Shown in pieces: positions 1 through 64,000 of a stretch of DNA of 64,000 nucleotides. The stretch lies in assembly GCA_022616055.1 (NCBI GenBank), contig JAKEFM010000003.1, positions 5,091 to 69,090 of the forward strand, read 5' to 3'. Source of the DNA: Planctomycetota bacterium (GTDB lineage: Bacteria > Planctomycetota > UBA1135 > JAKEFM01). How positions within the stretch are numbered: the first letter of the stretch is position 1; each line of letters begins with the position of its first letter. The position numbers and the translations under genes are program-made. The notes beneath the pieces are model-generated. The model saw nothing but the letters and a program-made list of their open reading frames with translations, was not told the DNA's origin and searched no databases.

Positions 1-983
1 AAGGCGCGGGCGAGCGCCTCGAGATCGGCGAGCGTCTCGATGTGGACCGCCGCCTCCCGGAAGCGCGCCCCGTCGCGGAAACCCTTGGCGAAGTCGCAGG
101 AGAGCTTCCGCATCAGCCGGATCCCCGTGTACTCCCCGCGCAGGCGCGAGAGGTCGCGGGCGAGCCCGAGGAGGTGGTCGCGGACCTCCTCCGCGGCCGG
201 TGGGGGAGGGGCCTCCCCGGTCCGGAGGACGGCGAGGATGTCCCGGAAGATCCAGGGGGTGCCGAGCGCGCCCCGCCCGATCACGATCCCGTCGCAGCCC
301 GTCTCCCGGAACATGCGCAGCGCCTTCCCGGGGGAGTCGACGTCCCCGTTCCCGAGGACGGGGATCGGGACGGAGCGCTTCACCTCGGCGATGATCGAGA
401 GGTCGGCCCGCCCCGAGTAGAGCTGCGCGCGCGTGCGGCCGTGGACGGTGACGGCCGCGGCGCCCGCGGAGGCGACCGCGCGCGCGACATCGGGGGCGTT
501 GCGCCGCTCCTCGTCCCAGCCCGCGCGCATCTTGACCGTCACCGGGATCGAGACCGCCCGGGCCATCGCCTCGATGACGGCGGCCGCGTCGCGGGGATCC
601 TTCATGAGGGAGCACCCGGCGCCGGAGCCGGCGATCTTCGGGACCGGGCAGCCCATGTTCACGTCGACGAGGTGGAAGCCCGCCCCCTCGATCGCGCGCG
701 CCGCCTCCGCCATCTCCGCGGGGACGGTCCCGAAGACCTGGGCCGACAGGGGCTCCTCGAGGGGGCTGCGCTCGAGGAGGCTCCAGGTCTTGCCGTCGCG
801 GAAGGAGAGGGCCTTCGCGCTCACCATCTCCGTCACGGTGAGCCCCGCTCCGAACCGGCGGCAGAGCATCCGGTAGGGGAGGTTCGTCGCCCCGGCCATC
901 GGCGCGAGGGCGAGAGGAACCGGGACGGTGACGGGCCCGATCCGGAGCGGACCGGGCGCTGGGAGCGGGGAAACGAGGTCCAA
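1..983 (-). CDS. dusB: tRNA-dihydrouridine synthase B (3' end runs off the window)
   Basis: Minus-strand translation from TTG at 983: LDLVSPLPAPGPLRIGPVTVPVPLALAPMAGATNLPYRMLCRRFGAGLTVTEMVS, then NMGCP, TVKMRAGW and TVHGR Dus motifs. Absent from the ORF track because there is no stop in the window. Confidence 0.92.
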   Translation of the reverse strand, partial: MDLVSPLPAPGPLRIGPVTVPVPLALAPMAGATNLPYRMLCRRFGAGLTVTEMVSAKALSFRDGKTWSLLERSPLEEPLSAQVFGTVPAEMAEAARAIEGAGFHLVDVNMGCPVPKIAGSGAGCSLMKDPRDAAAVIEAMARAVSIPVTVKMRAGWDEERRNAPDVARAVASAGAAAVTVHGRTRAQLYSGRADLSIIAEVKRSVPIPVLGNGDVDSPGKALRMFRETGCDGIVIGRGALGTPWIFRDILAVLRTGEAPPPPAAEEVRDHLLGLARDLSRLRGEYTGIRLMRKLSCDFAKGFRDGARFREAAVHIETLADLEALARA

Positions 984-990
984 GCCGGGG

Positions 991-998
991 ACTATAGT
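991..998. promoter_or_regulatory. Palindromic -10 element (ACTATAGT) between divergent dusB and HEAT-lipoprotein genes
   Basis: TATAGT reads on both strands: 6 nt before ATG 1005 (+) and 7 nt before TTG 983 (-). No SD for either gene. Confidence 0.65.
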
Positions 999-1004
999 GG
1001 GCCG

Positions 1005-2675
1005 ATGCGCGGACGGGCGATCCTCCTCGCGGTCTCTCTCGGCGCGGCGGGATGCGGCCGGCATGAGGCGGAGCCGAAGGCCGCGCCGCCGCCGCCGAAG
1101 CCGGAGGTCCCGCGGGAGTTCGCGGTCGTCCATCGCCACCCCCGCCTCTACGAGAGGGACACGGCCGACCTCTTCTCCGCCTGGACGGAGAAGATGTCCG
1201 GGTCGGCCGGAGCCGAGGTCCTCCCGTGGGCCCGGGAGCGCCTGGCGGAGGCGGGCGTGGCGGCCCTCCCGGCGATCCGGAACGCCTTCACCCTCGCCTA
1301 CGGGAGGCCCGAGAACGCGCCGACCCTGTCGAACCTCTGCGAGGTCCTCGGCCTCATGCGTTCCCCGGAGGGCGTCGGGCCGCTGCGCGAGGCCCTCACG
1401 CATCCGAACGGAGGGGTGCGGGAGAGCGCGATGCGCTCGCTCGCCGCCATCGGCTCGCCCGAGGCGGTCGGGGATCTCGGGGTCGTCTTCGAGCAGGATC
1501 CCCTCCCCGCCCACCGTCGCGCCTGCCTCCGCGCGATGGCCGCGGCCCGGTCGCAGGACGCCGCGGGCTTCCTCCGCAGCGTCCTCGCGAACCCCGGCTT
1601 CCTCGAGTTCCACCGGGACGCGGTGGACCTCCTCGCCGCGTTCCCCGGACCCCTCGCCCGGCCGGGTTTCCGCGAGGCGCTGGCGCGGAGGGAGCGGGTG
1701 CTCCAGCTCGCCGCCGCGAAGGGCCTCGCCGTCCACGGCGACCCGGAGGCGATCGCGAAGCTCGAGGAGTTCGCCCGTTCGCCGGAGCCGGGGGAGCGGG
1801 TCGAGGCGGCCGCGGGGCTCGGCGCGGCCCGGCGCCTCGACCTCCTCGCGCCTCTCTCCCGCGACCAAATCTGGATGGTGCGCGCGGCCGTCGCCGCCGC
1901 CGTCGGGATCGCCACGGGGACGCCTCCGCAGCTCACCGCGCCCCGCCCGCCCTGGATGGCGCCTCCTCCCGCTCCCTGGCCCGAGGGGAAGGAGGCGGGC
2001 GTCGCGATCCTGCGATCGCTCCTCGGGGACGGGGAGCCGGGCGTCCGGACCGAGGCGTGTCGCCGACTCTGCGCTCTGGGGGAGCGCGACGCCCTGAAGC
2101 GCTACCTCGACGCCCTGAACTCCCCCGACGCGACGCAGGTGCGGGAGGCGCTGGAGGTCCTCGTCGAGCCGTCCATCCGTGGGGTCGAGGCGATCCCGGC
2201 GATCCTCGCGCGGCTCGGGACGACGCAGGGGGCGCAGCGGCGCCCGTACCTCCAGGCGCTGGGCCACCTGCGGGATCCGCGAGGGGCGGAGGTGCTCGCG
2301 AAGGACATGCGCGAGGCGATCGCCGTCCGGACGGACGAGGGGACCCTCGCCGACTACGCCGCCCTCATGCTCTCGAACCTCGGGGAGGCGGCGATCCCCT
2401 ACATCCAGGCGGCTCTCGCCCTGGGCCAGGACCCGGACCTGCGGCGGCGAGCCGCGAGGGCGGCCACGTTCATGCCGGTCCCGGCGGCGGGGGACCTCCT
2501 CCTCGAGGTCGCGACGCGGATCGGGGAGGACCCGACCCTGCGCGCGATCGCGATCCGGGCGGCCCCGCGTGTCGCCGGCCCGAGGGCGGCGGCCCCCCTC
2601 AAGCGCGCCCTCTACGCCGAGCCGGACCCCGCCATCCGGAACTACCTCAACTGCGTCCTTCACGATTTCTTCTGA
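1005..2675 (+). CDS. HEAT/PBS-lyase repeat lipoprotein
   Basis: True start MRGRAILLAVSLGAAGC (lipobox-like AAGC) inside ORF 42..2675; many HEAT-like repeats (VRESAMRSLAAIG, VRTEACRRL, LRRRAARAA). Confidence 0.8.
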   Translation: MRGRAILLAVSLGAAGCGRHEAEPKAAPPPPKPEVPREFAVVHRHPRLYERDTADLFSAWTEKMSGSAGAEVLPWARERLAEAGVAALPAIRNAFTLAYGRPENAPTLSNLCEVLGLMRSPEGVGPLREALTHPNGGVRESAMRSLAAIGSPEAVGDLGVVFEQDPLPAHRRACLRAMAAARSQDAAGFLRSVLANPGFLEFHRDAVDLLAAFPGPLARPGFREALARRERVLQLAAAKGLAVHGDPEAIAKLEEFARSPEPGERVEAAAGLGAARRLDLLAPLSRDQIWMVRAAVAAAVGIATGTPPQLTAPRPPWMAPPPAPWPEGKEAGVAILRSLLGDGEPGVRTEACRRLCALGERDALKRYLDALNSPDATQVREALEVLVEPSIRGVEAIPAILARLGTTQGAQRRPYLQALGHLRDPRGAEVLAKDMREAIAVRTDEGTLADYAALMLSNLGEAAIPYIQAALALGQDPDLRRRAARAATFMPVPAAGDLLLEVATRIGEDPTLRAIAIRAAPRVAGPRAAAPLKRALYAEPDPAIRNYLNCVLHDFF

Positions 2676-3261
2676 CGGGAGGGACGAAGGGGCGCCACTC
2701 CTCCGCGTCGGCGCCGAAGCGCCTCGTCTTGCGGGGGCCCGCGGCCGTCGGGTCGGGCGGCACCTCCGCGGCCGTTACGGGAAGGGGAGAGTCGAGCCCC
2801 CCGTAGCGGCGCCGCCCGTTGCGGGTCTCGTAGCCGGTCCCGGTCTCGTCCATCCAGAAGGCGGCGTTGCCGGTGCGGCCGTACTCGAGCGGCCAGGCGA
2901 GGATCACGTAGCCCGCGGCGGGAGCCGAGGCCGCGCCCTCGGGCCGGGGGCGCTGGGTCAGGCGGAAGAGATAGCCCTCCGCCTCGAGGATCCCCTCCGC
3001 CGGCGCCCGCGCGCCGCGGAGCCGGGGGACGTCGAGCGCCCCGATCGAGTCGGGCGGGCCGCCCTCCGCGCTCGCCCGCGCCTTCGCGGCGGCGGCGATC
3101 TCCGAGAGGACCTTGACCGCGGCCGCCTCCTTCCGGGCCAGGCTCTTCCCCCTCCAGCGGGGGTAGGAGACGGCCCCGAGGAGGAGGAGAATCGAGGCGG
3201 TGAGCAGCGCCTCGATCCTCGTCAAGCCGGCCGCGCGGCGGCGCCTGGGATCTCCCCGCAT
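2647..3261 (-). CDS. Type IV pilin/pseudopilin-like protein with DUF2950-like C-terminal motif
   Basis: MRGDPRRRRAAG|LTRIEALLTASILLLLGAVSYP: basic leader, G at -1, E at +5, hydrophobic helix. C-terminal GYVILAWPLEYGRTGNAAFWMDETG. Confidence 0.7.
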   Translation of the reverse strand: MRGDPRRRRAAGLTRIEALLTASILLLLGAVSYPRWRGKSLARKEAAAVKVLSEIAAAAKARASAEGGPPDSIGALDVPRLRGARAPAEGILEAEGYLFRLTQRPRPEGAASAPAAGYVILAWPLEYGRTGNAAFWMDETGTGYETRNGRRRYGGLDSPLPVTAAEVPPDPTAAGPRKTRRFGADAEEWRPFVPPVRRNREGRS

Positions 3262-3298
3262 GGACGGGCTGGGGCCGGGATTGTAGGGGAGGGGGAGG

Positions 3299-4681
3299 AT
3301 GGAGCGAGAGCCGCCTTCCCGGTTCGACCCCTCCGCGCTCGCCGCCTCCCGGCGCGGAGGCGGGGCCGAGGCGTCGGAGGTCGTCGCGCGCCTCAGGCGC
3401 GCGGGCCACGAGGCCCACCTCGCCGGCGGAGCCGTCCGCGACCTCCTCCTCGGCCGCGAGCCCGGGGACTTCGACGTCGCCACCTCCGCCCGCCCCGAGG
3501 AGGTCGCCCTCCTCTTCCCGAAGACCGTCCCGGTCGGCGTCGCGTTCGGGACGATCGCCGTGGTCGGGGAGAAGGAGACGGTGCAGGTCACGACCTTCCG
3601 GACGGACGGGAGGTACGTCGACGCCCGCCACCCCGAGAGCGTCGCCTTCGGGGACGCGCGCGGGGACGCGCTGCGGCGGGACTTCACCGTGAACGGCCTC
3701 TTCGGGGACCCCGAGAGCGGGGAGGTCCTCGACTTCGTGGAGGGGCTCGCCGACCTCCGCGCCCGGAGGATCCGCGCGATCGGCGAGCCGCTCGAGCGGT
3801 TCCGGGAGGACGCGCTGCGGATCGTGCGCCTGCCCCGCTTCGCGGCGGAGCTCGACTTCGGGCTCGATCCGGCGACGGAGGAGGCGGCGAGGGCGAGCGC
3901 CCCCCTCCTCACCCGGATCAGCGCCGAGCGGCTGCGCGACGAGATCGTGAAGGTCCTCACCTCCCCGGCCCCGGGTCGCGGGCTGCGGCTCCTCGATCGC
4001 CTCGGGATCCTCCCGGTCCTCCTCTCCGAGGTCGCCGCGATGAAGGGGGTCGCCCAGCCCCCGCAGTTCCATCCGGAGGGGGACGTCTTCGAGCACACCT
4101 GCCTCGTCCTCGACCACCTCGAGCCCCGCACGGTCGTCCTGGCCCTCGCCGCCCTCCTCCACGACGTCGGCAAGCCTCCGACGTATCGCGAGGCGGAGCG
4201 GATCCGCTTCGACGGACACGCGAAGCTCGGGGGGGAGATGGCCGCGCGGATCCTCCGGCGCCTCCGGTTCTCGAACCGGCAGGTCGAGGCGGTCGCGCGC
4301 CTCGTGGCGGACCACCTCCGGATGCCCGACGTTCCCAAGATGCGCGAGGGGCGGCGCCGCCTCTTCCTCCGGCGCCCGGACTTCGAGGACCTCCTCGCGC
4401 TCCACCGGGCCGACTGCCTCGGCTGCCACGGGGACCTCGACGTCCACCGCGGGGTGAGCGAGGCGCGCGCCCGGCTCCGGGAGGAGGAGCTGCGTCCGCC
4501 CCGCCTGCTCACGGGGGCGGACCTCCTCGCCCTCGGGTACCGTCCCGGTCCGCGGATGGGGGAGATGCTCCGCGCCCTCGAGGTCGCCCAGCTGGAGGGG
4601 GAGGTCCCGGACCGCGAGGCGGCGCTCGCCTGGGTGCGCGCGGCCTACCCTCTCAAGGGCACGGAGGGGGGCGGCCGATAG
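3299..4681 (+). CDS. cca: CCA tRNA nucleotidyltransferase / poly(A) polymerase family protein with HD domain
   Basis: GGAVRD, DFDVAT, RRDFTVNGL, RFREDALR, ISAERLRDE, FHPEGDVFEHT, LLHDVGKP. Confidence 0.9.
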   Translation: MEREPPSRFDPSALAASRRGGGAEASEVVARLRRAGHEAHLAGGAVRDLLLGREPGDFDVATSARPEEVALLFPKTVPVGVAFGTIAVVGEKETVQVTTFRTDGRYVDARHPESVAFGDARGDALRRDFTVNGLFGDPESGEVLDFVEGLADLRARRIRAIGEPLERFREDALRIVRLPRFAAELDFGLDPATEEAARASAPLLTRISAERLRDEIVKVLTSPAPGRGLRLLDRLGILPVLLSEVAAMKGVAQPPQFHPEGDVFEHTCLVLDHLEPRTVVLALAALLHDVGKPPTYREAERIRFDGHAKLGGEMAARILRRLRFSNRQVEAVARLVADHLRMPDVPKMREGRRRLFLRRPDFEDLLALHRADCLGCHGDLDVHRGVSEARARLREEELRPPRLLTGADLLALGYRPGPRMGEMLRALEVAQLEGEVPDREAALAWVRAAYPLKGTEGGGR

Positions 4682-4689
4682 GGCGACCC

Positions 4690-5145
4690 ATGTCGGGTCG
4701 CCAGGGCACCTTCGAGTCGTTTCGATCGCAGCGCGGTCCCCGCGGCGCCCGCCGTGGGCGCGAGGGACGCCCGACGCCGGCCAAGGCGGAGCTCCTGAAG
4801 CTCCTCGAGTCGGCCGAGAAGCAGGACCTCCTCGATCGCCAGCTCAAGCGGGAGATGGAGGAGTTCTTCGAGGACTCGGCGCGCCTGGCGGCGCAGGCGC
4901 TGCGCAAGCTCACCGACGCCGAGCGCAAGCGGATCGAGCAGAAGGTCGTCGGGGAGCTGCGCGAGTTCCTGGAGGAAGCGCGCCGCCGCTCGGGCGACCT
5001 CGCGGCTCGGTTGAAGGCGCACGAGGACCGCCGGCGCGGCAACGGGGGCGGAGAGGAGCGCGCCAAGGGATCCGAGGGACGGCCGGGCAACGGGGGGGGG
5101 ACCTCCCCGGAGCCGACCAAGGCCGGACGCTCCGGGCTCCCCTGA
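4690..5145 (+). CDS. Hypothetical coiled-coil protein (151 aa)
   Basis: ATG 8 nt after the cca stop; charged helical sequence (KAELLKLLESAEKQDLLDRQLKREMEEFFE) with host-like codon usage. Confidence 0.7.
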   Translation: MSGRQGTFESFRSQRGPRGARRGREGRPTPAKAELLKLLESAEKQDLLDRQLKREMEEFFEDSARLAAQALRKLTDAERKRIEQKVVGELREFLEEARRRSGDLAARLKAHEDRRRGNGGGEERAKGSEGRPGNGGGTSPEPTKAGRSGLP

Positions 5146-5161
5146 TCGCGTCCCCACGCCT

Positions 5162-6025
5162 TCAGGTCGGGGGATACCGCCGGGCGAGCGCTCGCGCGAG
5201 GGGATAGAGGAGGAGGAGCCCCAGCGCCGGCGCGAGGTAGCCGCTCGCGACGGCGATCGAAGCGTCGAGCAGGATCGTCCCCCCGAGGAGGCGGCCCACG
5301 ACCCGCTCGACCGCGCCTCTTGTCCAATCGCGGATCCGGACGAGAGGCCGCGCGAGGAGCGCGGCGAAGGCCGCTGCCGCCACCGCGCCTTCCAGGGAGC
5401 GAAGGGAGAGGGCGGGAAGGAGGAGGCTCGAGGGGGCCGCCAGGGCGAGGATCCTCGCCGCCCCGGCCCGCACGACTGTGTCCTCCATCCGCGCCAGATG
5501 AGAGACGAGGAACACGTAGAGGCCGTAGGCCGCCGCGGGGAGGAGGAGGGCTGCGCCGTAGGAGGGGGGGGCGGAGCAGGCGGCGCCGAGGAGCAGGTTG
5601 AGAGCGCGGCAGGCGCCGAGAATCGGGGGCCCCGTCCAGGCGGATCGCTTCGCGGCGAAGTCGTAGGCGAGGACGAGGAGGGAGAGGGTTCCGGCCACGC
5701 GCAGGACCTCCGGCCCCGCGCAGGCCGCCAGGAGGACGGAGGCGGCGAGGCCGGCGAGGCCGATGGCGAGCGCGAGGCGGGGGGGAAAGGCCCCGGAGGG
5801 GATCGGCCGGTCCGGACGGGCTCGCGCGTCGATCCGCCGGTCGGCGAAGTCGTTGAGCGCCATCCCCGCGTGGTAGACGCACAGCGAGGCGGCGGCTCCC
5901 AGCGCCAGGGTGCCGGCCCGGAAGGATCCTCCCGCCGCGAGGCCCGCGCAGGACCCCGCCACCACGTCGGCGAAGGCCGAGGGAGCGAGGGAGATCCGGA
6001 GGAGCCGCGCGAGCGCCTGCGCCAC
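5162..6025 (-). CDS. UbiA-family prenyltransferase (EboC-like)
   Basis: GMALNDFADRRIDARARPDRPIPSG Asp-rich motif; LGACRALNLLLG; multiple TM helices. Confidence 0.88.
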   Translation of the reverse strand: MAQALARLLRISLAPSAFADVVAGSCAGLAAGGSFRAGTLALGAAASLCVYHAGMALNDFADRRIDARARPDRPIPSGAFPPRLALAIGLAGLAASVLLAACAGPEVLRVAGTLSLLVLAYDFAAKRSAWTGPPILGACRALNLLLGAACSAPPSYGAALLLPAAAYGLYVFLVSHLARMEDTVVRAGAARILALAAPSSLLLPALSLRSLEGAVAAAAFAALLARPLVRIRDWTRGAVERVVGRLLGGTILLDASIAVASGYLAPALGLLLLYPLARALARRYPPT

Positions 6026-6029
6026 CCCT

Positions 6030-7895
6030 CTACAGGAACAACTTGTCGATGTCGTTCCAGGTGACGAACAGGACGAGGCCCCCGATGACGACCAGCCCCG
6101 CCACCTGGGCGATCGTGAGCGCCCGCTCGCTCAGGGGGGAGCCCTTCACCTTCTCGATGGCGAGGAAGAGGAGGTGCCCCCCGTCGAGGAGGGGGATCGG
6201 GAGGAGGTTGATCAGCGCGAGGTTGACGCTGAGGACGCCGAGGAAGAAGAGGAACTTCGCGAAGGAGATCTGGGTGAACCGGTAGGAGAAGCTCACGATC
6301 GAGACGATCCCCGAGAGGTTCGTCGCGGACATCTCGCGCCGCACCATGCGCCGGATGGCGAGGGCGAAGTTCTGGACCTCCCCGAACGTCGCCCTCCACC
6401 CTAGGGCGCAGGCCGAGGCGAGACCCGAGGCGCGCACGACGTGCGTCGCCGGACGCGGCTGGAGGCCGTACTCGGGCTCCGTGCGGCGCACCGGCTCGAT
6501 CCGGATCGGGTCGAGCCGCCTCCCGTCCCGCTCGACCTCGAGGCGGATCGGGTTCGATCCGGCGCGGGAGATCGCCGCGAAGATCTCCTCCCAGCGCTCG
6601 ACCGGCTTGCCGTCGATCGAGGCGATCCGGTCGCCCGGCTGGATCCCGGCCCGCTCCGCGGGGAGCCCCGGGATCGGGACGACCCGGGTTCCGTCGCTCC
6701 CGAGCGCGAGAGCCTCGATGAGGCGAGCACGCGCGCGGGGGGTCGGCGCCGGCTGCTCGACCGTGTAGCGCCCGCCTCCCTCCCGCTCGAAGGCGAGGAC
6801 GAGGGACGGGTCGGTCGAGGCGCGCGCGGCCCTCCGGTCCGGGTCCCCGGGGATCTTTCGGCCGTCGATCTCGAGGAGGCGATCCCCCTCGCGGATGGGG
6901 GCGTCGCGGAGGGGCTCGCGGACCGCCCGGACCCTCGCCAGGAAGGGGGCGATCCCGACCTGGAAGCCCTTTGTCTCGCGCTTCCGCGGCTGGACCTCGA
7001 TCTCGAGGGTCGACGGGGGAACGCCGTCCTTCCCGTCGCGGAGCACCCGCAGGCGCAGCGGCTCGCCTCCGCGGGTCGCTCGCGCGAGCTCGTCGAGGAG
7101 CCCGGAGAGGACCCCTTCCCCCGCGACGTCGTTGAGGGAGACGAGCCGGTCCCCGGACCGAAGCCCCGCGAGGAACGCCGGGCTCCCGTCCTCGACGTCG
7201 ATCCGGTGCTCCCGGTCGGCGGCGTGATTCACCTGGATCACGCGGAAGCCCTGCTCGGGATCCCATTCGGGGTAGACCTCGACGTCCTTCTCGACCTCGA
7301 CCCCCTCCTCTCCCCCGGGCACCCGCACGCGCATCCGCAGCGGCCGCCCCTCGCCGGAGTCCGCGAGGGCGACGACCGCGCGGATCTGCTCGAAGGAATA
7401 GATCGGGGTCTCGTTGATCGAGAGGATGCGGGTCCCGGGGTCGATCCCGGCCCGCCAGGCCGGCCCGCCGGGGGCGGTCTCCCCGACGAGGGGCTCGAGG
7501 AAGGGGACCCCCGCGGCGAAGAGGATCGGGAAGAGGACCAGGGTGAGGAGGGCGTTGAAGGCGATCCCGGCGAGGAAGATCGCGGCGCGCCACCGCGCCT
7601 TCTTCGAGGCGAGCTCGTCGGGAGCCCTCGTCCCCTCGCCTCCCGGCGACTCCCCGGCGAGCTTCACGTACCCGCCGAGGGGGACCGCCGAGACGCGGTA
7701 GTCCGTCGGGCCCCGCTTCCAGCCGAGGAGCCTCGGCCCGAAGCCGAGGGAGAAGGTCTCGACGCGCACCCCCGCGAGCCTCGCCACGACGTAGTGCCCG
7801 AACTCGTGGAAGAGGATCAGGAAGCTCACCCCGAAGAGGACCTCGAGGAAGCCGAGGCTGAAGACGACCTCGAAGATCGAGCGCAGGGCGCTCAC
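6030..7895 (-). CDS. rseP: Site-2 RIP metalloprotease RseP with multiple PDZ domains
   Basis: HEFGH, FSLGFGP, PLGGYVK, NLLPIPLLDGGH; repeated PA..AG..GD PDZ motifs. GTG start overlaps the dxr stop (GTGA). Confidence 0.93.
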   Translation of the reverse strand: MSALRSIFEVVFSLGFLEVLFGVSFLILFHEFGHYVVARLAGVRVETFSLGFGPRLLGWKRGPTDYRVSAVPLGGYVKLAGESPGGEGTRAPDELASKKARWRAAIFLAGIAFNALLTLVLFPILFAAGVPFLEPLVGETAPGGPAWRAGIDPGTRILSINETPIYSFEQIRAVVALADSGEGRPLRMRVRVPGGEEGVEVEKDVEVYPEWDPEQGFRVIQVNHAADREHRIDVEDGSPAFLAGLRSGDRLVSLNDVAGEGVLSGLLDELARATRGGEPLRLRVLRDGKDGVPPSTLEIEVQPRKRETKGFQVGIAPFLARVRAVREPLRDAPIREGDRLLEIDGRKIPGDPDRRAARASTDPSLVLAFEREGGGRYTVEQPAPTPRARARLIEALALGSDGTRVVPIPGLPAERAGIQPGDRIASIDGKPVERWEEIFAAISRAGSNPIRLEVERDGRRLDPIRIEPVRRTEPEYGLQPRPATHVVRASGLASACALGWRATFGEVQNFALAIRRMVRREMSATNLSGIVSIVSFSYRFTQISFAKFLFFLGVLSVNLALINLLPIPLLDGGHLLFLAIEKVKGSPLSERALTIAQVAGLVVIGGLVLFVTWNDIDKLFL

Positions 7896-9037
7896 CGCGT
7901 CCACCGCGCGGCGCGCTCCCGCGCCCAGGCGTCGGCGGCGAAGACGCCCCGGAGGGTCGGCTCGAAGGAGGGGCGGGGGGCGTCGAGGGCGGCGCGGACG
8001 CACGCGACGATGTCGGGGAAGGCGATCTCGCGCGCGAGGAACCGGTGGACGGCGACCTCGTCGGCGGCGTTGAGGATCGCGCCGGAGGGGCCCCCCTCCC
8101 GGACGCAGCGGTACCCGAGGGCGACGGAGGGGAACCGCGCGGGCTCGAGCGCCTCGAACGAGAGGCGCGCGAAGCGGGTCGGGTCGAAGGCGCTCAACCC
8201 GTTTTCGGGGCGCTCGGGGTAGGCGAGGGCGTAGTGGATGGGGATGCGCATGTCGGGGAGACCGAGCTGGGCGAGGATCGAGCCGTCGCGGAACTCGACC
8301 ATCGAGTGGACGAGGGACTGGGGGTGGAGGAGGACCTCGATCCGTTCCGGGGGGAGCGCGAAGAGGTGGTGGGCCTCGATCACCTCGAAGGCCTTGTTCA
8401 TCATCGTCGCGGAGTCGACGGTGATCCGGGGGCCCATGGACCAGGTGGGGTGGCGCAGCGCCTCCTCCGGCGTGACGGAGGCGAAGGATTCGAGCGGCGT
8501 GTCCCGGAAGGCGCCCCCCGAGGCCGTGAGATAGACGCGCCGGACCTCCCCGATCCTCTCCCCCCGGAGGCACTGGAAGATGGCGTTCGGCTCGGAGTCG
8601 ACCGGGAGGATCTCCGCGCCGGAGGCGCGCGCCAGGGGCATCAGGACCTCGCCGGCCGCGACGAGGGACTCCTTGTTCGCGAGGGCGATCCGGCTCCCCC
8701 GCTCGACGAGGGCGTGGGTCGAGGGGAGGGCGGCGGCCCCGCTGATCGCCTGCACCGCGACGTCGAACCGGGTCTCCGCGGCGAGCCGCACGGCGGCGTC
8801 GGGGCCCTCGAGGAGGCGGCAGGAGGCGGCGATCTCGCGGCGGACCGCGGCGGCCGACGGCGCCTCCTCGATCGCGACGGCCTCCGGGCGGAACCGGCGG
8901 ACCTGCTCGAGGAGCTTCGGGGCGCTTCGCCGGGCCGCCAGCGCGACGACACGGAAGGCCCCCGGGCTCCCCTCCACGATCCGCAGGGTGCTCTCGCCGA
9001 CGGACCCGGTCGACCCGAGGAGGAGGATCGACTTCAA
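7892..9037 (-). CDS. dxr: 1-deoxy-D-xylulose-5-phosphate reductoisomerase
   Basis: LLGSTGSVG, ALANKESLV, PVDSEPNA, LTASGGAF, HPTWSMG, DSATMMNK; TTG start at 9037. Confidence 0.96.
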   Translation of the reverse strand: MKSILLLGSTGSVGESTLRIVEGSPGAFRVVALAARRSAPKLLEQVRRFRPEAVAIEEAPSAAAVRREIAASCRLLEGPDAAVRLAAETRFDVAVQAISGAAALPSTHALVERGSRIALANKESLVAAGEVLMPLARASGAEILPVDSEPNAIFQCLRGERIGEVRRVYLTASGGAFRDTPLESFASVTPEEALRHPTWSMGPRITVDSATMMNKAFEVIEAHHLFALPPERIEVLLHPQSLVHSMVEFRDGSILAQLGLPDMRIPIHYALAYPERPENGLSAFDPTRFARLSFEALEPARFPSVALGYRCVREGGPSGAILNAADEVAVHRFLAREIAFPDIVACVRAALDAPRPSFEPTLRGVFAADAWARERAARWTR

Positions 9038-9200
9038 GGGAGGAACCCGCGGTGAGCCGGGGGCGGGACCGCGGAGGGGTGGGGGGCGCGGGGATTCACG
9101 GATCGCGAAGCGCGCAAGATAGCACAGGGACGGAGCGCTTCTCTCCCTCCTCGCGCCGCGTTTCCTCCGCCCCCCCACGTGGATATAAGGGGCCGCCGGG

Positions 9201-9734
9201 ATGTGGAACGACGAGCCGGTCTTCTGCCCGAAATGCGCAGGGCGGCTCCGCTCCCGCCGGGTCGAGGGGCGCGTGCGCCCCTCGTGCGCCTCCTGCACCT
9301 ACGTGTTTTTCCGCATGCCAGCCTCCGCCTCGGCCGCCGTCGTGCTCGATCGCGGGGCGGTCCTCCTCGTCAAGCGCAGGAACGAGCCCTACCGCGGCGC
9401 CTGGACCTTCCCCGCCGGCTACCAGGAGGTGGGGGAGACCCCCGCGGAGACCGCCATCCGCGAGGCGCGGGAGGAGACGGGGATCAGGGTCGCCGTGACC
9501 CGGCTCCTCGACGTCCTCTACACGAGGGACGACCCGAGGAAGCCGGGGAACCTCGCCGCCTTCCTCTGCCGGCCGAGGGGAGGGAGGCTGCGGGCCGGCG
9601 ACGACGCCGAGGAGGTCGCCTACTTCCCCCTCCGCGCGGTGCCCCGGGAGATCGGGTTCCGGAACAACCGGATCCTCCTCGAGAGGGTCCGCCGCGAGTT
9701 CGAGGCGGGGAACGGCCGGAGGCGCACCCGGTGA
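9201..9734 (+). CDS. NUDIX hydrolase with N-terminal zinc ribbon
   Basis: FCPKC...CASC zinc ribbon; Nudix box GYQEVGETPAETAIREAREETG. Confidence 0.9.
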   Translation: MWNDEPVFCPKCAGRLRSRRVEGRVRPSCASCTYVFFRMPASASAAVVLDRGAVLLVKRRNEPYRGAWTFPAGYQEVGETPAETAIREAREETGIRVAVTRLLDVLYTRDDPRKPGNLAAFLCRPRGGRLRAGDDAEEVAYFPLRAVPREIGFRNNRILLERVRREFEAGNGRRRTR

Positions 9735-10774
9735 CGGGACGACCCCTCACCTACCGCGACGCCGGCGTCGACATCGAGAGGAAGGTCCGCGCCACCCGCG
9801 CGGCGCTCGGGGCGATCCGGCAGACCTTCACCCCGAACGTCCTCTCGGACATCGGGCTGTTCGGGGGGCTCTTCCGCGTCGACCCCTCCTGGAAGGAGCC
9901 GGTCCTCGTCGCGACGACCGACGGCGTGGGGACCAAGCTCAAGGTCGCCCTCCTCGCCGGGCGGCACGACACGGTGGGGATCGACCTCGTGAACCACTGC
10001 GTGAACGACGCCCTCGTCCAGGGGGCGCGGCCCCTCTTCTTCCTCGACTACATCGGGATGGGGAGGGTGGAGGAGGGGGTGATCCGCTCGCTCCTCGAGG
10101 GGTGCGCCGCCGCCTGCCGGGCGAACGGCTGCGCCCTGATCGGCGGGGAGACGGCCGAGCTCCCCGAGCTCTACCCGGCGGGGGAGTACGACCTCGTCGG
10201 ATTCCTCGTCGGGGTGGTCGAGCGCGCGAGGATCGTCGACGGCTCTGGCGTCCGGGCGGGCGACCGGCTCCTCGGGGTCCCCTCGAGCGGCCTCCACACG
10301 AACGGCTACTCCCTCGCCCGCAAGATCGTCTTCGACCGCCTCGGGCTCTCGGTCTCCTCCAGGGTGGATCGGCTCGGGACGACGGTGGGGGAGGCGCTCC
10401 TCCGCACCCACCTCTCCTACCTCCCCGCCGTGGGGCCCCTCCTCGACGCCGGGGTCCCGATCCGGGGGATGGCCCACATCACGGGCGGGGGCCTCCTCGA
10501 CAACCTCCCGCGCATCCTCCCGAAGGGGCTGCGCGCGCGCGTCCTGAAGGGCTCCTGGCCGATCCCGGAGCTCTTCGCATGGCTCGTCTCGGCCGGGGAC
10601 GTTCCGGAGGAGGAACGCTACCGGGTCTTCAACATGGGGATCGGTCTCGTCCTCGTCCTCCCGCCGGAGGCGCTCCCCCGCGCCCGCTCGATCCTGCGGG
10701 AGGGCGGCTTCGAGTCCCACGAGATCGGCGAGATCGTCCCGGGAGAGGGAGGGGTCGAGCTCCTCCAGCCGTGA
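9731..10774 (+). CDS. purM: Phosphoribosylformylglycinamidine cyclo-ligase (AIR synthetase)
   Basis: TYRDAGVD, TDGVGTK, GGETAE, SSGLHTNGYSL, HITGGG, FNMGIG; GTG overlaps the NUDIX stop. Confidence 0.97.
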   Translation: MTGRPLTYRDAGVDIERKVRATRAALGAIRQTFTPNVLSDIGLFGGLFRVDPSWKEPVLVATTDGVGTKLKVALLAGRHDTVGIDLVNHCVNDALVQGARPLFFLDYIGMGRVEEGVIRSLLEGCAAACRANGCALIGGETAELPELYPAGEYDLVGFLVGVVERARIVDGSGVRAGDRLLGVPSSGLHTNGYSLARKIVFDRLGLSVSSRVDRLGTTVGEALLRTHLSYLPAVGPLLDAGVPIRGMAHITGGGLLDNLPRILPKGLRARVLKGSWPIPELFAWLVSAGDVPEEERYRVFNMGIGLVLVLPPEALPRARSILREGGFESHEIGEIVPGEGGVELLQP

Positions 10775-10794
10775 TATCCCATCCGCCTGCGCCC

Positions 10795-10810
10795 CGGCAC
10801 GGGGTTAGCA
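10795..10810 (+). promoter_or_regulatory. Candidate sigma-54 -24/-12 promoter
   Basis: CGGCACGGGGTTAGCA has GG-N10-GC spacing, close to TGGCACG-N4-TTGCW, 31 nt upstream of ATG 10842, which has a GGAG SD. Confidence 0.5.
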
Positions 10811-10841
10811 TCCGGCCAGGCGAAGGCCCCGGAGACCCTCG

Positions 10842-12170
10842 ATGATCCTTCTCGCCCTGTTCCTCCCCCTCCTCTGCGCCCAGGCTCCGGCGAGCGCGCC
10901 AACCCCTCCCAAGCAGGTCTGGTCAGCGGACGAGCGGACGAAGGTCGCCGACCTGATCCGGAAGCTGGACGAGGCGCGGCAGAAGGAGAAGGGGGAGAAG
11001 GAGGCGAGGGAGAACCTGGTCAAGGGGCTGGACGCCATGGGCAAGAAGTACAAGGCGGACCCCCTCTCCTTCGTCGGCGACCTCCAGGAGGTCCTCGAGG
11101 AGATCCCGAAGTACAAGAGCCACGCCTCGCACCCGGCGATCGGCAAGGAGGCGCTCCACAGGCCCGAGGGCGAACCCAGGGCGGGGGGGTTCCAGTTCAT
11201 CCTTCGGCTGCCGAAGGGGTACGACGCCAAGCGCCCCTGGCCCTTCCTCCTCGTGATCCCTCCGGTGGGGGAGAAGCCCGACGCCTACCTGCGCTCGGCG
11301 TGGAAGGACGAGGGCCTCCTCGCCACGACGATCCTCGCCGCGCCGGAGATGCCGGCGAAGGTCGCCGAGTGGCGCCAGCTCGAGGGGGGGGTCACCGCCG
11401 CGATGAAGACGTTCGGCGAGGCCCTCTCCCAGTTCAACGTGGACCGGGACCGCGTCGTCGTCGCGGGCGGGAAGGATGGGGGGGCGTTCGCGATCACCCT
11501 CGCCTCCTACTACCCGGACCGGTTCGCCGGGGCGGTCTCCCGTCTCGGGGGCGGGGAAGGGGCCGCGCTCGTGAACCTCGGGAACGTCCCGACCTACTTC
11601 ACGGGGGGGAGCGACGTGACGAAGAAAGTCTCCGACGCGGCGAAGGAGCTGCGGCGCGACAGCGTGAAGGTCGCCGAGGCGGACGAACTCGCCGAGATCG
11701 CGAAGTGGATCGGGGAGCGCGCCCGCAATCCCGTCCCGGCCGAGGTGGTCTTCTCCCCGGTCCAGGCGTTCACGCGCAACGCCTACTGGTTCAAGATCGA
11801 GAACTTCGAGATCGCCACCGACTACTTCGGGACCCCCGTCAACGAGCGGCCCCTCCTCTCCGCGAAGATCGCCCGGGGCACGAACACGGCGGAGTTCGAG
11901 GCGCGCGGGATCACCGACTTCTGGATCTTCCTCTCCGACGCCCTCCTCGACCTCGACAAGCCGATCAAGGTGGTGGTGAACGGGAAGCCCTGGGAGGGGA
12001 GCTACAAGCGGGAGCTCGAGAAGTTCCTCGAGTCGCGGCGGCTGCGCGCCGACCCCCGGATGACCTTCGTCGCCTGGCACGTGAGCTCCGTCCCGAAGGC
12101 CGGGAACGGGAACACCCCCCCCAAGGTCGCCGGGCCGCCGGAAAACCCTCCCACGCGCCCTGGGCGCTGA
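10842..12170 (+). CDS. Secreted alpha/beta-hydrolase-fold (esterase/peptidase-like) protein with degenerate nucleophile elbow
   Basis: Signal peptide MILLALFLPLLCAQ; LRLPKGYDAKRPWP, FNVDRDRVVVAGGKDGGAFA...YPDRFAGAV, LDLDKPIKVVVNG. Confidence 0.72.
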   Translation: MILLALFLPLLCAQAPASAPTPPKQVWSADERTKVADLIRKLDEARQKEKGEKEARENLVKGLDAMGKKYKADPLSFVGDLQEVLEEIPKYKSHASHPAIGKEALHRPEGEPRAGGFQFILRLPKGYDAKRPWPFLLVIPPVGEKPDAYLRSAWKDEGLLATTILAAPEMPAKVAEWRQLEGGVTAAMKTFGEALSQFNVDRDRVVVAGGKDGGAFAITLASYYPDRFAGAVSRLGGGEGAALVNLGNVPTYFTGGSDVTKKVSDAAKELRRDSVKVAEADELAEIAKWIGERARNPVPAEVVFSPVQAFTRNAYWFKIENFEIATDYFGTPVNERPLLSAKIARGTNTAEFEARGITDFWIFLSDALLDLDKPIKVVVNGKPWEGSYKRELEKFLESRRLRADPRMTFVAWHVSSVPKAGNGNTPPKVAGPPENPPTRPGR

Positions 12171-12189
12171 CGCGGGCATCCCCCCCCGC

Positions 12190-13785
12190 GTGACCCAGGG
12201 CACGGAGCGGCCTGCCTCCCCTCCCCCGCGGGCCGGGGCCGTCCTCCTCGCCGCCGGCTTCGCCGGCTTCGCCGGGATGTCGGTCGAGCTTGCCGCGGTC
12301 CGGCTCCTCGCGCCGCACTTCGGGGCGACGGTCTTCGTCTGGACGAACGTGATCGGCGTCGTCCTCGCCGCCCTCGCCGCGGGGACCTTCGTCGGGGGGA
12401 CGCTCGCCGACCGCCGGGAGCCGGGCCGCCTCCTGCGAGGCAGTCTCGCCGTGGCCGGCCTCCTGTGCCTCCTCGCCCCGTTCCTCGCGCGCCCCCTCGG
12501 CGAACTCCTCATCCCTGCCGAGGCGGGCCTGCGCCTGGAGGACTCCCTCCCCGTCGTCACGGGAGGCTCCCTCGCCGTCTCCCTCGCCCTCTTCGCGCCC
12601 CCCCTCTTCTTCCTCGGGGCCCTCTCGCCGGTCGCCGTCCGGACGATCGCCGCGACCGGCACCGGCGTCGGCCGGGCGGCGGGATCGGTCTTCGCCCTCT
12701 CGACGGTCGGCTCCCTCCTCGGCACCTTCGGGACGACCCACCTCCTCGTCCCCCTGGCGGGCGTGCGGAACACATTCTTCCTCTCGGGAGGGATCCTCCT
12801 CCTCGCCTCCCTCCTCGTCGCCCCCCGCCGCGCCGCGGCGTTCGCCCCGCTTCTCGGCCTCCCGGTCCTCGCCGCGCTGACCGGTGGGGGCGGGGCCGCT
12901 CGGGCGCTCGCGGCGGGGGAGGAGAGGCTCTGGGCGGCGGACACCCCCTACCAGTACGTCGAGCTCGTCCGCCAGGGACCGAGGCGCATCCTCCGGGTGA
13001 ACGAGGGCCTCGACTCCTTCCAGTCCCTCCTCGTCGACGGGACCCCCTGGACCGAGGCCTACTACGACCTCCTCCCGCTCGCTCCCCTCCTCGCGGAGGT
13101 GGGGGAGGGGGAGCCGCTGCGTGTCCTCGTCGTCGGCCTCGGCGGGGGGACGGTGAGCCGGCTCTACCACGCCCTCTTCGCCTCGAACCGCGACCTCTCG
13201 ATCGAGGGGATCGAGATCGATCCCGGCCTCATCGAGTCGGCCCGCGCCCGCTTCGACCTCACGGCGGACCTCCATCCCCGCCTTCGGATCCACGGAGGCG
13301 TCGACGGGCGGGTCGCGCTCCGCGCGCTGCGCGGCCCCTACGACGTCATCGTGCTGGACGCCTACGCGCAGCAGCTCCACATCCCGCCTCACCTCGCTTC
13401 CCTCGAGGCCTTCGAGGCGGCCCGCGAGCGCCTCGCGCCGGGCGGCATCCTGGCGGCGAACGTCGACGGCTTCGGCTTCGAGGACCCCGTGGTCGCCGCC
13501 ATCGGCGGGACCCTCGCCGCCGCCTTCCCGACCGTCGAGGCGGTCCGGGTGCGGGACACCCGCAACGTCGTCATCTTCGCCCGGAAGGAGGGGCCGCTCG
13601 ACTGGGAGGGCGCGCGCCGTCGGGCTTCCGATCCGGAACTCCTCCAGCGCGCCGGGTACGCCGCCTGCCCGCCCGTCCGCCGCATCTACCCTCCCGCGCC
13701 GGAGGGGGACCGGCTCCGGGATTCCGCCTCCCGGCTCGACCTCCTCCTGATCCGCTCGCTCTGGCGCGCGGCGCTCCGCACGTGA
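12190..13785 (+). CDS. Fused MFS-like membrane domain / spermidine-synthase-like SAM-binding domain
   Basis: N-terminal TMs (MSVELAAVRLLAPHFG, STVGSLLGTF); C-terminal VLVVGLGGG, IEIDP, DGRVAL, YDVIVLDAY, IPPHL. Confidence 0.88.
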   Translation: MTQGTERPASPPPRAGAVLLAAGFAGFAGMSVELAAVRLLAPHFGATVFVWTNVIGVVLAALAAGTFVGGTLADRREPGRLLRGSLAVAGLLCLLAPFLARPLGELLIPAEAGLRLEDSLPVVTGGSLAVSLALFAPPLFFLGALSPVAVRTIAATGTGVGRAAGSVFALSTVGSLLGTFGTTHLLVPLAGVRNTFFLSGGILLLASLLVAPRRAAAFAPLLGLPVLAALTGGGGAARALAAGEERLWAADTPYQYVELVRQGPRRILRVNEGLDSFQSLLVDGTPWTEAYYDLLPLAPLLAEVGEGEPLRVLVVGLGGGTVSRLYHALFASNRDLSIEGIEIDPGLIESARARFDLTADLHPRLRIHGGVDGRVALRALRGPYDVIVLDAYAQQLHIPPHLASLEAFEAARERLAPGGILAANVDGFGFEDPVVAAIGGTLAAAFPTVEAVRVRDTRNVVIFARKEGPLDWEGARRRASDPELLQRAGYAACPPVRRIYPPAPEGDRLRDSASRLDLLLIRSLWRAALRT

Positions 13786-14339
13786 GGTTCCCCGCCTCGA
13801 TCCTCCTCTCCCTGCTCGGTGGGACGCAGGAGGAGGCCGCGAGGCTCGCGGCGGAGGTCTTCGCCCTCGAGCGGTCCGACCCCTCGCGCGCGCTCGCCGC
13901 TCTCGATCGCGCTCTCGCGCTCGCGCCGTCCGACCCCGAGGTGAAGAAGGCGGCGCTGTACCTGCGCCTGCGGCTGCGCGACCTCGAAGGAGCCGAGGAG
14001 GTCGGGCGATCCTTCCTGGCCGGGCGGACCCCGGACCCGCTCCCCTGGATCTGGCTCGGAAACGTCGCCTTCTGGCGGCGGGACCTCGAGGCGGCCGATG
14101 CGCGCTACCGGGAGGCGCTGCAGCGGGCGGGAGAAGGCCCGGCGGCCGAGGACGCGAGGGCGAAGCTCGCCCAGGTCGCGGAGGAGCGGGCCTATCGGGA
14201 TCGCGCGGGAGCGATCGCGCGGAGGTCCCTCGCGCTCGGCGCGGGCGCGCTCCTCTTCCTCCTCGGTGGGTGCGCGGCGCTCCTGCGGTTCGCGCGCGCG
14301 GGATCGTCCCGGCCGGGACGGGCGAGACCTCCGGGTTAG
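13782..14339 (+). CDS. TPR protein with C-terminal TM anchor
   Basis: GTG overlaps the previous stop; ALAALDRALALAP, WIWLGNVAFWRRDLEAADARYREAL; C-terminal hydrophobic helix. Confidence 0.72.
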   Translation: MRFPASILLSLLGGTQEEAARLAAEVFALERSDPSRALAALDRALALAPSDPEVKKAALYLRLRLRDLEGAEEVGRSFLAGRTPDPLPWIWLGNVAFWRRDLEAADARYREALQRAGEGPAAEDARAKLAQVAEERAYRDRAGAIARRSLALGAGALLFLLGGCAALLRFARAGSSRPGRARPPG

Positions 14340-14384
14340 GCGAGTCGACCGCGGGCCGGAAGCATCCCACCCGGCGAGCCCCCA

Positions 14385-15200
14385 TCACGTGGGAGCCGGG
14401 GCGCTCACCAGGTCGAGGAGCCACCGGGCGCGAACCGGGCTCCCCGCGACCCCGGGGTAGGCGTCCCGGAGGCGGGGAGGGGAGAGGTCGAAACCCTCGA
14501 TGGGGGAGCCGTCGAATCGGAGCAGGACCCCTCCGGCCTCGCGCAGGATGAGGGCCGCCGCGGCCAGATCGTGGCAGCGCGCCGTCTCGTCGAGACCGGC
14601 GTCGAAGGCGTCGCTCGCGACGGCGAGGAGGTGGAGGACCGCCGAGCCGAGGCGCCGGAACTTCCCGACCTGACCCAGGAAGCGGGGGAGATAGGGCCGC
14701 ATCCCGCGCCGCGACTGGAGACCCACGATCGGCGAGGGAGCGGGGGGGCGATCCTGAAGGTGGAGGCGTCGGGCCCCCTTCCACGCCCCGCCTCCCCGCT
14801 CCGCCCGGTAGGCGACCCGCTCGAGTGCGGAGAAGGCGGCCGTCGCGACGGGGGCGCGCTCGTGGAGGAGGGCGATCGAGACGGCGAAGAGGGGAAGGCC
14901 CGCGGCGAAGTTCCCCGTCCCGTCGATTGGGTCGACGACCCAGGTGAAGGGTCGCTCCGGGGCGAGGAAGCCACTCTCCTCCCCGTAGAGCCCGTGGTCG
15001 GGGTACTTCGCGGCGATCTCGGCGAAGATCCGCCTCTCGACGGCGAGGTCGGCGTCGGTGACCGGGTCGTCGGGCGATCCCTTCGGCCTCGCGAGGGAGG
15101 GCCGCAGGCCGGCGAGGATCGCCTTCCCCTCCCGCCCGGCGAGCCTCGCGGCGAATCGGGAGGCGTCCCGGAGGAAGGCGCGGGAAGGGAGGGGGGTCAA
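14385..15200 (-). CDS. Inositol monophosphatase family protein
   Basis: VTDADLAVE, GEE, WVVDPIDGTGNF, RRLGSA, DLAAAALILREAGG. Confidence 0.9.
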   Translation of the reverse strand: MTPLPSRAFLRDASRFAARLAGREGKAILAGLRPSLARPKGSPDDPVTDADLAVERRIFAEIAAKYPDHGLYGEESGFLAPERPFTWVVDPIDGTGNFAAGLPLFAVSIALLHERAPVATAAFSALERVAYRAERGGGAWKGARRLHLQDRPPAPSPIVGLQSRRGMRPYLPRFLGQVGKFRRLGSAVLHLLAVASDAFDAGLDETARCHDLAAAALILREAGGVLLRFDGSPIEGFDLSPPRLRDAYPGVAGSPVRARWLLDLVSAPAPT

Positions 15201-15248
15201 TTCGCCGCGCAGTCTACGCGGGCGGGACCCTCGATCGGCGGGGGGCGA

Positions 15249-16022
15249 TCAGCAGCAGAGGCAGCGCGCGGTCGCAAGAGGGAGGACCTCGCTCTCGCGG
15301 GTCCGGGGCTCGTCCGCGAGCTTCCGGATATCGACGGTCCACTCCTCGCCGGACGGACGCGCGATCCACTCGAAGGCGCCGGTCCACTCGAGCTCGAAGG
15401 GCGCCCGCAGGAGGGAGGGCTCGCCGTGGGTCCGGACGGCGAGGGTCGACCCGACGGACAGCGCGCGGAACACCCGGGAGAGGACGGCCGGCCGTTCCCA
15501 CGCCGGGATCTCCCGGAGATCGAGGCGTCCCCACTGCGGCTCGCCCGCGATCGGGGCCTGCGGGACTCCCACGGCCTCGATCCACCGGACGGCCCGCTCC
15601 AGCTCTCGCCGGTCCCCCGGCGTGAGCATGCGGAAAGCGGTCGGGAAGAGGACGCGGTGCTCCGCCTCCATGTGCTTGCGCAGGAGCGAGACGAGGGCGC
15701 CGCTCGCGTACCTCACCCTGGCGGGGTCGGCGGTCCGCACGGCCCCGGCGATCGTCGCGAGGAGGCTCCGGGCCGTTGCGTGATCCTGCCGGAGGATGTC
15801 GATCGGCCCCTTCGGGATCCGGCGGAGGAGGATGGGGAAGAGGGCCTTCTCCTCCAGGTCGAAGTGCAGGGGAAGGTCTCGCTCCAGGAGCCGGACGACC
15901 TCCCGCAGCCGTTCCGGGAAGACGTCTCCCGGCTCACGGAGGAGGGAACCGAGTTCCTCGACGAGAGGACCGAACTCCAGGTCCTCCGATTCGATCCGAT
16001 GCACCGTGTCTCTCGCCGTCAT
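15249..16022 (-). CDS. Hemerythrin/HHE domain plus DUF2249 protein
   Basis: GGAGG SD before ATG 16022; HFDLEEKALFP, QDH, HMEAEHRVLFP; DUF2249-like LDLREIPAWER...HGEPSLL; ends RCLCC. Confidence 0.8.
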   Translation of the reverse strand: MTARDTVHRIESEDLEFGPLVEELGSLLREPGDVFPERLREVVRLLERDLPLHFDLEEKALFPILLRRIPKGPIDILRQDHATARSLLATIAGAVRTADPARVRYASGALVSLLRKHMEAEHRVLFPTAFRMLTPGDRRELERAVRWIEAVGVPQAPIAGEPQWGRLDLREIPAWERPAVLSRVFRALSVGSTLAVRTHGEPSLLRAPFELEWTGAFEWIARPSGEEWTVDIRKLADEPRTRESEVLPLATARCLCC

Positions 16023-16215
16023 GGTTGCCTCCGGAGGGTTCGCGGGGAGGGAGCCCCCCGGGTGCATCAATCCGCGCGCCGGGCCGGGCGGGGCGGGACT
16101 CCACATCCGGGGCGGCGGGTCCGCCCGAAAAAAAGCGCCGGGCGCGGAAAGGTTTCTCCTCCGGCGGCGGTCGGGGGCGGTTGCCGGCCCCCCCGGCGAC
16201 CGATATGAGGGCGGG

Positions 16216-16851
16216 ATGACGGGGCCGACACGGTTCCTCTGGATCCGGCACGGCGAGGTCGATCCGGCCTGGGGAGCCCGCGTCTACGGCGATCTCGACG
16301 TCCCCCTCTCGGACCGCGGTCGGGCCCAGGCGAAGGAGGTCGCCGGTTGGCTCTCGGGAACCCGCCTGGACGCGGTCGTCTCGACCGACCTCGCCCGGTC
16401 GCGGTTCGGGGCCGAGGCGATCGCCTCCGCCCACGGCCTTCCGGTCACGCTCGAGCGCGACCTTCGCGAGCTCGACCGCGGGGCCTGGCGCGGGCTGACC
16501 TGGGAGGAGGTCGAGGGGAAGTTCCCCGGCGGGAGGCGGCGCTTCCTCGAGGACCCCGACTGGCGCGAGCACGGGGGGGAGAGCCTGAACCAGGTGGGGG
16601 GGAGGATCGTCCCGGCGGTGGGGCGGCTGGCGGCCCGCCACGCGGGGGGGACGATCGCGGTCGTTGGGCACCTCTGGCCGATCCGGATCGCGATCGCCTC
16701 GGCGCTGCGCCTTCCCCTCTCCCGCGTGATCCACCTCCAGGTCGAGCCGGGGACGATCGGGGTCGTCGACCTCCACGACCGGGGCGGCGTCCTCCTCGGC
16801 CTGAACCTCCGGCAGCCGCCCCCCGCGATTCCCTCCGAGTCGCCTCCCTAG
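16216..16851 (+). CDS. Histidine phosphatase (CobC/PGM-like)
   Basis: RHGE, DVPLS..G..QA, LRELDRGAWRGLT, GGESL, VVGH. Confidence 0.9.
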   Translation: MTGPTRFLWIRHGEVDPAWGARVYGDLDVPLSDRGRAQAKEVAGWLSGTRLDAVVSTDLARSRFGAEAIASAHGLPVTLERDLRELDRGAWRGLTWEEVEGKFPGGRRRFLEDPDWREHGGESLNQVGGRIVPAVGRLAARHAGGTIAVVGHLWPIRIAIASALRLPLSRVIHLQVEPGTIGVVDLHDRGGVLLGLNLRQPPPAIPSESPP

Positions 16852-17339
16852 GAGACCTCGGCGCGGGCCGAGGCGCGGCGCTTCATCAGGACGACCCAGT
16901 GTCCCTCGACGACCGCCTCGCCCCGCTGGTTTCGCACCGTCGTCCCGAAGACGACGACGCCGCGGCGAGGGGAGGTCGCCTCGCGCTTCTCCGCGACGGT
17001 GAGCTCGAGGTGGATCGTGTCCCCGAAGAGGACCGGGTCCTTGTACCGGATCACCATCTCGAGGAGGGCGAGGGTCGTCCCGTCGAACAGTCCCGTCTGG
17101 TTCCCGAGGCCGGAGGCGATCGAGTTGACGAGCATCCCGTGGGCGATCCGGCGCCGGAAGGGAGTGCGCTTCGCGAATTCCTCGTCGGTGTGGAGCGGGT
17201 TCCAGTCGCCGGAGAGCCCGGCGAAGGCGACGACATCGGCCTCGGTGATCGTCCTCCCGGGCGAGAGGAAGCGCTCCCCGATCTCGAACTCGTCGAAGTG
17301 CTTGCCCCGCGGGTCCGCGGGAGGGAGGGGGGAGGCCAA
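16848..17339 (-). CDS. MaoC-family (hotdog) dehydratase
   Basis: FDEFEIGE, GRTITEADVVAFAGLSGDWNPLH, RIAHGML, PVLFGDTI; start TTG 17339 is approximate. Confidence 0.9.
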   Translation of the reverse strand: MASPLPPADPRGKHFDEFEIGERFLSPGRTITEADVVAFAGLSGDWNPLHTDEEFAKRTPFRRRIAHGMLVNSIASGLGNQTGLFDGTTLALLEMVIRYKDPVLFGDTIHLELTVAEKREATSPRRGVVVFGTTVRNQRGEAVVEGHWVVLMKRRASARAEVS

Positions 17340-17383
17340 GGGGCGGGGAGGGGCGGGCAGGTGAGATTCTACCCCTGGGGTCC

Positions 17384-18832
<1,449 letters not shown>

Positions 18833-18862
18833 AGGGGGGGTCGCAGGGGGACGGGCGGGATT

Positions 18863-19609
18863 CTACCGGGAGCGGCCCCGGCGGAAGGCGAACTCGATGC
18901 GCCGGCTCTCCCCGGGGCCGAGTGAAAGGGCCTGCGACTGCTCCCCGAGCGTCTCGTGCCAGGCGAAGATCTCGAGCTCGCCGGGCGGCAGGTCGGGAAG
19001 GTCGAACGCCCCTGCCTCGCCCGTCACCGCGAAGAACGGGGTCGAGAGGACCGCGATCCAGGCGCCCGTCCAGGTGTGGACGTTGTCCTCGATCCGGATT
19101 CCGACTTCCTCCTGGTCGAACCTCCGCACGACCTCCTCGTCCGGCTTGGGGAGAGTCAGGTTGAACCCGAGGTTCTTCCGCGGAGCGCACTTCAGGTTGA
19201 ACCCGCAGGTCGACCGATTCCGGACCGCCACCGGCTGCCCGGCCCGCAACGCGAGGACGTGGGGACGGAGCAATCCTCCCCGGACCTCGAGCGGCACAGG
19301 CGCTGCGGGACTCGAGAACTTATGGCCGGCGAGCGCGGGCGAGGTCGCGCGGACGAAGACGACCGCGTCCCGGACGGTCCCATTCGGATTCACGATCAGG
19401 TCCTCGCGGGCGATCGCCTTCCCGGCGTTCTCCGCGGCGCAGCTCGGACAGGAGGCGAAGTCGATCAGCCCCGGCCTCGGCGGGTCGCCGAGGACCTTGA
19501 CGAGTCCGGAGAGCCGCGCGCCCGCGGAATTCCGAGCCGAGTTCGCCGCAGGGCAGAGGGCCGGCGCGAGGACCACGATCGCAAACACGGCCAGCGAGCC
19601 GGGTAGCAT
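18863..19609 (-). CDS. Secreted cupredoxin-like / carboxypeptidase-regulatory-like domain protein
   Basis: GGAGG SD; signal peptide; VRDAVVFV, PHVLALRAGQ, DNVHTW, PFFAVT..G.F.LPDLPPG, AWHETLG. Confidence 0.8.
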   Translation of the reverse strand: MLPGSLAVFAIVVLAPALCPAANSARNSAGARLSGLVKVLGDPPRPGLIDFASCPSCAAENAGKAIAREDLIVNPNGTVRDAVVFVRATSPALAGHKFSSPAAPVPLEVRGGLLRPHVLALRAGQPVAVRNRSTCGFNLKCAPRKNLGFNLTLPKPDEEVVRRFDQEEVGIRIEDNVHTWTGAWIAVLSTPFFAVTGEAGAFDLPDLPPGELEIFAWHETLGEQSQALSLGPGESRRIEFAFRRGRSR

Positions 19610-19775
19610 GCGTGCACCTCCCTCGGGATCGTTGCGCCGGAGGAAGGCGGCCAGGGCAGGGGCGGGAATCCACCGGATTTCCACGGGCGTCCGGCGGTGT
19701 TTTCCACAAAGGGCTCAACTCACCGCCAACCATCTCGGAGCGCGGGGCTTGCGGCCGACCCGCGCCGGACCGTTC

Positions 19776-19803
19776 GCACAACATAATCATCCTTATCGGA
19801 CGT
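19776..19803 (-). other. dif-like XerCD recombination site (28 bp)
   Basis: Minus strand ACGTCCGATAA-GGATGA-TTATGTTGTGC: 11-6-11 layout with ATAA/TTATGT inner cores, in an AT-rich intergenic patch. Confidence 0.6.
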
Positions 19804-19847
19804 TGTGCGGATCGCTCTTCGGGGAGCGAGAACGGGCAGGAAGGCCC

Positions 19848-21515
19848 TCAGTCGGAGCCGCGAAGCCCCGCCGGAAGGAGCTCGCTCACGCGCAGGTCGC
19901 GCGGCGTTCCCGCCTCCGGGGAGAGCGTCCCGGCGAGGAGGTCGCCCTCGCGCAGGTGCGGCGCCAGGGCGAGGTCGACGCGGGCGTGGATCGGGTCCGC
20001 CGAGGACCCGTCGGCCGGATCGACGACGAGTTCCCCGGCGCCGGAGGCCGGGGCGAGCCGGACGAGGAAGCGGCTCGAGGCGGCAGGCGGTCGCCGGGCG
20101 GAGGAGGCATTGACGGCCCGGAAGGCGAAGGCTCGGCGAAGGTCGGAATCGAGGGTGCGCAGGGCGGGCTCGCAGCGGCCGAAGGCGTCGATCCCCTGCT
20201 CGGCCCTCCCCCACCGGAGGAACTCCTCGACGGCGGCGAGGGTCTGGAGGGCCTCCTGCTGGGCGGGGGGGCCGGGGGCGGGATGGAGCACGTCGAGGGC
20301 GAAGCGCCGCAGGTGCTCGGGCTCGAGACGCTCGAGGAGGTCGAGGGGCGGGACGATCCGCTCGGAGAGGTAGCGGCCGAAGGAGCGAAGTCCCGCCTCC
20401 CGGGCCGAAGGCACGGGGGAGGCCCCGCGGGAGCGTTCCCAGAGGTGCTCCTCGATGAGGGGCGCCAGGTTTCCGGCGGTCCCCTCGAGGGCGGGGTCGG
20501 GGGGCTCCTCCGCCTCGGGCTCCCCCTCGAGGTCGAGGTCGCGCTCGAGCCGATCGAACAGTTCCTCCAGGTTCTCGCCCCGCGCCCGGCCGCGTTCGAA
20601 CGCCTCGACGGCGGCACAGGCATCCCGGGGGCGTTCGTCGTCTCGGCGACGGACGGCGGGGGTCGCGCCGGGCTCGGAGACCTCCCGGCGGGTCTCCTCC
20701 CACAGCGCCCACAGCGCGGTGCGCGCCCGGTCGAGGTCGACGCGGGTCTCGAACGCGAGCCGGTCGAGAAGCGGCCCGATCACCATCCCCGGCCGCCCGG
20801 CCTCGGCGAACATCCGCCGGAGGTCCTCGACACCAAGCCCGGCGAGGCCGTCGGCACCGAGGAGCGCGCGGAGCTCCGCCTCCGGCCCGTCCCCCCCGCC
20901 AGGCGGCACGGGCCAGAGGAGCCGCTCGATCTCGCGCTGGGAGAGCCGCGCCGTCGGATCGGCCGCGTGCGCGCGGGCAAGGTCCGCCCCGAGGGCGTCG
21001 CGCAGCTCCTTGCTCCGGAAGCAGGCGACGGCCCCCGAGAGGAGGAACTCCTCCCCCTCGAGCCCGGAGGTGCCGGGGATCGGGAAGAGCCGCCCGACGA
21101 GGGTGTCGCCGACCTCGACGAGCGCCTGCGCCTGGTCCTCGCGGAGGGCGATCGTGCGGCCCCGCAGGAGGTCGGTCACCGTCATCCCGGACCCCGGCGC
21201 GAGGGACTCGATCTCGAAGACCCCGAAGACGTTCTCCGCCATTCCCTCGAGCATGTCGCGCAGGTGGACGGGGAGGTCCTCCGCCGAGCGCCGAAGGAAG
21301 GTGAGGTAGGGGACCTCGCCGTAGCGCGCGCTCGGCCGCTCGAAGAGGAACCATTCGAGGAAGCGCGCCTCCGCGACCCCCGACGGCGCGCTCGGAGCGC
21401 CGAAGTACTCCATCCGGGCGGGGGCGACCTCCTCGGAGAGGTCCTCGTCCTGCTCGAGGAAGGAGCGCAGGCTGCGGAGGCAGTTCTCGAGGAGGTCGCG
21501 CGCGGCGAATTTCAT
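19848..21515 (-). CDS. Conserved hypothetical protein (N-terminal domain resembling SEC-C-associated proteins; possible SAM-like helical domain)
   Basis: Host-like codon usage; FLEWFLFER, GVFEIES...VTDLLRG...GDTLVGRLFP; later LRSFGRYL...LEPEHLRRF...LAAVEEFLRW. Start could also be TTG 21524. Confidence 0.75.
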   Translation of the reverse strand: MKFAARDLLENCLRSLRSFLEQDEDLSEEVAPARMEYFGAPSAPSGVAEARFLEWFLFERPSARYGEVPYLTFLRRSAEDLPVHLRDMLEGMAENVFGVFEIESLAPGSGMTVTDLLRGRTIALREDQAQALVEVGDTLVGRLFPIPGTSGLEGEEFLLSGAVACFRSKELRDALGADLARAHAADPTARLSQREIERLLWPVPPGGGDGPEAELRALLGADGLAGLGVEDLRRMFAEAGRPGMVIGPLLDRLAFETRVDLDRARTALWALWEETRREVSEPGATPAVRRRDDERPRDACAAVEAFERGRARGENLEELFDRLERDLDLEGEPEAEEPPDPALEGTAGNLAPLIEEHLWERSRGASPVPSAREAGLRSFGRYLSERIVPPLDLLERLEPEHLRRFALDVLHPAPGPPAQQEALQTLAAVEEFLRWGRAEQGIDAFGRCEPALRTLDSDLRRAFAFRAVNASSARRPPAASSRFLVRLAPASGAGELVVDPADGSSADPIHARVDLALAPHLREGDLLAGTLSPEAGTPRDLRVSELLPAGLRGSD

Positions 21516-21570
21516 CGGCCGCAATTCTCGGACGGGCGCAGGGCCGATTCAAAGGCCCGGGGGGCTCGGC

Positions 21571-22326
21571 TCAGATCGCGAAGCGGTCCCCCTCGGCCGC
21601 GAGCCAGGCCGGGCCCTTGAATTCCGCCCGGACGCGCCCGAGGAGGTCGACGCCGTCGCACTCGGGATAGAAGTGCGTGAGGAGGAGGCGCCGCACGCCC
21701 GCCCCCTGCGCGAGCCGCCCCGCCTGGGTCGGTGTGAGGTGACCCTCGACCGCCGCCTCCTCGGGGAAGGAGCACTCGCAGAGGAAGAGGCCGACCCCGC
21801 GGACCAGGGCGGCGACGTCGGGGTGCTCGGGGGTGTCCCCGCTGTAGGCGAAGGAGGCGCCCCCTTCGAACTCGAATCGGTAGGCGAGGGCGTGGTCGGT
21901 GTGGTGGGTCTTCGCGACGCGCAGGAGGCATCCCTGCAGGGCGTGCTCCCCCGGGCCCACCTCGCGCACGCTCGCCCCCGGGTCGCGGACCCATCCGCCG
22001 AACATCCCCTCCGCCGCCTTCAGGAGTCGCGCGGTCCCCGCGGGGCCGACGATCTCGAGGGGACCCGCGCCGGAGAGCCGCGGGTTGCGTCGCGCGAAGA
22101 GGATGGCGAGGAGGTCGAGGCAGTGGTCGGGGTGGAAGTGCGTGACGAAGATCCGCCGGATCTCCTCGAGCGCGAGGCCGCAGGGGGCGAGCCGACGGAT
22201 GGTTCCCGGGCCTGGATCGACGAGGAAGACCTCCCCCGCGGCCACGCGGAGCGCGTAGCCCGCCGGCCCCCGCCGGGGGTGCGGGAGGATCGAACCGGTG
22301 CCGAGGACGAGAAGCTCGACGCTCAA
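21571..22326 (-). CDS. MBL-fold metallo-hydrolase (RNase Z/BN-like)
   Basis: LGTG, VDPGPGT, THFHPDH, YSGDT, ECSF, GHLT, LLTHFYP; TTG overlaps the galE stop. Confidence 0.9.
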   Translation of the reverse strand: MSVELLVLGTGSILPHPRRGPAGYALRVAAGEVFLVDPGPGTIRRLAPCGLALEEIRRIFVTHFHPDHCLDLLAILFARRNPRLSGAGPLEIVGPAGTARLLKAAEGMFGGWVRDPGASVREVGPGEHALQGCLLRVAKTHHTDHALAYRFEFEGGASFAYSGDTPEHPDVAALVRGVGLFLCECSFPEEAAVEGHLTPTQAGRLAQGAGVRRLLLTHFYPECDGVDLLGRVRAEFKGPAWLAAEGDRFAI

Positions 22327-23324
22327 CGGGACGAGCGCCCGCCCCGATCCCCGAACCCGTCGGGGTGCGCGCGGTGCCAGGCCCAGGCCGTCCCGACGAT
22401 CTCCTCGAGGCGCGGGAACCGCGGGGCCCATCCGAGCGTCGCGCGCGTCCGGGCGCCGTCGGCGACGAGGATCGCCGGGTCTCCGGGTCGTCGCGCGCGC
22501 ACCTCGACCCGGAGGGAGGCCCCCGTCGATTTCTGGCAGGCCTCGATCACCTCCCGAACGGAGTGGCCGGTTCCGGTCCCGAGATTGAGGGGGGCGCAGG
22601 CGCCTCCCGCGTCGAGGTGGCGCAGCGCGAGGATGTGGGCCTCGGCGAGGTCGTCCACGTGGATGTAGTCCCGCACGCAGGTGCCGTCGGGGGTCGGGTA
22701 GTCCGTCCCGTAGATCTCGACGAGGGGCTCCTTCCCGAGGGCCGCCTGGAGGACGCGCGGGATCAGGTGGGACTCGGGCGCGTGGTCCTCCCCGAGGTCC
22801 CCCTCCGGGGAGGCCCCTGCCGCGTTGAAGTAGCGGAGCGCGATCCAGCGCAGGCCGTAGGCGCGGGAGTACTCCCCCATCGCCCGCTCCGCCGCCGCCT
22901 TCGTCGAGGCGTAGGGGTTGATCGGCGCCACCGGATGGGTCTCGTCGATCGGCGTGCGGATTGGGTCTCCGTAGAGGGAGCAGGTCGAGGAGAAGACGAG
23001 CCGGTCGCACCCTCCCTCCCGCATCGCGTCGAGGAGGACGAGGGTGTTCCCGAGGTTGTTGCGCCAGTACTTGGCCGGATCGCTGACCGATTCGCCGACG
23101 AGGCAGGAGGCGGCGAAGTGGATCACGGCCCGCGGCTTCCTCTCGAGGAAGAGGCGCCGCAGACCCTCCCGGTCCCCGAGGTCGCCGCGCACGAACGGTC
23201 CCCTCACCGCCGCCGCGTGGCCCTCGGAGAGGTCGTCGAGGACGACGGTCTCGAACCCCTGGGCGCGGAGGCGCCGCACCGTGTGGCTCCCGATGTAGCC
23301 CGCCCCGCCCGTGACGAGGATCAC
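22323..23324 (-). CDS. galE: UDP-glucose 4-epimerase
   Basis: ILVTGGAGYIGSH, HFAA, FSSTCSLYG, YASTK, LRYFNAAGA, DGTCVRDYIHV. Confidence 0.96.
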   Translation of the reverse strand: MILVTGGAGYIGSHTVRRLRAQGFETVVLDDLSEGHAAAVRGPFVRGDLGDREGLRRLFLERKPRAVIHFAASCLVGESVSDPAKYWRNNLGNTLVLLDAMREGGCDRLVFSSTCSLYGDPIRTPIDETHPVAPINPYASTKAAAERAMGEYSRAYGLRWIALRYFNAAGASPEGDLGEDHAPESHLIPRVLQAALGKEPLVEIYGTDYPTPDGTCVRDYIHVDDLAEAHILALRHLDAGGACAPLNLGTGTGHSVREVIEACQKSTGASLRVEVRARRPGDPAILVADGARTRATLGWAPRFPRLEEIVGTAWAWHRAHPDGFGDRGGRSSR

Positions 23325-24742
23325 CGCGCTCCTCCCTCCCGCGCGGGGGGCCGCGGAGCGCCCCGCGCCTCGAGCCACGCCCGGGCCCGCCGCGCCGCCT
23401 CCCGCCGCGGGGCGGGATCGGGTGAAGAGGGATCCCCGAGGAAGAAGGCGCGCTCGGCGATCGACTCGACCGCCCGGCAGGCCGCCTCGGCGAGGGGGGA
23501 TTCCCCCGCCTCCATCGCCGCGACGAGATCGGGAAGCGCCTCCTCGACGCGCCACCGGCCGAGCCCCTCGCAGGTGGCGGCGCGGACGCGCAGATCGGGG
23601 TCGGACCGCAGGAGCGCGGGGAGGACCCGGGCCGCTAGCGCCCGGGAGCGCGCCCCGGCCTCCCGGGCCGCGAGGGCCCGCACCGAAGGATCCGCGTCCC
23701 GCAGCGCCTCCTGGAGGACCCGCGCGAGGCCCGGCACCTCGGCGCCGCACAGCGCCGAGAGCGCCTCCGCGCGCCGCTCGGGGGAAGGATCGCCGCGGAG
23801 CACCGCGAGGACGTCGTCCGCGGAGGCGGTCCGGCGGCCGCTGCGCAGCTCCTCCCGGATCTCCTCGAGGGCGAGGTCGATCTCCGCGCGCGGGACCCGC
23901 GCGAGGAACTCCGGGCTCGCCTCGGCGGCCGTGCGCTCGAGGAGCGCGAGGGCGCGCTCGAGGCGGCCCGCCCTCCGGTAGAGGCCCGCCAGCTCGTAGA
24001 GGACGGCGGCGTCGAGTCGGCCGGTCCGAAGGAGCGCCTCGACTTCGGCGGCGGCCTCCTCCGGACGCCCCGCGGCGAGGATCGCCTGCGCGAGCCGGAT
24101 CCGGGCGCGGACGTTCGAGGGATCGCGCTCGAGGGCGCCCCGGAGGAGGGCGACCGCCTCCTCCGGCCTCCCCTCGTCGAGCGCGCGCCCGGCGAGCCAG
24201 AGCGCGGCGCGGGCGCCCTCCCCGTCCCTCCGGAGGAGATCCTCCGCCTCCCGCCGCGCCCCATCCCGATCCCCCGCGGACTCGAGGGCCCGCACGAGGA
24301 GGTACCTCGCCTCGAGGAAGCCCGGATCGAGGCAGAGCGCCGTCCGCAGCCGGGCGATCGCGGCCGGCAGCCGGCCCTGCTCGAGGTCGATCGAGCCGAG
24401 CCCGAGGTGGGGATGCGGGAACCGCGGGTCGGCCGCGATCGAGGCCTCGAACTCGAACGCCGCCTCCTCGAGCCGGCCCGCCCGCGCGAGCGCGCGGCCG
24501 CGGAGGTAGGCGCCCGCGGCGTCCCCGCGCTGCGGCACCGGGTAGCGCTCGACCACCTCGACCGGGGCGAGCCCCGAGGAGAAGAGGGCGTCCTGCTCCA
24601 CCTCGAGGCGCTCGGCGCGCGCGCGCGTCCCCTCCTCCCCCGCCGCCGGCGCGCGGGGAGAGGCGGGGGAAGCGCAGGCGGCCGCCAGGAGCCAGAGGGG
24701 GAGCGGGGAAGGGAGCGCCCAGGACCGATCCATCGCGCTCAT
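23321..24742 (-). CDS. TPR plus HEAT repeat lipoprotein
   Basis: LWLLAAAC lipobox; several TPRs followed by HEAT repeats (DADPSVRALAA, DPDLRVRAATCEGLG). Confidence 0.82.
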   Translation of the reverse strand: MSAMDRSWALPSPLPLWLLAAACASPASPRAPAAGEEGTRARAERLEVEQDALFSSGLAPVEVVERYPVPQRGDAAGAYLRGRALARAGRLEEAAFEFEASIAADPRFPHPHLGLGSIDLEQGRLPAAIARLRTALCLDPGFLEARYLLVRALESAGDRDGARREAEDLLRRDGEGARAALWLAGRALDEGRPEEAVALLRGALERDPSNVRARIRLAQAILAAGRPEEAAAEVEALLRTGRLDAAVLYELAGLYRRAGRLERALALLERTAAEASPEFLARVPRAEIDLALEEIREELRSGRRTASADDVLAVLRGDPSPERRAEALSALCGAEVPGLARVLQEALRDADPSVRALAAREAGARSRALAARVLPALLRSDPDLRVRAATCEGLGRWRVEEALPDLVAAMEAGESPLAEAACRAVESIAERAFFLGDPSSPDPAPRREAARRARAWLEARGAPRPPAREGGAR

Positions 24743-24793
24743 TTACGGCGGGCGCGCGTCCTCGATCAAGCGCGGGGACCAGCGCGCCGCGCG

Positions 24794-24822
24794 TTGCCCC
24801 GTCTCCTCCCCGCCGCTACTGT
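24794..24822 (+). promoter_or_regulatory. Sigma-70-type promoter of purC (leaderless-type)
   Basis: TTGCCC-17 nt-TACTGT, then 8 nt to ATG 24831; no SD. Confidence 0.55.
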
Positions 24823-24830
24823 CCCGCCGC

Positions 24831-25712
24831 ATGAGCGAGATCTACCTCGGCGGCGGCGTCGAGGGATTGCCTCGGGCGAGGGCGGGGAAGGTCCGGGACC
24901 TCTACGAGGCCGACGGGACGCTCCTCCTCGTCGCGACGGACCGGCTCTCCGCGTTCGACCACGTCCTGCGCGAGGGGATCCCGGGCAAGGGGAAGATCCT
25001 GACGCGCCTCTCGGCCTTCTGGTTCGCGCGCACGGCCGACGTGGTCCCGAACCACCTCCTCGGGACCGACGTCGATTCGGTCCCCGGCCTCCCCCCCGCG
25101 GCCCGCGAGCGCCTGCGCGGGCGCACGATGGTCGTCCGCAAGGCGGAGGTCCTCCCGTTCGAGTTCGTCGTCCGGGGCTACCTCACCGGCTCGGGACTCG
25201 CCTCCTACCGGGAGACGGGGGAGGTCTGCGGCGTGCGCCTCCCTCCCGGGCTCGGCGAGGCGAGCGCGCTCCCCGCCCCCATCCTGACGCCGACGACGAA
25301 GTCGACGAAGGACGTCCCGGTCACCTTCGAGGAGGTCGAGCGGGCGATCGGCTCGCCCCTCGCGCGCCGCGCGAGGGAGGCCGCGCTCGCCGTCTACCGG
25401 AGCGCGTCGGTCCACGCGCGGGAGCGGGGGATCCTGCTGGCCGACACGAAGTTCGAGTTCGGCGTCGCCGGCGGGGAGCTTCTCCTCGTCGACGAGTGCC
25501 TGACGCCCGATTCCTCGAGGTTCTGGCCGGCGGCGGGGTACACCCCCGGGAAGCCGCAGCCCTCCTTCGACAAGCAGGTCGTGCGCGACTACCTCCTGAA
25601 GACGGGCTGGGACCGGCGCTCGCCTCCCCCGCCGCTGCCGCCGGAGGTGGTCGCGCGGACCGCCTCCCTCTACGCCGAGATCTGCGAGCGCCTGACCGGA
25701 TCCTGCGCGTGA
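24831..25712 (+). CDS. purC: SAICAR synthetase
   Basis: GKVRDLY, ATDRLSAFD, VVRGYLTGS, ADTKFEFG, DECLTPDSSRFW, SFDKQ. Confidence 0.97.
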   Translation: MSEIYLGGGVEGLPRARAGKVRDLYEADGTLLLVATDRLSAFDHVLREGIPGKGKILTRLSAFWFARTADVVPNHLLGTDVDSVPGLPPAARERLRGRTMVVRKAEVLPFEFVVRGYLTGSGLASYRETGEVCGVRLPPGLGEASALPAPILTPTTKSTKDVPVTFEEVERAIGSPLARRAREAALAVYRSASVHARERGILLADTKFEFGVAGGELLLVDECLTPDSSRFWPAAGYTPGKPQPSFDKQVVRDYLLKTGWDRRSPPPPLPPEVVARTASLYAEICERLTGSCA

Positions 25713-26230
25713 GCGGATCCCCCTCTCCCACCGTCGCCGTCCTGCTCGGCTCGGACTCCGATCTGCCGAAGCTCCAGGGATGCTTCGAGGCCCTGGAATC
25801 GCTCGGGATCGCCTACGAGGTCCGCCTCCTCTCGGCCCACCGCTCTCCCGAGGCCCTCGAGGAATTCGTCGCGCAGGCACCTTCCCGAGGAACGCGCGTC
25901 TTCCTCTGCGCGGCGGGGGGCGCCGCCCACCTCGCAGGGACGGTCGCCGCGCGCACGGTCCTTCCCGTGATCGGGATCCCCGTCGAGGGGCCCCCCCTCG
26001 GCGGTCTCGACGCCCTCCTCTCGACCGTCCAGATGCCGGGCGGAGTCCCCGTCGCGACGGTCGGCGTCGGCGGCGGAGGGCCGAAGAACGCGGGGTTGCT
26101 CGCCGCGCGGATGCTCGCCCTCGCGGACGAGGACCTCGCCCGGCGCCTGACGGAGGAGCGCTCGAGGATGGCCTCCGCCGTCCTCGAGAAGGATCGGGCC
26201 ATCCGGGAGAAGCGCGGCCGCGGGCGCTGA
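25709..26230 (+). CDS. purE: N5-CAIR mutase
   Basis: GSDSD, SAHRSP, AGGAAHLAG, LPVIGIP, GLDALLSTVQMPGGVPVATV. Confidence 0.97.
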   Translation: MSGSPSPTVAVLLGSDSDLPKLQGCFEALESLGIAYEVRLLSAHRSPEALEEFVAQAPSRGTRVFLCAAGGAAHLAGTVAARTVLPVIGIPVEGPPLGGLDALLSTVQMPGGVPVATVGVGGGGPKNAGLLAARMLALADEDLARRLTEERSRMASAVLEKDRAIREKRGRGR

Positions 26231-26237
26231 ATCTCCC

Positions 26238-27311
26238 TTGCTCCCCCCGACGCTCGCCTGGGAGGGGGAAGTCCCGGGCCGGGTGCGGCTCCTCGACCAG
26301 ACGCTTCTCCCGGGCGAGATCGCCCTCCTCGAGATCCGGACCGCCTCGGGGATGGCGGACGCGATCCGCCGCCTCGCGATCCGGGGCGCGCCCGCGATCG
26401 GCGTGGCCGGCGCCTTTGGGCTGGTTCTCGGTCTCCAGGAAGAGGACGTCCCCGACGCCGCCGCGCTCCTCGCCCTCGGGCGCCGCACGGCCTCGTTCCT
26501 TCGCGCCACCCGGCCGACGGCGGTCTCCCTGGTCCGGGGCCTCGACCGCACGCTCGCCCGGGTGGAGCGCGAGTCGGCGGCCGGAGCCGCTCCCGACGCG
26601 CTCCGGCGCGCCGCCCTCGCGGAGGCCCGGGCGATCCTCGAGGAGGACCGGGAGGCCTGCCGGCGGATCGCGGAGGAGGGGTCCTCGCTCCTGAGGGACG
26701 GACAGGGTGTCCTCACCCACTGCAACACAGGCGCGCTCGCGACGACCGGGATCGGGACGGCCCTCGGGATCGTCCTGCATGCCCACGAGCGAGGGATGCG
26801 CCTGCGGGTCTTCGTCGGGGAGACGCGCCCCCTCCTCCAGGGCTCCCGCCTCACCGCCCTCGAGCTGCGGGCCGCGGGCGTGGAGGTGACCCTCCTCCCC
26901 GACTCCGCGGCCGGGAGCCTGCTCCGCTCCGGGAGGATCGGGGTCGTCCTCGTAGGGGCCGACCGGATCGCGCGCAACGGCGACGTCGCGAACAAGATCG
27001 GCACCTATCCCCTCGCGCTCCTCGCGCGCGAGCACGACGTCCCCTTCCACGTCGCCGCCCCGATCGAGACGATCGACCCGCGGATCGCCGCCGGCTCCGC
27101 GATCCCGGTCGAGGAGCGGGGCGAGGAGGAGGTCCTCTCCCTCGGCGGGAGGAGGGTCGCGCCCGAGGGGGTAAAGGTTTTCAATCCGGCGTTCGATGTA
27201 ACGCCCGCGCGACTGGTGACCGGGATCGTGACGGAGGCGGGGCGGATCCCCGCTCCGGACGAGGGGAGGGTAGTCGAGTTCCTCCACCGGTGCGGTCGCG
27301 CGAGGGAATAG
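26238..27311 (+). CDS. mtnA: Methylthioribose-1-phosphate isomerase
   Basis: LLDQTLLP, RGAPAIG, TRPTAV, THCNTGALA, ETRPLLQGSRLT, GADRIARNGDVANKIGTY, NPAFDVTP. Confidence 0.95.
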   Translation: MLPPTLAWEGEVPGRVRLLDQTLLPGEIALLEIRTASGMADAIRRLAIRGAPAIGVAGAFGLVLGLQEEDVPDAAALLALGRRTASFLRATRPTAVSLVRGLDRTLARVERESAAGAAPDALRRAALAEARAILEEDREACRRIAEEGSSLLRDGQGVLTHCNTGALATTGIGTALGIVLHAHERGMRLRVFVGETRPLLQGSRLTALELRAAGVEVTLLPDSAAGSLLRSGRIGVVLVGADRIARNGDVANKIGTYPLALLAREHDVPFHVAAPIETIDPRIAAGSAIPVEERGEEEVLSLGGRRVAPEGVKVFNPAFDVTPARLVTGIVTEAGRIPAPDEGRVVEFLHRCGRARE

Positions 27312-27397
27312 GGGCGCCGGCCCTCTCGGGAAGGGGAGGGCTCCGCGGAGCGATCCGCCGGGGCGAGGCCGGCCCTTCGAACACGAGGGAAACGACG

Positions 27398-27643
27398 ATG
27401 GGACGTCCCCGCAAGCGGATGAAGAAGGAAGCCGAGACTCCGAACCCGGAGTCGACGCTCCTCCTCGATCAGGACTCGGAGCCGACCGAGGCCGAGGCGG
27501 AGGTCCAGTCCGAGGAGACCCTCGAGTTCATCCGGGCGATCGACGAGTACCGCCGGATGAAGAACCGCCCCTTCCCGACCTGGACGGAGGTCTTCGGGAT
27601 CCTCCGCTCCCTCGGATACCGCAAGGGGCCGGCGGCGGACTAG
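27398..27643 (+). CDS. Small conserved Planctomycete-type protein (81 aa)
   Basis: GAGGG SD; C-terminal [34 protein letters not shown] resembles a family I recall from Planctomycetes. Confidence 0.8.
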
Positions 27644-28959
27644 GAGGCGTCCTTCCCCGCCCGTCCGAGGGCGGCGCCATAGCCGGCGTAGATCGGGAAC
27701 CGGCGGCAGAGGTCCCGGACCTTCTCGCCGAGGTCCCGGCGGACCGCCTCGTCGTCGCGGGCGCGGAGGCGTCCGTCGATGAGCCCGGCGATCTCGGCCA
27801 TCTCCCCCTCCCCCATCCCCCGGGTCGTCAGCGCGGGGGTGCCGAGCCGCAGGCCGCTCGTCTCCCGCGGCGAGCGCTCGTCGAACGGGATCAGGTTCTT
27901 GTTGACCGTGATCCCGATCGCGCCGAGCGCGTCCTCCGCCTCCCGGCCGCTCATCCCGGCGGGGCGCAGGTCGAGGAGGAATAGGTGGGTGTCGGTCCCC
28001 CCCGAGACGATCCGGTGGCCGCGCTCCGCGAGCGCCGCCGCCAGGACCGCGGCGTTGCGCACGACGGCGGCCTGGTAGCGGCGGAAGGGCTCCCCGGCCG
28101 CCTCGAGGAACGCGACCGCCTTCGCCGCGATCACGTGCATCAGGGGCCCCCCCTGGATGCCGGGAAAGACCGCCGAGTCGAGCTTCTTGCCGATGTCGGC
28201 CCGGCACAGGACGGCGCCCCCCCGCGGGCCGCGCAGGGTCTTGTGCGTCGTGAAGGTGACGACGTCGGAGACGGGGACGGGGCTCTCGTGCACGCCGGCC
28301 GCCACGAGCCCCGCGATGTGGGCCATGTCGACCATGAGTCGAGCGCCGACTTCCGTCGCGATCTCGGCGAAGGCTCCGAAATCGAGCCGCCGCGGATAGG
28401 CGCTCGCCCCCGCGAGGATCACGCGGGGCTTCCCCTCCCGGGCGAGGCGCCGCACCTCCGCCATGTCGATCGTCTCGCTCACCCGGGAGACGCCGTAGTG
28501 GACGATCTTGTAGGTCCGCCCCGCGAAGTTCTTCGGGTGCCCGTGCGAGAGGTGTCCGCCGTGGGCGAGGTCGAGGGAGAGGATCGTCTCCCCCGGCTCG
28601 GCGATCGCCATCAGCGCCCCCATGTTCGCCTGGGTCCCCGAGTGGGGCTGGACGTTGACGTGCTCTCCGCCGAAGAGGGCCCGGGCGCGATCCCGGGCGA
28701 GGGTCTCGACGCGGTCGGCGGGCCCGCATCCCCCGTAGTAGCGGGCGCCCGGGTACCCCTCCGCGTACTTGTTCGTGAGGAGCGAGCCGGTCGCCGCGAG
28801 GACGGCGGGGCCGACGTGGTTCTCCGAGGCGATGAGCTCGAGTCCCTCCTCCTCGCGCCGCCACTCCTCCGTCAGGGCCTCGTGGACCTCCGGGTCGAGC
28901 CGGGCGAGGGCCCGGAGGGGATCCCAGGCGTTGGGAGAGGAGGGGGCGGGGGCGCCCAT
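27640..28959 (-). CDS. glyA: Serine hydroxymethyltransferase
   Basis: [57 protein letters not shown]. Confidence 0.98.
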
Positions 28960-28961
28960 GA

Positions 28962-29198
28962 TCACCGCTTCGCCGGAGCCGGCGTCCGGAACCAGGGCTC
29001 CTCGGGAGGGCGGACCCGCGGGAGGGGGGGAACCGCGATCCGCAGGTCGTCGACGGCACGCCGGTCCGCCTCCCGCTTCTCCTTCTCCAGGCTTTCGGCA
29101 CCCGCCGGCGGCGCGAGGAGCGCGCCGACCGAGCCGACGGCGACGAGGACGGCGAAGAGGAGGCAGGTCCGCGCGACCAGCTTCTCGCGGGGGCTCAA
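28962..29198 (-). CDS. Small hypothetical membrane/secreted protein
   Basis: 78-aa ORF with N-terminal hydrophobic helix, ending 2 nt before the glyA start. Confidence 0.55.
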
Positions 29199-29317
29199 GG
29201 GGGGGGCGAGAGGCGGCGCACTCTAGCGGGGCGGGGAGGCATTTCAACGCGCCCGGTGACCCCTCCGCCGCGCCCCGCTAATAATCGCTCGATCCCCGAC
29301 CCCGGAGCCCCTCGCCC

Positions 29318-30433
29318 GTGCGCCTCCCCCGTCCTGCCGGCCCGATCCTCTCCTCCTTCCTCCTCCTCGGGGCCCCCTCGTGCTCGAAGGGGGGGAACGG
29401 GCCCCGCCTGGAGTTCGAGGCGACCTTCCACGACTTCGGGACCCTCGCGACCGAGGACAAGGGCGCCCACGTCTACCGGGGGTGGAATACCGGGGGCGCC
29501 GAGCTGGTGATCCGGACGGCCCGCGCCTCCTGCGGGTGCGCCGTGCCCGATCTCGTCGCGATCGGGAAGGACGGGCTCGAGCGGCGCGGGGCGACGGAGC
29601 GCACCGGGGACGTCCTGCGCCTCGCGCCCGGGGAGACCCTCGAGGTGAGGCTCGCCGTCGATCCCAGGGTCGGGGCGGCCTCCGGGGTGCCGGAGATCCA
29701 CGGGAACGTCCTCCTCGAGACGAGCGAGGTCGGCCGGCCCTACCTCCGGCTCGAGTTCCACGTCCGGTTCGACGTGCCCGTCAACGTGACCCCCCCGAGC
29801 ATCGACGTCGAGGCCGTCGGCCGCCGGGAGAGGGTCGTGAAGGAGATCCTCCTCGTTCCGACGCTCGGGCGGACCTTCGACATCTCCCCGCCCGACTCGC
29901 TCCCTCCCGGCGTGACGGCGGACCTGCGGCTCGAGGAGCGGCCCGGGAAGGGCGGGGCGACGCTGCGGACCTACCGGCTCCGCGTGACGCTCGGGCCGGG
30001 GCTCCCGGAGGGGTTCCTGTCGACCGTCCTCCTCCTCCCCACCGGCTACCGGGAGGGGCACCGGATCGAGATCCCGCTGCGCGCCCGGGTCGTCGGCGAC
30101 CTCCTCCTCCACCCCGCCGGCTTCGAGCTGGGGATCGTCCGTCCGTCCTCGGCCGACGACCCGACCCCCTCGCCCGGTCGCAGGGTCGCGGTCCGCTACA
30201 CCCCCGCCGGGAAGACGCTGCGCCTCGGCGAGCCTCGGGTCGAGGGGGACGAGTCGGCCCACCTCAAGGCAAGCCTCCGCGAGATCGAGGTCGGGCGGAG
30301 GTTCGAGGTCCTCCTCGAGCCCGGCCCCGGGATCGCCGCCCCTGTGTTCAAGGGCTCCGTCGTGATCCCGACGGACGATCCGGAGAACCCGGAGATCAAG
30401 ATCCCCTACCGCGGCTTCGCGCGGGAGGGGTGA
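29318..30433 (+). CDS. DUF1573 Ig-like repeat lipoprotein
   Basis: LLLGAPSC lipobox; HDFG...NTGGAELVI...ASCGC signature; C-terminal IPTDDPENPEIKIP. Confidence 0.85.
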   Translation: MRLPRPAGPILSSFLLLGAPSCSKGGNGPRLEFEATFHDFGTLATEDKGAHVYRGWNTGGAELVIRTARASCGCAVPDLVAIGKDGLERRGATERTGDVLRLAPGETLEVRLAVDPRVGAASGVPEIHGNVLLETSEVGRPYLRLEFHVRFDVPVNVTPPSIDVEAVGRRERVVKEILLVPTLGRTFDISPPDSLPPGVTADLRLEERPGKGGATLRTYRLRVTLGPGLPEGFLSTVLLLPTGYREGHRIEIPLRARVVGDLLLHPAGFELGIVRPSSADDPTPSPGRRVAVRYTPAGKTLRLGEPRVEGDESAHLKASLREIEVGRRFEVLLEPGPGIAAPVFKGSVVIPTDDPENPEIKIPYRGFAREG

Positions 30434-30705
30434 GAGGGCTTTCCCGCGCGTGCGGGGAGGCGCCAGAGTTCCCTCGTCTCCTCGCGGGTCTCGAGGGACC
30501 GGTGGCGAGGTCCACAGGGCGGGGCGCGAGCTCCCGATCCGGCTGCACGCCTGTATCCAAGGGTTCGCCTGCCGCATAGGCTTGCTCCCGCTTCCTGCAC
30601 GGAGTCCAGGTCGGTTCGATGTAGGCCGGGCCCGCCCTTCGATCGCCCGAGGAGGAACTCGCGCATGCGCGAGGAGCAGAGCGGCCGGCGATGAGGAGGT
30701 AGTCC

Positions 30706-33225
30706 ATGAGGATCTGGAATGCCGTCGCCTCCGCCTTCGTGGGGCTCGCCTCGCTCGCAAGCCTGGCATCGACGGGCCCGAACCCCGCCCCCGCGTTCCG
30801 GCCTCCCCACACCGGAAACGGATCGCCTCCGGACCCCAGCGCCTCCCAGGTCCGACGCGAACCTGCGATTCCCCCGTCGGCCTCACGGGACACGCGCCCC
30901 GCGCTAGCGGAATTGCGCGGCCGATTCCTTCTCCCCGAGGGGGCTGGGCCCGCCGCGGGAGCCCGCGTACGACTCCACGGCTGGCCCGGAAACGACGAGC
31001 TCGTCATGCGCTACGGACTCCCGAAAGACTGGAAGGACCTCGACGCGGAGACGGACTCCGAGGGGAGGTTCTCGTTCCGGTTCGATCCGCCGCGCGCCTA
31101 CCAGTTCACGCTGGACGCGAAGCACCCCGGCCATGCGGAGGCCAGCTGGCGCTGGGGAGATCTGCCGCCGGGCGAGGTCGTCGACATAGGGGAGATTCCC
31201 CTTGTCCGGACGGGCTCGATCGCCGGCCGCGTCGTGAATCGGGAGGGGAAGCCGGCGGGCGGGGACTGGCATGTCTACGCCGACACGGCGTACCGACAGC
31301 CGGGGGAAGGCGGTGACACCACGACGGTGCGGGGCCCGGCGGATCCGGTGACGGGCGAGTTCCGGCTCGAGGACCTGCCCGCCGGTCCCGCGGAACTGAA
31401 GGCATTCTCTCGGATCGCGAACTGGATCGACGGCCCGACGGTGAACGTGGAGATCGGCAAGGAGGCGCGGGCCGACATCGTCTATGAGGGTCCCGACAAC
31501 AGCCGTCGGATCACCGTCGTCGCCTTCACGGGACTCTTCCACATCTTCTCGCACGAGGTCCGCTCGATCACGCTCCTCGGGTCTCTCCGGGGCCCGATCG
31601 TCGCGACGGAGATCGAGGGCTCTTCCCAGAGCTGGAGCTTCGACGACCTCGAGCCGGGGACGTACACGATCGAGATCCGGGATCCGCGCTTCAAGCCCTG
31701 GGTCCGCGAGGGCGTGTCCCCCGGCGAGTCCGTGGACGCCCAGTTGGTGGGAAGCGCGGCCTTCTCTCTAACGGTAGTGGACGGCGCAGGCGCTCCCGTT
31801 CACGACTACCGGCTCAAGCTCCGCTACCGGTTCTCCGACCGATCCGGCTCGTCGCAGGAGTTCGAACTGCGGAGTCGCGGCCAGCCCGAGCCCGAGGGGG
31901 GCCTCTATTCAGGCATCGTCCCCGGGGACTGCACCGTCGTCGTCGAGGCCCCCGGCCAGGCGGTCGCGGAGGTTCCCGTCGATCGCCTGAAGTCGGACGA
32001 GACCCGCATCGTCAACGTGCGCCTCGAGGCGGGAACGACGGTCGCGGGGGTCGTCGTGCTGGCCGACGGCAAGACACCGTTGGGGAGCGTGAAGGTCCGG
32101 CTCTGCCCCTGGGAAGCCTCCCCCTCCGAGGGCGTCCGAGTCGTAGACCACGGTTCGGAGAGCGGACCGGAGACGCAGACGGACGCCTCGGGGCGGTTCG
32201 AATTCCGGAACGTGTCGGACGGCCGCTATCGGATCGTCGCCGAGGTGAATCCCCTCGTCACGGAGGAGCGAGTGGTCGGCGTCGACGCGTCGCGATCGCC
32301 GGATCCCATCCGGATCCTGCTCCCTGGCTTCGGCTCCCTGAGGGGAAGGGTCCTCGGTCCCCCGGGCGCGCGGTTCGGCGGCTTCCAGGTGAGCGCGCGC
32401 CCGGACGAGGACCACCCGGACGAGCCGTTCTACTGGCACGAGCACGAGCCGCCGGTCGCCGAGGTCGCCGCCGACGGCTCCTTCCGCGTGGGGCCGGTCC
32501 CCGCCGGCCGCGTCCGCGTCTCCGCCCGCCTAGGGCAGGCCTTACTTCCCGAGGGCTTCAACTCGAGGTGGGGAACGGAAGGCGCGACCCTCGAGCTCGG
32601 CCGCGTCGAGGTCCGCGAGGGTCCGGACACGGAGGCCGAATTCGACCTGCGCGAACGCTTCCCGGGCTTCCTCCTCGTGACGGCGACCGTCGACGGCCAG
32701 CCGGCGCCAGGACTGGTCGTCGAGCTGGCCGGCCACCTCGGAGAGACGGGAGGCCAGCTCGGCGCAGACGGGACGGCGCGCTTGGGTCCCCTGTTCGCGG
32801 GGGAGTGGATTCCCTGGGTCCGGCCCATCGAGGGAGGGTGGATCGCGTCGTCGGCTCCGGTCGAGGTGCCCCCCGCCGGCGAGGCGAGCGTGCGGATCGA
32901 CGTGAAGCTCGTCGAGGGATCTCTCCTTGTGCTCGACGCGGAGTCGGGCAAGCCCCTGGCGAACCGATACGTCGACATGCTCTTCACCCGGGAGCTGGGC
33001 AGAGGCCGGGCCGTGCGCTGGCCCAACAGGGCCAAGACGGACGGAAAGGGAATCGTGACCTTCCGTCTCCCCCCGGGCACCCACGGCCTCGCCGACGGAG
33101 GTGACGGGAAGGGCTTCTTCGTTCCCGGCGCGGGTCCTGTCGAGGTCCGATGGCCTCCCCCCGGCGGGCCCCCGCTCGAAGTCAGGATCCGAAAGGCGAC
33201 GGCGATCCAACGGCCGGGGAGGTAG
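30706..33225 (+). CDS. Secreted multi carboxypeptidase-regulatory-like (transthyretin-like) domain protein
   Basis: GAGGAGG SD; signal peptide and Pro-rich linker; repeated TD..GRF / GSIAGRVV / GSLRGRV beta-sandwich modules. Confidence 0.85.
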   Translation: MRIWNAVASAFVGLASLASLASTGPNPAPAFRPPHTGNGSPPDPSASQVRREPAIPPSASRDTRPALAELRGRFLLPEGAGPAAGARVRLHGWPGNDELVMRYGLPKDWKDLDAETDSEGRFSFRFDPPRAYQFTLDAKHPGHAEASWRWGDLPPGEVVDIGEIPLVRTGSIAGRVVNREGKPAGGDWHVYADTAYRQPGEGGDTTTVRGPADPVTGEFRLEDLPAGPAELKAFSRIANWIDGPTVNVEIGKEARADIVYEGPDNSRRITVVAFTGLFHIFSHEVRSITLLGSLRGPIVATEIEGSSQSWSFDDLEPGTYTIEIRDPRFKPWVREGVSPGESVDAQLVGSAAFSLTVVDGAGAPVHDYRLKLRYRFSDRSGSSQEFELRSRGQPEPEGGLYSGIVPGDCTVVVEAPGQAVAEVPVDRLKSDETRIVNVRLEAGTTVAGVVVLADGKTPLGSVKVRLCPWEASPSEGVRVVDHGSESGPETQTDASGRFEFRNVSDGRYRIVAEVNPLVTEERVVGVDASRSPDPIRILLPGFGSLRGRVLGPPGARFGGFQVSARPDEDHPDEPFYWHEHEPPVAEVAADGSFRVGPVPAGRVRVSARLGQALLPEGFNSRWGTEGATLELGRVEVREGPDTEAEFDLRERFPGFLLVTATVDGQPAPGLVVELAGHLGETGGQLGADGTARLGPLFAGEWIPWVRPIEGGWIASSAPVEVPPAGEASVRIDVKLVEGSLLVLDAESGKPLANRYVDMLFTRELGRGRAVRWPNRAKTDGKGIVTFRLPPGTHGLADGGDGKGFFVPGAGPVEVRWPPPGGPPLEVRIRKATAIQRPGR

Positions 33226-33343
33226 GTCCTCAGGGTCGTCGTCAGGGACGATCCCCGCGCCGCCCCCCGCCTCCCGCTCGCGATCCGCGCCATGCCTGGC
33301 CCGCGCCGGCGCGTCGCCCTCCACGATGGAAGCGAGATCCGCT

Positions 33344-34912
33344 TCAGACGTACTTGCGCGTCCTCGCGAAGGCCTCGCGGAGCGGGAGGCGCGGCCTGCG
33401 CGCGACGAAGAGGCGGAGGCGGCGCTCGTACGGCATCGCCAGGGGATGGTCGTGCTGCCCCACCTCTTCGACCTCGCCGAACTCCTCCAGGTGGCCCTCC
33501 CGCTCTCCCCCCACGATGAGGACCACCTCGAGCGGACGGTCCGGCAGTCCCCAGAGGAAGTAGTTGTTGTGTCCGCTGCACACGGGCGGGAGCGGGAACT
33601 CGCGCGAGAAGTACTCGAGCGCGCCCGCCTCCCCGTAGTTCTGGACGTAAACCACGCAGCGCGCGCTCTCCTCCTCGGGCAGGGCTGCGTAGACCCGCGA
33701 GACGGCCTGCGCCAGCTCGCGCCAGCCGAAGCAGTCGGCGGAGTGCTGGGGCAACGCCCCCGCTTCGTGGCGCTCGTCGCGGGGCGGCTCGATGCCGACG
33801 CCGCGCGCGTAGGCGAGGAAGCGCTCGGGGGAGAGGACCGGAAGCGCGAACGGCACGGTCGCGAGGCCGGCCGCCGCGAGCGTGCCTCCGTAGGCGAGGG
33901 CGACGGCACTTCGCGCGCGCGTCGTGAGCCGGCGCTCGACCGCCACGGCCCCGCCGGCGAACAGGAGCGAGTACAGGGGCGCCAGGTAGTAGGACTTCGC
34001 CTGGAGAGCCATCATCCCTCCCGTCGTCACGAGCGCCGCGATCCCGAGTCCTCGGTACGGCCGCATCGAGGGCGCCGCGAGGAGGGCCGCGAGCCCGACG
34101 AGGGCGAGTCCCGCACCGAGCGGGTTCGCGTTGAGGAACTGCCCCTGGAGGAACTCGAGCGGGGTCACCGGGGCGTTCTTGAGCGCGGCGGCGTTGCGCA
34201 GGAACTCGAGCGTCGGCCAGCCGTGGCGGGCCTGCCACGCGAGGTGGGGCGCGACCACCAGGGCCGCGAGCGCGAGCGCGCCGAGGAACCCGCGGCTGGC
34301 GAAGCGCGCGCGGAGAGGCGTCGCGAGCGCCCCCGCGAGGAGCGCGAGCACGAAGAAGGCGACGCTGTGCTTGGTGAGCATTCCGACGCCGGCGAGGAGG
34401 CCGATCGCGAGCCATGCGCGCTCCCCCGCACCGCGCGCGAGCCGCGCGAGGAGAAACGCGAGCCCCGTCCAGACGAGCGGCTCGAATGCGTTCATCGAAT
34501 AGACCGCGCAGATCCCCCGATTCACGGGTGCGGCCGCGACCGCCAGGGCGGACAGCGCCTGCGCGCGGCGTCCGCCGCCGAGCTCGCGCGCGAGAGCCGC
34601 CCCGAGCACGACGAGCGCCCCGCCCGCGAGGGCGGGGATCCACCGCAGCGCCAGGAGGCCCTCCCCGAAGAGCGCGCGGTCGAGGGCGAGGATCGCGATC
34701 GAGACCGGCGGGTGATCGACGTAGCCCCAGGCGAGCCTGCGGGCGCACGCGAGGTAGTAGAACTCGTCGCGGAAGACCCCGTACGCCGTCGCGACCGCGA
34801 CGAGGTGCAGCGCGACGACGGCGGCCGCGACCCACCCCGCGCCGCGCGAGAGGGTTGGCCGAGCCGCGGCGGCCTCGGCCGGGAAAGGAGGCGGCTCGCC
34901 GATCGCGCTCAC
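33344..34912 (-). CDS. Glycosyltransferase family 39/83 (PMT/ArnT-like) membrane protein
   Basis: FRDEFYY...LAWGYVDHPP, GMLTK, PHLAWQ..HGWP, K.YY, NYGEAGAL, HNNYFLWG. Confidence 0.9.
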   Translation of the reverse strand: MSAIGEPPPFPAEAAAARPTLSRGAGWVAAAVVALHLVAVATAYGVFRDEFYYLACARRLAWGYVDHPPVSIAILALDRALFGEGLLALRWIPALAGGALVVLGAALARELGGGRRAQALSALAVAAAPVNRGICAVYSMNAFEPLVWTGLAFLLARLARGAGERAWLAIGLLAGVGMLTKHSVAFFVLALLAGALATPLRARFASRGFLGALALAALVVAPHLAWQARHGWPTLEFLRNAAALKNAPVTPLEFLQGQFLNANPLGAGLALVGLAALLAAPSMRPYRGLGIAALVTTGGMMALQAKSYYLAPLYSLLFAGGAVAVERRLTTRARSAVALAYGGTLAAAGLATVPFALPVLSPERFLAYARGVGIEPPRDERHEAGALPQHSADCFGWRELAQAVSRVYAALPEEESARCVVYVQNYGEAGALEYFSREFPLPPVCSGHNNYFLWGLPDRPLEVVLIVGGEREGHLEEFGEVEEVGQHDHPLAMPYERRLRLFVARRPRLPLREAFARTRKYV

Positions 34913-34958
34913 CCCTTCCCGTGGCGGGTGCCGTCGATCCTCGGGGTCCGCCGTGCGT

Positions 34959-36272
34959 TCATCGGTCGCGCAGCGCCTTCACGTCGGTCCGAAGGGCCTC
35001 CAGCCTCTCCTCGATGCGCCTCAGGTGGCCCGACACATCAGTATCCAATTTGGCTTCCGCCTCGCGCGGAGCGACGCGATCGAGATCCGCGCGCAGCACG
35101 TAGCCGGGCGGGGTCGTGCTCCACGGCTCCCGGCGATCCATCAGGCCCTTCCCGAGCAGGAACAGCCGCTCCGTGTCGTCCGGGTTGAACGCGTCGACGG
35201 AGAGCTCGAGCCCGTCCGGCATCGTCTGGAACCGGAACTCCGCGCCCCAGGCGCGCGTCAACATGTACAGGTGCAGGACATGCTCCGACACCATCGTGTA
35301 GCTCATCATCGTGACCGTCCGCAGGGCGATCGCGAGCGTGTCGCGCTGCACTTCCACGGGGCGCGCTCGGAGGGAACCGTTGTGGATCACGTAGAGCGTC
35401 GCGTCGACGTCGTCCCAGCTCATCCCCGCACGGTCCGCCGACAGGTATCCGTCGAACACGTTCTGCGGAATGAAGAGGGGTCGGACCACCGCCCCGTCGA
35501 CGTGGAGCTCGTCCCTCCGACCGTGGGTGAACCGCACGGGCGGGTACACCACCGGTATCGCGGCCGATGCGGCCAGCACGTCCCGGAATAGCTCCAGAGC
35601 TTCCGGGCCGCCGCGCGACGCGATCGCGCCGAGATCCCAGACGCAGAAGTGCCCGACGTCGAGATTGGTCGAGCCGACCCAGCACCGCCGGCCCTCGGCG
35701 TGTCGCGCGGCGACGGCCTGCAACAGCGACTCGTCGACGGCCCGCGCGATCGAGGCGCGGAGCGGGGAATTGTCCGCGAGCGACTCGTCCCACAGCACGG
35801 AGGGCATCAACCCCTTCTCGCGGTGCAGGTCGCCGGGCTGGATGCGCCGGAACAGCTCCTCGAGCCGGTCGTCGAACGCGGGGCCCGCGAAGGCGAACGG
35901 CGCCATCAGGGCTCCCACGCTGACCCCGGTCACGCACCGGAAGTCCGGACGGTCGCCCCGGGCCGTCCAGGCCGTGAGGATGCCCGCGCCGAACGCGCCG
36001 TTCACGCCTCCCGAGCTGAGCACCAGCATGTCGAAATCGCGGCGTCCGTCGGCCGGCACGGGGAGGCGCGCGAACTGCGCGACGGCGTCGTCGAACGAGG
36101 CCTGGAACGCTTCGCTGGGGTACCCGTCGACCGCGCGCACATCCGCGAACGCAGGAAGGGGTTCGACTTGGCCCGGATGGTCCGGGAGCGTGGCGAACCG
36201 CGTCGGCCAGCCGCACCCTCCCCCGGCGAGGCCCGCCGCCAGCGCCACGGTGAACCTGTTGGACGCCGCCAT
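34959..36272 (-). CDS. Patatin-like phospholipase lipoprotein
   Basis: LSSGGVNGAFGAG, GVSVG (Ser), HVDGAV (Asp); probable start MAASNRFTVALAAGLAGGGC. The frame stays open further upstream. Confidence 0.88.
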   Translation of the reverse strand: MAASNRFTVALAAGLAGGGCGWPTRFATLPDHPGQVEPLPAFADVRAVDGYPSEAFQASFDDAVAQFARLPVPADGRRDFDMLVLSSGGVNGAFGAGILTAWTARGDRPDFRCVTGVSVGALMAPFAFAGPAFDDRLEELFRRIQPGDLHREKGLMPSVLWDESLADNSPLRASIARAVDESLLQAVAARHAEGRRCWVGSTNLDVGHFCVWDLGAIASRGGPEALELFRDVLAASAAIPVVYPPVRFTHGRRDELHVDGAVVRPLFIPQNVFDGYLSADRAGMSWDDVDATLYVIHNGSLRARPVEVQRDTLAIALRTVTMMSYTMVSEHVLHLYMLTRAWGAEFRFQTMPDGLELSVDAFNPDDTERLFLLGKGLMDRREPWSTTPPGYVLRADLDRVAPREAEAKLDTDVSGHLRRIEERLEALRTDVKALRDR

Positions 36273-37007
36273 GCGGAGAGCGACGGGTCTTCGATCGACG
36301 GCCTCGAGCGCCCGCTTCGCCTCGCTCGGGAGCGTGGGGCGCTCCTCCGGCGAGTGCGGATGGGCCGCGGCCGACTCCTCCGCGAGAAACAGCTTGTAGA
36401 TCGGTCGTGACATCGCATGCCTCTCTCTGGAGGTTATCCGGGCGACGACGCTCATCGACCACGCTCCATGTCCTGCAGCGCTCCGACCTTACTTGGCCGG
36501 GCCGTGAAGCGCGAAGACGGCCCGCGGCGCCGATTCGAGACGAGGGTCGCCGTCGGGGATGAGAGCGGGTCGGAGGGGACATCCTGCGGTCGTCTTCGCG
36601 GACGGCGGGCCTCCGTCTCAATCTATCCCCTCTGTCTCCAGCCCCGCGACGAGTCGATCCTCGGACGGGGCGTCCCACCCGGGCTCAGGTCGCACCGAGC
36701 CGGTGGGTCCCCATGGCGTCCTTGCGGGGGGGGGCCAGCCTCTCCTCCTCGAACCTCCCGGCGAGCGGCGCGCCCGCACCCCCTTCCGCGCCCGCGCTCC
36801 GGAGGTTGCCGCGCGCCGCGCCCGCCGGCCGGGAGGTGGGCTCCGCCCGCCGGCCACCCAGGGTTCCAGGGGGCGTAGAAACGGCCGGCACGCGCGGGAG
36901 GCTCCGGCGGACTCGGATGCCGCGCGTCGCGGCCGTTCTCGGGGTGTCTCGAGGGGCGGGCGACCGCCCCGGTCCACCCTGCCGGACCTCCGGTTCGGGC
37001 TGGAGGG

Positions 37008-38468
37008 TCAGGGACCGAAGACCTTCCGCTCCGGGTCGTAGCGGAGCCCTTCGCGCTCCTTCTCCCACCACTCCCGCAGCGCCGCGAGCGCCTGTTTGGC
37101 CGCCGGGCCGTCCGGGTCGGAGAGGCGGGCCGCCTTCTCCTCGCGCGCGCGCAGGCAGCGGTTCGCCGCCTCGAGGCGAACCAGTCTCGCCTCTCCCCTC
37201 TCGGCGAGGTCGAGGAGGGGAGGGATCCCGGCGGTGGATCCGAGATCGAGGAGCGCCGCCGCGATCCGGAGCCTCACCCACTCGTCGTCGATCCCCCGGT
37301 CGAGGGCGGCGCGCAGCGAGGGGACGGCCGAATCGTCGCCGAGCGCCCCGAGCGCCTCGGCCGCCTTCTCGACGACCCCCGGCTCAGGATCCGCGAGGGC
37401 CTTCGCGAGGGCGGGGACCGCCTCGCGCGCGCCCCGCTTCGCCAACTCCTCGGCCGCGTGAGCGCGGACGTTCGCGTGCTCGTCGCCAAGCTGGTGGAGG
37501 AGTTCCGCCACGCTCGTTCCGAGGCCGTGCTCGGGCTCCCCGTGGGGGTGGCCGTGGTCGATCCCCTCGGCCCGCTCCCCCCCGGGAAGGACGAGGAGGA
37601 GGAGACCCACGGCCGCGGCGGTGCACCCGATCGCCCCGCCGGAGCGGGAGAGACGGGACGCCCCTCTCCGAGCCGCTCGTGCGGCGGCCGCGAGGAGGAG
37701 CGCCGCCGCGAAGCAGACCATGATCGTCGGTCCGCTCGGACGGTCGTAGGAGACGAGGAGTCCGGCTCCGCTCACGAGGGCGCCGACGGTCCACCCGACC
37801 GCCAGGCGCGCCCCGATCCCCCCGGCGAGGAGGGCCGCGAAGACCGCCGGGGCGATCAGGTAGCAGAAGACGAGGAGCACCCCCGCGATCTGGACGCTGC
37901 TCGTGATGACGACCGCGAAGGTGAGATAGAAGACGAAGTCCCAGACGCGGACGCGGAGGCCGCGGCGATAGGCCTCCTCCGGATCGAGGGAGATCAGGAG
38001 GAAGCGGCGGCGAAGCGCGAAGTGGAGGGCCCCGATCGCGGCGTAGAGGGCCGCGGTCTTGCCGACCTGCGCCGGGGTCACCCAGACGATGCTCCCGGCG
38101 AGGAGGTTCTTCAGGTGCTCCGCACCGTGGGGCGAGCGCGCGGCGAGGAGGATCGCGGCGGCGCTCGCGACCGCGTAGGTGAGGCCGATCACCGCCTCCT
38201 GCGGCACGCGCTCGGTCCGGGTCCGCGTGAGGGCGAAGACGGCCGCCCCCCCCACCGCGAACAGGAGCGACCAGAGGTAGGCGGGTAGTCCGGTGGGGTC
38301 GTCTCCACGCAGGAACGCGACCGACCCGCCGAGGGCCGCGATCTGCGCGAGCGCGATGTCGACGAAGATGACCTTCCGCGCGAGCACGTGGATCCCGAGG
38401 TAGACGTGGATCCCCGTGAGGACGAGGCAGGCGAGGAAGGGGAGGGCGAGGATCTCGAGACGGTTCAT
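37008..38468 (-). CDS. ZnuB/TroCD-type metal ABC permease fused to His-rich linker and HEAT repeats
   Basis: GIHVLARKVIFVDIALAQIAALG, EAVIG, LLAGSI.WV, SSVQIAGVLLVF; extra TM, DHGHPHGEPEHG, then HEAT repeats (DEHANVRAHAAEELA, DPEPGVVEKAAEALG). Confidence 0.9.
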   Translation of the reverse strand: MNRLEILALPFLACLVLTGIHVYLGIHVLARKVIFVDIALAQIAALGGSVAFLRGDDPTGLPAYLWSLLFAVGGAAVFALTRTRTERVPQEAVIGLTYAVASAAAILLAARSPHGAEHLKNLLAGSIVWVTPAQVGKTAALYAAIGALHFALRRRFLLISLDPEEAYRRGLRVRVWDFVFYLTFAVVITSSVQIAGVLLVFCYLIAPAVFAALLAGGIGARLAVGWTVGALVSGAGLLVSYDRPSGPTIMVCFAAALLLAAAARAARRGASRLSRSGGAIGCTAAAVGLLLLVLPGGERAEGIDHGHPHGEPEHGLGTSVAELLHQLGDEHANVRAHAAEELAKRGAREAVPALAKALADPEPGVVEKAAEALGALGDDSAVPSLRAALDRGIDDEWVRLRIAAALLDLGSTAGIPPLLDLAERGEARLVRLEAANRCLRAREEKAARLSDPDGPAAKQALAALREWWEKEREGLRYDPERKVFGP

Positions 38469-39499
38469 CCGGGGGCGGCCAGAGCTCCCGCGACCTCCTC
38501 GACCACCTTCCCGTGGAAGGTGACGACGTCGCGCTCCCCTCCGAACCCGCCGACCTCGAGGGGGAGGACGAGGACGGAGACCCCCGTCTTCTCCTTCAGG
38601 TAGTCGGTCGAGCGGCGCTCGACGAAGGGGCGCGTGACGAGGAAGGGGATCTTCCCCCTCTCGAGGAGCTCGCGGACCTCCTCGCGGTGCTTCGCGGAGG
38701 GCTCGATCCCGGGCTTCGGCTCCACGTTCGCCGCGACCGTGAGCCCGAACCGCCGGGCGAAGTAGGACCAGTCGCGGTGGTAGGTGACGACCGACTTCCC
38801 GGCGTGGGGCGCCATCCTCGCCAGCCAGCCGCCGAGGGACTCGCGGAGGGGCTTCCCCGTCGCGCCCGGAAGGGCGAGGGCCTCCTCCAGCCGGCCCGAC
38901 TCGGCGAGACGGACGAGGCGGTCCCCCCCCACTTCCGCGAGGAGGGCCGGTCCGAAGAACGCCTCTTCCAGCCGTCGCCGGAACGCCTTGCGGCGCTCCT
39001 CGAAGTACCGGGCCTCGGCCGGCGCGGCGCGGGCAAGGGCGGAGGCGATCGTGTCCGCCACCGGAAGCGCGTTCAGTGGGTCCGTGAGGTAGTGCGGATT
39101 CCCGAACGGGTGGACGTCCCCCTCGGCGCGGCTCGCTCCCGCGGCCGGGACCTCGAGGACCGAGATCCCGGCGGAGCAGTCGACGAAGCCGCTCCCCCCT
39201 CGGACGATCCGGGGGTTCCGGGCCCCCTCCGTGATCGGCCCGAGCCATCCGACCTCGTAGTCGAGGCCGTTCACGAGGAGGAGGTCCGCGTCGCGCAGGG
39301 TCGCGATGAAGGAGGGCTTGGGGTCGAGGAAGTGAGGGTCCTGCCGGGGCGCACAGAGCGCCTCGACCGTGACGCGGTCCCCGCCGACCTCCTCGCAGAT
39401 CGCCTTGAGACTCGGCAGGGTCGCGACGACGCGGACCGGCGAGGCCGCGCTCGTGGCGGGGAGGAAGGAGACCAGGAGAGTCGAGATGAGGGTTTTCAT
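38465..39499 (-). CDS. ZnuA/TroA-family metal-binding substrate-binding protein
   Basis: Signal peptide; QDPHF, GDVHPFGNPHY, VTYH, VEPKPGIEPSAKH. Confidence 0.93.
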   Translation of the reverse strand: MKTLISTLLVSFLPATSAASPVRVVATLPSLKAICEEVGGDRVTVEALCAPRQDPHFLDPKPSFIATLRDADLLLVNGLDYEVGWLGPITEGARNPRIVRGGSGFVDCSAGISVLEVPAAGASRAEGDVHPFGNPHYLTDPLNALPVADTIASALARAAPAEARYFEERRKAFRRRLEEAFFGPALLAEVGGDRLVRLAESGRLEEALALPGATGKPLRESLGGWLARMAPHAGKSVVTYHRDWSYFARRFGLTVAANVEPKPGIEPSAKHREEVRELLERGKIPFLVTRPFVERRSTDYLKEKTGVSVLVLPLEVGGFGGERDVVTFHGKVVEEVAGALAAPG

Positions 39500-39508
39500 C
39501 GGGATCCC

Positions 39509-40885
39509 TTAGAACTTGTGCGCCGCATGGGTGCCGATCAGGAACTCGAGCTGGAGGACGAAGGAGGAGACGAGGCGGTCGTCGAGGTGGGCGGCCCGGT
39601 CGAGCCCGTACTCGAACCGCAGTTTCGAGAACTCCGTCGGGTACCAGGTGAGGGCGAGAGCGCCGCGAGCGCGTCGGTCCCTAAGGGGATCGTCCGACCG
39701 CGCAAGCCCTCCGTCCCCGTTCGCGTAGTCGACCCGCCCCCCCGCGGTCCATCGGTCGAAGAAGCCCCAGACGACCTGCGAGTAGCCTCCGAAGTCGTCC
39801 AGGGTCTCGTCGGGGGCCCCGGTCGACGGGTCGGCCGCCGCCTCGAGGTCGCGCCAGGCGGCCTCCGTCTGCCAGGAGACGAAGGGGAATCCCCGCCTCG
39901 CCTCGATCGGCTTCCAGCGCAGGTAGAGGTCGGCGCCGTAGATCGCCGTCCTCTCGTGCGGACCCGTCGCGTTGTCCCCGAACATCGCCGAGACCCCGCC
40001 GAGGAGGGTCGTCGTCTCGGAGAGGTCGGTCGAGGCGGAGAGGCGCAGCGTCGTGGCCAGGTCTCGCACCCCCTCGACGTCCTCGTCCAGGAGGGAGTGC
40101 CCCCCGAGGGTCTGCGTGGGGTCGGTCGGGTCGTCCGTGGGCTCGAAGGAGAAGCTCCTCCCGTTCTCCCCGTCGGCCTGCTGCAGGCTCGCGAGTCCCT
40201 CGAGGAAGAAGGAGGTCGGCGCGATCCAGGAGAGTTCTAGCCCGGGATTGCGGAAACCGTCCGGGCCGAAGAAGCGCGGCAGGAAGAGGGGGATGGTCGA
40301 GAACTCCCACGCGTGGGCATGCATGGAGTTGTGCCGCCCGAAGTGGGTGAACCACTCGCCCGCGAGGAGGCGCAGGTTCCCCGGCAGCGCCCGGGTCTTC
40401 CCGTAGGCTTCCTCGAGCTCTAGCCCAGTCTCCCCCTCCTCGACCGACATCACCGGGATCACGGTGAGGTCGAAGTAGGGGTCGACCGCGTTCTCGAAGA
40501 CGAACTCGAGGTTCGTGATCTTGAACCCTCGGGGGACCGGGTCGTGGCCGCCGAAGAGCCCGGGATCCTCCCTGGAGAAGGCGGCGGCGTCGAAGAGGAG
40601 GTCGACGGAGATCCTCGGGTTGAGGAGGGAGGAGGCCTGCGGGGCGGCGGGGCCCGCCCCCGGGGCCTCGGAGGGCTTTGCGAGAAGGCGGTCGAGGGCT
40701 TCGTCGAGGCCCGACCGGGGGGCGGTCTCGGGTGTCCGCTGCGCCCCGAGCTCCCGCTCGAGGCGGCGGATGCGCTCCTCCGCGGCGCGAAGGCGCTCCT
40801 CGACCGTGGGCTCCTGCCCCTGCGCCCGCGAGAGCGGGGCGAGGAGGAGGCCTGCGGCGAGGCTCTGAAGGCGGAAACGGTCCAT
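39509..40885 (-). CDS. Outer-membrane beta-barrel/porin of metal-uptake operons (C-terminal HAAHKF family)
   Basis: Signal peptide and coiled coil; NPRIS, GGHDP, VDPYF, LEEAY, FGRHNSMHAHAW, PTEFSKLRFEY, IGTHAAHKF. Confidence 0.85.
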   Translation of the reverse strand: MDRFRLQSLAAGLLLAPLSRAQGQEPTVEERLRAAEERIRRLERELGAQRTPETAPRSGLDEALDRLLAKPSEAPGAGPAAPQASSLLNPRISVDLLFDAAAFSREDPGLFGGHDPVPRGFKITNLEFVFENAVDPYFDLTVIPVMSVEEGETGLELEEAYGKTRALPGNLRLLAGEWFTHFGRHNSMHAHAWEFSTIPLFLPRFFGPDGFRNPGLELSWIAPTSFFLEGLASLQQADGENGRSFSFEPTDDPTDPTQTLGGHSLLDEDVEGVRDLATTLRLSASTDLSETTTLLGGVSAMFGDNATGPHERTAIYGADLYLRWKPIEARRGFPFVSWQTEAAWRDLEAAADPSTGAPDETLDDFGGYSQVVWGFFDRWTAGGRVDYANGDGGLARSDDPLRDRRARGALALTWYPTEFSKLRFEYGLDRAAHLDDRLVSSFVLQLEFLIGTHAAHKF

Positions 40886-40889
40886 GCGT

Positions 40890-40986
40890 GCGCGCTCCTT
40901 GAGAGGGAAGGCCGTGCCGCCCATGGACGGAGGGCGGGCAGGGAAGGGGACGACGCGGAGCGGGCTAGGCCGCGGGAGGAGCGCGC
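40890..40986 (-). promoter_or_regulatory. Anti-SD/SD stem between the leader peptide RAP codons and the porin RBS
   Basis: mRNA GCGCGCUCCU (40986-40977, codons R-A-P) is the exact reverse complement of AGGAGCGCGC (40899-40890), the porin SD region. Confidence 0.75.
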
Positions 40987-41318
40987 GCGTCGGCGAGCCG
41001 GACGCCGCATCCGGCGGTGGGCGGCTCGGAGAGGGGCGGAGCGGCGGGCGAGTCGAGGGCGGGACCGGCGAGGAGGAGGGGCGCGACGAGCACGGGGCCC
41101 GCGTTCGCGCGGTACCAGCGACAGACCGGGCAGGTCCCTTCGAGGTGGACGTCGGGGGCGCCCGAGGAGCCGGCAGGGGCGAGCCGCGGATCGTGCGGGA
41201 TCGCGTCCGCGTGGCGCGGCTCGGCGCCGAGGAGTCCGTGGGTCGAAGGGGCGCCGAGGAGGGCGAGGAGATAGAGCGCGAGGAGGAGGAGCGCCCCGGA
41301 GCCTCCGAGCCGGCGCAT
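40965..41318 (-). CDS. DUF2946-like leader peptide with signal/TM segment, CxxC and C-terminal RAPP arrest motif (117 aa)
   Basis: MRRLGGSGALLLLALYLLALLGAPSTH...HLEGTCPVCRW...ADARAPPAA*; preceded by TTGACC-18 nt-AAGAAT. Confidence 0.85.
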   Translation of the reverse strand: MRRLGGSGALLLLALYLLALLGAPSTHGLLGAEPRHADAIPHDPRLAPAGSSGAPDVHLEGTCPVCRWYRANAGPVLVAPLLLAGPALDSPAAPPLSEPPTAGCGVRLADARAPPAA

Positions 41319-41353
41319 GACGGGGGGATTCTTCGGTCGGCCTGGTTCCGGGG

Positions 41354-42547
41354 TCAAGCCTTGGGGGCGTGGCGGACCCGGAGGAAGCGGCGCTTGCCGA
41401 CGTTGAGCAGGACCCCTCCCTCGGGGAGGGTCAGCTCCCCCTCGATCGAGTCGACGACGGCCCCGTCGACCCGGACCCCCCTCCCCGCGACGAGGCGGCG
41501 CGCCTCCGAGGTCGAGGGGGCGCACTTCGTCCGGACGAGCAGGTCGACGATCCCGATCCGCGCCTGCGGGAGGGAGACCTCGGGGATCTCGGAGGGGACC
41601 CCTCCCTCCCGGAAGACCCGGTCGAACTCCTCCTCCGCCCCCCTCGCGACCTCCGCGCCGTGGAACCCCGCCACGATCTCGCGGGCGAGCCGCGCCTTCG
41701 CCTTCCGCGGGTTCTCGCCGGGGGCGAGGAGCACCTTCACCTCCTCGTCGGGGAGGTCCGTGAGGAGGGAGAACCACGAGGGGAGGAGACGGTCGGGGAT
41801 CGACATCACCTTGCCGAACACCTCGCGAGGGGGCTCGAGGACCCCGATGAAGTTCCCGTAGGTCTTCGACATCTTGCGCCCGTCGGTCCCCTCGAGGATG
41901 GGCGTCGTCAGGCAGACCTGCGGCTCCTGTCCCTCCTCGGCCTGGAGGTCGCGGCCGACCAGGAGATTGAAGAGTTGCTCGGTCGCCCCGAGCTCGACGT
42001 CCGCGCGGACCTTGACGGAGTCGTAGCCCTGCATCAGGGGATAGAGGAGCTCGTGGATCCCCACGGCGTCTCCCTTCTTCATCCGCTGCGCGAAGTAGTC
42101 GCGCTCGATCATCCGGGCGACCGTCCCGCGCGCGGCGAGCCGGATCGTGTCCGCAAAGGTCATCGCGCGGAACCAGTCGCCGTTGCGGACGACCTCCGCC
42201 TTGCCGAGATCGACGACCTTCCCCGCCTGCTCGCGGTAGCGCTCGAGGTTGCGGTCGATCTCCTCCGTCGTGAGGGCGGGGCGCTGCTTCTGCCGGCCCG
42301 TCGGGTCCCCCACCATCGCCGTCCCGTCCCCGATGATCAGGACCGCCTGGTGACCGAGGTCCTGGAACGCGCGGAGCTTCCGGAGGACGACGCCGTGGCC
42401 GAGGTGGACCTCGGGGCCCGTCGGGTCCCAGCCGAGCTTGACGCGCAGGCGCCGGCCGGAGGCGAGCCGGCGGCGCAGTTCCTCACCCGTGACGAGGTCG
42501 ACCGTCCCCCGCCGGAGGATCTCGAAGGGGTCGGCTCGGTCCTTCAC
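41354..42547 (-). CDS. tyrS: Tyrosine-tRNA ligase
   Basis: KLGWDPT, HLGH, YPLMQGYD, KMSKT, C-terminal S4 domain (STSEARRLV). Confidence 0.97.
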   Translation of the reverse strand: MKDRADPFEILRRGTVDLVTGEELRRRLASGRRLRVKLGWDPTGPEVHLGHGVVLRKLRAFQDLGHQAVLIIGDGTAMVGDPTGRQKQRPALTTEEIDRNLERYREQAGKVVDLGKAEVVRNGDWFRAMTFADTIRLAARGTVARMIERDYFAQRMKKGDAVGIHELLYPLMQGYDSVKVRADVELGATEQLFNLLVGRDLQAEEGQEPQVCLTTPILEGTDGRKMSKTYGNFIGVLEPPREVFGKVMSIPDRLLPSWFSLLTDLPDEEVKVLLAPGENPRKAKARLAREIVAGFHGAEVARGAEEEFDRVFREGGVPSEIPEVSLPQARIGIVDLLVRTKCAPSTSEARRLVAGRGVRVDGAVVDSIEGELTLPEGGVLLNVGKRRFLRVRHAPKA

Positions 42548-43536
42548 CGCGGGGCGGGAGCGCTCGCCACGGACTCGAGGCGCGCGCGCCAGATCTCGGG
42601 ATCGGGGGGGAGGTCGTCCCGGCGCAGCAGGATCCGCAGCGCCGCCGCGGCGCCGCGCTGCCGCCTCGGATCGGCCCCGGAGAGCGCGACCGCGCAGGCG
42701 GCGACCGCCTCCTCCCTCTGCGCGTCGGTCACGAAGGCCGCGGCGAGGAGGACGTGACGGTCGAACCGGGGCGAGGGGGAGGAGAGGGCGAGGCGCAGGG
42801 ACTCGAGGGGCCGCTCCGCGACCCCTCGGTACCCCGGCGGGCAGACCCGGATCCGGCAGGGCCGGAACCGCACGCGCTGGAGCGGCAGGGCCCCCCCTCC
42901 CGCCACGAAGGCCGCTGGACGCAGCTCCGCGGAGATCTCGACCTCCCGCAGCGCGTAGGCCGCCCCGGGCGGGGTCGGGATCTCCTGGAGGACGCTCGCC
43001 TCTCCGCCGGCGGCGACGTCGAGGGGGCCGATCGTGAAGGGCCGGGTTTCCCGCTCCCGGAGGTCGGTCCCGTCGACCCGCCGCTCGACGGAGGAGATGT
43101 CGAAGATCCCCGCCCCACCCCGCCCTCCCTCGCCGCCGGGGATGGCGATGGGGACGGGTCCGTCGTTCCGCACGCGGAGCGCCAGCCTCATCGGCTCGCC
43201 CGCCTCGACGACCTCGCTCGCCGGCTCGAGGCGCGCGCCCGACTCCAGGCGCGCCCTCCACTCCTCCCCTTCGAGGAGGGCGGCGAGCCCCCGGATGGTC
43301 GGGGCTAGCTCGGCGGGCGCTTCTCCCTCCTGGAGACGCTCCACGCGGTCGCGGGCCGCCTCGAGGTCCCCTTCCCGCAGGAAGCGGGCGGCCTCGTCGA
43401 TCGCCCGCCGGACGAGCGCCTCGCGGACCGCTTCCTCGGAGGAGGGAGCGGGAGGCGGCGAAGGGGGGCGGGCTCCCGCCCGGTCGCTCCGGCAGGCGAG
43501 CGCTCCGAGGAGGAGGAGGGCCGACCCGCGCCGCAC
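42544..43536 (-). CDS. Hypothetical lipoprotein (helical plus Ig-like domain)
   Basis: MRRGSALLLLGALAC lipobox; stop overlaps the tyrS start. Confidence 0.75.
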   Translation of the reverse strand: MRRGSALLLLGALACRSDRAGARPPSPPPAPSSEEAVREALVRRAIDEAARFLREGDLEAARDRVERLQEGEAPAELAPTIRGLAALLEGEEWRARLESGARLEPASEVVEAGEPMRLALRVRNDGPVPIAIPGGEGGRGGAGIFDISSVERRVDGTDLRERETRPFTIGPLDVAAGGEASVLQEIPTPPGAAYALREVEISAELRPAAFVAGGGALPLQRVRFRPCRIRVCPPGYRGVAERPLESLRLALSSPSPRFDRHVLLAAAFVTDAQREEAVAACAVALSGADPRRQRGAAAALRILLRRDDLPPDPEIWRARLESVASAPAPR

Positions 43537-43546
43537 GCGGGAGGGC

Positions 43547-45397
43547 CTAGGCCGGGGTAGCGCCCGGGACGTTCGGCTCGTCGGGGTCCGCAGGGGCGGG
43601 CTCGACCGGGGCCCCCTCGGCCGCGGCGGGGGCCTCCGCGGACTCGTCCTTCCCGGGGGTCTGCTTCGCGGCCTCGGCGGCCGCCTTCTGGGCGGCGCGC
43701 GCCTTCTTGCGCTCCGCCTTCTCCCGCTCGCGCCGGTCGATCTCCTCGTTCTCCGCGAAGTCCGCGTGGACGAAGGAGAGCCCGATCTTGCGCTCGTCCC
43801 GGTCGAGGCGGATCACCCGGACCTCGACCTTGTAGCCGACCTTCACGACCTCCTCGGGGGTGGCGATCTTGCGGTCGGAGAGCTCGGAGATGTGGAGGAG
43901 CCCCTCGAGGTCCTCCTCGAGCCGGACGAACGCGCCGAAGGAGGTGATCTTCGTCACCGTCCCGGTGACGAGGTCCCCGACGTGGTAGTTCGCGGGGATC
44001 TGGTCCTGCCAGGGGTCGGGGAGGAGCTGCTTCATCCCGAGCGAGATCCGCTTCTTGTCCGCGTCGAGGGCGAGCACGACGCACTTCACCGTGTCCCCCT
44101 TCTTCAGCACCTCGGAGGGGTGGGTGACCTTCTTCGTCCAGGACATGTCGGAGATGTGGAGGAGGCCGTCGATCCCCTCCTCGATCTCGACGAACGCCCC
44201 GTAGTTCGTGAGGTTGCGGACCTTCCCCTCGAGGACCGTCCCCGGCCCATAGCGCCCCTCGACGCCGATCCAGGGGTTCTGCTCGGCCTGCTTCATGCCG
44301 AGCGAGATCTCCTGCTTGTCCTTGTTGATGTCGAGGACGACGACCTCGACGGGGTCGCCCGCCTTGACGATCTCGCTCGGGTGGTTGACGCGGCGCGTCC
44401 AGGACATCTCCGAGACGTGGACGAGCCCCTCGACGCCGTCCTCGAGCTTCACGAACGCGCCGTAGGACATCAGGTTGACGACCGAGCCCTTGTGCCGGGA
44501 GCCGGCGGGGTACTTCGTCTCGATGTCCTCCCACGGGGAGCGGGACTTCTGCTTCAGGCCGAGCGCGATCCGCTCGCGCTCCTTGTCGATCCGCAGCACG
44601 CGGACCTCGATCTCCTCCCCCTCCTTCACGATCTCGGAGGGGTGGCCGATCCGGCCCCAGGACATGTCCGTGACGTGGAGCAGGCCGTCGATCCCGCCGA
44701 GGTCGACGAAGGCGCCGAACTCCGCGATGTTCTTGACGATCCCGCGGCGCATCTGCCCCTCGGCGACCTCCGTCAGGAGCTTCTCCTTCGCCTCCGCGCG
44801 CTGGCGCTCGAGGAGCCGGCGGCGGGAGACGACGATGTTCATCCGCTCGGGGTCGATCTTGATGATCTCGGCCTCGACCTCCCGCCCGATGAACTCCCCG
44901 ACGTCCTGGATCCGGCGCGTGTTCACCTGCGAGGCGGGGAGGAAGACCGGGACGTGGTCGACGTCGACGAGGAGGCCTCCCTTGATCTTCCGCTGCACGG
45001 TCCCCTTGATCGTGTCCCCCTCGTGGTAGGTCTTGACGACCCGCTCCCAGGCGCGCAGGCGGTCCGCCCGCCGCTTGCTGACCATCGCGGTGTTCGTCTC
45101 GTCGTTCATCCCCTCGTAGAGGATCTCGAAGGTCTCCCCCACCGCGGGCGCCGGGCCGTCCCGGAACTCCTCGGCCGGCACGGTCCCCTCGGCCTTCCCG
45201 CCGAAGTCGACGACCGCCCCCTCCGGGGTCACCTCGATCACGCGGGCCGAGACGATCGCCCCCGTGGCGACGTCCTTCACCGTGTCCTCGAGGGTCTTCG
45301 TGAGGCTCTCGACCGGGAGGGTGAGGGCGGCGCCCGCCCGCCGCGCCAGCTCCTCCTCGGGGAGATCGAACTTCCGGACCAGCTCCCGACCGCGCAT
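43547..45397 (-). CDS. rpsA: 30S ribosomal protein S1
   Basis: Six S1 repeats (FLPASQ, FGAFVDLGGIDGLLHVTDMSW, EGLVHVSEMSW, DGLLHISDMSW, EGLLHISEL). Confidence 0.97.
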   Translation of the reverse strand: MRGRELVRKFDLPEEELARRAGAALTLPVESLTKTLEDTVKDVATGAIVSARVIEVTPEGAVVDFGGKAEGTVPAEEFRDGPAPAVGETFEILYEGMNDETNTAMVSKRRADRLRAWERVVKTYHEGDTIKGTVQRKIKGGLLVDVDHVPVFLPASQVNTRRIQDVGEFIGREVEAEIIKIDPERMNIVVSRRRLLERQRAEAKEKLLTEVAEGQMRRGIVKNIAEFGAFVDLGGIDGLLHVTDMSWGRIGHPSEIVKEGEEIEVRVLRIDKERERIALGLKQKSRSPWEDIETKYPAGSRHKGSVVNLMSYGAFVKLEDGVEGLVHVSEMSWTRRVNHPSEIVKAGDPVEVVVLDINKDKQEISLGMKQAEQNPWIGVEGRYGPGTVLEGKVRNLTNYGAFVEIEEGIDGLLHISDMSWTKKVTHPSEVLKKGDTVKCVVLALDADKKRISLGMKQLLPDPWQDQIPANYHVGDLVTGTVTKITSFGAFVRLEEDLEGLLHISELSDRKIATPEEVVKVGYKVEVRVIRLDRDERKIGLSFVHADFAENEEIDRREREKAERKKARAAQKAAAEAAKQTPGKDESAEAPAAAEGAPVEPAPADPDEPNVPGATPA

Positions 45398-45405
45398 GTT
45401 CGCCC

Positions 45406-46152
45406 TCAGCGTCCTTTCCGGGACCGTCCCTGCGAGGAGGATCCCCGTTTCACCGGTCTTGGCGCCGCGGTCGCCGTCCGCCGGCGGCGCTCCACCTCGT
45501 CGAGCACCCGCTGGACGACCGCCCAGGCCGGCGTCTCCGTCGTGTCGATCGCGATCGCGTCCTCCGCCCTCCGCAGGGGGGAAGTCTTCCGGGACGAGTC
45601 GGAGCGGTCCCGCACCGCCATCTCCTCCTCGACCTCGTCGAGCGCGACCGCCTCTCCCTCGGCGAGGAAGTCGCTCGTCCGGCGGCGCGCCCGCTCGGAG
45701 AGGGAGGCGTCGAGGTAGAACTTCGCGGACGCCTCGGGGAACACGACCGTCGTCGTGTCCCGCCCCTCGGCGACGACCCCGCGGGCGCGCTTGGCGATCG
45801 CCCGCTGGAGGGCGACCATCTTGCGGCGCACCGCCGGCAGCGCCGAGGCCTGGGAGACCCTGGAGGTCACCTTGCCGGAGCGGATCTCGCGCGTCACGTC
45901 CTCGCCGTTCAGCGAAATGCGTCCTTCCTCTTCCAGGTCGATCTCGATCTCGTCCAGGGCCCGGCGCACCGCCGGGCCGTCCCGAAGGTCGACGCCCCGG
46001 CGGACGAAGTGGAGCGTCACGGCGCGGTACATCGCCCCCGTGTCGAGGTAGACGTAGCCGAGTCGAGAGGCGACTTCGCGGGCCACCGTGCTCTTGCCCG
46101 CGCCGGAGGGCCCGTCGATCGCGACCACTTCGGTCCGGGGAGGGGGGCCCAT
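45406..46152 (-). CDS. cmk: Cytidylate kinase
   Basis: VAIDGPSGAGKST, LDTGAMYRA, AEGRD.TTVVFP, RD..D..R..SPL; immediately upstream of rpsA. Confidence 0.97.
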   Translation of the reverse strand: MGPPPRTEVVAIDGPSGAGKSTVAREVASRLGYVYLDTGAMYRAVTLHFVRRGVDLRDGPAVRRALDEIEIDLEEEGRISLNGEDVTREIRSGKVTSRVSQASALPAVRRKMVALQRAIAKRARGVVAEGRDTTTVVFPEASAKFYLDASLSERARRRTSDFLAEGEAVALDEVEEEMAVRDRSDSSRKTSPLRRAEDAIAIDTTETPAWAVVQRVLDEVERRRRTATAAPRPVKRGSSSQGRSRKGR

Positions 46153-46237
46153 GGCTTCGCGTCGGGGTCCTGCCACGCTACCCGGAGCGGCCTGGCCGTT
46201 CGGGAGGGGAAGGAGCATAGGAGAATCCGCGCCCCCG

Positions 46238-46999
46238 TCAAGGCGCGCGGGGGAGGAGGACCTCCCCGGGCCTTCCCTCCCCGTCGGTCGCCCGCAGCTG
46301 CCCGCCGATCTCGGCCGCGCCCCCCCCCCCGTCGCCCCAGGCGGGGAGGACCAGCAGAGTCACCTCCCCCACCCTCCGCAGGCTCGGGGCGTGGGCGTGC
46401 CCGCAGATCACGAGGGTGCATCCCTTCCCGGCCGCGGCGCCCTCGGCGGCCTCGAGGACGATCGACTTCGTCTCCGGGAGCTTCGCCGCCACCGCTGCCG
46501 TGCTCTTGGCCCGGAGCCCCCCGGCCAGCGCCCCCGCGATCGACCCCGGGACGAGCCGGGCGAGGGCCCGGACGGGCCCCGAGCGGACGACCTTTCTGTA
46601 CCTCTGGTAGGCGAGGTCCCGGGTGCAGAGCGTGTCCCCGTGGACCAGCAGGGCCCGGCGGCCCGCAACCTGCGTCACCATCTCCTCCCCCCGCATCCGG
46701 ACCCCGGTCCGTCTCTCGAACGACCCGTCCAGGAGAAAGTCCCGGTTCCCGACGACCGCCTCGACGGCCGCCCCCCGTCCAGTCGTCCGAGAAAGGGCCT
46801 CGAGGACGGGGGCGAAGCCCGGCACCCGGAGGCTCCGGGGCCCCAGCCAGACGTCGAAGAGGTCCCCCAGGACGAAGAGCCTCTCCCCGGCCCGCAGACC
46901 CGAGAGGAACGCCGCGAGGCGCGCGATCGCCTCCCCTTCCTCCGGCCGAAGGTGCAGATCCGCGAGGAAGAAGGATCGGGGAGCGCTCCCGCCCGTCAG
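46238..46999 (-). CDS. lpxH: UDP-2,3-diacylglucosamine hydrolase (LpxH-like metallophosphoesterase)
   Basis: ADLHL, LGDLFD.W.G, GNRDFL, HGD.LCT.D..YQ, GHAH. Start uncertain; CTG overlapping the upstream TGA is assumed. Confidence 0.85.
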   Translation of the reverse strand: MTGGSAPRSFFLADLHLRPEEGEAIARLAAFLSGLRAGERLFVLGDLFDVWLGPRSLRVPGFAPVLEALSRTTGRGAAVEAVVGNRDFLLDGSFERRTGVRMRGEEMVTQVAGRRALLVHGDTLCTRDLAYQRYRKVVRSGPVRALARLVPGSIAGALAGGLRAKSTAAVAAKLPETKSIVLEAAEGAAAGKGCTLVICGHAHAPSLRRVGEVTLLVLPAWGDGGGGAAEIGGQLRATDGEGRPGEVLLPRAP

Positions 47000-48402
47000 G
47001 CCTCCGCCTCCTCGCCGGGGGCCCCTTCCTCGTCCTCCCCCGCTCCACGTCCCCGGTCCGTGTCCAGACCGTGATTCCTGAGCTTCTCCCAGAGGACCTT
47101 TCGGCTCACCCCTAGGAGCTTCGCCGCCTGCGCCCGGTGGCCCCCGGTCTTCTCGAGGACCCGCTTCAGGTGCTCGCGCTCGGACTCCTCGATGACCGCC
47201 CGCAGCGGACGGACCTCGTCGTGGATCTCGAAGGCCCCGCGCCACTCCCCCGACATCGGCAGGAGGTGCTCGCGCTTGAGGCACTCCGCCTCCCCCGCGA
47301 GCGCGACGGCCCGCTGCACCGAGTTCTCCAGTTCCCGGACGTTCCCCGGCCAGGGGTAACGCTCCATCGCCTCCATGTCCTCCGGCCGGACGCGGTAGCG
47401 GCGGTCCTTCGCATACAGGCCCAGGAAGTGCTCGACGAGGAGCGGCAGATCCCCCGTCCGCGCCCGCAGGGGCGGCAGCGTGATCGGGACGACGTTCAGC
47501 CGCCAGAAGAGGTCCTCCCGGAACCGCTTCTCGGCGATGCGCTTCCTCAGCTGCACCTTCGTGGCGGAGACGACCCTCACCTCGACCTTGATCGGCTTCT
47601 CCCCCCCGACCCGCTCGAAGGTCTTCTCCTGGAGGACCCGCAGCAGCTTCACCTGCGTCGCCGCCGGGGCGTCGTCGATGTCGTCGAGGAACATCGTGCC
47701 GCCGTTCGCCAGCTCGAAGCGCCCGCGCTTCTCCCGGTGGGCGTCGGTGAAGGCCCCCTTCTCGTGGCCGAACAATTCGTCCTCGATCATCGTCTCGGGG
47801 AGCGCGGCGCAGGAGAAGGGGACGAACGCGCCGGAGCCCCGCGCGCTCGCCTTGTGGATCGCGCGCGCGACGCGCTCCTTCCCCGTTCCCGACTCTCCTT
47901 CAATCAGCACCGCAGCGTCGCTCGGCGCGACCCGGGCGATCGTCTGGAAGAGCTCCCGCATGAGGGGGGAGGTCCCGACGATCTCCCCGAAGGCCGGGCG
48001 CTTGCCCAGTTCCGAGACGAGCCGGACGTTCTCCCGCCCGATCGCCCGCACTTTCTCGAGACGGGCGAGCTTCTCGACCACCGCCTCGTTGACGAAGGGC
48101 TTCTGGAGGTAGTCGATCGCGCCCGCCCGCATCGCCTCGACGGCGTGCTCGATCGTCGCGTAGGCGGTCATCACGACGACCTCGGGGGGATCGGGGAGCG
48201 CCCGCGCCTTGCGCAGGACCTCCATCCCATCCGCGCCCGGCAGCCGGACGTCGGTGACGACGCAGTCGAACGCCTCCTTCTCGAGGAGCCCGATGGCCTC
48301 GGCTCCGTCGGCTACGGTCTTCACCTTGTGGCCGGCGGCGGAGAGGGAGTCGCCCAGGGTGACGGCGATCGAGCGCTCGTCTTCGACGAGGAGGACGTTC
48401 AC
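46996..48402 (-). CDS. Sigma-54-dependent response regulator (NtrC/AtoC family; REC-AAA-Fis HTH)
   Basis: VEDE, DVRLP, GESGTGKE, ELFGHEKGAFTDA, FREDLFWRLNV, WPGNVREL, AAKLLGVSRKVLWEKL. Confidence 0.96.
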   Translation of the reverse strand: MNVLLVEDERSIAVTLGDSLSAAGHKVKTVADGAEAIGLLEKEAFDCVVTDVRLPGADGMEVLRKARALPDPPEVVVMTAYATIEHAVEAMRAGAIDYLQKPFVNEAVVEKLARLEKVRAIGRENVRLVSELGKRPAFGEIVGTSPLMRELFQTIARVAPSDAAVLIEGESGTGKERVARAIHKASARGSGAFVPFSCAALPETMIEDELFGHEKGAFTDAHREKRGRFELANGGTMFLDDIDDAPAATQVKLLRVLQEKTFERVGGEKPIKVEVRVVSATKVQLRKRIAEKRFREDLFWRLNVVPITLPPLRARTGDLPLLVEHFLGLYAKDRRYRVRPEDMEAMERYPWPGNVRELENSVQRAVALAGEAECLKREHLLPMSGEWRGAFEIHDEVRPLRAVIEESEREHLKRVLEKTGGHRAQAAKLLGVSRKVLWEKLRNHGLDTDRGRGAGEDEEGAPGEEAEA

Positions 48403-48496
48403 GGCGGTCGAGGGTACCGGAGCCGGTGGCGCCGGAAAAGGCGAGCCCCCCAGGGCGCTCCACGCTTCCTGGACGAAACGAGCGACGCCGCGGCAA

Positions 48497-50752
48497 TCAC
48501 TTCTCCCGGAGCGCGATCGCCCCGAGATCCCTCACCTCTCCCGCGGACTCCAGGACGACCTCCATCGAGCGGCGCCGGAGCCCCGATTCGACGGCGAGGG
48601 TGAAGCGGCGCGCAGCGGGGAGCCCCCCCACGTCGAAGGAACCGTCCTGGCCGGAGCGCGCCCGGGCGAGGACCTGTACTGGCGGACAGTACGCGGTCAC
48701 GTGGGCGCCCGGGATCGCCTCGCCGCGGTCGTCCACCGCCCGACCGCGAAGGCGACATTCAGGCTCGAGTTCGATCACGACCAGGCTCTCCTCCTCGTGG
48801 GGCTCGGGTCGGCGTGCGACCTCGGCCCATGCGTGGCGAGGCGCCGTGACCTCGAAGCCGGCCGTCTGTCTGGGTGCCGGACCGTAGCGGAACCCTCCGT
48901 CCGCGTCCGTCACGAACGTCGTCGGCTGGTACCACTTGGACCCGGCGTAGACCACCTCGACCCGGGCGCCGGCGACTGGGAGCCCCGTCGTACGCGAGCG
49001 AACGGTTCCGGCGAAAACCACCGGTCTTGTCGCGAGACAGAGGTCGCATTCCACTTCCGCGGCCTCGGGAATCTCGATCTCGCGCGCTTCGAGGAAGCCG
49101 GCGTGCATCGTCGCCACGCTCCAGACGCCGGGGGAGCAGAGCTGGTGGTAATACCGTCCCTCGGCGTCCGTCACCGCCTTGTTAGATTCTCTCGAGCGCG
49201 ACTCGCGGTAGTCCCAGTACGCCTTCGCCGCCGCGCCGAGGACCGGATTCACGTACGGGACGCTGCGCGGGCCGTCGATCAGGACGGCGGCGCTAGGGAC
49301 CGGCCGACCCTCGGCGTCGACGACCCGACCCTTCAGCCGGGGGAGCTCCTCCGGACGGGGAAGGCGGACCGTGAGGTCGTCCCGCGACTTCTGGACCTCG
49401 TGATGCCAGTAGGCGAGGACCGGTAGGTGCCCTTCCGCCTCGACGAGGAGATCCACCCCCGCGAGGTGGTCCGGGATCGGGCCGCCAAACGTCCCGTCCG
49501 GGCCGGCCATCGCGACGAAGATCTGGGCCTCGATCCTCCTCGGCTCCTCCTCCCCGAGGACGAAATCGTCGCTGCGCGCGAACACCCGGGCTCCGGGAAT
49601 GGTGCGATCCCCGAAGACTTCGACGACGCGCCCCTGGATCTCCCTCGGCCGATCGAGGAGGAGCATGACGTCCGAGATCTCGAAAGGGAGCGCGGAGACG
49701 CGGTCCGTACGCCTCCCCGGCCAGGAGAGGAGGCCGTCCTTCGACGCCTCGATCCGGAGCGTCAGGGGTGGGGAGGATTCCCCCGCCTCTGCGCTGAGGT
49801 GGAAGGTTCCGCCGGCCCCGCTCTCCGTGGAGCCGAGTTCCTTCCCCGTCTCGAGCGCGACCAGCCGCACGTGGGCGCGCGCGACGGGATTGCCTCCCCT
49901 CTCCAGCACAGATCCGCGATAGCGAACGGCGCTCGAGCGCTCCCCCTGAGGTTGGGACTCAGGGGCCTGGACCCTGCTCGATTCGAGGGAGGATCTCGTC
50001 GGACTCGGCGACTCCACCGCGGGCTCCGGGAAACGCGCGAGGATCTCCGGCACAGAGGGGAGTGCGGAGGATCGGGCAACCTCGGGGGCCGGGGACGGAG
50101 ACTCCGGCCAGAAGGAGACCCCGAGGCCGATCAGCAGGGCGGCGGATATCGCAACCTTTGCACTCACGCTCATGGCTACGCCTCCGGCGAGGGCCCCGAC
50201 GATTCCCGCCTTGGGAGCCGCGAACGGCGCGAGCGCCGCGCACCACGCCGGGCGGTCGCCTCCCCACTCGCGGTCGAGCCGTGCCCTCAATCGTGCGAGG
50301 CCGCGCTTCAGGCGCGTCCGGGCCGTCTCCACCGGCACGGCCAGTCTCTTCGCGATCGCCCGCGGCGGGAGGTCCTCGTAGAAGCGCAGGATCACCGCGG
50401 AGCGGTAGGGCTCCTCCAGCGCGAGCACCGCGTCCACGACCCGGCTGCGGGCCTCCTCGCGCGCGACGATCTCGTGGGTCGAGGGGACCGCTTCGGGGTG
50501 AGCCGCCGCCCTCTCCCGTCGTGCGCGCCGGGCGTCCGCGCGCGCGAACCGACGGGCGAAGTTGCGAAGGACGGTGAGCAGCCAGCCCCGCGGGGCCTCC
50601 GCCGACCCCGGGGGATGCTCCAGGACCGCGACCCAGGTCTCCTGCTCCAGGTCTTCCGCCCGGCCGGCGTCGCGGATGAGCGTGCGCGCCAGCGCCCGGA
50701 CGAAGTCGGCGTCCGCGAGGAGGGCCCGAGGGTCGAGGGGAGCCCGCTCCAT
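48497..50752 (-). CDS. ECF sigma-70 factor fused via a TM helix to carboxypeptidase-regulatory-like domains (751 aa)
   Basis: Sigma2 (FVRALARTL..D..RAEDLEQETW, GWLLTVLRN) and sigma4 (LEEPYRSAVILRFYEDL...TARTRLKRG), TM (KVAISAALLIGLGVSFW), then repeated GRVVD..G.PV.GA modules. Confidence 0.9.
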   Translation of the reverse strand: MERAPLDPRALLADADFVRALARTLIRDAGRAEDLEQETWVAVLEHPPGSAEAPRGWLLTVLRNFARRFARADARRARRERAAAHPEAVPSTHEIVAREEARSRVVDAVLALEEPYRSAVILRFYEDLPPRAIAKRLAVPVETARTRLKRGLARLRARLDREWGGDRPAWCAALAPFAAPKAGIVGALAGGVAMSVSAKVAISAALLIGLGVSFWPESPSPAPEVARSSALPSVPEILARFPEPAVESPSPTRSSLESSRVQAPESQPQGERSSAVRYRGSVLERGGNPVARAHVRLVALETGKELGSTESGAGGTFHLSAEAGESSPPLTLRIEASKDGLLSWPGRRTDRVSALPFEISDVMLLLDRPREIQGRVVEVFGDRTIPGARVFARSDDFVLGEEEPRRIEAQIFVAMAGPDGTFGGPIPDHLAGVDLLVEAEGHLPVLAYWHHEVQKSRDDLTVRLPRPEELPRLKGRVVDAEGRPVPSAAVLIDGPRSVPYVNPVLGAAAKAYWDYRESRSRESNKAVTDAEGRYYHQLCSPGVWSVATMHAGFLEAREIEIPEAAEVECDLCLATRPVVFAGTVRSRTTGLPVAGARVEVVYAGSKWYQPTTFVTDADGGFRYGPAPRQTAGFEVTAPRHAWAEVARRPEPHEEESLVVIELEPECRLRGRAVDDRGEAIPGAHVTAYCPPVQVLARARSGQDGSFDVGGLPAARRFTLAVESGLRRRSMEVVLESAGEVRDLGAIALREK

Positions 50753-50756
50753 GTCC

Positions 50757-50794
50757 GTACGCCACCACAAGCCCGGACGGACCGGAAGCGGTTC
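50757..50794 (-). promoter_or_regulatory. Conserved ECF-type promoter module, copy 1
   Basis: GAACCG-CTTCCGGTCCGT-CCGGGC-TTGTGGTGGCGTAC-N4-ATG, same layout as 56500..56537. Confidence 0.7.
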
Positions 50795-50808
50795 GGCCCC
50801 GAGGCTCC

Positions 50809-52974
50809 CTAGAAGATTTGCCCGATGATCAGGAAGGCGGCCTTCTCCCCGTTCTCGGCGAGGCCGTAGCCGAGGTAGACCGGCCCGATCGGCGTCGCGA
50901 GTCCCGCGAAGGCGCTGCCGGCGAAGATGATCGAGTGGCTGTTCGTCGTGTCCCACCCGTCCCAGACCCCCCCCGCCTCGAACGAGCCTCCGAGGTAGAC
51001 CCCCCCCATCTTGCGGTAGGTGATCAGGGAGGCGACCCCCCCTTCGGGGCCGGCGCGGGCGGTACCGCCGAGGCCGGTGAGACGGAAGAGGCCGCCGACG
51101 GCGAAGGCCTCGGGGACCTGCGTCTCGCCTCCCGTCTCGAACTGGAGGGAGGAGAGGAGGCCGACCGATTGGCCCGCGACCGTGGCGACGGCGTACCCCC
51201 CGACGTCGACGACTTCGAAGTCCTCGTCCGCGCCGAGGGACTCGAAGCGCCGCTTCCACTTCGCCAGGGCCCGCACGCCCGACGTGGGGAAGATCGAGGC
51301 ATTGAGGGTGTCGATCTCGAGGCTCGCGTGCAGCCCGTTGTCGTCGAAGTCCCCCTCGATCGAGGGGTGGACGTCGTCGAAGTCGAGGTCCCCCGCCTGG
51401 AAGTCGATGCCGAAGCGCAGCTCCGACCATCCCCCGAGGTGAGCGCCGGCGTCGAGCCGCCCTCCTCCGCGCTGGACGATCGCGTCGGTCTGGACGCCCC
51501 CGATGTCCGCCCGGACCGGGAAACGCTCGTAGCCGATGGCCGGCGCCACGAAGAGGCGGCGGCTCGACTCGAGGGGCTGGAACCACTCGCTCGCGAACGA
51601 GGTGTTCGTCCCGAGCCTCACCGCCGTCCGCCACTCCGCGTCGGTCTCGCCGATCAGCGCGTGGGTGTAGTTGAGACCGAGCGTCAGGGCCCCCGCGCCG
51701 TCGAAATCGGTCGAGGTGTCGAACCCGAAGCGCAGGTATCCGGGCCCCCAGCTCTTCTCGTCCGCCTTGATCTCGAGGATGTGGCTGCCGTCCGGTTGTC
51801 GCAGCAGGCGGAAGCGGACCTTCTCGAAGAGGTCCGACCCGTAGACGCGCTCGAGGTCCTTCTGCAGCCGCAGGAGGTCGAGGGGCTCGCCGACCTTCGT
51901 GCGGAGGTGGGACGCGACCGCCGCCCGAGACACCGCGGAGGTCGTCTCGATCCGGATCTCGGCGAGGACGGGGAGCGGCTTCGCGGGGCGCCGCTGGCGG
52001 GAGCGCCACCGCTCGTACTCCTCCGGCGACACCGAGTAGCGCGACAGCTCCTCGGCGCGGCTTCGCGCGTACGCCTTCCCGATCGCGATGAGCTCCGCGG
52101 CGCGCACGAAGTCGGAGGTCGAGAGATGCCCCAGGTCCGGCCGGATGAGCAGGTCCTGGGGCCCGAGGGACTCGACCGCCTCCCTCACGGGCCTCTCGAG
52201 CAGGATCGAGAACATCTGGGATGTGATCCCGAAAAGGTCGTTGATCTCCTCGCGCTTCAAGGGAGGCGTCCCGATGTCGACGGCGATCAGGCGCGCGGCC
52301 CCCATGGCGCGCGCGGCGTCGACCGGCAGGTTGTCGACGAGGAATCCGTCGACCAGCAGTCGATCTCCCCACTCGACGGGGGCGAAGATCCCCGGCAGCG
52401 ACATGCTCGAGCGCATCGCGAGCGGCAGGTCGCCACGGTCGAACATGACCCGGCTCCCGTCCGCGATGTTCGTCGACACGCAGCGGAACGGGATCGGGAG
52501 GTCGTCGAAGGAGGCGAGGTCGTGGGCCTCGAGCGCGAGCTGGTCGAGGACGAGGCCGAGGTTCTGACCCTGGATCAGGCCCTTCGGCAGCGCGATCTTC
52601 CCGTCGCGCACGCCGACCCGGGCCTGGACGAGGAAGTCGTACTCCTCCTGCTTGCGGCGGATCGTGAGGTCGGCCCGCCTCGGGAAGTCCTGCAGGATGT
52701 AGGGCCAGTCGACCGAGAGGACCCACCGCTCGATCTCCTCGGGGGCGAGTCCGTAGGCGTAGAGCCCGCCGACGATCGAGCCCATGCTCGTGCCGGCGAT
52801 GCAGTCGACCGGCACGCGCAACTCCTCAAGGACCTCGAGGACGCCGATGTGCGCGAGGCCGCGCGCGCCTCCCCCGCTGAGGACGAGCCCGACACGCGGC
52901 CGGGGCTGAGTCTGCTGTGCGGGCAGGGCTGTCGCGACGAGCGCGCCGGAGAGGCCGAGGGGGAGGAGGAACAT
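50809..52974 (-). CDS. PlpD-like patatin-POTRA-beta-barrel protein (type Vd autotransporter-like)
   Basis: Signal peptide; LSGGGARG, GTSMG, LVDG; POTRA-like LQKDLERVYGSDLFEKV; barrel ending TPIGPVYLGYG...IGQIF. Confidence 0.92.
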   Translation of the reverse strand: MFLLPLGLSGALVATALPAQQTQPRPRVGLVLSGGGARGLAHIGVLEVLEELRVPVDCIAGTSMGSIVGGLYAYGLAPEEIERWVLSVDWPYILQDFPRRADLTIRRKQEEYDFLVQARVGVRDGKIALPKGLIQGQNLGLVLDQLALEAHDLASFDDLPIPFRCVSTNIADGSRVMFDRGDLPLAMRSSMSLPGIFAPVEWGDRLLVDGFLVDNLPVDAARAMGAARLIAVDIGTPPLKREEINDLFGITSQMFSILLERPVREAVESLGPQDLLIRPDLGHLSTSDFVRAAELIAIGKAYARSRAEELSRYSVSPEEYERWRSRQRRPAKPLPVLAEIRIETTSAVSRAAVASHLRTKVGEPLDLLRLQKDLERVYGSDLFEKVRFRLLRQPDGSHILEIKADEKSWGPGYLRFGFDTSTDFDGAGALTLGLNYTHALIGETDAEWRTAVRLGTNTSFASEWFQPLESSRRLFVAPAIGYERFPVRADIGGVQTDAIVQRGGGRLDAGAHLGGWSELRFGIDFQAGDLDFDDVHPSIEGDFDDNGLHASLEIDTLNASIFPTSGVRALAKWKRRFESLGADEDFEVVDVGGYAVATVAGQSVGLLSSLQFETGGETQVPEAFAVGGLFRLTGLGGTARAGPEGGVASLITYRKMGGVYLGGSFEAGGVWDGWDTTNSHSIIFAGSAFAGLATPIGPVYLGYGLAENGEKAAFLIIGQIF

Positions 52975-53057
52975 GGCGCGCGAGTCTACTGTCGAGGGGT
53001 TCCCCCGGGCGACCTCGACGGCGTGGGAAGGGCGGCGACGGAGTGGCGGCCGGCCCG

Positions 53058-56000
53058 TCAGGGGATCTCGACGTCGACCTCCGGCCGTTCCCCGACTTCG
53101 ATCGCGACCTCCTGCTCCCGCGGCTGCCCGCCCGGGGCCTCGACCCGTATGCGGTAATTCCCGGGGAGAAGCGTGGGATAGAGCCTCCCGTTCGTGCGAC
53201 CATGGAGCGCATAGGCCACCCGACCCGCGCTGTCCCGGATCTCCATGCGCACGGCCGTCTCCCCGATCGACACCCGCGCGCTCCGGAGGCGAACGTGGAG
53301 GCTCACGGCCGGCACGGCGTCGACGTCGTAGCGGATCTCTTCCTCCCCCTCGGGGACGTCGAGGTGGACCGGATGTCCCGAGGGGAGGTAGGGCCCGCCC
53401 CAGAGACGGACGCGGTGCTTCCCCGGCCGGAATCCCGTCAGCCGGTACGAGCGGTCCTTCCCCAGATGGGTGCTCGGGCCATCTCTCTCGCCCTCCCGGC
53501 GGAATCCGAGTTCGAACTCCCCGTCCGCGGGCAGGCCCCGGACGAACCCCCGGACCGTCACCCCCCTGTCGAGGGACACGGCGATCGGATCGGGAGGGCT
53601 CCCCGGAGTCACCGCGATCCCGGCTCGCTCCCAGGGAGCGAAACCCTCGGAGGTCACGCGCAGCGTCCACGTTCCGGCGGGCGCCTTGACCCTGAATCGG
53701 CCCGGCGCGGGCTTCTCGCCCTTCACGACGCGACTCCCATCCGAGAGCTCTACCTCGAAGTCGAGGAAGGGAGCGCCGCTCTCGGCGTCCCGCACCGTCC
53801 CCTCGACCGTCGCCGCGGCTGCGTCTTCCTCCTCCCCGGCCGGTACGCGGATGACGACGTCCTCCGCGTCCGTCCGGACGCCGGTCAGGACGGCGCGAAC
53901 CTCCGACTCGTCCTCCTTCTTCCGCGGCCTCTTCCAGAGAGCGACCAGGGTGTAGGGGCCCTCGGGGAGGTCGCGGGCCTCGAAGGAGCCGTCCTCGCCC
54001 GAGATGGCGCTCCCGTAGACGCGCGGCCCGGGGAGGCCGGCGGCGTCCCCTCGGTCTCCCCGCTCGACCCTCGCGGCGGCGATCTGCCCGGTCGGGATCG
54101 CCGGATTCACGACGTAGAGGGGGACGTCACGGGCCGGAGCGCCGTCCGGGAGGAGGACCCTGCCGGCCACTCGATGTCCGGGGGCGAGGACCACCCGGAC
54201 TTCCGGGGGATTCTCCGCCGAGGGGACGACGTCCGGCGTGCGGACGGGGCGGTATCCCGGCGCGCGGACGACCAGCCTCCTCGGATCGCGCTTCTCCCCC
54301 TCCTCCAGGAGCTGGAAGAAAACGCGGAGCCGCCCGTCCTCGCCGGTGACCGCCATGTCGATCGGATCGGGTCCCGAGGGCATCGCCCCTCCGACCGGGC
54401 GGCCCTGCTCGTCCACGACGACGAGGTCGATCGCCGGATCGGTCTTGAGGAGGATGTCGGCGACTTCCGTCTCCTCCCCCGCGCGGAGGGTCGCCCCGAG
54501 CTGCGAGCTCGTGCTCCCCGAGCCCTTCGCGCGAGCGAGGATCGTCACGCGGGAGGCGCTCGGGCTCGCCGGGATGTCGGAGATCGCGAATCGGCCCGCC
54601 GCATCCGTCACGTCCGAGGGGTACCCGAGTCCAACGATCTCGAGCGAGGAGGCCTGCCGCCCCCGTTCGTGGCAGAAGGCGAGGACCGAGACCCCGGGGA
54701 TCGGCGTTCCCCTCCCATCGACGACCCTTCCCCGGACCTTCGCGGAGCGCCACAGCCTCACGGTCGAGTCTGTGGCTTCCCCGTCCTTGACGTGGAGGAC
54801 CTCATCGGACCCCTCGGCGTAGCCCGCGGCCCTCGCCGTCACGAATCCGAGGATCGGCCCGCGCCGCCCGTGGACGTCGGTGCCGCGACGATGGAATCCC
54901 GCCGCCGGGAGATGTTCGATCCCGAAGGTGCCGTCGGCGGCGGAGACCCCCTCGGCGAGAAGGTGCGGATTCCAGGGACTCTGGATGTGCCTTCCGCCCA
55001 GGGAGAAGCTCCCGGTCCCGTCCCACCCCCACAGCCGCACCGTCGCACCAGCGATCGGGGAATCGCTCTCCGCTTCGACGACCCGGCCGCGGAGCGTCGC
55101 GCCGCGGATCAGGACGAGGTCGTGGCGAGCGCTCCCCTCCGTCTCGGGGGAGACGGGAGACCCGATCCGCAGGGGAGCGAAGCCGGCCGCCTCGACGTCG
55201 AGCGACCACGCCAGGCCCATGCCCGTCCCCTCCGTGGCGCGGGGGGAAGGGATCCCCTCGATCCGGTAGGAGCCGTCGGGACCCGAGACGGTCTGCCGCT
55301 CGACCTGCGCGCTGGCGAGGAGGCCCAGCCAGCGGATCCGGGCGCCCGCGACCGTGCGTCCCTCCCGGTCCGCGACGGTGCCAACGAAGGCACGGGCAGG
55401 GTCGAGGACGAGCCGGACGTCCCCTCCGGGCCGGAGCGAGGTCGCGATCTTCGGAGAGAACCCATCCGCCTCGACGAGGACGCTGAAGTAGGTCGACCTC
55501 CCCCCGAGCGGGACCTCGAACCGTCCCTTCGTGTCGGTCTCGGTCCTCTGGACCGGATCCGACTCCGGGTCGGGGGACAATCGGACCGCGCGTCCCAGGC
55601 TCTCCGGGTAGGAGAAGACGCGCGCGCCCCCGACCGGACGACCCCCCCGGTCGACGACGATGCCCGAGGCCCGGGGGCCTTCCTCTCCCAGCGGCCGGCG
55701 TTCGGCGCCGGGGGGGTTCGCCTGGTCCCGTTCGATTCCCACCTCCGGGGCGACCGCCAGCCTCGCATCCGCACTCGACGAGGGGCCGGGAGCGGCACCG
55801 ACCTCGAGCACGCGCGCGACCTGCGGCGGCGAAACCGAGCCCTCCGGCCAGAACGCGATGGAGAGTCCGAGGAGGAGGGCGGCGGCGATCGAGACCTTCG
55901 CGCCCGTCTTCATGGCGACGATTCCTCCCGCGAGGGCTCCCGGGAGCCCCGACTTCCTTGCCAGGAGCGGCGCGAGCGCCGCGCACCACGCCGAGCGGTC

Positions 56001-56495
56001 CCCGCCCCACTCCCCGTCGAGCCGCGCTCGCAGCTGCGCGAGTCCGCGCTTGATCCTCGTCCGGGCGGTCTCGACGGGGACAGCGAGCCTCCTCGCGATC
56101 GCCCGCGGCGGGAGGTCCTCGTAGAAGCGCAGCACGATCGCCGACCGGTAGGGCTCCTCGAGGGCGAGCACGGCCTCGACGACCCGGCGGCGCGACTCCT
56201 CGCGGGCAACGATGTCGTGGGACGAGGGGACCGGCTCGGGGCGCGCCGCCGCGCTCTCCCACCGTGTTCGACGGATCTCCGCGCGAGAGAGCCGGCGCGC
56301 GAGGTTGCGCAGGACGGTGAGGAGCCACCCGCGCGAGGACTCGACCGTCCGGGGGGGATGCTCCAGGGTCGCGACCCAGGTCTCCTGCGCGAGGTCGTCC
56401 GCCCTCGCCGCGTCGTGGACGAGGGTGCGCGCGAGGGCCCGGACGAAGTCCGCGTGCGCGAGCAGCGCTTGGGGATCGGGGGGGACGCGCCCCAT
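53058..56495 (-). CDS. ECF sigma-70 factor fused via a TM helix to many carboxypeptidase-regulatory-like domains (1145 aa)
   Basis: First ~220 aa closely match 48497..50752; TM KVSIAAALLLGLSIAFW; a longer, divergent series of beta-sandwich modules follows. Confidence 0.9.
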   Translation of the reverse strand: MGRVPPDPQALLAHADFVRALARTLVHDAARADDLAQETWVATLEHPPRTVESSRGWLLTVLRNLARRLSRAEIRRTRWESAAARPEPVPSSHDIVAREESRRRVVEAVLALEEPYRSAIVLRFYEDLPPRAIARRLAVPVETARTRIKRGLAQLRARLDGEWGGDRSAWCAALAPLLARKSGLPGALAGGIVAMKTGAKVSIAAALLLGLSIAFWPEGSVSPPQVARVLEVGAAPGPSSSADARLAVAPEVGIERDQANPPGAERRPLGEEGPRASGIVVDRGGRPVGGARVFSYPESLGRAVRLSPDPESDPVQRTETDTKGRFEVPLGGRSTYFSVLVEADGFSPKIATSLRPGGDVRLVLDPARAFVGTVADREGRTVAGARIRWLGLLASAQVERQTVSGPDGSYRIEGIPSPRATEGTGMGLAWSLDVEAAGFAPLRIGSPVSPETEGSARHDLVLIRGATLRGRVVEAESDSPIAGATVRLWGWDGTGSFSLGGRHIQSPWNPHLLAEGVSAADGTFGIEHLPAAGFHRRGTDVHGRRGPILGFVTARAAGYAEGSDEVLHVKDGEATDSTVRLWRSAKVRGRVVDGRGTPIPGVSVLAFCHERGRQASSLEIVGLGYPSDVTDAAGRFAISDIPASPSASRVTILARAKGSGSTSSQLGATLRAGEETEVADILLKTDPAIDLVVVDEQGRPVGGAMPSGPDPIDMAVTGEDGRLRVFFQLLEEGEKRDPRRLVVRAPGYRPVRTPDVVPSAENPPEVRVVLAPGHRVAGRVLLPDGAPARDVPLYVVNPAIPTGQIAAARVERGDRGDAAGLPGPRVYGSAISGEDGSFEARDLPEGPYTLVALWKRPRKKEDESEVRAVLTGVRTDAEDVVIRVPAGEEEDAAAATVEGTVRDAESGAPFLDFEVELSDGSRVVKGEKPAPGRFRVKAPAGTWTLRVTSEGFAPWERAGIAVTPGSPPDPIAVSLDRGVTVRGFVRGLPADGEFELGFRREGERDGPSTHLGKDRSYRLTGFRPGKHRVRLWGGPYLPSGHPVHLDVPEGEEEIRYDVDAVPAVSLHVRLRSARVSIGETAVRMEIRDSAGRVAYALHGRTNGRLYPTLLPGNYRIRVEAPGGQPREQEVAIEVGERPEVDVEIP

Positions 56496-56499
56496 GGCG

Positions 56500-56537
56500 G
56501 TACGCCACCACAATCCCGGCCGAAGGGGAATCGGTTC
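56500..56537 (-). promoter_or_regulatory. Conserved ECF-type promoter module, copy 2
   Basis: GAACCG-ATTCCCCTTCGG-CCGGGA-TTGTGGTGGCGTAC-N4-ATG. Confidence 0.7.
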
Positions 56538-56694
56538 GGGGGCGCCCCGCCCCGCGCGGTTCGGGAAGGAACTCGGGCTCGGCTCGAGGCCGCCGACCTT
56601 CTCGAGGTCGCATCTCCACGGGGAGGGCCCCCCGCTCGATCCGGCCCGTGCCCTCGCTGGGCGGGATTCCAAAGCGGGCGGAGCCGGTAATCTC

Positions 56695-56723
56695 GTTGCC
56701 GAAATACCGTACATTTTGGCAAC
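56695..56723. promoter_or_regulatory. Inverted-repeat operator overlapping a -10 box
   Basis: GTTGCCGAAA-N9-TTTTGGCAAC (9/10 match) around TACATT, ending at ATG 56724. Confidence 0.55.
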
Positions 56724-57062
56724 ATGCTGCCTCGAATTTGCAGGATCCCGGAGCGGCGGTCGTGCCGCCTCCTCGGACCTCGCCAGACGGGGAAGAGCTC
56801 CCTCCTCACCGGCCTCCTCCCCCGCCGGGCGTGGACCGGCGACCTCCCCTTCGAGCGCCACGGCCGCCTGCGGCTCGCCGCCGAGATCAAGGCGAAGCGC
56901 CACGTCGTGGGGGCCGACGTCGAGGGGCTGCGCTCCTTAGCCGAGGCCCACCCGGGGGACCCTCGCGCCGTCGTCGCCCTCGTCCCCGAACCCTACCGGT
57001 TCGAGGGGGTGGAAGTTCTCCCCTTCGCGCGGTTCTTCGAGCGGCTCGGGGAGCGACTCTAG
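56724..57062 (+). pseudogene. Internally deleted AAA+ ATPase / DUF4143 gene remnant
   Basis: Walker A GPRQTGKS at the N-terminus joined directly to the C-terminal AAEIK nuclease-like tail, 112 aa in total; Walker B and the middle domain are missing. Confidence 0.75.
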
Positions 57063-57979
57063 GGGTTCTTCTTCCCGCGCACGACCGACCCGATCGCGCG
57101 GTAGACGAGCCGGGCCGTCAGGAACTCGCAGGCGTGGAGCCCCGGCCGCGGCATCAGCTCGACGAAGTCCATCGCGACGATCCGGCGGGCGCGGGCGGCG
57201 GCGTCGATGATCCGGAGGACGGGTTCCCAGAGGAGCCCCCCGGGCTCGGGCGTGCCCGTGGCGGGCATCAAGGAGGAGTCGAACCCGTCGACGTCGAAGG
57301 AGAGGTAGATCGGGTCGGGGAGGCAGGAGGCGATCGCCGAGGGGAGGGCGTCGCCGAAGGAGGCAAGGTCGTGAGCGTAGAAGGTGAGGCACTCCCCCGC
57401 CGGCGGCTTCTCGACGGCGCCGGGCCGCGCGCGGCGGGTGATCGCCGCCTCCTCGGAGGAGAGGCTGCGGACCCCGACCTGGACGATCGCGACCTTCTCC
57501 TCGAGGACGCGGCGCATCACGCAGCCGTGGCCGTAGTTCGTCCCCTCGTACTCGTCGCGGAGGTCCCCGTGGGCGTCGAAGTGGAGGACGCCGACGGTCG
57601 GGAAGGCGCGCTTCACGGCGCGGAGAGGGCCGAGGGTGATCGAGTGCTCGCCCCCGAGGATCACGGGAACCTGGCCGCGGCCCAGGATCTCCCCCACCTT
57701 CTTCTCGAGGGCGGGGGCGAGGGCTTCGGGCGGGCCAGGGAACGGGAACGGAGGGAGCGTGGTGATCCCGGCCTCGTAGGGCTCGTCTTCCCCCCGCTCG
57801 TCGTAGAGCTCGACCTGGGCCGAGGCGGTGAGGATCGCGGCGGGCCCCTGCGCGGTCCCCTGCGCGTAGGTCGTCGTCTTCTCGTAGGGGACCGGGAGGA
57901 CGGCGAAGCGGGCGCGGGCCGGGTCGCAGGCGGGGGGCTCGAGGCCGAGGAAGGCCCCCTCGGGCGGGAAGGAGGACAC
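57059..57979 (-). CDS. speB: Agmatinase
   Basis: GGEHS, HFDAHGD, QVGVRS, SFDVDGFD..LMPATGTPEPGG. Confidence 0.95.
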   Translation of the reverse strand: MSSFPPEGAFLGLEPPACDPARARFAVLPVPYEKTTTYAQGTAQGPAAILTASAQVELYDERGEDEPYEAGITTLPPFPFPGPPEALAPALEKKVGEILGRGQVPVILGGEHSITLGPLRAVKRAFPTVGVLHFDAHGDLRDEYEGTNYGHGCVMRRVLEEKVAIVQVGVRSLSSEEAAITRRARPGAVEKPPAGECLTFYAHDLASFGDALPSAIASCLPDPIYLSFDVDGFDSSLMPATGTPEPGGLLWEPVLRIIDAAARARRIVAMDFVELMPRPGLHACEFLTARLVYRAIGSVVRGKKNP

Positions 57980-57982
57980 GGC

Positions 57983-58543
57983 TCAGCCGACGAGGACCGC
58001 GGCGGCGAGCACGGTCGTCCACCAGCCGTTCTTCGCGCCCTGCGCGGTCTGGGTGATGTTCGTCGTCCGGTAGATCCGGTTCGAGATCTTCCAGAGGGCC
58101 TTGCGCTCGTCGTAGGAGGCGTCCGCGTCGTAGTCGACGCCGAGGACCGTGCAGAGCATCGAGGCGGCGAGGTCCTCCGCGTACTCCCCCGCCGATTCCT
58201 CGTCCTCCCCGTAGGAGTGGTGCTCGGAGAGGTAGCCGTACATCGCCGGGTCCTTCGGGATCGCGAGGCCGATCGAGGAGGAGATGAGGCGCCGGTTCTC
58301 GTTCGTCTCGCTGCGGGCCATCACGGAGAAGGTGACCTGCCCCGCCCGCATCTTCTTCAGCCCCTTCTCGATCGGGATCAGCTTGCAGTAGGGAGGGAAG
58401 ATGCTCGAGACGGAGACGAGGTTGTAGCAGGCGATCCGGGCCTTGCGCAGCGCCATCTCGAAGGAGGTGAGCCGCTCCTTGTGGATGCCCACCCCTTTCG
58501 TGAGGAAGATCTCCCTCGCGGTGAATGGATTGCCTTCGGCCAT
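57983..58543 (-). CDS. pdaD: Pyruvoyl-dependent arginine decarboxylase
   Basis: FLTKGVG.H, SFEMALR.A.IA.YNLVSVSSIFPP (SS self-cleavage site), GYLSEH, WTTVLAAAV. Confidence 0.93.
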   Translation of the reverse strand: MAEGNPFTAREIFLTKGVGIHKERLTSFEMALRKARIACYNLVSVSSIFPPYCKLIPIEKGLKKMRAGQVTFSVMARSETNENRRLISSSIGLAIPKDPAMYGYLSEHHSYGEDEESAGEYAEDLAASMLCTVLGVDYDADASYDERKALWKISNRIYRTTNITQTAQGAKNGWWTTVLAAAVLVG

Positions 58544-58614
58544 GAACGTCGCGCCGCCCTCGCGGCGATTCGGGCCGACGCGGAAGGGCGCGCCGGGGCT
58601 CCTTGGGGCGGGCG

Positions 58615-58643
58615 CTTATACCGGATGCCCCGCGCAGCGGCAA
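58615..58643 (-). promoter_or_regulatory. Sigma-70-type promoter for pdaD-speB
   Basis: TTGCCG-17 nt-TATAAG about 70 nt upstream of the pdaD ATG. Confidence 0.55.
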
Positions 58644-58649
58644 CGAGGG

Positions 58650-59195
58650 CTAGACGCCCTCGCCGCCGACCGGCCGGGGATCGCGCGCGACGACGCGGTT
58701 GCCCCCGAGCGAGGCGGCTTCCCGCAGGCCCTCCTCGGCGGCGAAGACGAGCGCGTCGTAGAAGAGGGTGTTGCGGTCCCGGTAGCAGGCGACGCCGAGG
58801 CTCGCGGTGGCGCGGAAGGGCCTCCCCCCCTCGACGTCGACCTCGAGCGCGGCGAGGGCGGCCCGCACCCGCTCGGCGAGGGCGTGCGCCCCGTCGAGGT
58901 CGGTGTGCGGGAGGACGACGAGGAGGCGGTCGTCGGGGAACCGCCCGAGGAAGTCGCAGGAGCGCGACTCCCGCCGCACGAGGCCCATCGCCCGCTCGCG
59001 GACGAGGTCCCGCGCGCGGTGGCCGTGGAGGTCGCGCAGCGTCTCCAGCCCGTCGACGCGCAGGAGGAGGAGGGAGAGGGGGTACTCGTAGCGGCGGGCC
59101 CGGGCGAACTCGACCGTCAGCAAGTGGATCACCTGCGGGTAGGAGAACAGCCCTGGGTCGCCCGCGCCGGGGAGGGGGGAGCGGATCTCGGCCAT
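58650..59195 (-). CDS. Stand-alone degenerate GGDEF-domain protein
   Basis: EFARARRYEYPLSLLLLRVDGL..L.D.HGH; active site reads FPDDR; RSCD I-site; ATASLGVA; GGNRVV. Confidence 0.88.
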   Translation of the reverse strand: MAEIRSPLPGAGDPGLFSYPQVIHLLTVEFARARRYEYPLSLLLLRVDGLETLRDLHGHRARDLVRERAMGLVRRESRSCDFLGRFPDDRLLVVLPHTDLDGAHALAERVRAALAALEVDVEGGRPFRATASLGVACYRDRNTLFYDALVFAAEEGLREAASLGGNRVVARDPRPVGGEGV

Positions 59196-59247
59196 GGACG
59201 CGGGAGAGAGTATCGAGTCCCCCCCGCCGGAAGAATGAGGCGGGTTG

Positions 59248-59285
59248 AAAAAAAAAGGTCCCCCTCCCACAAGAGAGGGGAACCT
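59248..59285 (-). terminator. Rho-independent terminator
   Basis: GGTTCCCCTCTC-TTGT-GGGAGGGGGACC (12-bp stem, two G-U pairs) followed by T9. Confidence 0.88.
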
Positions 59286-59454
59286 CGAAGGATGGGCGAG
59301 GCCGGTCGCGGAGAGGGCGGTTAGGGAGGGGAAAAGTCTCCGCAGCCGGCGCTCACTCCCACCTCTTCATTCGCAGCATTCGTTCCCGGCTCCGCCCAAC
59401 CTCGGCGGAGGGTGGCCGGAACCGGGAGAGCAAACAGGGGGCCGCCCGCCATGA
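59248..59454 (-). ncRNA. Putative structured small RNA (~205 nt)
   Basis: Lies between a TTGACA promoter and a terminator; two long hairpins (59422-59382, 59368-59287), the second with a 22-nt C/U-rich loop. Confidence 0.6.
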
Positions 59455-59460
59455 CGTGGA

Positions 59461-59489
59461 ATCAGAATTCCTAACGGGACCAATGTCAA
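59461..59489 (-). promoter_or_regulatory. Sigma-70-type promoter of the putative sRNA
   Basis: Perfect TTGACA (59489-59484), 17 nt, TCTGAT (weak -10); ATCCGG-N7-CCGGAT inverted repeat just upstream at 59498-59516. Confidence 0.55.
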
Positions 59490-59672
59490 CACCTTCTATC
59501 CGGGAGTATTCCGGATGCCAGCCCCTCCCCCCCTCGAGGGAGGTTCAAGGATCTCGACACCCGTCGAGGGAACGCGACGTTTCCCTCCGCGAGGGGGGAG
59601 CGTTTCCAGGGGGGGGCCGCGCGGATATGACCTCCTCGCCCGCCGCGAGGCGACGCACGCCCCGCCGAGTCC

Positions 59673-61283
59673 ATGGTCCTCCTCCCCTTCCTCCTCCCCC
59701 TCGTCCCGGCCGCGCAGGTCGAGGTGCACGAGGTCGCCCGGCTCCTGCGGCCGACCCCGGAGACTCCCGCCTCCCGGTACGGCTCGCACATCCTCACGCC
59801 CGAGGACGAGGAGGAACGGACCACCGCCTTCCTCCCCCCCTCCGGCCGCCTCGGCTTCCTCTCCGCCGATTCCCTCCAACAGATCCTCCGGCGCGCCGCC
59901 GGCGAGGAGGGGTTCGCCGTCGACCCCCTCGGGGAGGCCTGGCTCCTCCGGGGCGCCTCCTCCGCGCAGGCGAAGGCGAGGGACCTGCTCTCCGCGCTCC
60001 GCGCCGCGGCGTCGCGGCGCGTCGAGCTCGAGGTCTCCTTCCTCGAGACCTCCGCGGGGAAGGGAGGGGAGGGCGGGAAGAGCCTCGCCTCGACCCGCCT
60101 CGACCTCGTTCCCGGCGCGCTCGGGTCCTACGAGAAGCGGGCGGACCGGACGTTCCTGATGGACTACGACGTGGAGGTCGCGGAGCGCGCCTCCGTCGCC
60201 GACCCGCAGTTCGGGACGATCCTCGCCGGCCTCGGCCTCGACCTGCGCGCGCACCTCCTCGCGGACGGGCGGGTCCACCTGACCCTCCTCGCCGACCGGG
60301 GGGAGGCGCTCGGGTCGGCGCCCTTCGACACCGGCGCGGAGGGGCTCGGCACGCTCGACATCCCCCGGGTCGGCGTCGCGGCGATCGCCTCCTGCGCCTC
60401 GATCCGGGAAGGGGAGAGCGCCCGCTTCGAGGTGCGGGGCCTCGGGGCGGAGGACGGGCCGGGCTTCGTCCTCTCGATCCGGGCGAAGTCGGTCCCCCGG
60501 GAGGAGCCCCTCCCCGACGGCACGCGCCTCTTCTCCGTGGGATTCCTCGCCGACGCCGGAGGGAGGCTCCTCCCCCGGCTTGACGAGCGCCTCCGGGCCG
60601 TGGCGGACGAGGAGGCGCCCGATCCCGAGACGATCCCCCCGTCCCGTTTCCTCGAGTGGCTTCGGGAGGCGCTGGGTCCGGGGCGGTTCGACTCCCTCCT
60701 CGGAGGTGGCGCGCTCGCGGTCCCCTGCTCGGATTCCCGGGTCGCGCTCTCGGGCCTCCCGGAGGAGGTGCTCGCCCGCGCCGGGGAGATCCGGAAGTCG
60801 ATCGAGACTCCCCTCGCGTCGGGCGCCTCCCTCCTCCTCGAGATCGGGGCCGGTGGGGAGGGGCCGTCCCGGTCGGCCCGGCTCGCCGTGACGGTCGGCC
60901 GCGCCTGCGGGGCGGTCGTCGGCCTCGAGTCGACGCGCGTCGCCGACTACGACGTCGAGATCGCGCAACGCTCCGTCGCCGCCGATCCGGTCGTCGTCCG
61001 GGAGTTCGACGGGATCGTCTTCCGCGCCGGCCTCCTCGCCCTCGAGGGGGACCGGGCGACCCTGGAGGTCGAGCTCCTCGCCCGCGCCATCGGCCCGCGC
61101 GCGCGCCGCGCGACGGGAGCCCGCCATCTCGGGGACGTCGAGACCGCGCCCGTGGAGCGCGCGCAGGTGCGGACGATCCTCTCCCTCGGGCCGGGGGAGC
61201 GCCTCCTCCTCGGCGAGGTCCCGGCCCCGGGGGCGGACGGATCGCGCCTCCCGGCCTACCTCTCGGCGAGCCCGCTCCGGTGA
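59673..61283 (+). CDS. Secreted protein with two tandem secretin-like beta modules
   Basis: Signal peptide MVLLPFLLPLVPAAQ; internal duplication DYDVEVAERASVADP / DYDVEIAQRSVAADP. Confidence 0.7.
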   Translation: MVLLPFLLPLVPAAQVEVHEVARLLRPTPETPASRYGSHILTPEDEEERTTAFLPPSGRLGFLSADSLQQILRRAAGEEGFAVDPLGEAWLLRGASSAQAKARDLLSALRAAASRRVELEVSFLETSAGKGGEGGKSLASTRLDLVPGALGSYEKRADRTFLMDYDVEVAERASVADPQFGTILAGLGLDLRAHLLADGRVHLTLLADRGEALGSAPFDTGAEGLGTLDIPRVGVAAIASCASIREGESARFEVRGLGAEDGPGFVLSIRAKSVPREEPLPDGTRLFSVGFLADAGGRLLPRLDERLRAVADEEAPDPETIPPSRFLEWLREALGPGRFDSLLGGGALAVPCSDSRVALSGLPEEVLARAGEIRKSIETPLASGASLLLEIGAGGEGPSRSARLAVTVGRACGAVVGLESTRVADYDVEIAQRSVAADPVVVREFDGIVFRAGLLALEGDRATLEVELLARAIGPRARRATGARHLGDVETAPVERAQVRTILSLGPGERLLLGEVPAPGADGSRLPAYLSASPLR

Positions 61284-61323
61284 AACTTGCCGATGTACCT
61301 ATAATTGTTCCTCCGGTGCGCGG

Positions 61324-62760
61324 ATGAAGCTCGGCCTCCACCAAAGTCTCCGTCTGGAGCAGCGACTCCTCCAGTCGCCGCAGATGATCCAGGCGATGCA
61401 GATCCTGCAGCTGCCGGGCCTGGAGCTGCGGGAGCGGGTGGAGCGGGAGCTGGAGGAGAACCCCTTCCTCGAGGTCGTCGAGCCGGAGGCGCCGCGGGCG
61501 GAGGAACCGCATCCGAGCCTGGAGGGGCGCTCGGCCGACGGGTCGCGGCTCGAGCTGATCGGGCGACTCGAGCGGCTCCTCGACGAGAAGCCCCAGGGCG
61601 GAGGGAGCCCCTCGCGCGGGTCCTACGACGGGGAGGAGGACGCGCACTACGACGCGCTCCTCAACACCCCCGACCCGCACGGGACGATCGCCGACCGGAT
61701 GCTCCCCGACCTTCGCGGGGAGGAGCTGACGGACCGGGAGCGGCGGATCGGCGAGTACATCCTGAACTGCCTCGACCAGCGCGGGTACCTCGCCTCGAGC
61801 CTGGAGGAGATCTCCATGGCGCTCGCCGGCGAGCTCCCCGGGGTGAGCGTCGAGGAGGTCGCCGCCGTCCTCGACCGGGTCCGCCGCCTCGGCCCCCCGG
61901 GGCTCGGGGCGCGGGACCTGAAGGAGTGCCTCCTCCTCCAGATCGAGCGGCTCGGGGGGCGCGGCGACCTCGAGCGGCTCCTCGTCGAGAGCTACCTCTC
62001 CGACCTCGCGAACAACCGCCTCCCGAAGGTCGCGCGCGAGACGGGGAGGAGCCTCGAGGAGATCAAGGAGGCGTACGCCTTCCTGCGGACGCTCAACCCC
62101 TCCCCCGGCGCGCAGCTCGACGGGGGCCGCGCGGCGGCGATCGCCCCCGACGTGATCGTGGAGGAGGTCGAGGGGGAGCCCTCCGTCTCCCTCGAGCGCG
62201 GGGACATCCCGGCCGTGCGGGTCTCCCCCGACTTCCGCCGCATGCTCGAGGAGGCGAAGTCCGACCGCGGCGCCTTCGAGCTCCTGCGGCGCAAGCTCGA
62301 GAGCGCGAAGTGGCTGATCGAGGCGATCGGCCAGCGGGAGTCGACGCTGCTCCGGATCTCGAAGGAGATCGTCAAGCGCCAGCGCGACTTCCTCGAGAAC
62401 GGCCCCTCGCGGCTGCGGCCGATGCGGATGCAGGAGGTCGCCGACGCCGTCGGCGTCCACATCTCGACGGTGAGCCGGGCGATCAAGGGGAAGTACCTCC
62501 AGTCCCCGCGCGGGATCGTCGAGATGCGCTCCTTCTTCACGGGGGGGACGGAGATGGAGAGCGGGGAGGTCGAGTCGCAGACGGCGATCAAGGAGCGGGT
62601 GCGGGGGCTGGTCGAGAAGGAGGACCCCCGGACGCCCCTCTCCGACGAGGAGATCGCCGACCGCCTGCGCGAGCAGGGGCTCGGGATCGCGCGCCGGACC
62701 GTGACGAAGTACCGCCGCACGCTCGGGATCCCCCCGAGCAGCGTGCGGCGCGCCTATTAG
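61324..62760 (+). CDS. rpoN: RNA polymerase sigma-54 factor
   Basis: PQMIQAMQILQL, ELEENPFLE, GLGARDLKECL, GVHISTVSRA, PLSD, RpoN box ARRTVTKYR; TATAAT at 61300-61305 upstream. Confidence 0.97.
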   Translation: MKLGLHQSLRLEQRLLQSPQMIQAMQILQLPGLELRERVERELEENPFLEVVEPEAPRAEEPHPSLEGRSADGSRLELIGRLERLLDEKPQGGGSPSRGSYDGEEDAHYDALLNTPDPHGTIADRMLPDLRGEELTDRERRIGEYILNCLDQRGYLASSLEEISMALAGELPGVSVEEVAAVLDRVRRLGPPGLGARDLKECLLLQIERLGGRGDLERLLVESYLSDLANNRLPKVARETGRSLEEIKEAYAFLRTLNPSPGAQLDGGRAAAIAPDVIVEEVEGEPSVSLERGDIPAVRVSPDFRRMLEEAKSDRGAFELLRRKLESAKWLIEAIGQRESTLLRISKEIVKRQRDFLENGPSRLRPMRMQEVADAVGVHISTVSRAIKGKYLQSPRGIVEMRSFFTGGTEMESGEVESQTAIKERVRGLVEKEDPRTPLSDEEIADRLREQGLGIARRTVTKYRRTLGIPPSSVRRAY

Positions 62761-62826
62761 GCTCCCTTGCCGCCGCCGGCCCGCGCCGGTACAAGGGCGG
62801 CCGTCCGCCGCCCCCCAACCGTCCTC

Positions 62827-63993
62827 ATGGCCCGCCGCCCCCCGAGCGATAAGGAACGGTATCTCTCCGGCGAGCCCGTCGACCCCCCCACGGTCGAGGG
62901 GGACGCCGCCGTCGCCGATCTGATCGACAAGTCCTTCCTCGCCTACAACGCGGGAAGGCTGCGCGACGCCTGCCGGCTCCTCGTCGAGCGGATCCTCAAG
63001 CCCGACGTGACGATCGGGGTCTCCCTCGCGGGGGCCATGACGCCCGCCGGCCTGGGCCGTTCCTGCGTGATCCCCTGGATCCGGGCGGGGTTCGTCGACT
63101 GGATCGTCTCGACGGGGGCGAACCTCTACCACGACGCCCACTACGCGCTCGGCTTCCGCATGCGGCGCGGCTCCCCCCACCTCGACGACAAGGAGCTGGC
63201 GCGGCTCGGAGTCGTCCGGATCTACGACCTCGTCTTCGACTACGACATCCTCCTGCGCACGGACGAGTTCTTCCGCCAGCTCCTGCGGACGAAGCCCTTC
63301 CAGCGCCCGATGTCGACGGCGGAGTTCCACGACCTGATCGGGCGCGCCCTCCTCGAGCGCAACGGCGCCCTCGAGCGGGCCCGCGGCGCCGGCGCCTCCC
63401 GCGACGGGACCCCCCCCTACGAGTGCGTCCTCACGGCGGCCCACCGCGCGGGGGTCCCGATCTACACCTCCTCCCCCGGGGACTCCTCGATCGGGATGAA
63501 CGTCGCCGAGGTCGCGATGAAGGAAGAGACCTCCTTCGCCTTCGACGTGCTCGCCGACGTGAACGAGACGACCGCCCTCGTCTACGACGCGAAGAAGTCG
63601 GGCGGCCGCCACGCCGCCGTCATGTTCGGCGGGGGCTCGCCGAAGAACTTCCTCCTCCAGACCGAGCCCCAGATCCGGGAGGTCTTCGGCCTCGAGGAGG
63701 CGGGGCACGACTACTACCTCCAGGTGACCGACGCGCGCCCCGACACCGGCGGGCTCTCCGGGGCGACTCCCGGCGAGGCGGTCTCCTGGGGGAAGGTCGA
63801 CCCGACGAAGCTCGCCGACGCGATCGTCGTCTACGCGGACACGACGATCGCCCTCCCCCTCCTCACCGCCTACGTCCTCGCGCGCTGCCGCCCGCGGACG
63901 CAGCGCCGCCTCTACGACCGCCGCGCGGAGGCCCTCGAGCGGGTGCGGAGCGACCTCCGTTTGACACCGTCCCGTCGCGGGCTATCCTCCTAG
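62827..63993 (+). CDS. Deoxyhypusine synthase-like protein (probable homospermidine synthase, SpeY-like)
   Basis: AYNAGRL, AGAMTPAGLG, STGANLYHD.H, DSSIG, GGGSPKNF, D.GGLSGATPGEAVSWGK (catalytic Lys present). Confidence 0.92.
   Translation: MARRPPSDKERYLSGEPVDPPTVEGDAAVADLIDKSFLAYNAGRLRDACRLLVERILKPDVTIGVSLAGAMTPAGLGRSCVIPWIRAGFVDWIVSTGANLYHDAHYALGFRMRRGSPHLDDKELARLGVVRIYDLVFDYDILLRTDEFFRQLLRTKPFQRPMSTAEFHDLIGRALLERNGALERARGAGASRDGTPPYECVLTAAHRAGVPIYTSSPGDSSIGMNVAEVAMKEETSFAFDVLADVNETTALVYDAKKSGGRHAAVMFGGGSPKNFLLQTEPQIREVFGLEEAGHDYYLQVTDARPDTGGLSGATPGEAVSWGKVDPTKLADAIVVYADTTIALPLLTAYVLARCRPRTQRRLYDRRAEALERVRSDLRLTPSRRGLSS
63961..63988 (+). promoter_or_regulatory. Sigma-70 promoter for a gene beyond the window edge
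   Basis: TTGACA-16 nt-TATCCT at the 3' end of the DHS-like gene. Confidence 0.55.
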
Positions 63994-64000
63994 CGCCCCG

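What the first reader, a model, noticed from the sequence alone, without database searches (positions are those of the whole stretch)
40886..41357. CxxC/RAPP leader peptide whose arrest codons base-pair with the next gene's Shine-Dalgarno: candidate metal-sensing ribosome-stalling switch
Seen: a 117-aa ORF hidden inside a shadow ORF, with an N-terminal hydrophobic export segment, His residues, a CPVC motif and a C-terminal RAPP two codons before the stop. The R-A-P codons (GCGCGCUCCU, 40986-40977) are the perfect 10-nt reverse complement of AGGAGCGCGC (40899-40890), which contains the SD of the porin gene (ATG 40885). Established: DUF2946-type leaders (Bordetella CruR, Rhodobacter CutF) and RAPP arrest peptides (ApdA/ApdP) couple stalling to translation of the downstream gene. 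Inference: a ribosome stalled on RAPP melts the stem and frees the porin RBS, while metal binding or export pulling relieves the stall. Here the control would act on a ZnuAB-type uptake operon in a probable Planctomycete, outside the characterised proteobacterial copper systems.
Basis: partly seen in the sequence, partly recalled or inferred. Interest (0 to 1): 0.82.

Follow-up and report, generated by a model that had tools for sequence, protein, structure and literature searches.

The report
Metal-sensing stalling leader before porin-ZnuAB operon
A small gene ahead of a probable zinc-uptake operon in a Planctomycete looks like a known kind of metal-sensing "stalling" leader peptide, and the codons where the ribosome should stall can pair with the next gene's ribosome-binding site, a layout that recurs across the phylum.

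Summary
ORF 41318..40965 (-) encodes 117 aa with a hydrophobic N-terminus, CPVC (63-66) and RAPP (112-115) two codons before the stop. GCGCGCTCCT (40986-40977) is the exact reverse complement of AGGAGCGCGC (40899-40890), 4 nt before the porin ATG.

The ORF is a divergent DUF2946 (CruR/CutF-type) leader. Pfam scores below threshold (15.5 vs 23.7 bits), but the CxxC-to-RAPP gap is exactly 45 residues, and Pfam-positive DUF2946 genes hold the same position before homologous porin-ZnuA-ZnuB operons in other Planctomycetota.

In 39 such loci, the leader's 3' end tends to complement its own porin start region:
- The best partner lies in the arrest window in 21 of 39 loci, against 3.5 expected.
- Synonymous-recoding tests are significant in two hold-out sets.
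- The first Pro codon is the rare CCT in 18 of 39 loci, against 2.7 expected.

Against it:
- The 54%-identical congener has two mismatches.
- About half the loci show no signal.
- Equilibrium folding predicts almost no unmasking in the window.

Stalling, the metal sensed and the direction of control are all inferred. Verdict: a new variant of a known kind, probably zinc-linked.

The parts
41328..41357 (-). Sigma-70-like promoter, TTGACC-18 nt-AAGAAT. The -35 hexamer overlaps the tyrS stop codon. The -10 ends 9 nt before the leader ATG, so the mRNA would be leaderless or nearly so.
   Evidence: 1 site found against 0.0 in 50 shuffles; the blocks CTTGAC and CCGAAGAAT are invariant in 4 of 4 related loci, while the spacer between them varies. 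The function itself is inferred.
40965..41318 (-). Leader ORF of 117 aa plus stop; a divergent DUF2946 (CruR/CutF-type) candidate arrest peptide.
   Evidence: for the sequence. Pfam PF11162, E = 0.031, 15.5 bits, profile positions 5-117 of 117. for the homologs and the invariant H27, H36, H42, C63, C66 and W68. for positional equivalence with Pfam-positive DUF2946 genes.
41238..41318 (-). N-terminal MRR followed by a hydrophobic stretch (residues 1-27); a putative Sec signal or membrane anchor.
   Evidence: Read from the sequence. R2, R3, L13 and Y16 are invariant in A3. No signal-peptide predictor was run.
41121..41132 (-). CPVC codons (residues 63-66); a putative metal-binding motif.
   Evidence: CxxC is invariant in 9 of 9 family members and present in 22 of 23 curated loci (the one exception is cut by a contig end).
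40974..40985 (-). R112-A113-P114-P115 codons (CGC GCT CCT CCC); the candidate arrest site. The P-site is expected on Pro114 and the A-site on Pro115.
   Evidence: The gap from CxxC is 45 residues. The P/A-site assignment is by analogy with the CruR toeprint (PMC12992588 passages).
40977..40986 (-). 5' arm of the stem (GCGCGCUCCU); the anti-SD embedded in the arrest codons.
   Evidence: It uses the rare codons GCT and CCT.
40916..40939 (-). Intergenic hairpin (GCCCGCCC ... GGGCGGC) inside the 79-nt C-rich spacer.
   Evidence: It is predicted in all 4 related loci, with a different sequence in L007. Coordinates are approximate.
40890..40899 (-). 3' arm of the stem (AGGAGCGCGC), containing the porin Shine-Dalgarno sequence; ATG at 40885.
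39509..40885 (-). Outer-membrane porin, 458 aa: signal peptide, N-terminal helices and a beta-barrel, with conserved His residues.
   Evidence: AlphaFold2 model, pLDDT 82.1, pTM 0.75; best Foldseek matches are OmpT, OprP, OprO and DcaP (E from 5e-11); invariant H189, H191 and H453; no Pfam or NCBIfam match.
38465..39499 (-). ZnuA-type periplasmic metal-binding protein, 344 aa; starts 9 nt after the porin stop.
   Evidence: PF01297, E = 1.6e-42. AztC is the best NCBIfam match but scores below its cut-off. His at the third ligand position, as in Synechocystis ZnuA; the Mn-binding MntA has Glu there.
37008..38444 (-). ZnuB-type ABC permease (ABC-3) fused to C-terminal HEAT repeats, 478 aa.
   Evidence: PF00950, E = 4e-28, and HEAT_2, E = 2.1e-17; conserved in the genus.

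Best explanation
The 117-aa ORF is a divergent member of the DUF2946 (CruR/CutF) family of nascent-peptide metal sensors. It is the first cistron of an operon with its own promoter. The operon encodes an outer-membrane porin, a ZnuA-type binding protein with a zinc-like His3 site, and a ZnuB-HEAT permease.

Proposed mechanism (inferred, not shown):
1. A ribosome translating the leader arrests at R-A-P|P, with Pro114 in the P-site.
2. While it sits there, nucleotides 40986-40977, which are the anti-SD, are held inside the ribosome.
3. The porin SD, 78 nt downstream, is therefore free, and a second ribosome can start the porin.
4. znuA and znuB follow through 9-nt and 20-nt gaps.
5. When the arrest is relieved, the ribosome terminates two codons later, the 10-bp stem forms and masks the SD. 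By analogy with CruR, relief would come from metal binding to the nascent CxxC/His segment. This fits an uptake operon that should be off when metal is plentiful.
6. Rho acting on the C-rich untranslated RNA may reinforce the off state.
For: Family membership:
- CxxC, RAPP and an exact 45-residue gap. The CruR paper reports 45, conserved within 1-2 residues in more than 2000 members.
- Full-length but sub-threshold Pfam match.
- Gaps of 41-48 residues (mode 44) in 22 Planctomycetota leaders.

Context:
- tyrS-leader-porin-znuA-znuB synteny holds in 3 genomes of the genus.
- 11 of 13 fetched DUF2946 loci in the phylum have a porin homolog next, and 9 have ZnuA after it.
- The porin is found in 133 of 401 sampled Planctomycetota genomes.
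- Leaders are present in front of it in 11 of the 31 porin-bearing loci of that batch by the first pattern (a 12th, L064, has a longer tail), and in 20 of 38 further loci.

Stem in the window and its close kin:
- 10 bp in the window, 12 bp in L006, 9 bp in L023.
- The RNAalifold consensus of 4 loci contains it. Of the 10 pairs, 6 are kept in all four loci, one (U:A to C:G in L007) changes on both sides and is kept, one lacks a base in L006, and two are broken in L007.
- Rare GCT-CCT codons supply the two U's. Recoding p = 0.002 and 0.006. Genome-wide frequency 1.1%.

Generality:
- Own-locus pairing beats cross-locus pairing: none of 20000 derangements reached the observed value, for 13, 12 or 11 loci.
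- Position test: 14 of 23 loci against 2.11 expected. Hold-out set B: 5 of 10 against 1.06, P = 0.0014. Pre-registered set C: 7 of 16 against 1.43, P = 2e-4.
- Recoding, Fisher combined p: 9e-5 and 2e-7 for 22 loci without the window; 0.008 and 0.017 for set B; 0.003 and 0.015 for set C.
- First Pro codon is CCT in 11 of 23 loci (1.28 expected) and in 7 of 16 (1.38 expected).

Geometry and precedent:
- In 11 of the 23 loci the longest helix is 7 nt or more, and its leader arm lies at -18 to +16 nt from the P-site codon; this range follows from how the window was defined.
- CruR arrest at RAPP with Pro1 in the P-site, and the CutF stem-loop shielding the cutO SD, are published.
Against: - Pfam is below the gathering score: 15.5 vs 23.7 bits. 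Only 3 of 9 family members match at E <= 1.
- The fold energy of the region is ordinary (z = -0.25).
- In L007 (54% identity) the stem has two internal mismatches, and the MFE pairs the SD elsewhere. In L023 the MFE also uses another partner.
- Ensemble folding: blocking the footprint raises start-region accessibility only from 0.42 to 0.445 on average (not significant), and from 0.30 to 0.37 in the window. Removing the arrest window gives 0.31 vs 0.32 in the window, with recoding p = 0.19.
- An intergenic segment (GCGUCGUCC) can pair with the SD in 4 of 4 loci.
- Roughly half the loci show no individual signal. In set C the 'unique best partner' version of the position test is not significant (3 of 16, P = 0.17).
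- I curated the porin starts in sets A and B by eye.
- CCT enrichment could reflect arrest kinetics rather than pairing.
- There are no expression data. The only RNA evidence is one 151-nt contig from an RNA library, covering 40906-41042.
Confidence: 0.5

Rival explanations
1. The mechanism is CruR-like. The arrested ribosome mainly blocks Rho from loading on the C-rich leader 3' end and spacer, so transcription continues into the porin gene. The stem with the SD is secondary or incidental.
For: - Rho is encoded in the genome: 2 matches over the Pfam cut-off.
- The leader's last third and the spacer are C-rich and G-poor (C 0.49-0.60, G 0.22-0.31 in 78-nt windows), whereas the porin body is balanced.
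- This is the only mechanism shown for a DUF2946 member with RAPP and the 45-residue gap (CruR).
- The spacers here (43-191 nt) are 'long', as noted for cruR homologs.
- Ensemble folding predicts little SD unmasking.
Against: It does not explain two observations:
- Synonymous codons at the leader's 3' end are biased towards pairing with the locus's own start region.
- The best partner of the start region falls in the arrest window far more often than expected.

C-richness also follows partly from the Pro/Ala/Leu-rich peptide. No rut site or terminator was tested, and no intrinsic terminator was found.
Confidence: 0.25
2. Plain translational coupling. Any ribosome translating to the leader's end opens the stem and allows porin initiation. 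The RAPP motif only lengthens this window or has another role, and there is no metal-dependent switch.
For: - The anti-SD arm lies 9-18 nt before the stop, so a terminating ribosome also covers it.
- Helix arms in other loci lie between the arrest codons and the stop.
- There is no evidence here for metal dependence.
Against: - CxxC, the three His residues, the fixed gap and R[AGS]PP are conserved across the family. These are features of a sensor, not of a spacer ORF.
- CruR and CutF both depend on these motifs for metal control.
Confidence: 0.12
3. The ORF encodes an exported metal-binding protein or chaperone of the uptake system with no cis-regulatory role, and the complementarity in the window is chance.
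For: - Hydrophobic N-terminus together with Cys and His residues.
- 1.1% of comparable sites in this genome reach a 10-nt complement by chance.
- Ordinary fold z-score.
- Many loci lack any pairing signal.
Against: - The recurrence of the pairing with different sequences in independent loci, the codon bias and the CCT enrichment argue against chance.
- An arrest-prone RAPP two to six codons before the stop is avoided in ordinary proteins (PMC12992588 passages).
- CutF is undetectable as a protein in vivo.
Confidence: 0.06

Closest known systems
CruR (Bp2923) of Bordetella pertussis, DUF2946 family (PMC9426467; abstract, passages and section 10 read)
   Same: - Small first cistron with a hydrophobic N-terminus, CxxC, RAPP close to the stop, and 45 intervening residues.
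- Precedes an outer-membrane import channel gene across a long C/G-rich spacer.
- The logic suits an uptake operon: arrest means on, metal means off.
   Different: - The downstream genes are a TonB-independent porin plus ZnuA/ZnuB, not a TonB-dependent transporter plus PepSY.
- Different phylum.
- The Pfam score is below threshold.
- CruR acts through Rho-dependent termination. Here the arrest codons themselves complement the next gene's SD.
- The metal is probably not copper (inference).
CutF of Rhodobacter capsulatus (PMC9973294 and bioRxiv 10.1101/2025.02.05.636593; abstracts, passages, one section each read)
   Same: A DUF2946-like exported leader whose C-terminal proline stall lets the ribosome open an mRNA helix that shields the next gene's Shine-Dalgarno sequence.
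   Different: - CutF has CxxxC and PPP, and needs EF-P.
- Its stem-loop, with its own anti-SD, lies in the intergenic region.
- Copper induces the stall, to switch on a detoxifying oxidase.
- Here the anti-SD lies in the arrest codons, and the operon is for uptake.
ApdA/ApdP and other RAPP/RGPP arrest peptides (PMC10951233 and PMC7897499, search listing only; PMC12992588, passages read)
   Same: An R-A-P-P motif near the C-terminus of a small upstream ORF. RSPP, found in the distant relatives P0003, P0005 and P0009, is reported as partly permissive.
   Different: Those peptides monitor Sec/YidC and lie upstream of secretion genes. They have no CxxC/His sensor segment.
SecM-secA, MifM-yidC2, and the ermC and cat leader attenuators (recalled, not read here)
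   Same: A ribosome paused on leader codons that form one arm of a helix masking the downstream ribosome-binding site.
   Different: Different peptides and signals. None is metal-responsive or linked to ZnuABC.

Membership tests
DUF2946 / CruR-CutF leader peptides (PF11162) | Match to the Pfam HMM at or above the gathering score (23.7 bits) | tested here: not met
   15.5 bits, E = 0.031, although the alignment spans profile positions 5-117 of 117; 3 of 9 family members match at E <= 1, best 0.0047; 14.4 bits in the six-frame search of the organism's own genome.
DUF2946 / CruR-CutF leader peptides (PF11162) | Conserved CxxC motif | tested here: met
   CPVC at residues 63-66. Invariant in 9 of 9 sequences.
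DUF2946 / CruR-CutF leader peptides (PF11162) | C-terminal RAPP a few residues before the stop | tested here: met
   RAPP at 112-115 of 117. The 7 complete sequences of the 9 in the alignment have RAPP or RSPP plus 2 residues; the other 2 are cut short before this point.
DUF2946 / CruR-CutF leader peptides (PF11162) | Gap of about 45 residues (within 1-2) between CxxC and RAPP | tested here: met
   Exactly 45. The criterion is taken from PMC9426467. The range is 41-48, mode 44, in 22 Planctomycetota leaders.
DUF2946 / CruR-CutF leader peptides (PF11162) | First gene of a metal-homeostasis operon, same strand, with an intergenic spacer | tested here: met
   79-nt spacer, then porin, ZnuA and ZnuB. 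Pfam-positive DUF2946 genes sit in the same place before homologous porins.
DUF2946 / CruR-CutF leader peptides (PF11162) | N-terminal Sec-type signal sequence | tested here: inconclusive
   MRR plus a run of about 14 hydrophobic residues, seen by eye. No signal-peptide predictor was available.
DUF2946 / CruR-CutF leader peptides (PF11162) | Ribosome arrest at the proline motif, and metal-dependent control of the downstream gene | not testable with these tools
   Needs toeprinting, reporters and metal titration.
CutF-type SD-masking switch | Downstream SD paired in the untranslated mRNA, with the partner reachable by the stalled ribosome | tested here: met
   The stem is in the MFE and the centroid and in the consensus of 4 loci. 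Its arm lies at -7 to +2 from the P-site codon.
CutF-type SD-masking switch | Stalling predicted to free the SD | tested here: inconclusive
   Equilibrium model: window 0.30 to 0.37 and 0.31 vs 0.32. Across 23 loci, 0.414 vs 0.443, p = 0.07. Real codons mask more than recoded ones, p = 0.008.
CruR-type Rho-dependent attenuation | Rho present, and a C-rich, G-poor untranslated tract after the arrest site | tested here: met
   Whether it works as a rut site cannot be tested here.
Sec/YidC monitoring substrates (ApdA/ApdP class) | Encoded upstream of a protein-localization gene | tested here: not met
   The downstream genes are a porin, ZnuA and ZnuB.

The most novel reading that the evidence does not exclude
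Planctomycetota carry a widespread class of zinc-uptake operons (porin-ZnuA-ZnuB) controlled by a nascent-peptide sensor rather than, or in addition to, a Zur-type repressor. In this class the Pro-Pro arrest codons, often CCU-CCN (an anti-SD look-alike), are themselves the element that masks the next gene's ribosome-binding site. One short stretch of mRNA would then encode both the stall and the switch. This would be the first translational arrest sensor for zinc.
Probability: 0.3. Interest if true: 0.8.

Novelty: new variant of a known kind. Interest (0 to 1): 0.6.

Why it matters
DUF2946 leaders are so far understood from two proteobacterial copper systems that work in opposite ways: CruR acts through Rho, with metal relieving the stall, and CutF opens an SD stem-loop, with metal inducing the stall.

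This locus and its roughly 40 relatives extend the family in three ways:
- to another phylum;
- to a porin plus ZnuAB importer that looks zinc-type;
- to a compact layout in which the arrest codons double as the anti-SD.

The codon-level signal gives a clean, peptide-neutral experiment: rare GCT/CCT in the window, and CCT at the first Pro in 18 of 39 loci against 2.7 expected (summed by hand). Synonymous changes should break the control, and compensatory changes should restore it.

It also flags a conserved His-bearing porin family as the likely outer-membrane entry for the metal. In the papers I could search, no text links arrest peptides with ZnuA. The main texts of the CutF 2023 and EMBO J 2025 papers do not mention zinc, ZnuA or porin. 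Their supplements were not readable and may list such neighbours.

Tried and rejected
- **Rfam scan of 38000-44000.** Only a chance mir-483 hit below threshold. No known riboswitch or leader family.
- **Intrinsic terminator scan.** None found.
- **Other DUF2946-like hits in the own genome** (L001, L003, L004; 12-21 bits). None has a CxxC...RAPP ORF. Treated as noise.
- **Class-level search with the leader alignment.** Only the genus (3 of 339 genomes) gave real matches. The 15 hits at E of about 1e-3 carried no CxxC...R[AGS]PP ORF.
- **The search for related loci with the 5-sequence alignment.** It had no usable conserved stretch. The 3-sequence alignment found 1 metagenome locus and 2 genome loci.
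- **DNA for the distant relatives P0003, P0005 and P0009.** The RSPP branch was therefore not tested for pairing.
- **Sequencing runs.** 20 runs were listed, mostly DNA. The four I laid were contigs only and mostly gave short 80%-level matches from other organisms.
  - One DNA contig (X11, 245 nt) spans both stem arms, and no difference is listed within either arm.
  - One RNA-library contig (X17, 151 nt) covers 40906-41042.
  - Neither shows transcript ends, levels or attenuation. Parts without cover are not evidence.
- **First RNAalifold run.** It used a mis-cut L006 fragment lacking the 5' arm. I repeated it correctly. The first run is kept only because it exposed the alternative intergenic partner of the SD.
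- **Loci dropped before counts:**
  - L006, L023: close kin of the window.
  - L096, L113, L119, L134: same genus as a kept locus.
  - L086, L100: gaps of 539 and 573 nt.
  - L082: no CxxC.
  - L056, L060, L066: no porin hit.
  - L064: leader tail of 13 residues, missed by the first pattern and never added.
  - 18 of the 38 set C loci had no leader by the rule.
- **Low-GC family f41.** These loci have porin-ZnuA but no leader.
- **Not done.** Complex prediction and a fold of the leader were not run. I did not look for a Zur gene or Zur box.
Full report
**1. The observation**

On the minus strand an ORF runs from ATG 41318 to TAG 40967-40965. It encodes 117 residues: MRR, a hydrophobic stretch, several His, CPVC at 63-66, and RAPP at 112-115 followed by Ala-Ala-stop. 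GC by codon position (0.84/0.63/0.89) is coding-like for a 73% GC window.

GCGCGCTCCT (40986-40977) spans the end of the Ala111 codon, then Arg112 CGC, Ala113 GCT and Pro114 CCT. It is the exact reverse complement of AGGAGCGCGC (40899-40890), which ends 4 nt before the ATG at 40885. The upstream ATG at 40924 in the porin frame is not kept in relatives, so 40885 is the start.

**2. What the ORF is**

Pfam gives DUF2946 (PF11162) at E = 0.031 and 15.5 bits. That is below the 23.7-bit cut-off, but the alignment runs end to end. [quoted passage not shown] Here the gap is exactly 45.

An exhaustive phmmer search found 5 proteins at E <= 0.001, four of them small homologs. A profile search of 5.8 billion proteins found 8; three carry a source name, each a Planctomycetota MAG. 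In the 9-sequence alignment R2, R3, L13, Y16, H27, H36, H42, G53, C63, C66 and W68 are invariant. Every complete sequence ends A-R-(A/S)-P-P-x-x-stop. The ORF is therefore a real, conserved gene and a divergent DUF2946-type leader.

**3. Surroundings**

- *Upstream.* tyrS ends at 41354. A sigma-70-like TTGACC-18-AAGAAT overlaps its stop codon (1 site against 0.0 in shuffles). Its two blocks are invariant in four related loci while the spacer varies. The -10 ends 6-9 nt before the leader ATG, so the leader may be translated from a leaderless or nearly leaderless mRNA (inference).
- *Porin.* The next gene encodes a 458-aa protein with no Pfam or NCBIfam match. An AlphaFold2 model (pLDDT 82, pTM 0.75) shows N-terminal helices and a beta-barrel. 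The closest structures are OmpT, OprP, OprO and DcaP, so 'porin' is right. It has invariant His residues: H189, H191 and H453.
- *ZnuA and ZnuB.* Nine nucleotides later comes a ZnuA-type binding protein (PF01297, 1.6e-42). Twenty nucleotides after that comes a ZnuB-type permease fused to HEAT repeats. In alignments to solved structures, ZnuA has His at the third ligand position, as in Synechocystis ZnuA, where the Mn protein MntA has Glu. That points to zinc, by inference only.
- *No ATPase.* No ATPase gene lies in the operon. The next gene is patatin-like.
- *Synteny.* rpsA-tyrS-leader-porin-znuA-znuB is kept in the two other genomes of the genus.

**4. The same operon type across the phylum**

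- PF11162 scores over its cut-off in 16 of 401 sampled Planctomycetota genomes. The ORFs are His-rich with CxxC and R[AG]PP, 2-6 residues from the stop.
- Of 13 such loci fetched with their downstream DNA, 11 have a homolog of the window's porin directly after the leader, 9 have ZnuA after that, and 6 have ZnuB.
- Searching with the porin, 133 of 401 genomes have it. ZnuA follows in 27 of the 31 loci with a porin hit.
- A CxxC...R[AGS]PP leader precedes the porin in 11 of the 31 porin-bearing loci of that batch by the first pattern (one more, L064, has a longer tail), and in 20 of 38 further loci. The low-GC family f41 has the operon without a leader.
- The window's leader is thus the positional equivalent of bona fide DUF2946 genes. 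This settles its family better than the HMM score does.

**5. Is the stem more than chance in the window?**

- The 131-nt region folds no better than shuffles (z = -0.25), although the stem is in the MFE and the centroid.
- In the organism's own genome, 9 of 791 comparable SD-start sites (1.1%) have a 10-nt perfect complement covering the SD within 30-150 nt upstream.
- The two U's of the arm come from GCT and CCT, which make up 2.7% of Ala and 5.7% of Pro codons in 1187 long ORFs of this genome.
- Redrawing synonymous codons with the peptide fixed gives p = 0.002 for helix length and p = 0.006 for duplex energy.
- Among close kin the stem is 12 bp (L006, 94% identical protein), 9 bp (L023, about 78%), and 8 of 10 with two internal mismatches (L007, 54%).
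- RNAalifold on the four loci recovers the stem. Of the 10 pairs, 6 are kept in all four loci, one (U:A to C:G in L007) changes on both sides and is kept, one lacks a base in L006, and two are broken in L007.

**6. Does the idea generalise?**

The sequences differ too much for a column-wise covariation test. I therefore asked, locus by locus, whether the 'arrest window' is complementary to that locus's own porin start region. The arrest window runs from 12 nt before the Arg codon to the stop. The start region is -25 to +3.

- *Set A (13 loci, including the window).*
  - Own-locus helices averaged 7.1 nt against 5.3 for cross-locus pairs.
  - Duplex energies averaged -22.2 against -15.1 kcal/mol.
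  - None of 20000 derangements reached the observed value, also without the window.
  - Within-locus controls agree. These were other leader windows, other porin windows, and shuffles; their combined p-values used a floor of 1/300, which is too generous for about 100 control windows.
- *Set B (10 further loci).* Added as a hold-out.
- *Recoding test.* Fisher combined p over 22 loci without the window is 9e-5 (helix) and 2e-7 (energy), with 7 of 22 loci individually at p <= 0.05. Set B alone gives 0.008 and 0.017.
- *Position test.* The longest complement to the start region, anywhere in the leader plus spacer, lies wholly in the arrest window in 14 of 23 loci against 2.11 expected. For set B it is 5 of 10 against 1.06 (P = 0.0014, ties counted as hits).
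- *Set C.* I then wrote the rules down and applied them, with automatic start choice, to 38 new loci. Twenty had a leader and 16 were kept.
  - Recoding: 0.003 and 0.015.
  - Position: 7 of 16 against 1.43 (P = 2e-4). Only 3 of 16 count as a unique best partner (P = 0.17).
  - All.
- *CCT enrichment.* The first Pro codon of the motif is CCT in 11 of 23 loci (1.28 expected from the porin's codon usage) and in 7 of 16 (1.38 expected, P = 3.5e-5). CCU-CCN reads CCUCC, the core of an anti-SD. In six DUF2946 loci of the phylum that are not followed by the porin, it is CCT in 0 of 6 (read).
- *Summed by hand.* Position, 21 of 39 loci against 3.5 expected. CCT, 18 of 39 against 2.7.
- *Geometry.* In 11 of the 23 loci the longest helix is 7 nt or more; its leader arm lies between -18 and +16 nt of the P-site codon, a range set by how the window was defined, and its other arm covers -22 to -4 of the porin start.

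**7. What speaks against a clean switch**

- About half the loci show no individual signal.
- In ensemble folding, the start region pairs with footprint nucleotides at P >= 0.3 in 13 of 23 loci. Yet forbidding those nucleotides raises the start region's unpaired probability only from 0.42 to 0.445 (not significant). In the window the rise is from 0.30 to 0.37.
- With the upstream leader left out, the window gives 0.31 with the arrest window and 0.32 without it. Across loci the figures are 0.414 and 0.443 (p = 0.07). Real codons do mask more than recoded ones (0.414 vs 0.452, p = 0.008).
- In the window's genus an intergenic GCGUCGUCC can pair with the SD in 4 of 4 loci.
- Equilibrium models of GC-rich RNA are weak guides, but they do not back a large effect.
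- I curated the porin starts in sets A and B by eye.
- CCT enrichment could instead serve the arrest itself.

**8. Mechanism**

The published parts are these. CruR arrests at RAPP with the first Pro codon in the P-site, and needs RAPP and CxxC for copper control through Rho. CutF's proline stall lets the ribosome open a stem-loop over the cutO SD.

For the window I propose the CutF-like route, with the anti-SD placed inside the arrest codons, combined with CruR-like logic in which metal relieves the arrest. That logic suits an importer. Rho is present and the leader end plus spacer are C-rich and G-poor, so Rho-dependent polarity may add to this or be the main route.

Arrest, the sensed metal (zinc is my guess, from ZnuA and the Cys2/His3 pattern) and the direction of control are all inferred.

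**9. Known versus new**

Already in print:
- DUF2946 leaders as metal-sensing uORFs.
- RAPP/RGPP uORFs upstream of metal genes in many phyla.
- SD-masking stems opened by stalled ribosomes.
- The CruR paper notes a few DUF2946 members in Planctomycetes.

Not found in what I could search:
- A link to ZnuA-type importers or to this porin family.
- An anti-SD formed by the arrest codons.

The checks behind that: 0 papers combine 'arrest peptide' and 'ZnuA'. The 2 papers holding Planctomycet + ZnuA + porin look unrelated, judged from their titles and abstract starts only. The main texts of PMC9973294 and PMC12992588 have no 'zinc', 'ZnuA' or 'porin'. Supplements were closed and could hold neighbour tables that include them.

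**10. Verdict**

- Observation: confirmed.
- Interpretation: partly supported. It is strengthened by phylum-wide comparative evidence and weakened by folding models and by patchy conservation.
- Novelty: a new variant of a known kind.
- Interest: 0.6.

Noticed in passing
window 41328-41357 (-) and leader ATG 41318: The conserved promoter-like TTGACC-18-AAGAAT ends only 6-9 nt before the leader's ATG in all four related loci, and no SD precedes that ATG. The leader may be translated from a leaderless mRNA. The -35 overlaps the tyrS stop codon.
   Followed up: partly
window 37008-38444 (-): The ZnuB-type permease carries a C-terminal HEAT-repeat domain (about residues 310-430). The operon has no ABC ATPase gene; the next gene, at 34959-36455, is patatin-like. 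In some other Planctomycetota loci there is a gap of about 1 kb between the znuA and znuB matches (L053), which could hold an ATPase gene.
   Followed up: no
window 39509-40885 (-); alignment A4: The porin family has invariant His residues (H189 and H191 in an FGRxNPxHPHxW-like motif; H453, with H456 nearly invariant, in the C-terminal GxHGAHxF). This suggests a metal-selective channel. No Pfam or NCBIfam model covers it, yet it occurs in 133 of 401 sampled Planctomycetota genomes.
   Followed up: partly
loci L068, L069, L071-L079, L081, L084, L085, L093 (low-GC loci, GC 0.39-0.45, mostly family f41): These loci have the porin gene, most with ZnuA after it (L084 ends before it could be seen), but no CxxC...RAPP leader upstream. 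The leader is therefore an optional add-on, and these lineages must control the operon some other way.
   Followed up: no
L030, L039, L046: In three other Planctomycetota genomes, Pfam-level DUF2946 leaders precede genes whose products start with a prepilin-type N-terminal motif (GFTLIELLVVIA-like) rather than a porin. This would be a different regulated cargo.
   Followed up: no
39 loci of sets A, B, C: The first Pro codon of the R[AG]PP motif is CCT in 18 of 39 loci, against about 2.7 expected from the neighbouring porin gene's codon usage. It may serve the pairing (CCUCC) or the arrest itself; this is not resolved.
   Followed up: partly
own genome, 8 other sites: Eight other AGGAG-start sites in this genome have a perfect complement of 10-12 nt covering the SD within 150 nt upstream. 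Their positions were not printed or examined, and some may be further translational switches.
   Followed up: no
G000:C187:11404-11625 and G000:C374:118193-118417: Two separate matches to the Rho RNA-binding domain score over the Pfam cut-off in this genome (115 and 67 bits). This may mean two Rho-like genes.
   Followed up: no
L118: One leader ends ...ARAPPARGPPTIA*, with two arrest-type motifs in tandem (RAPP then RGPP).
   Followed up: no
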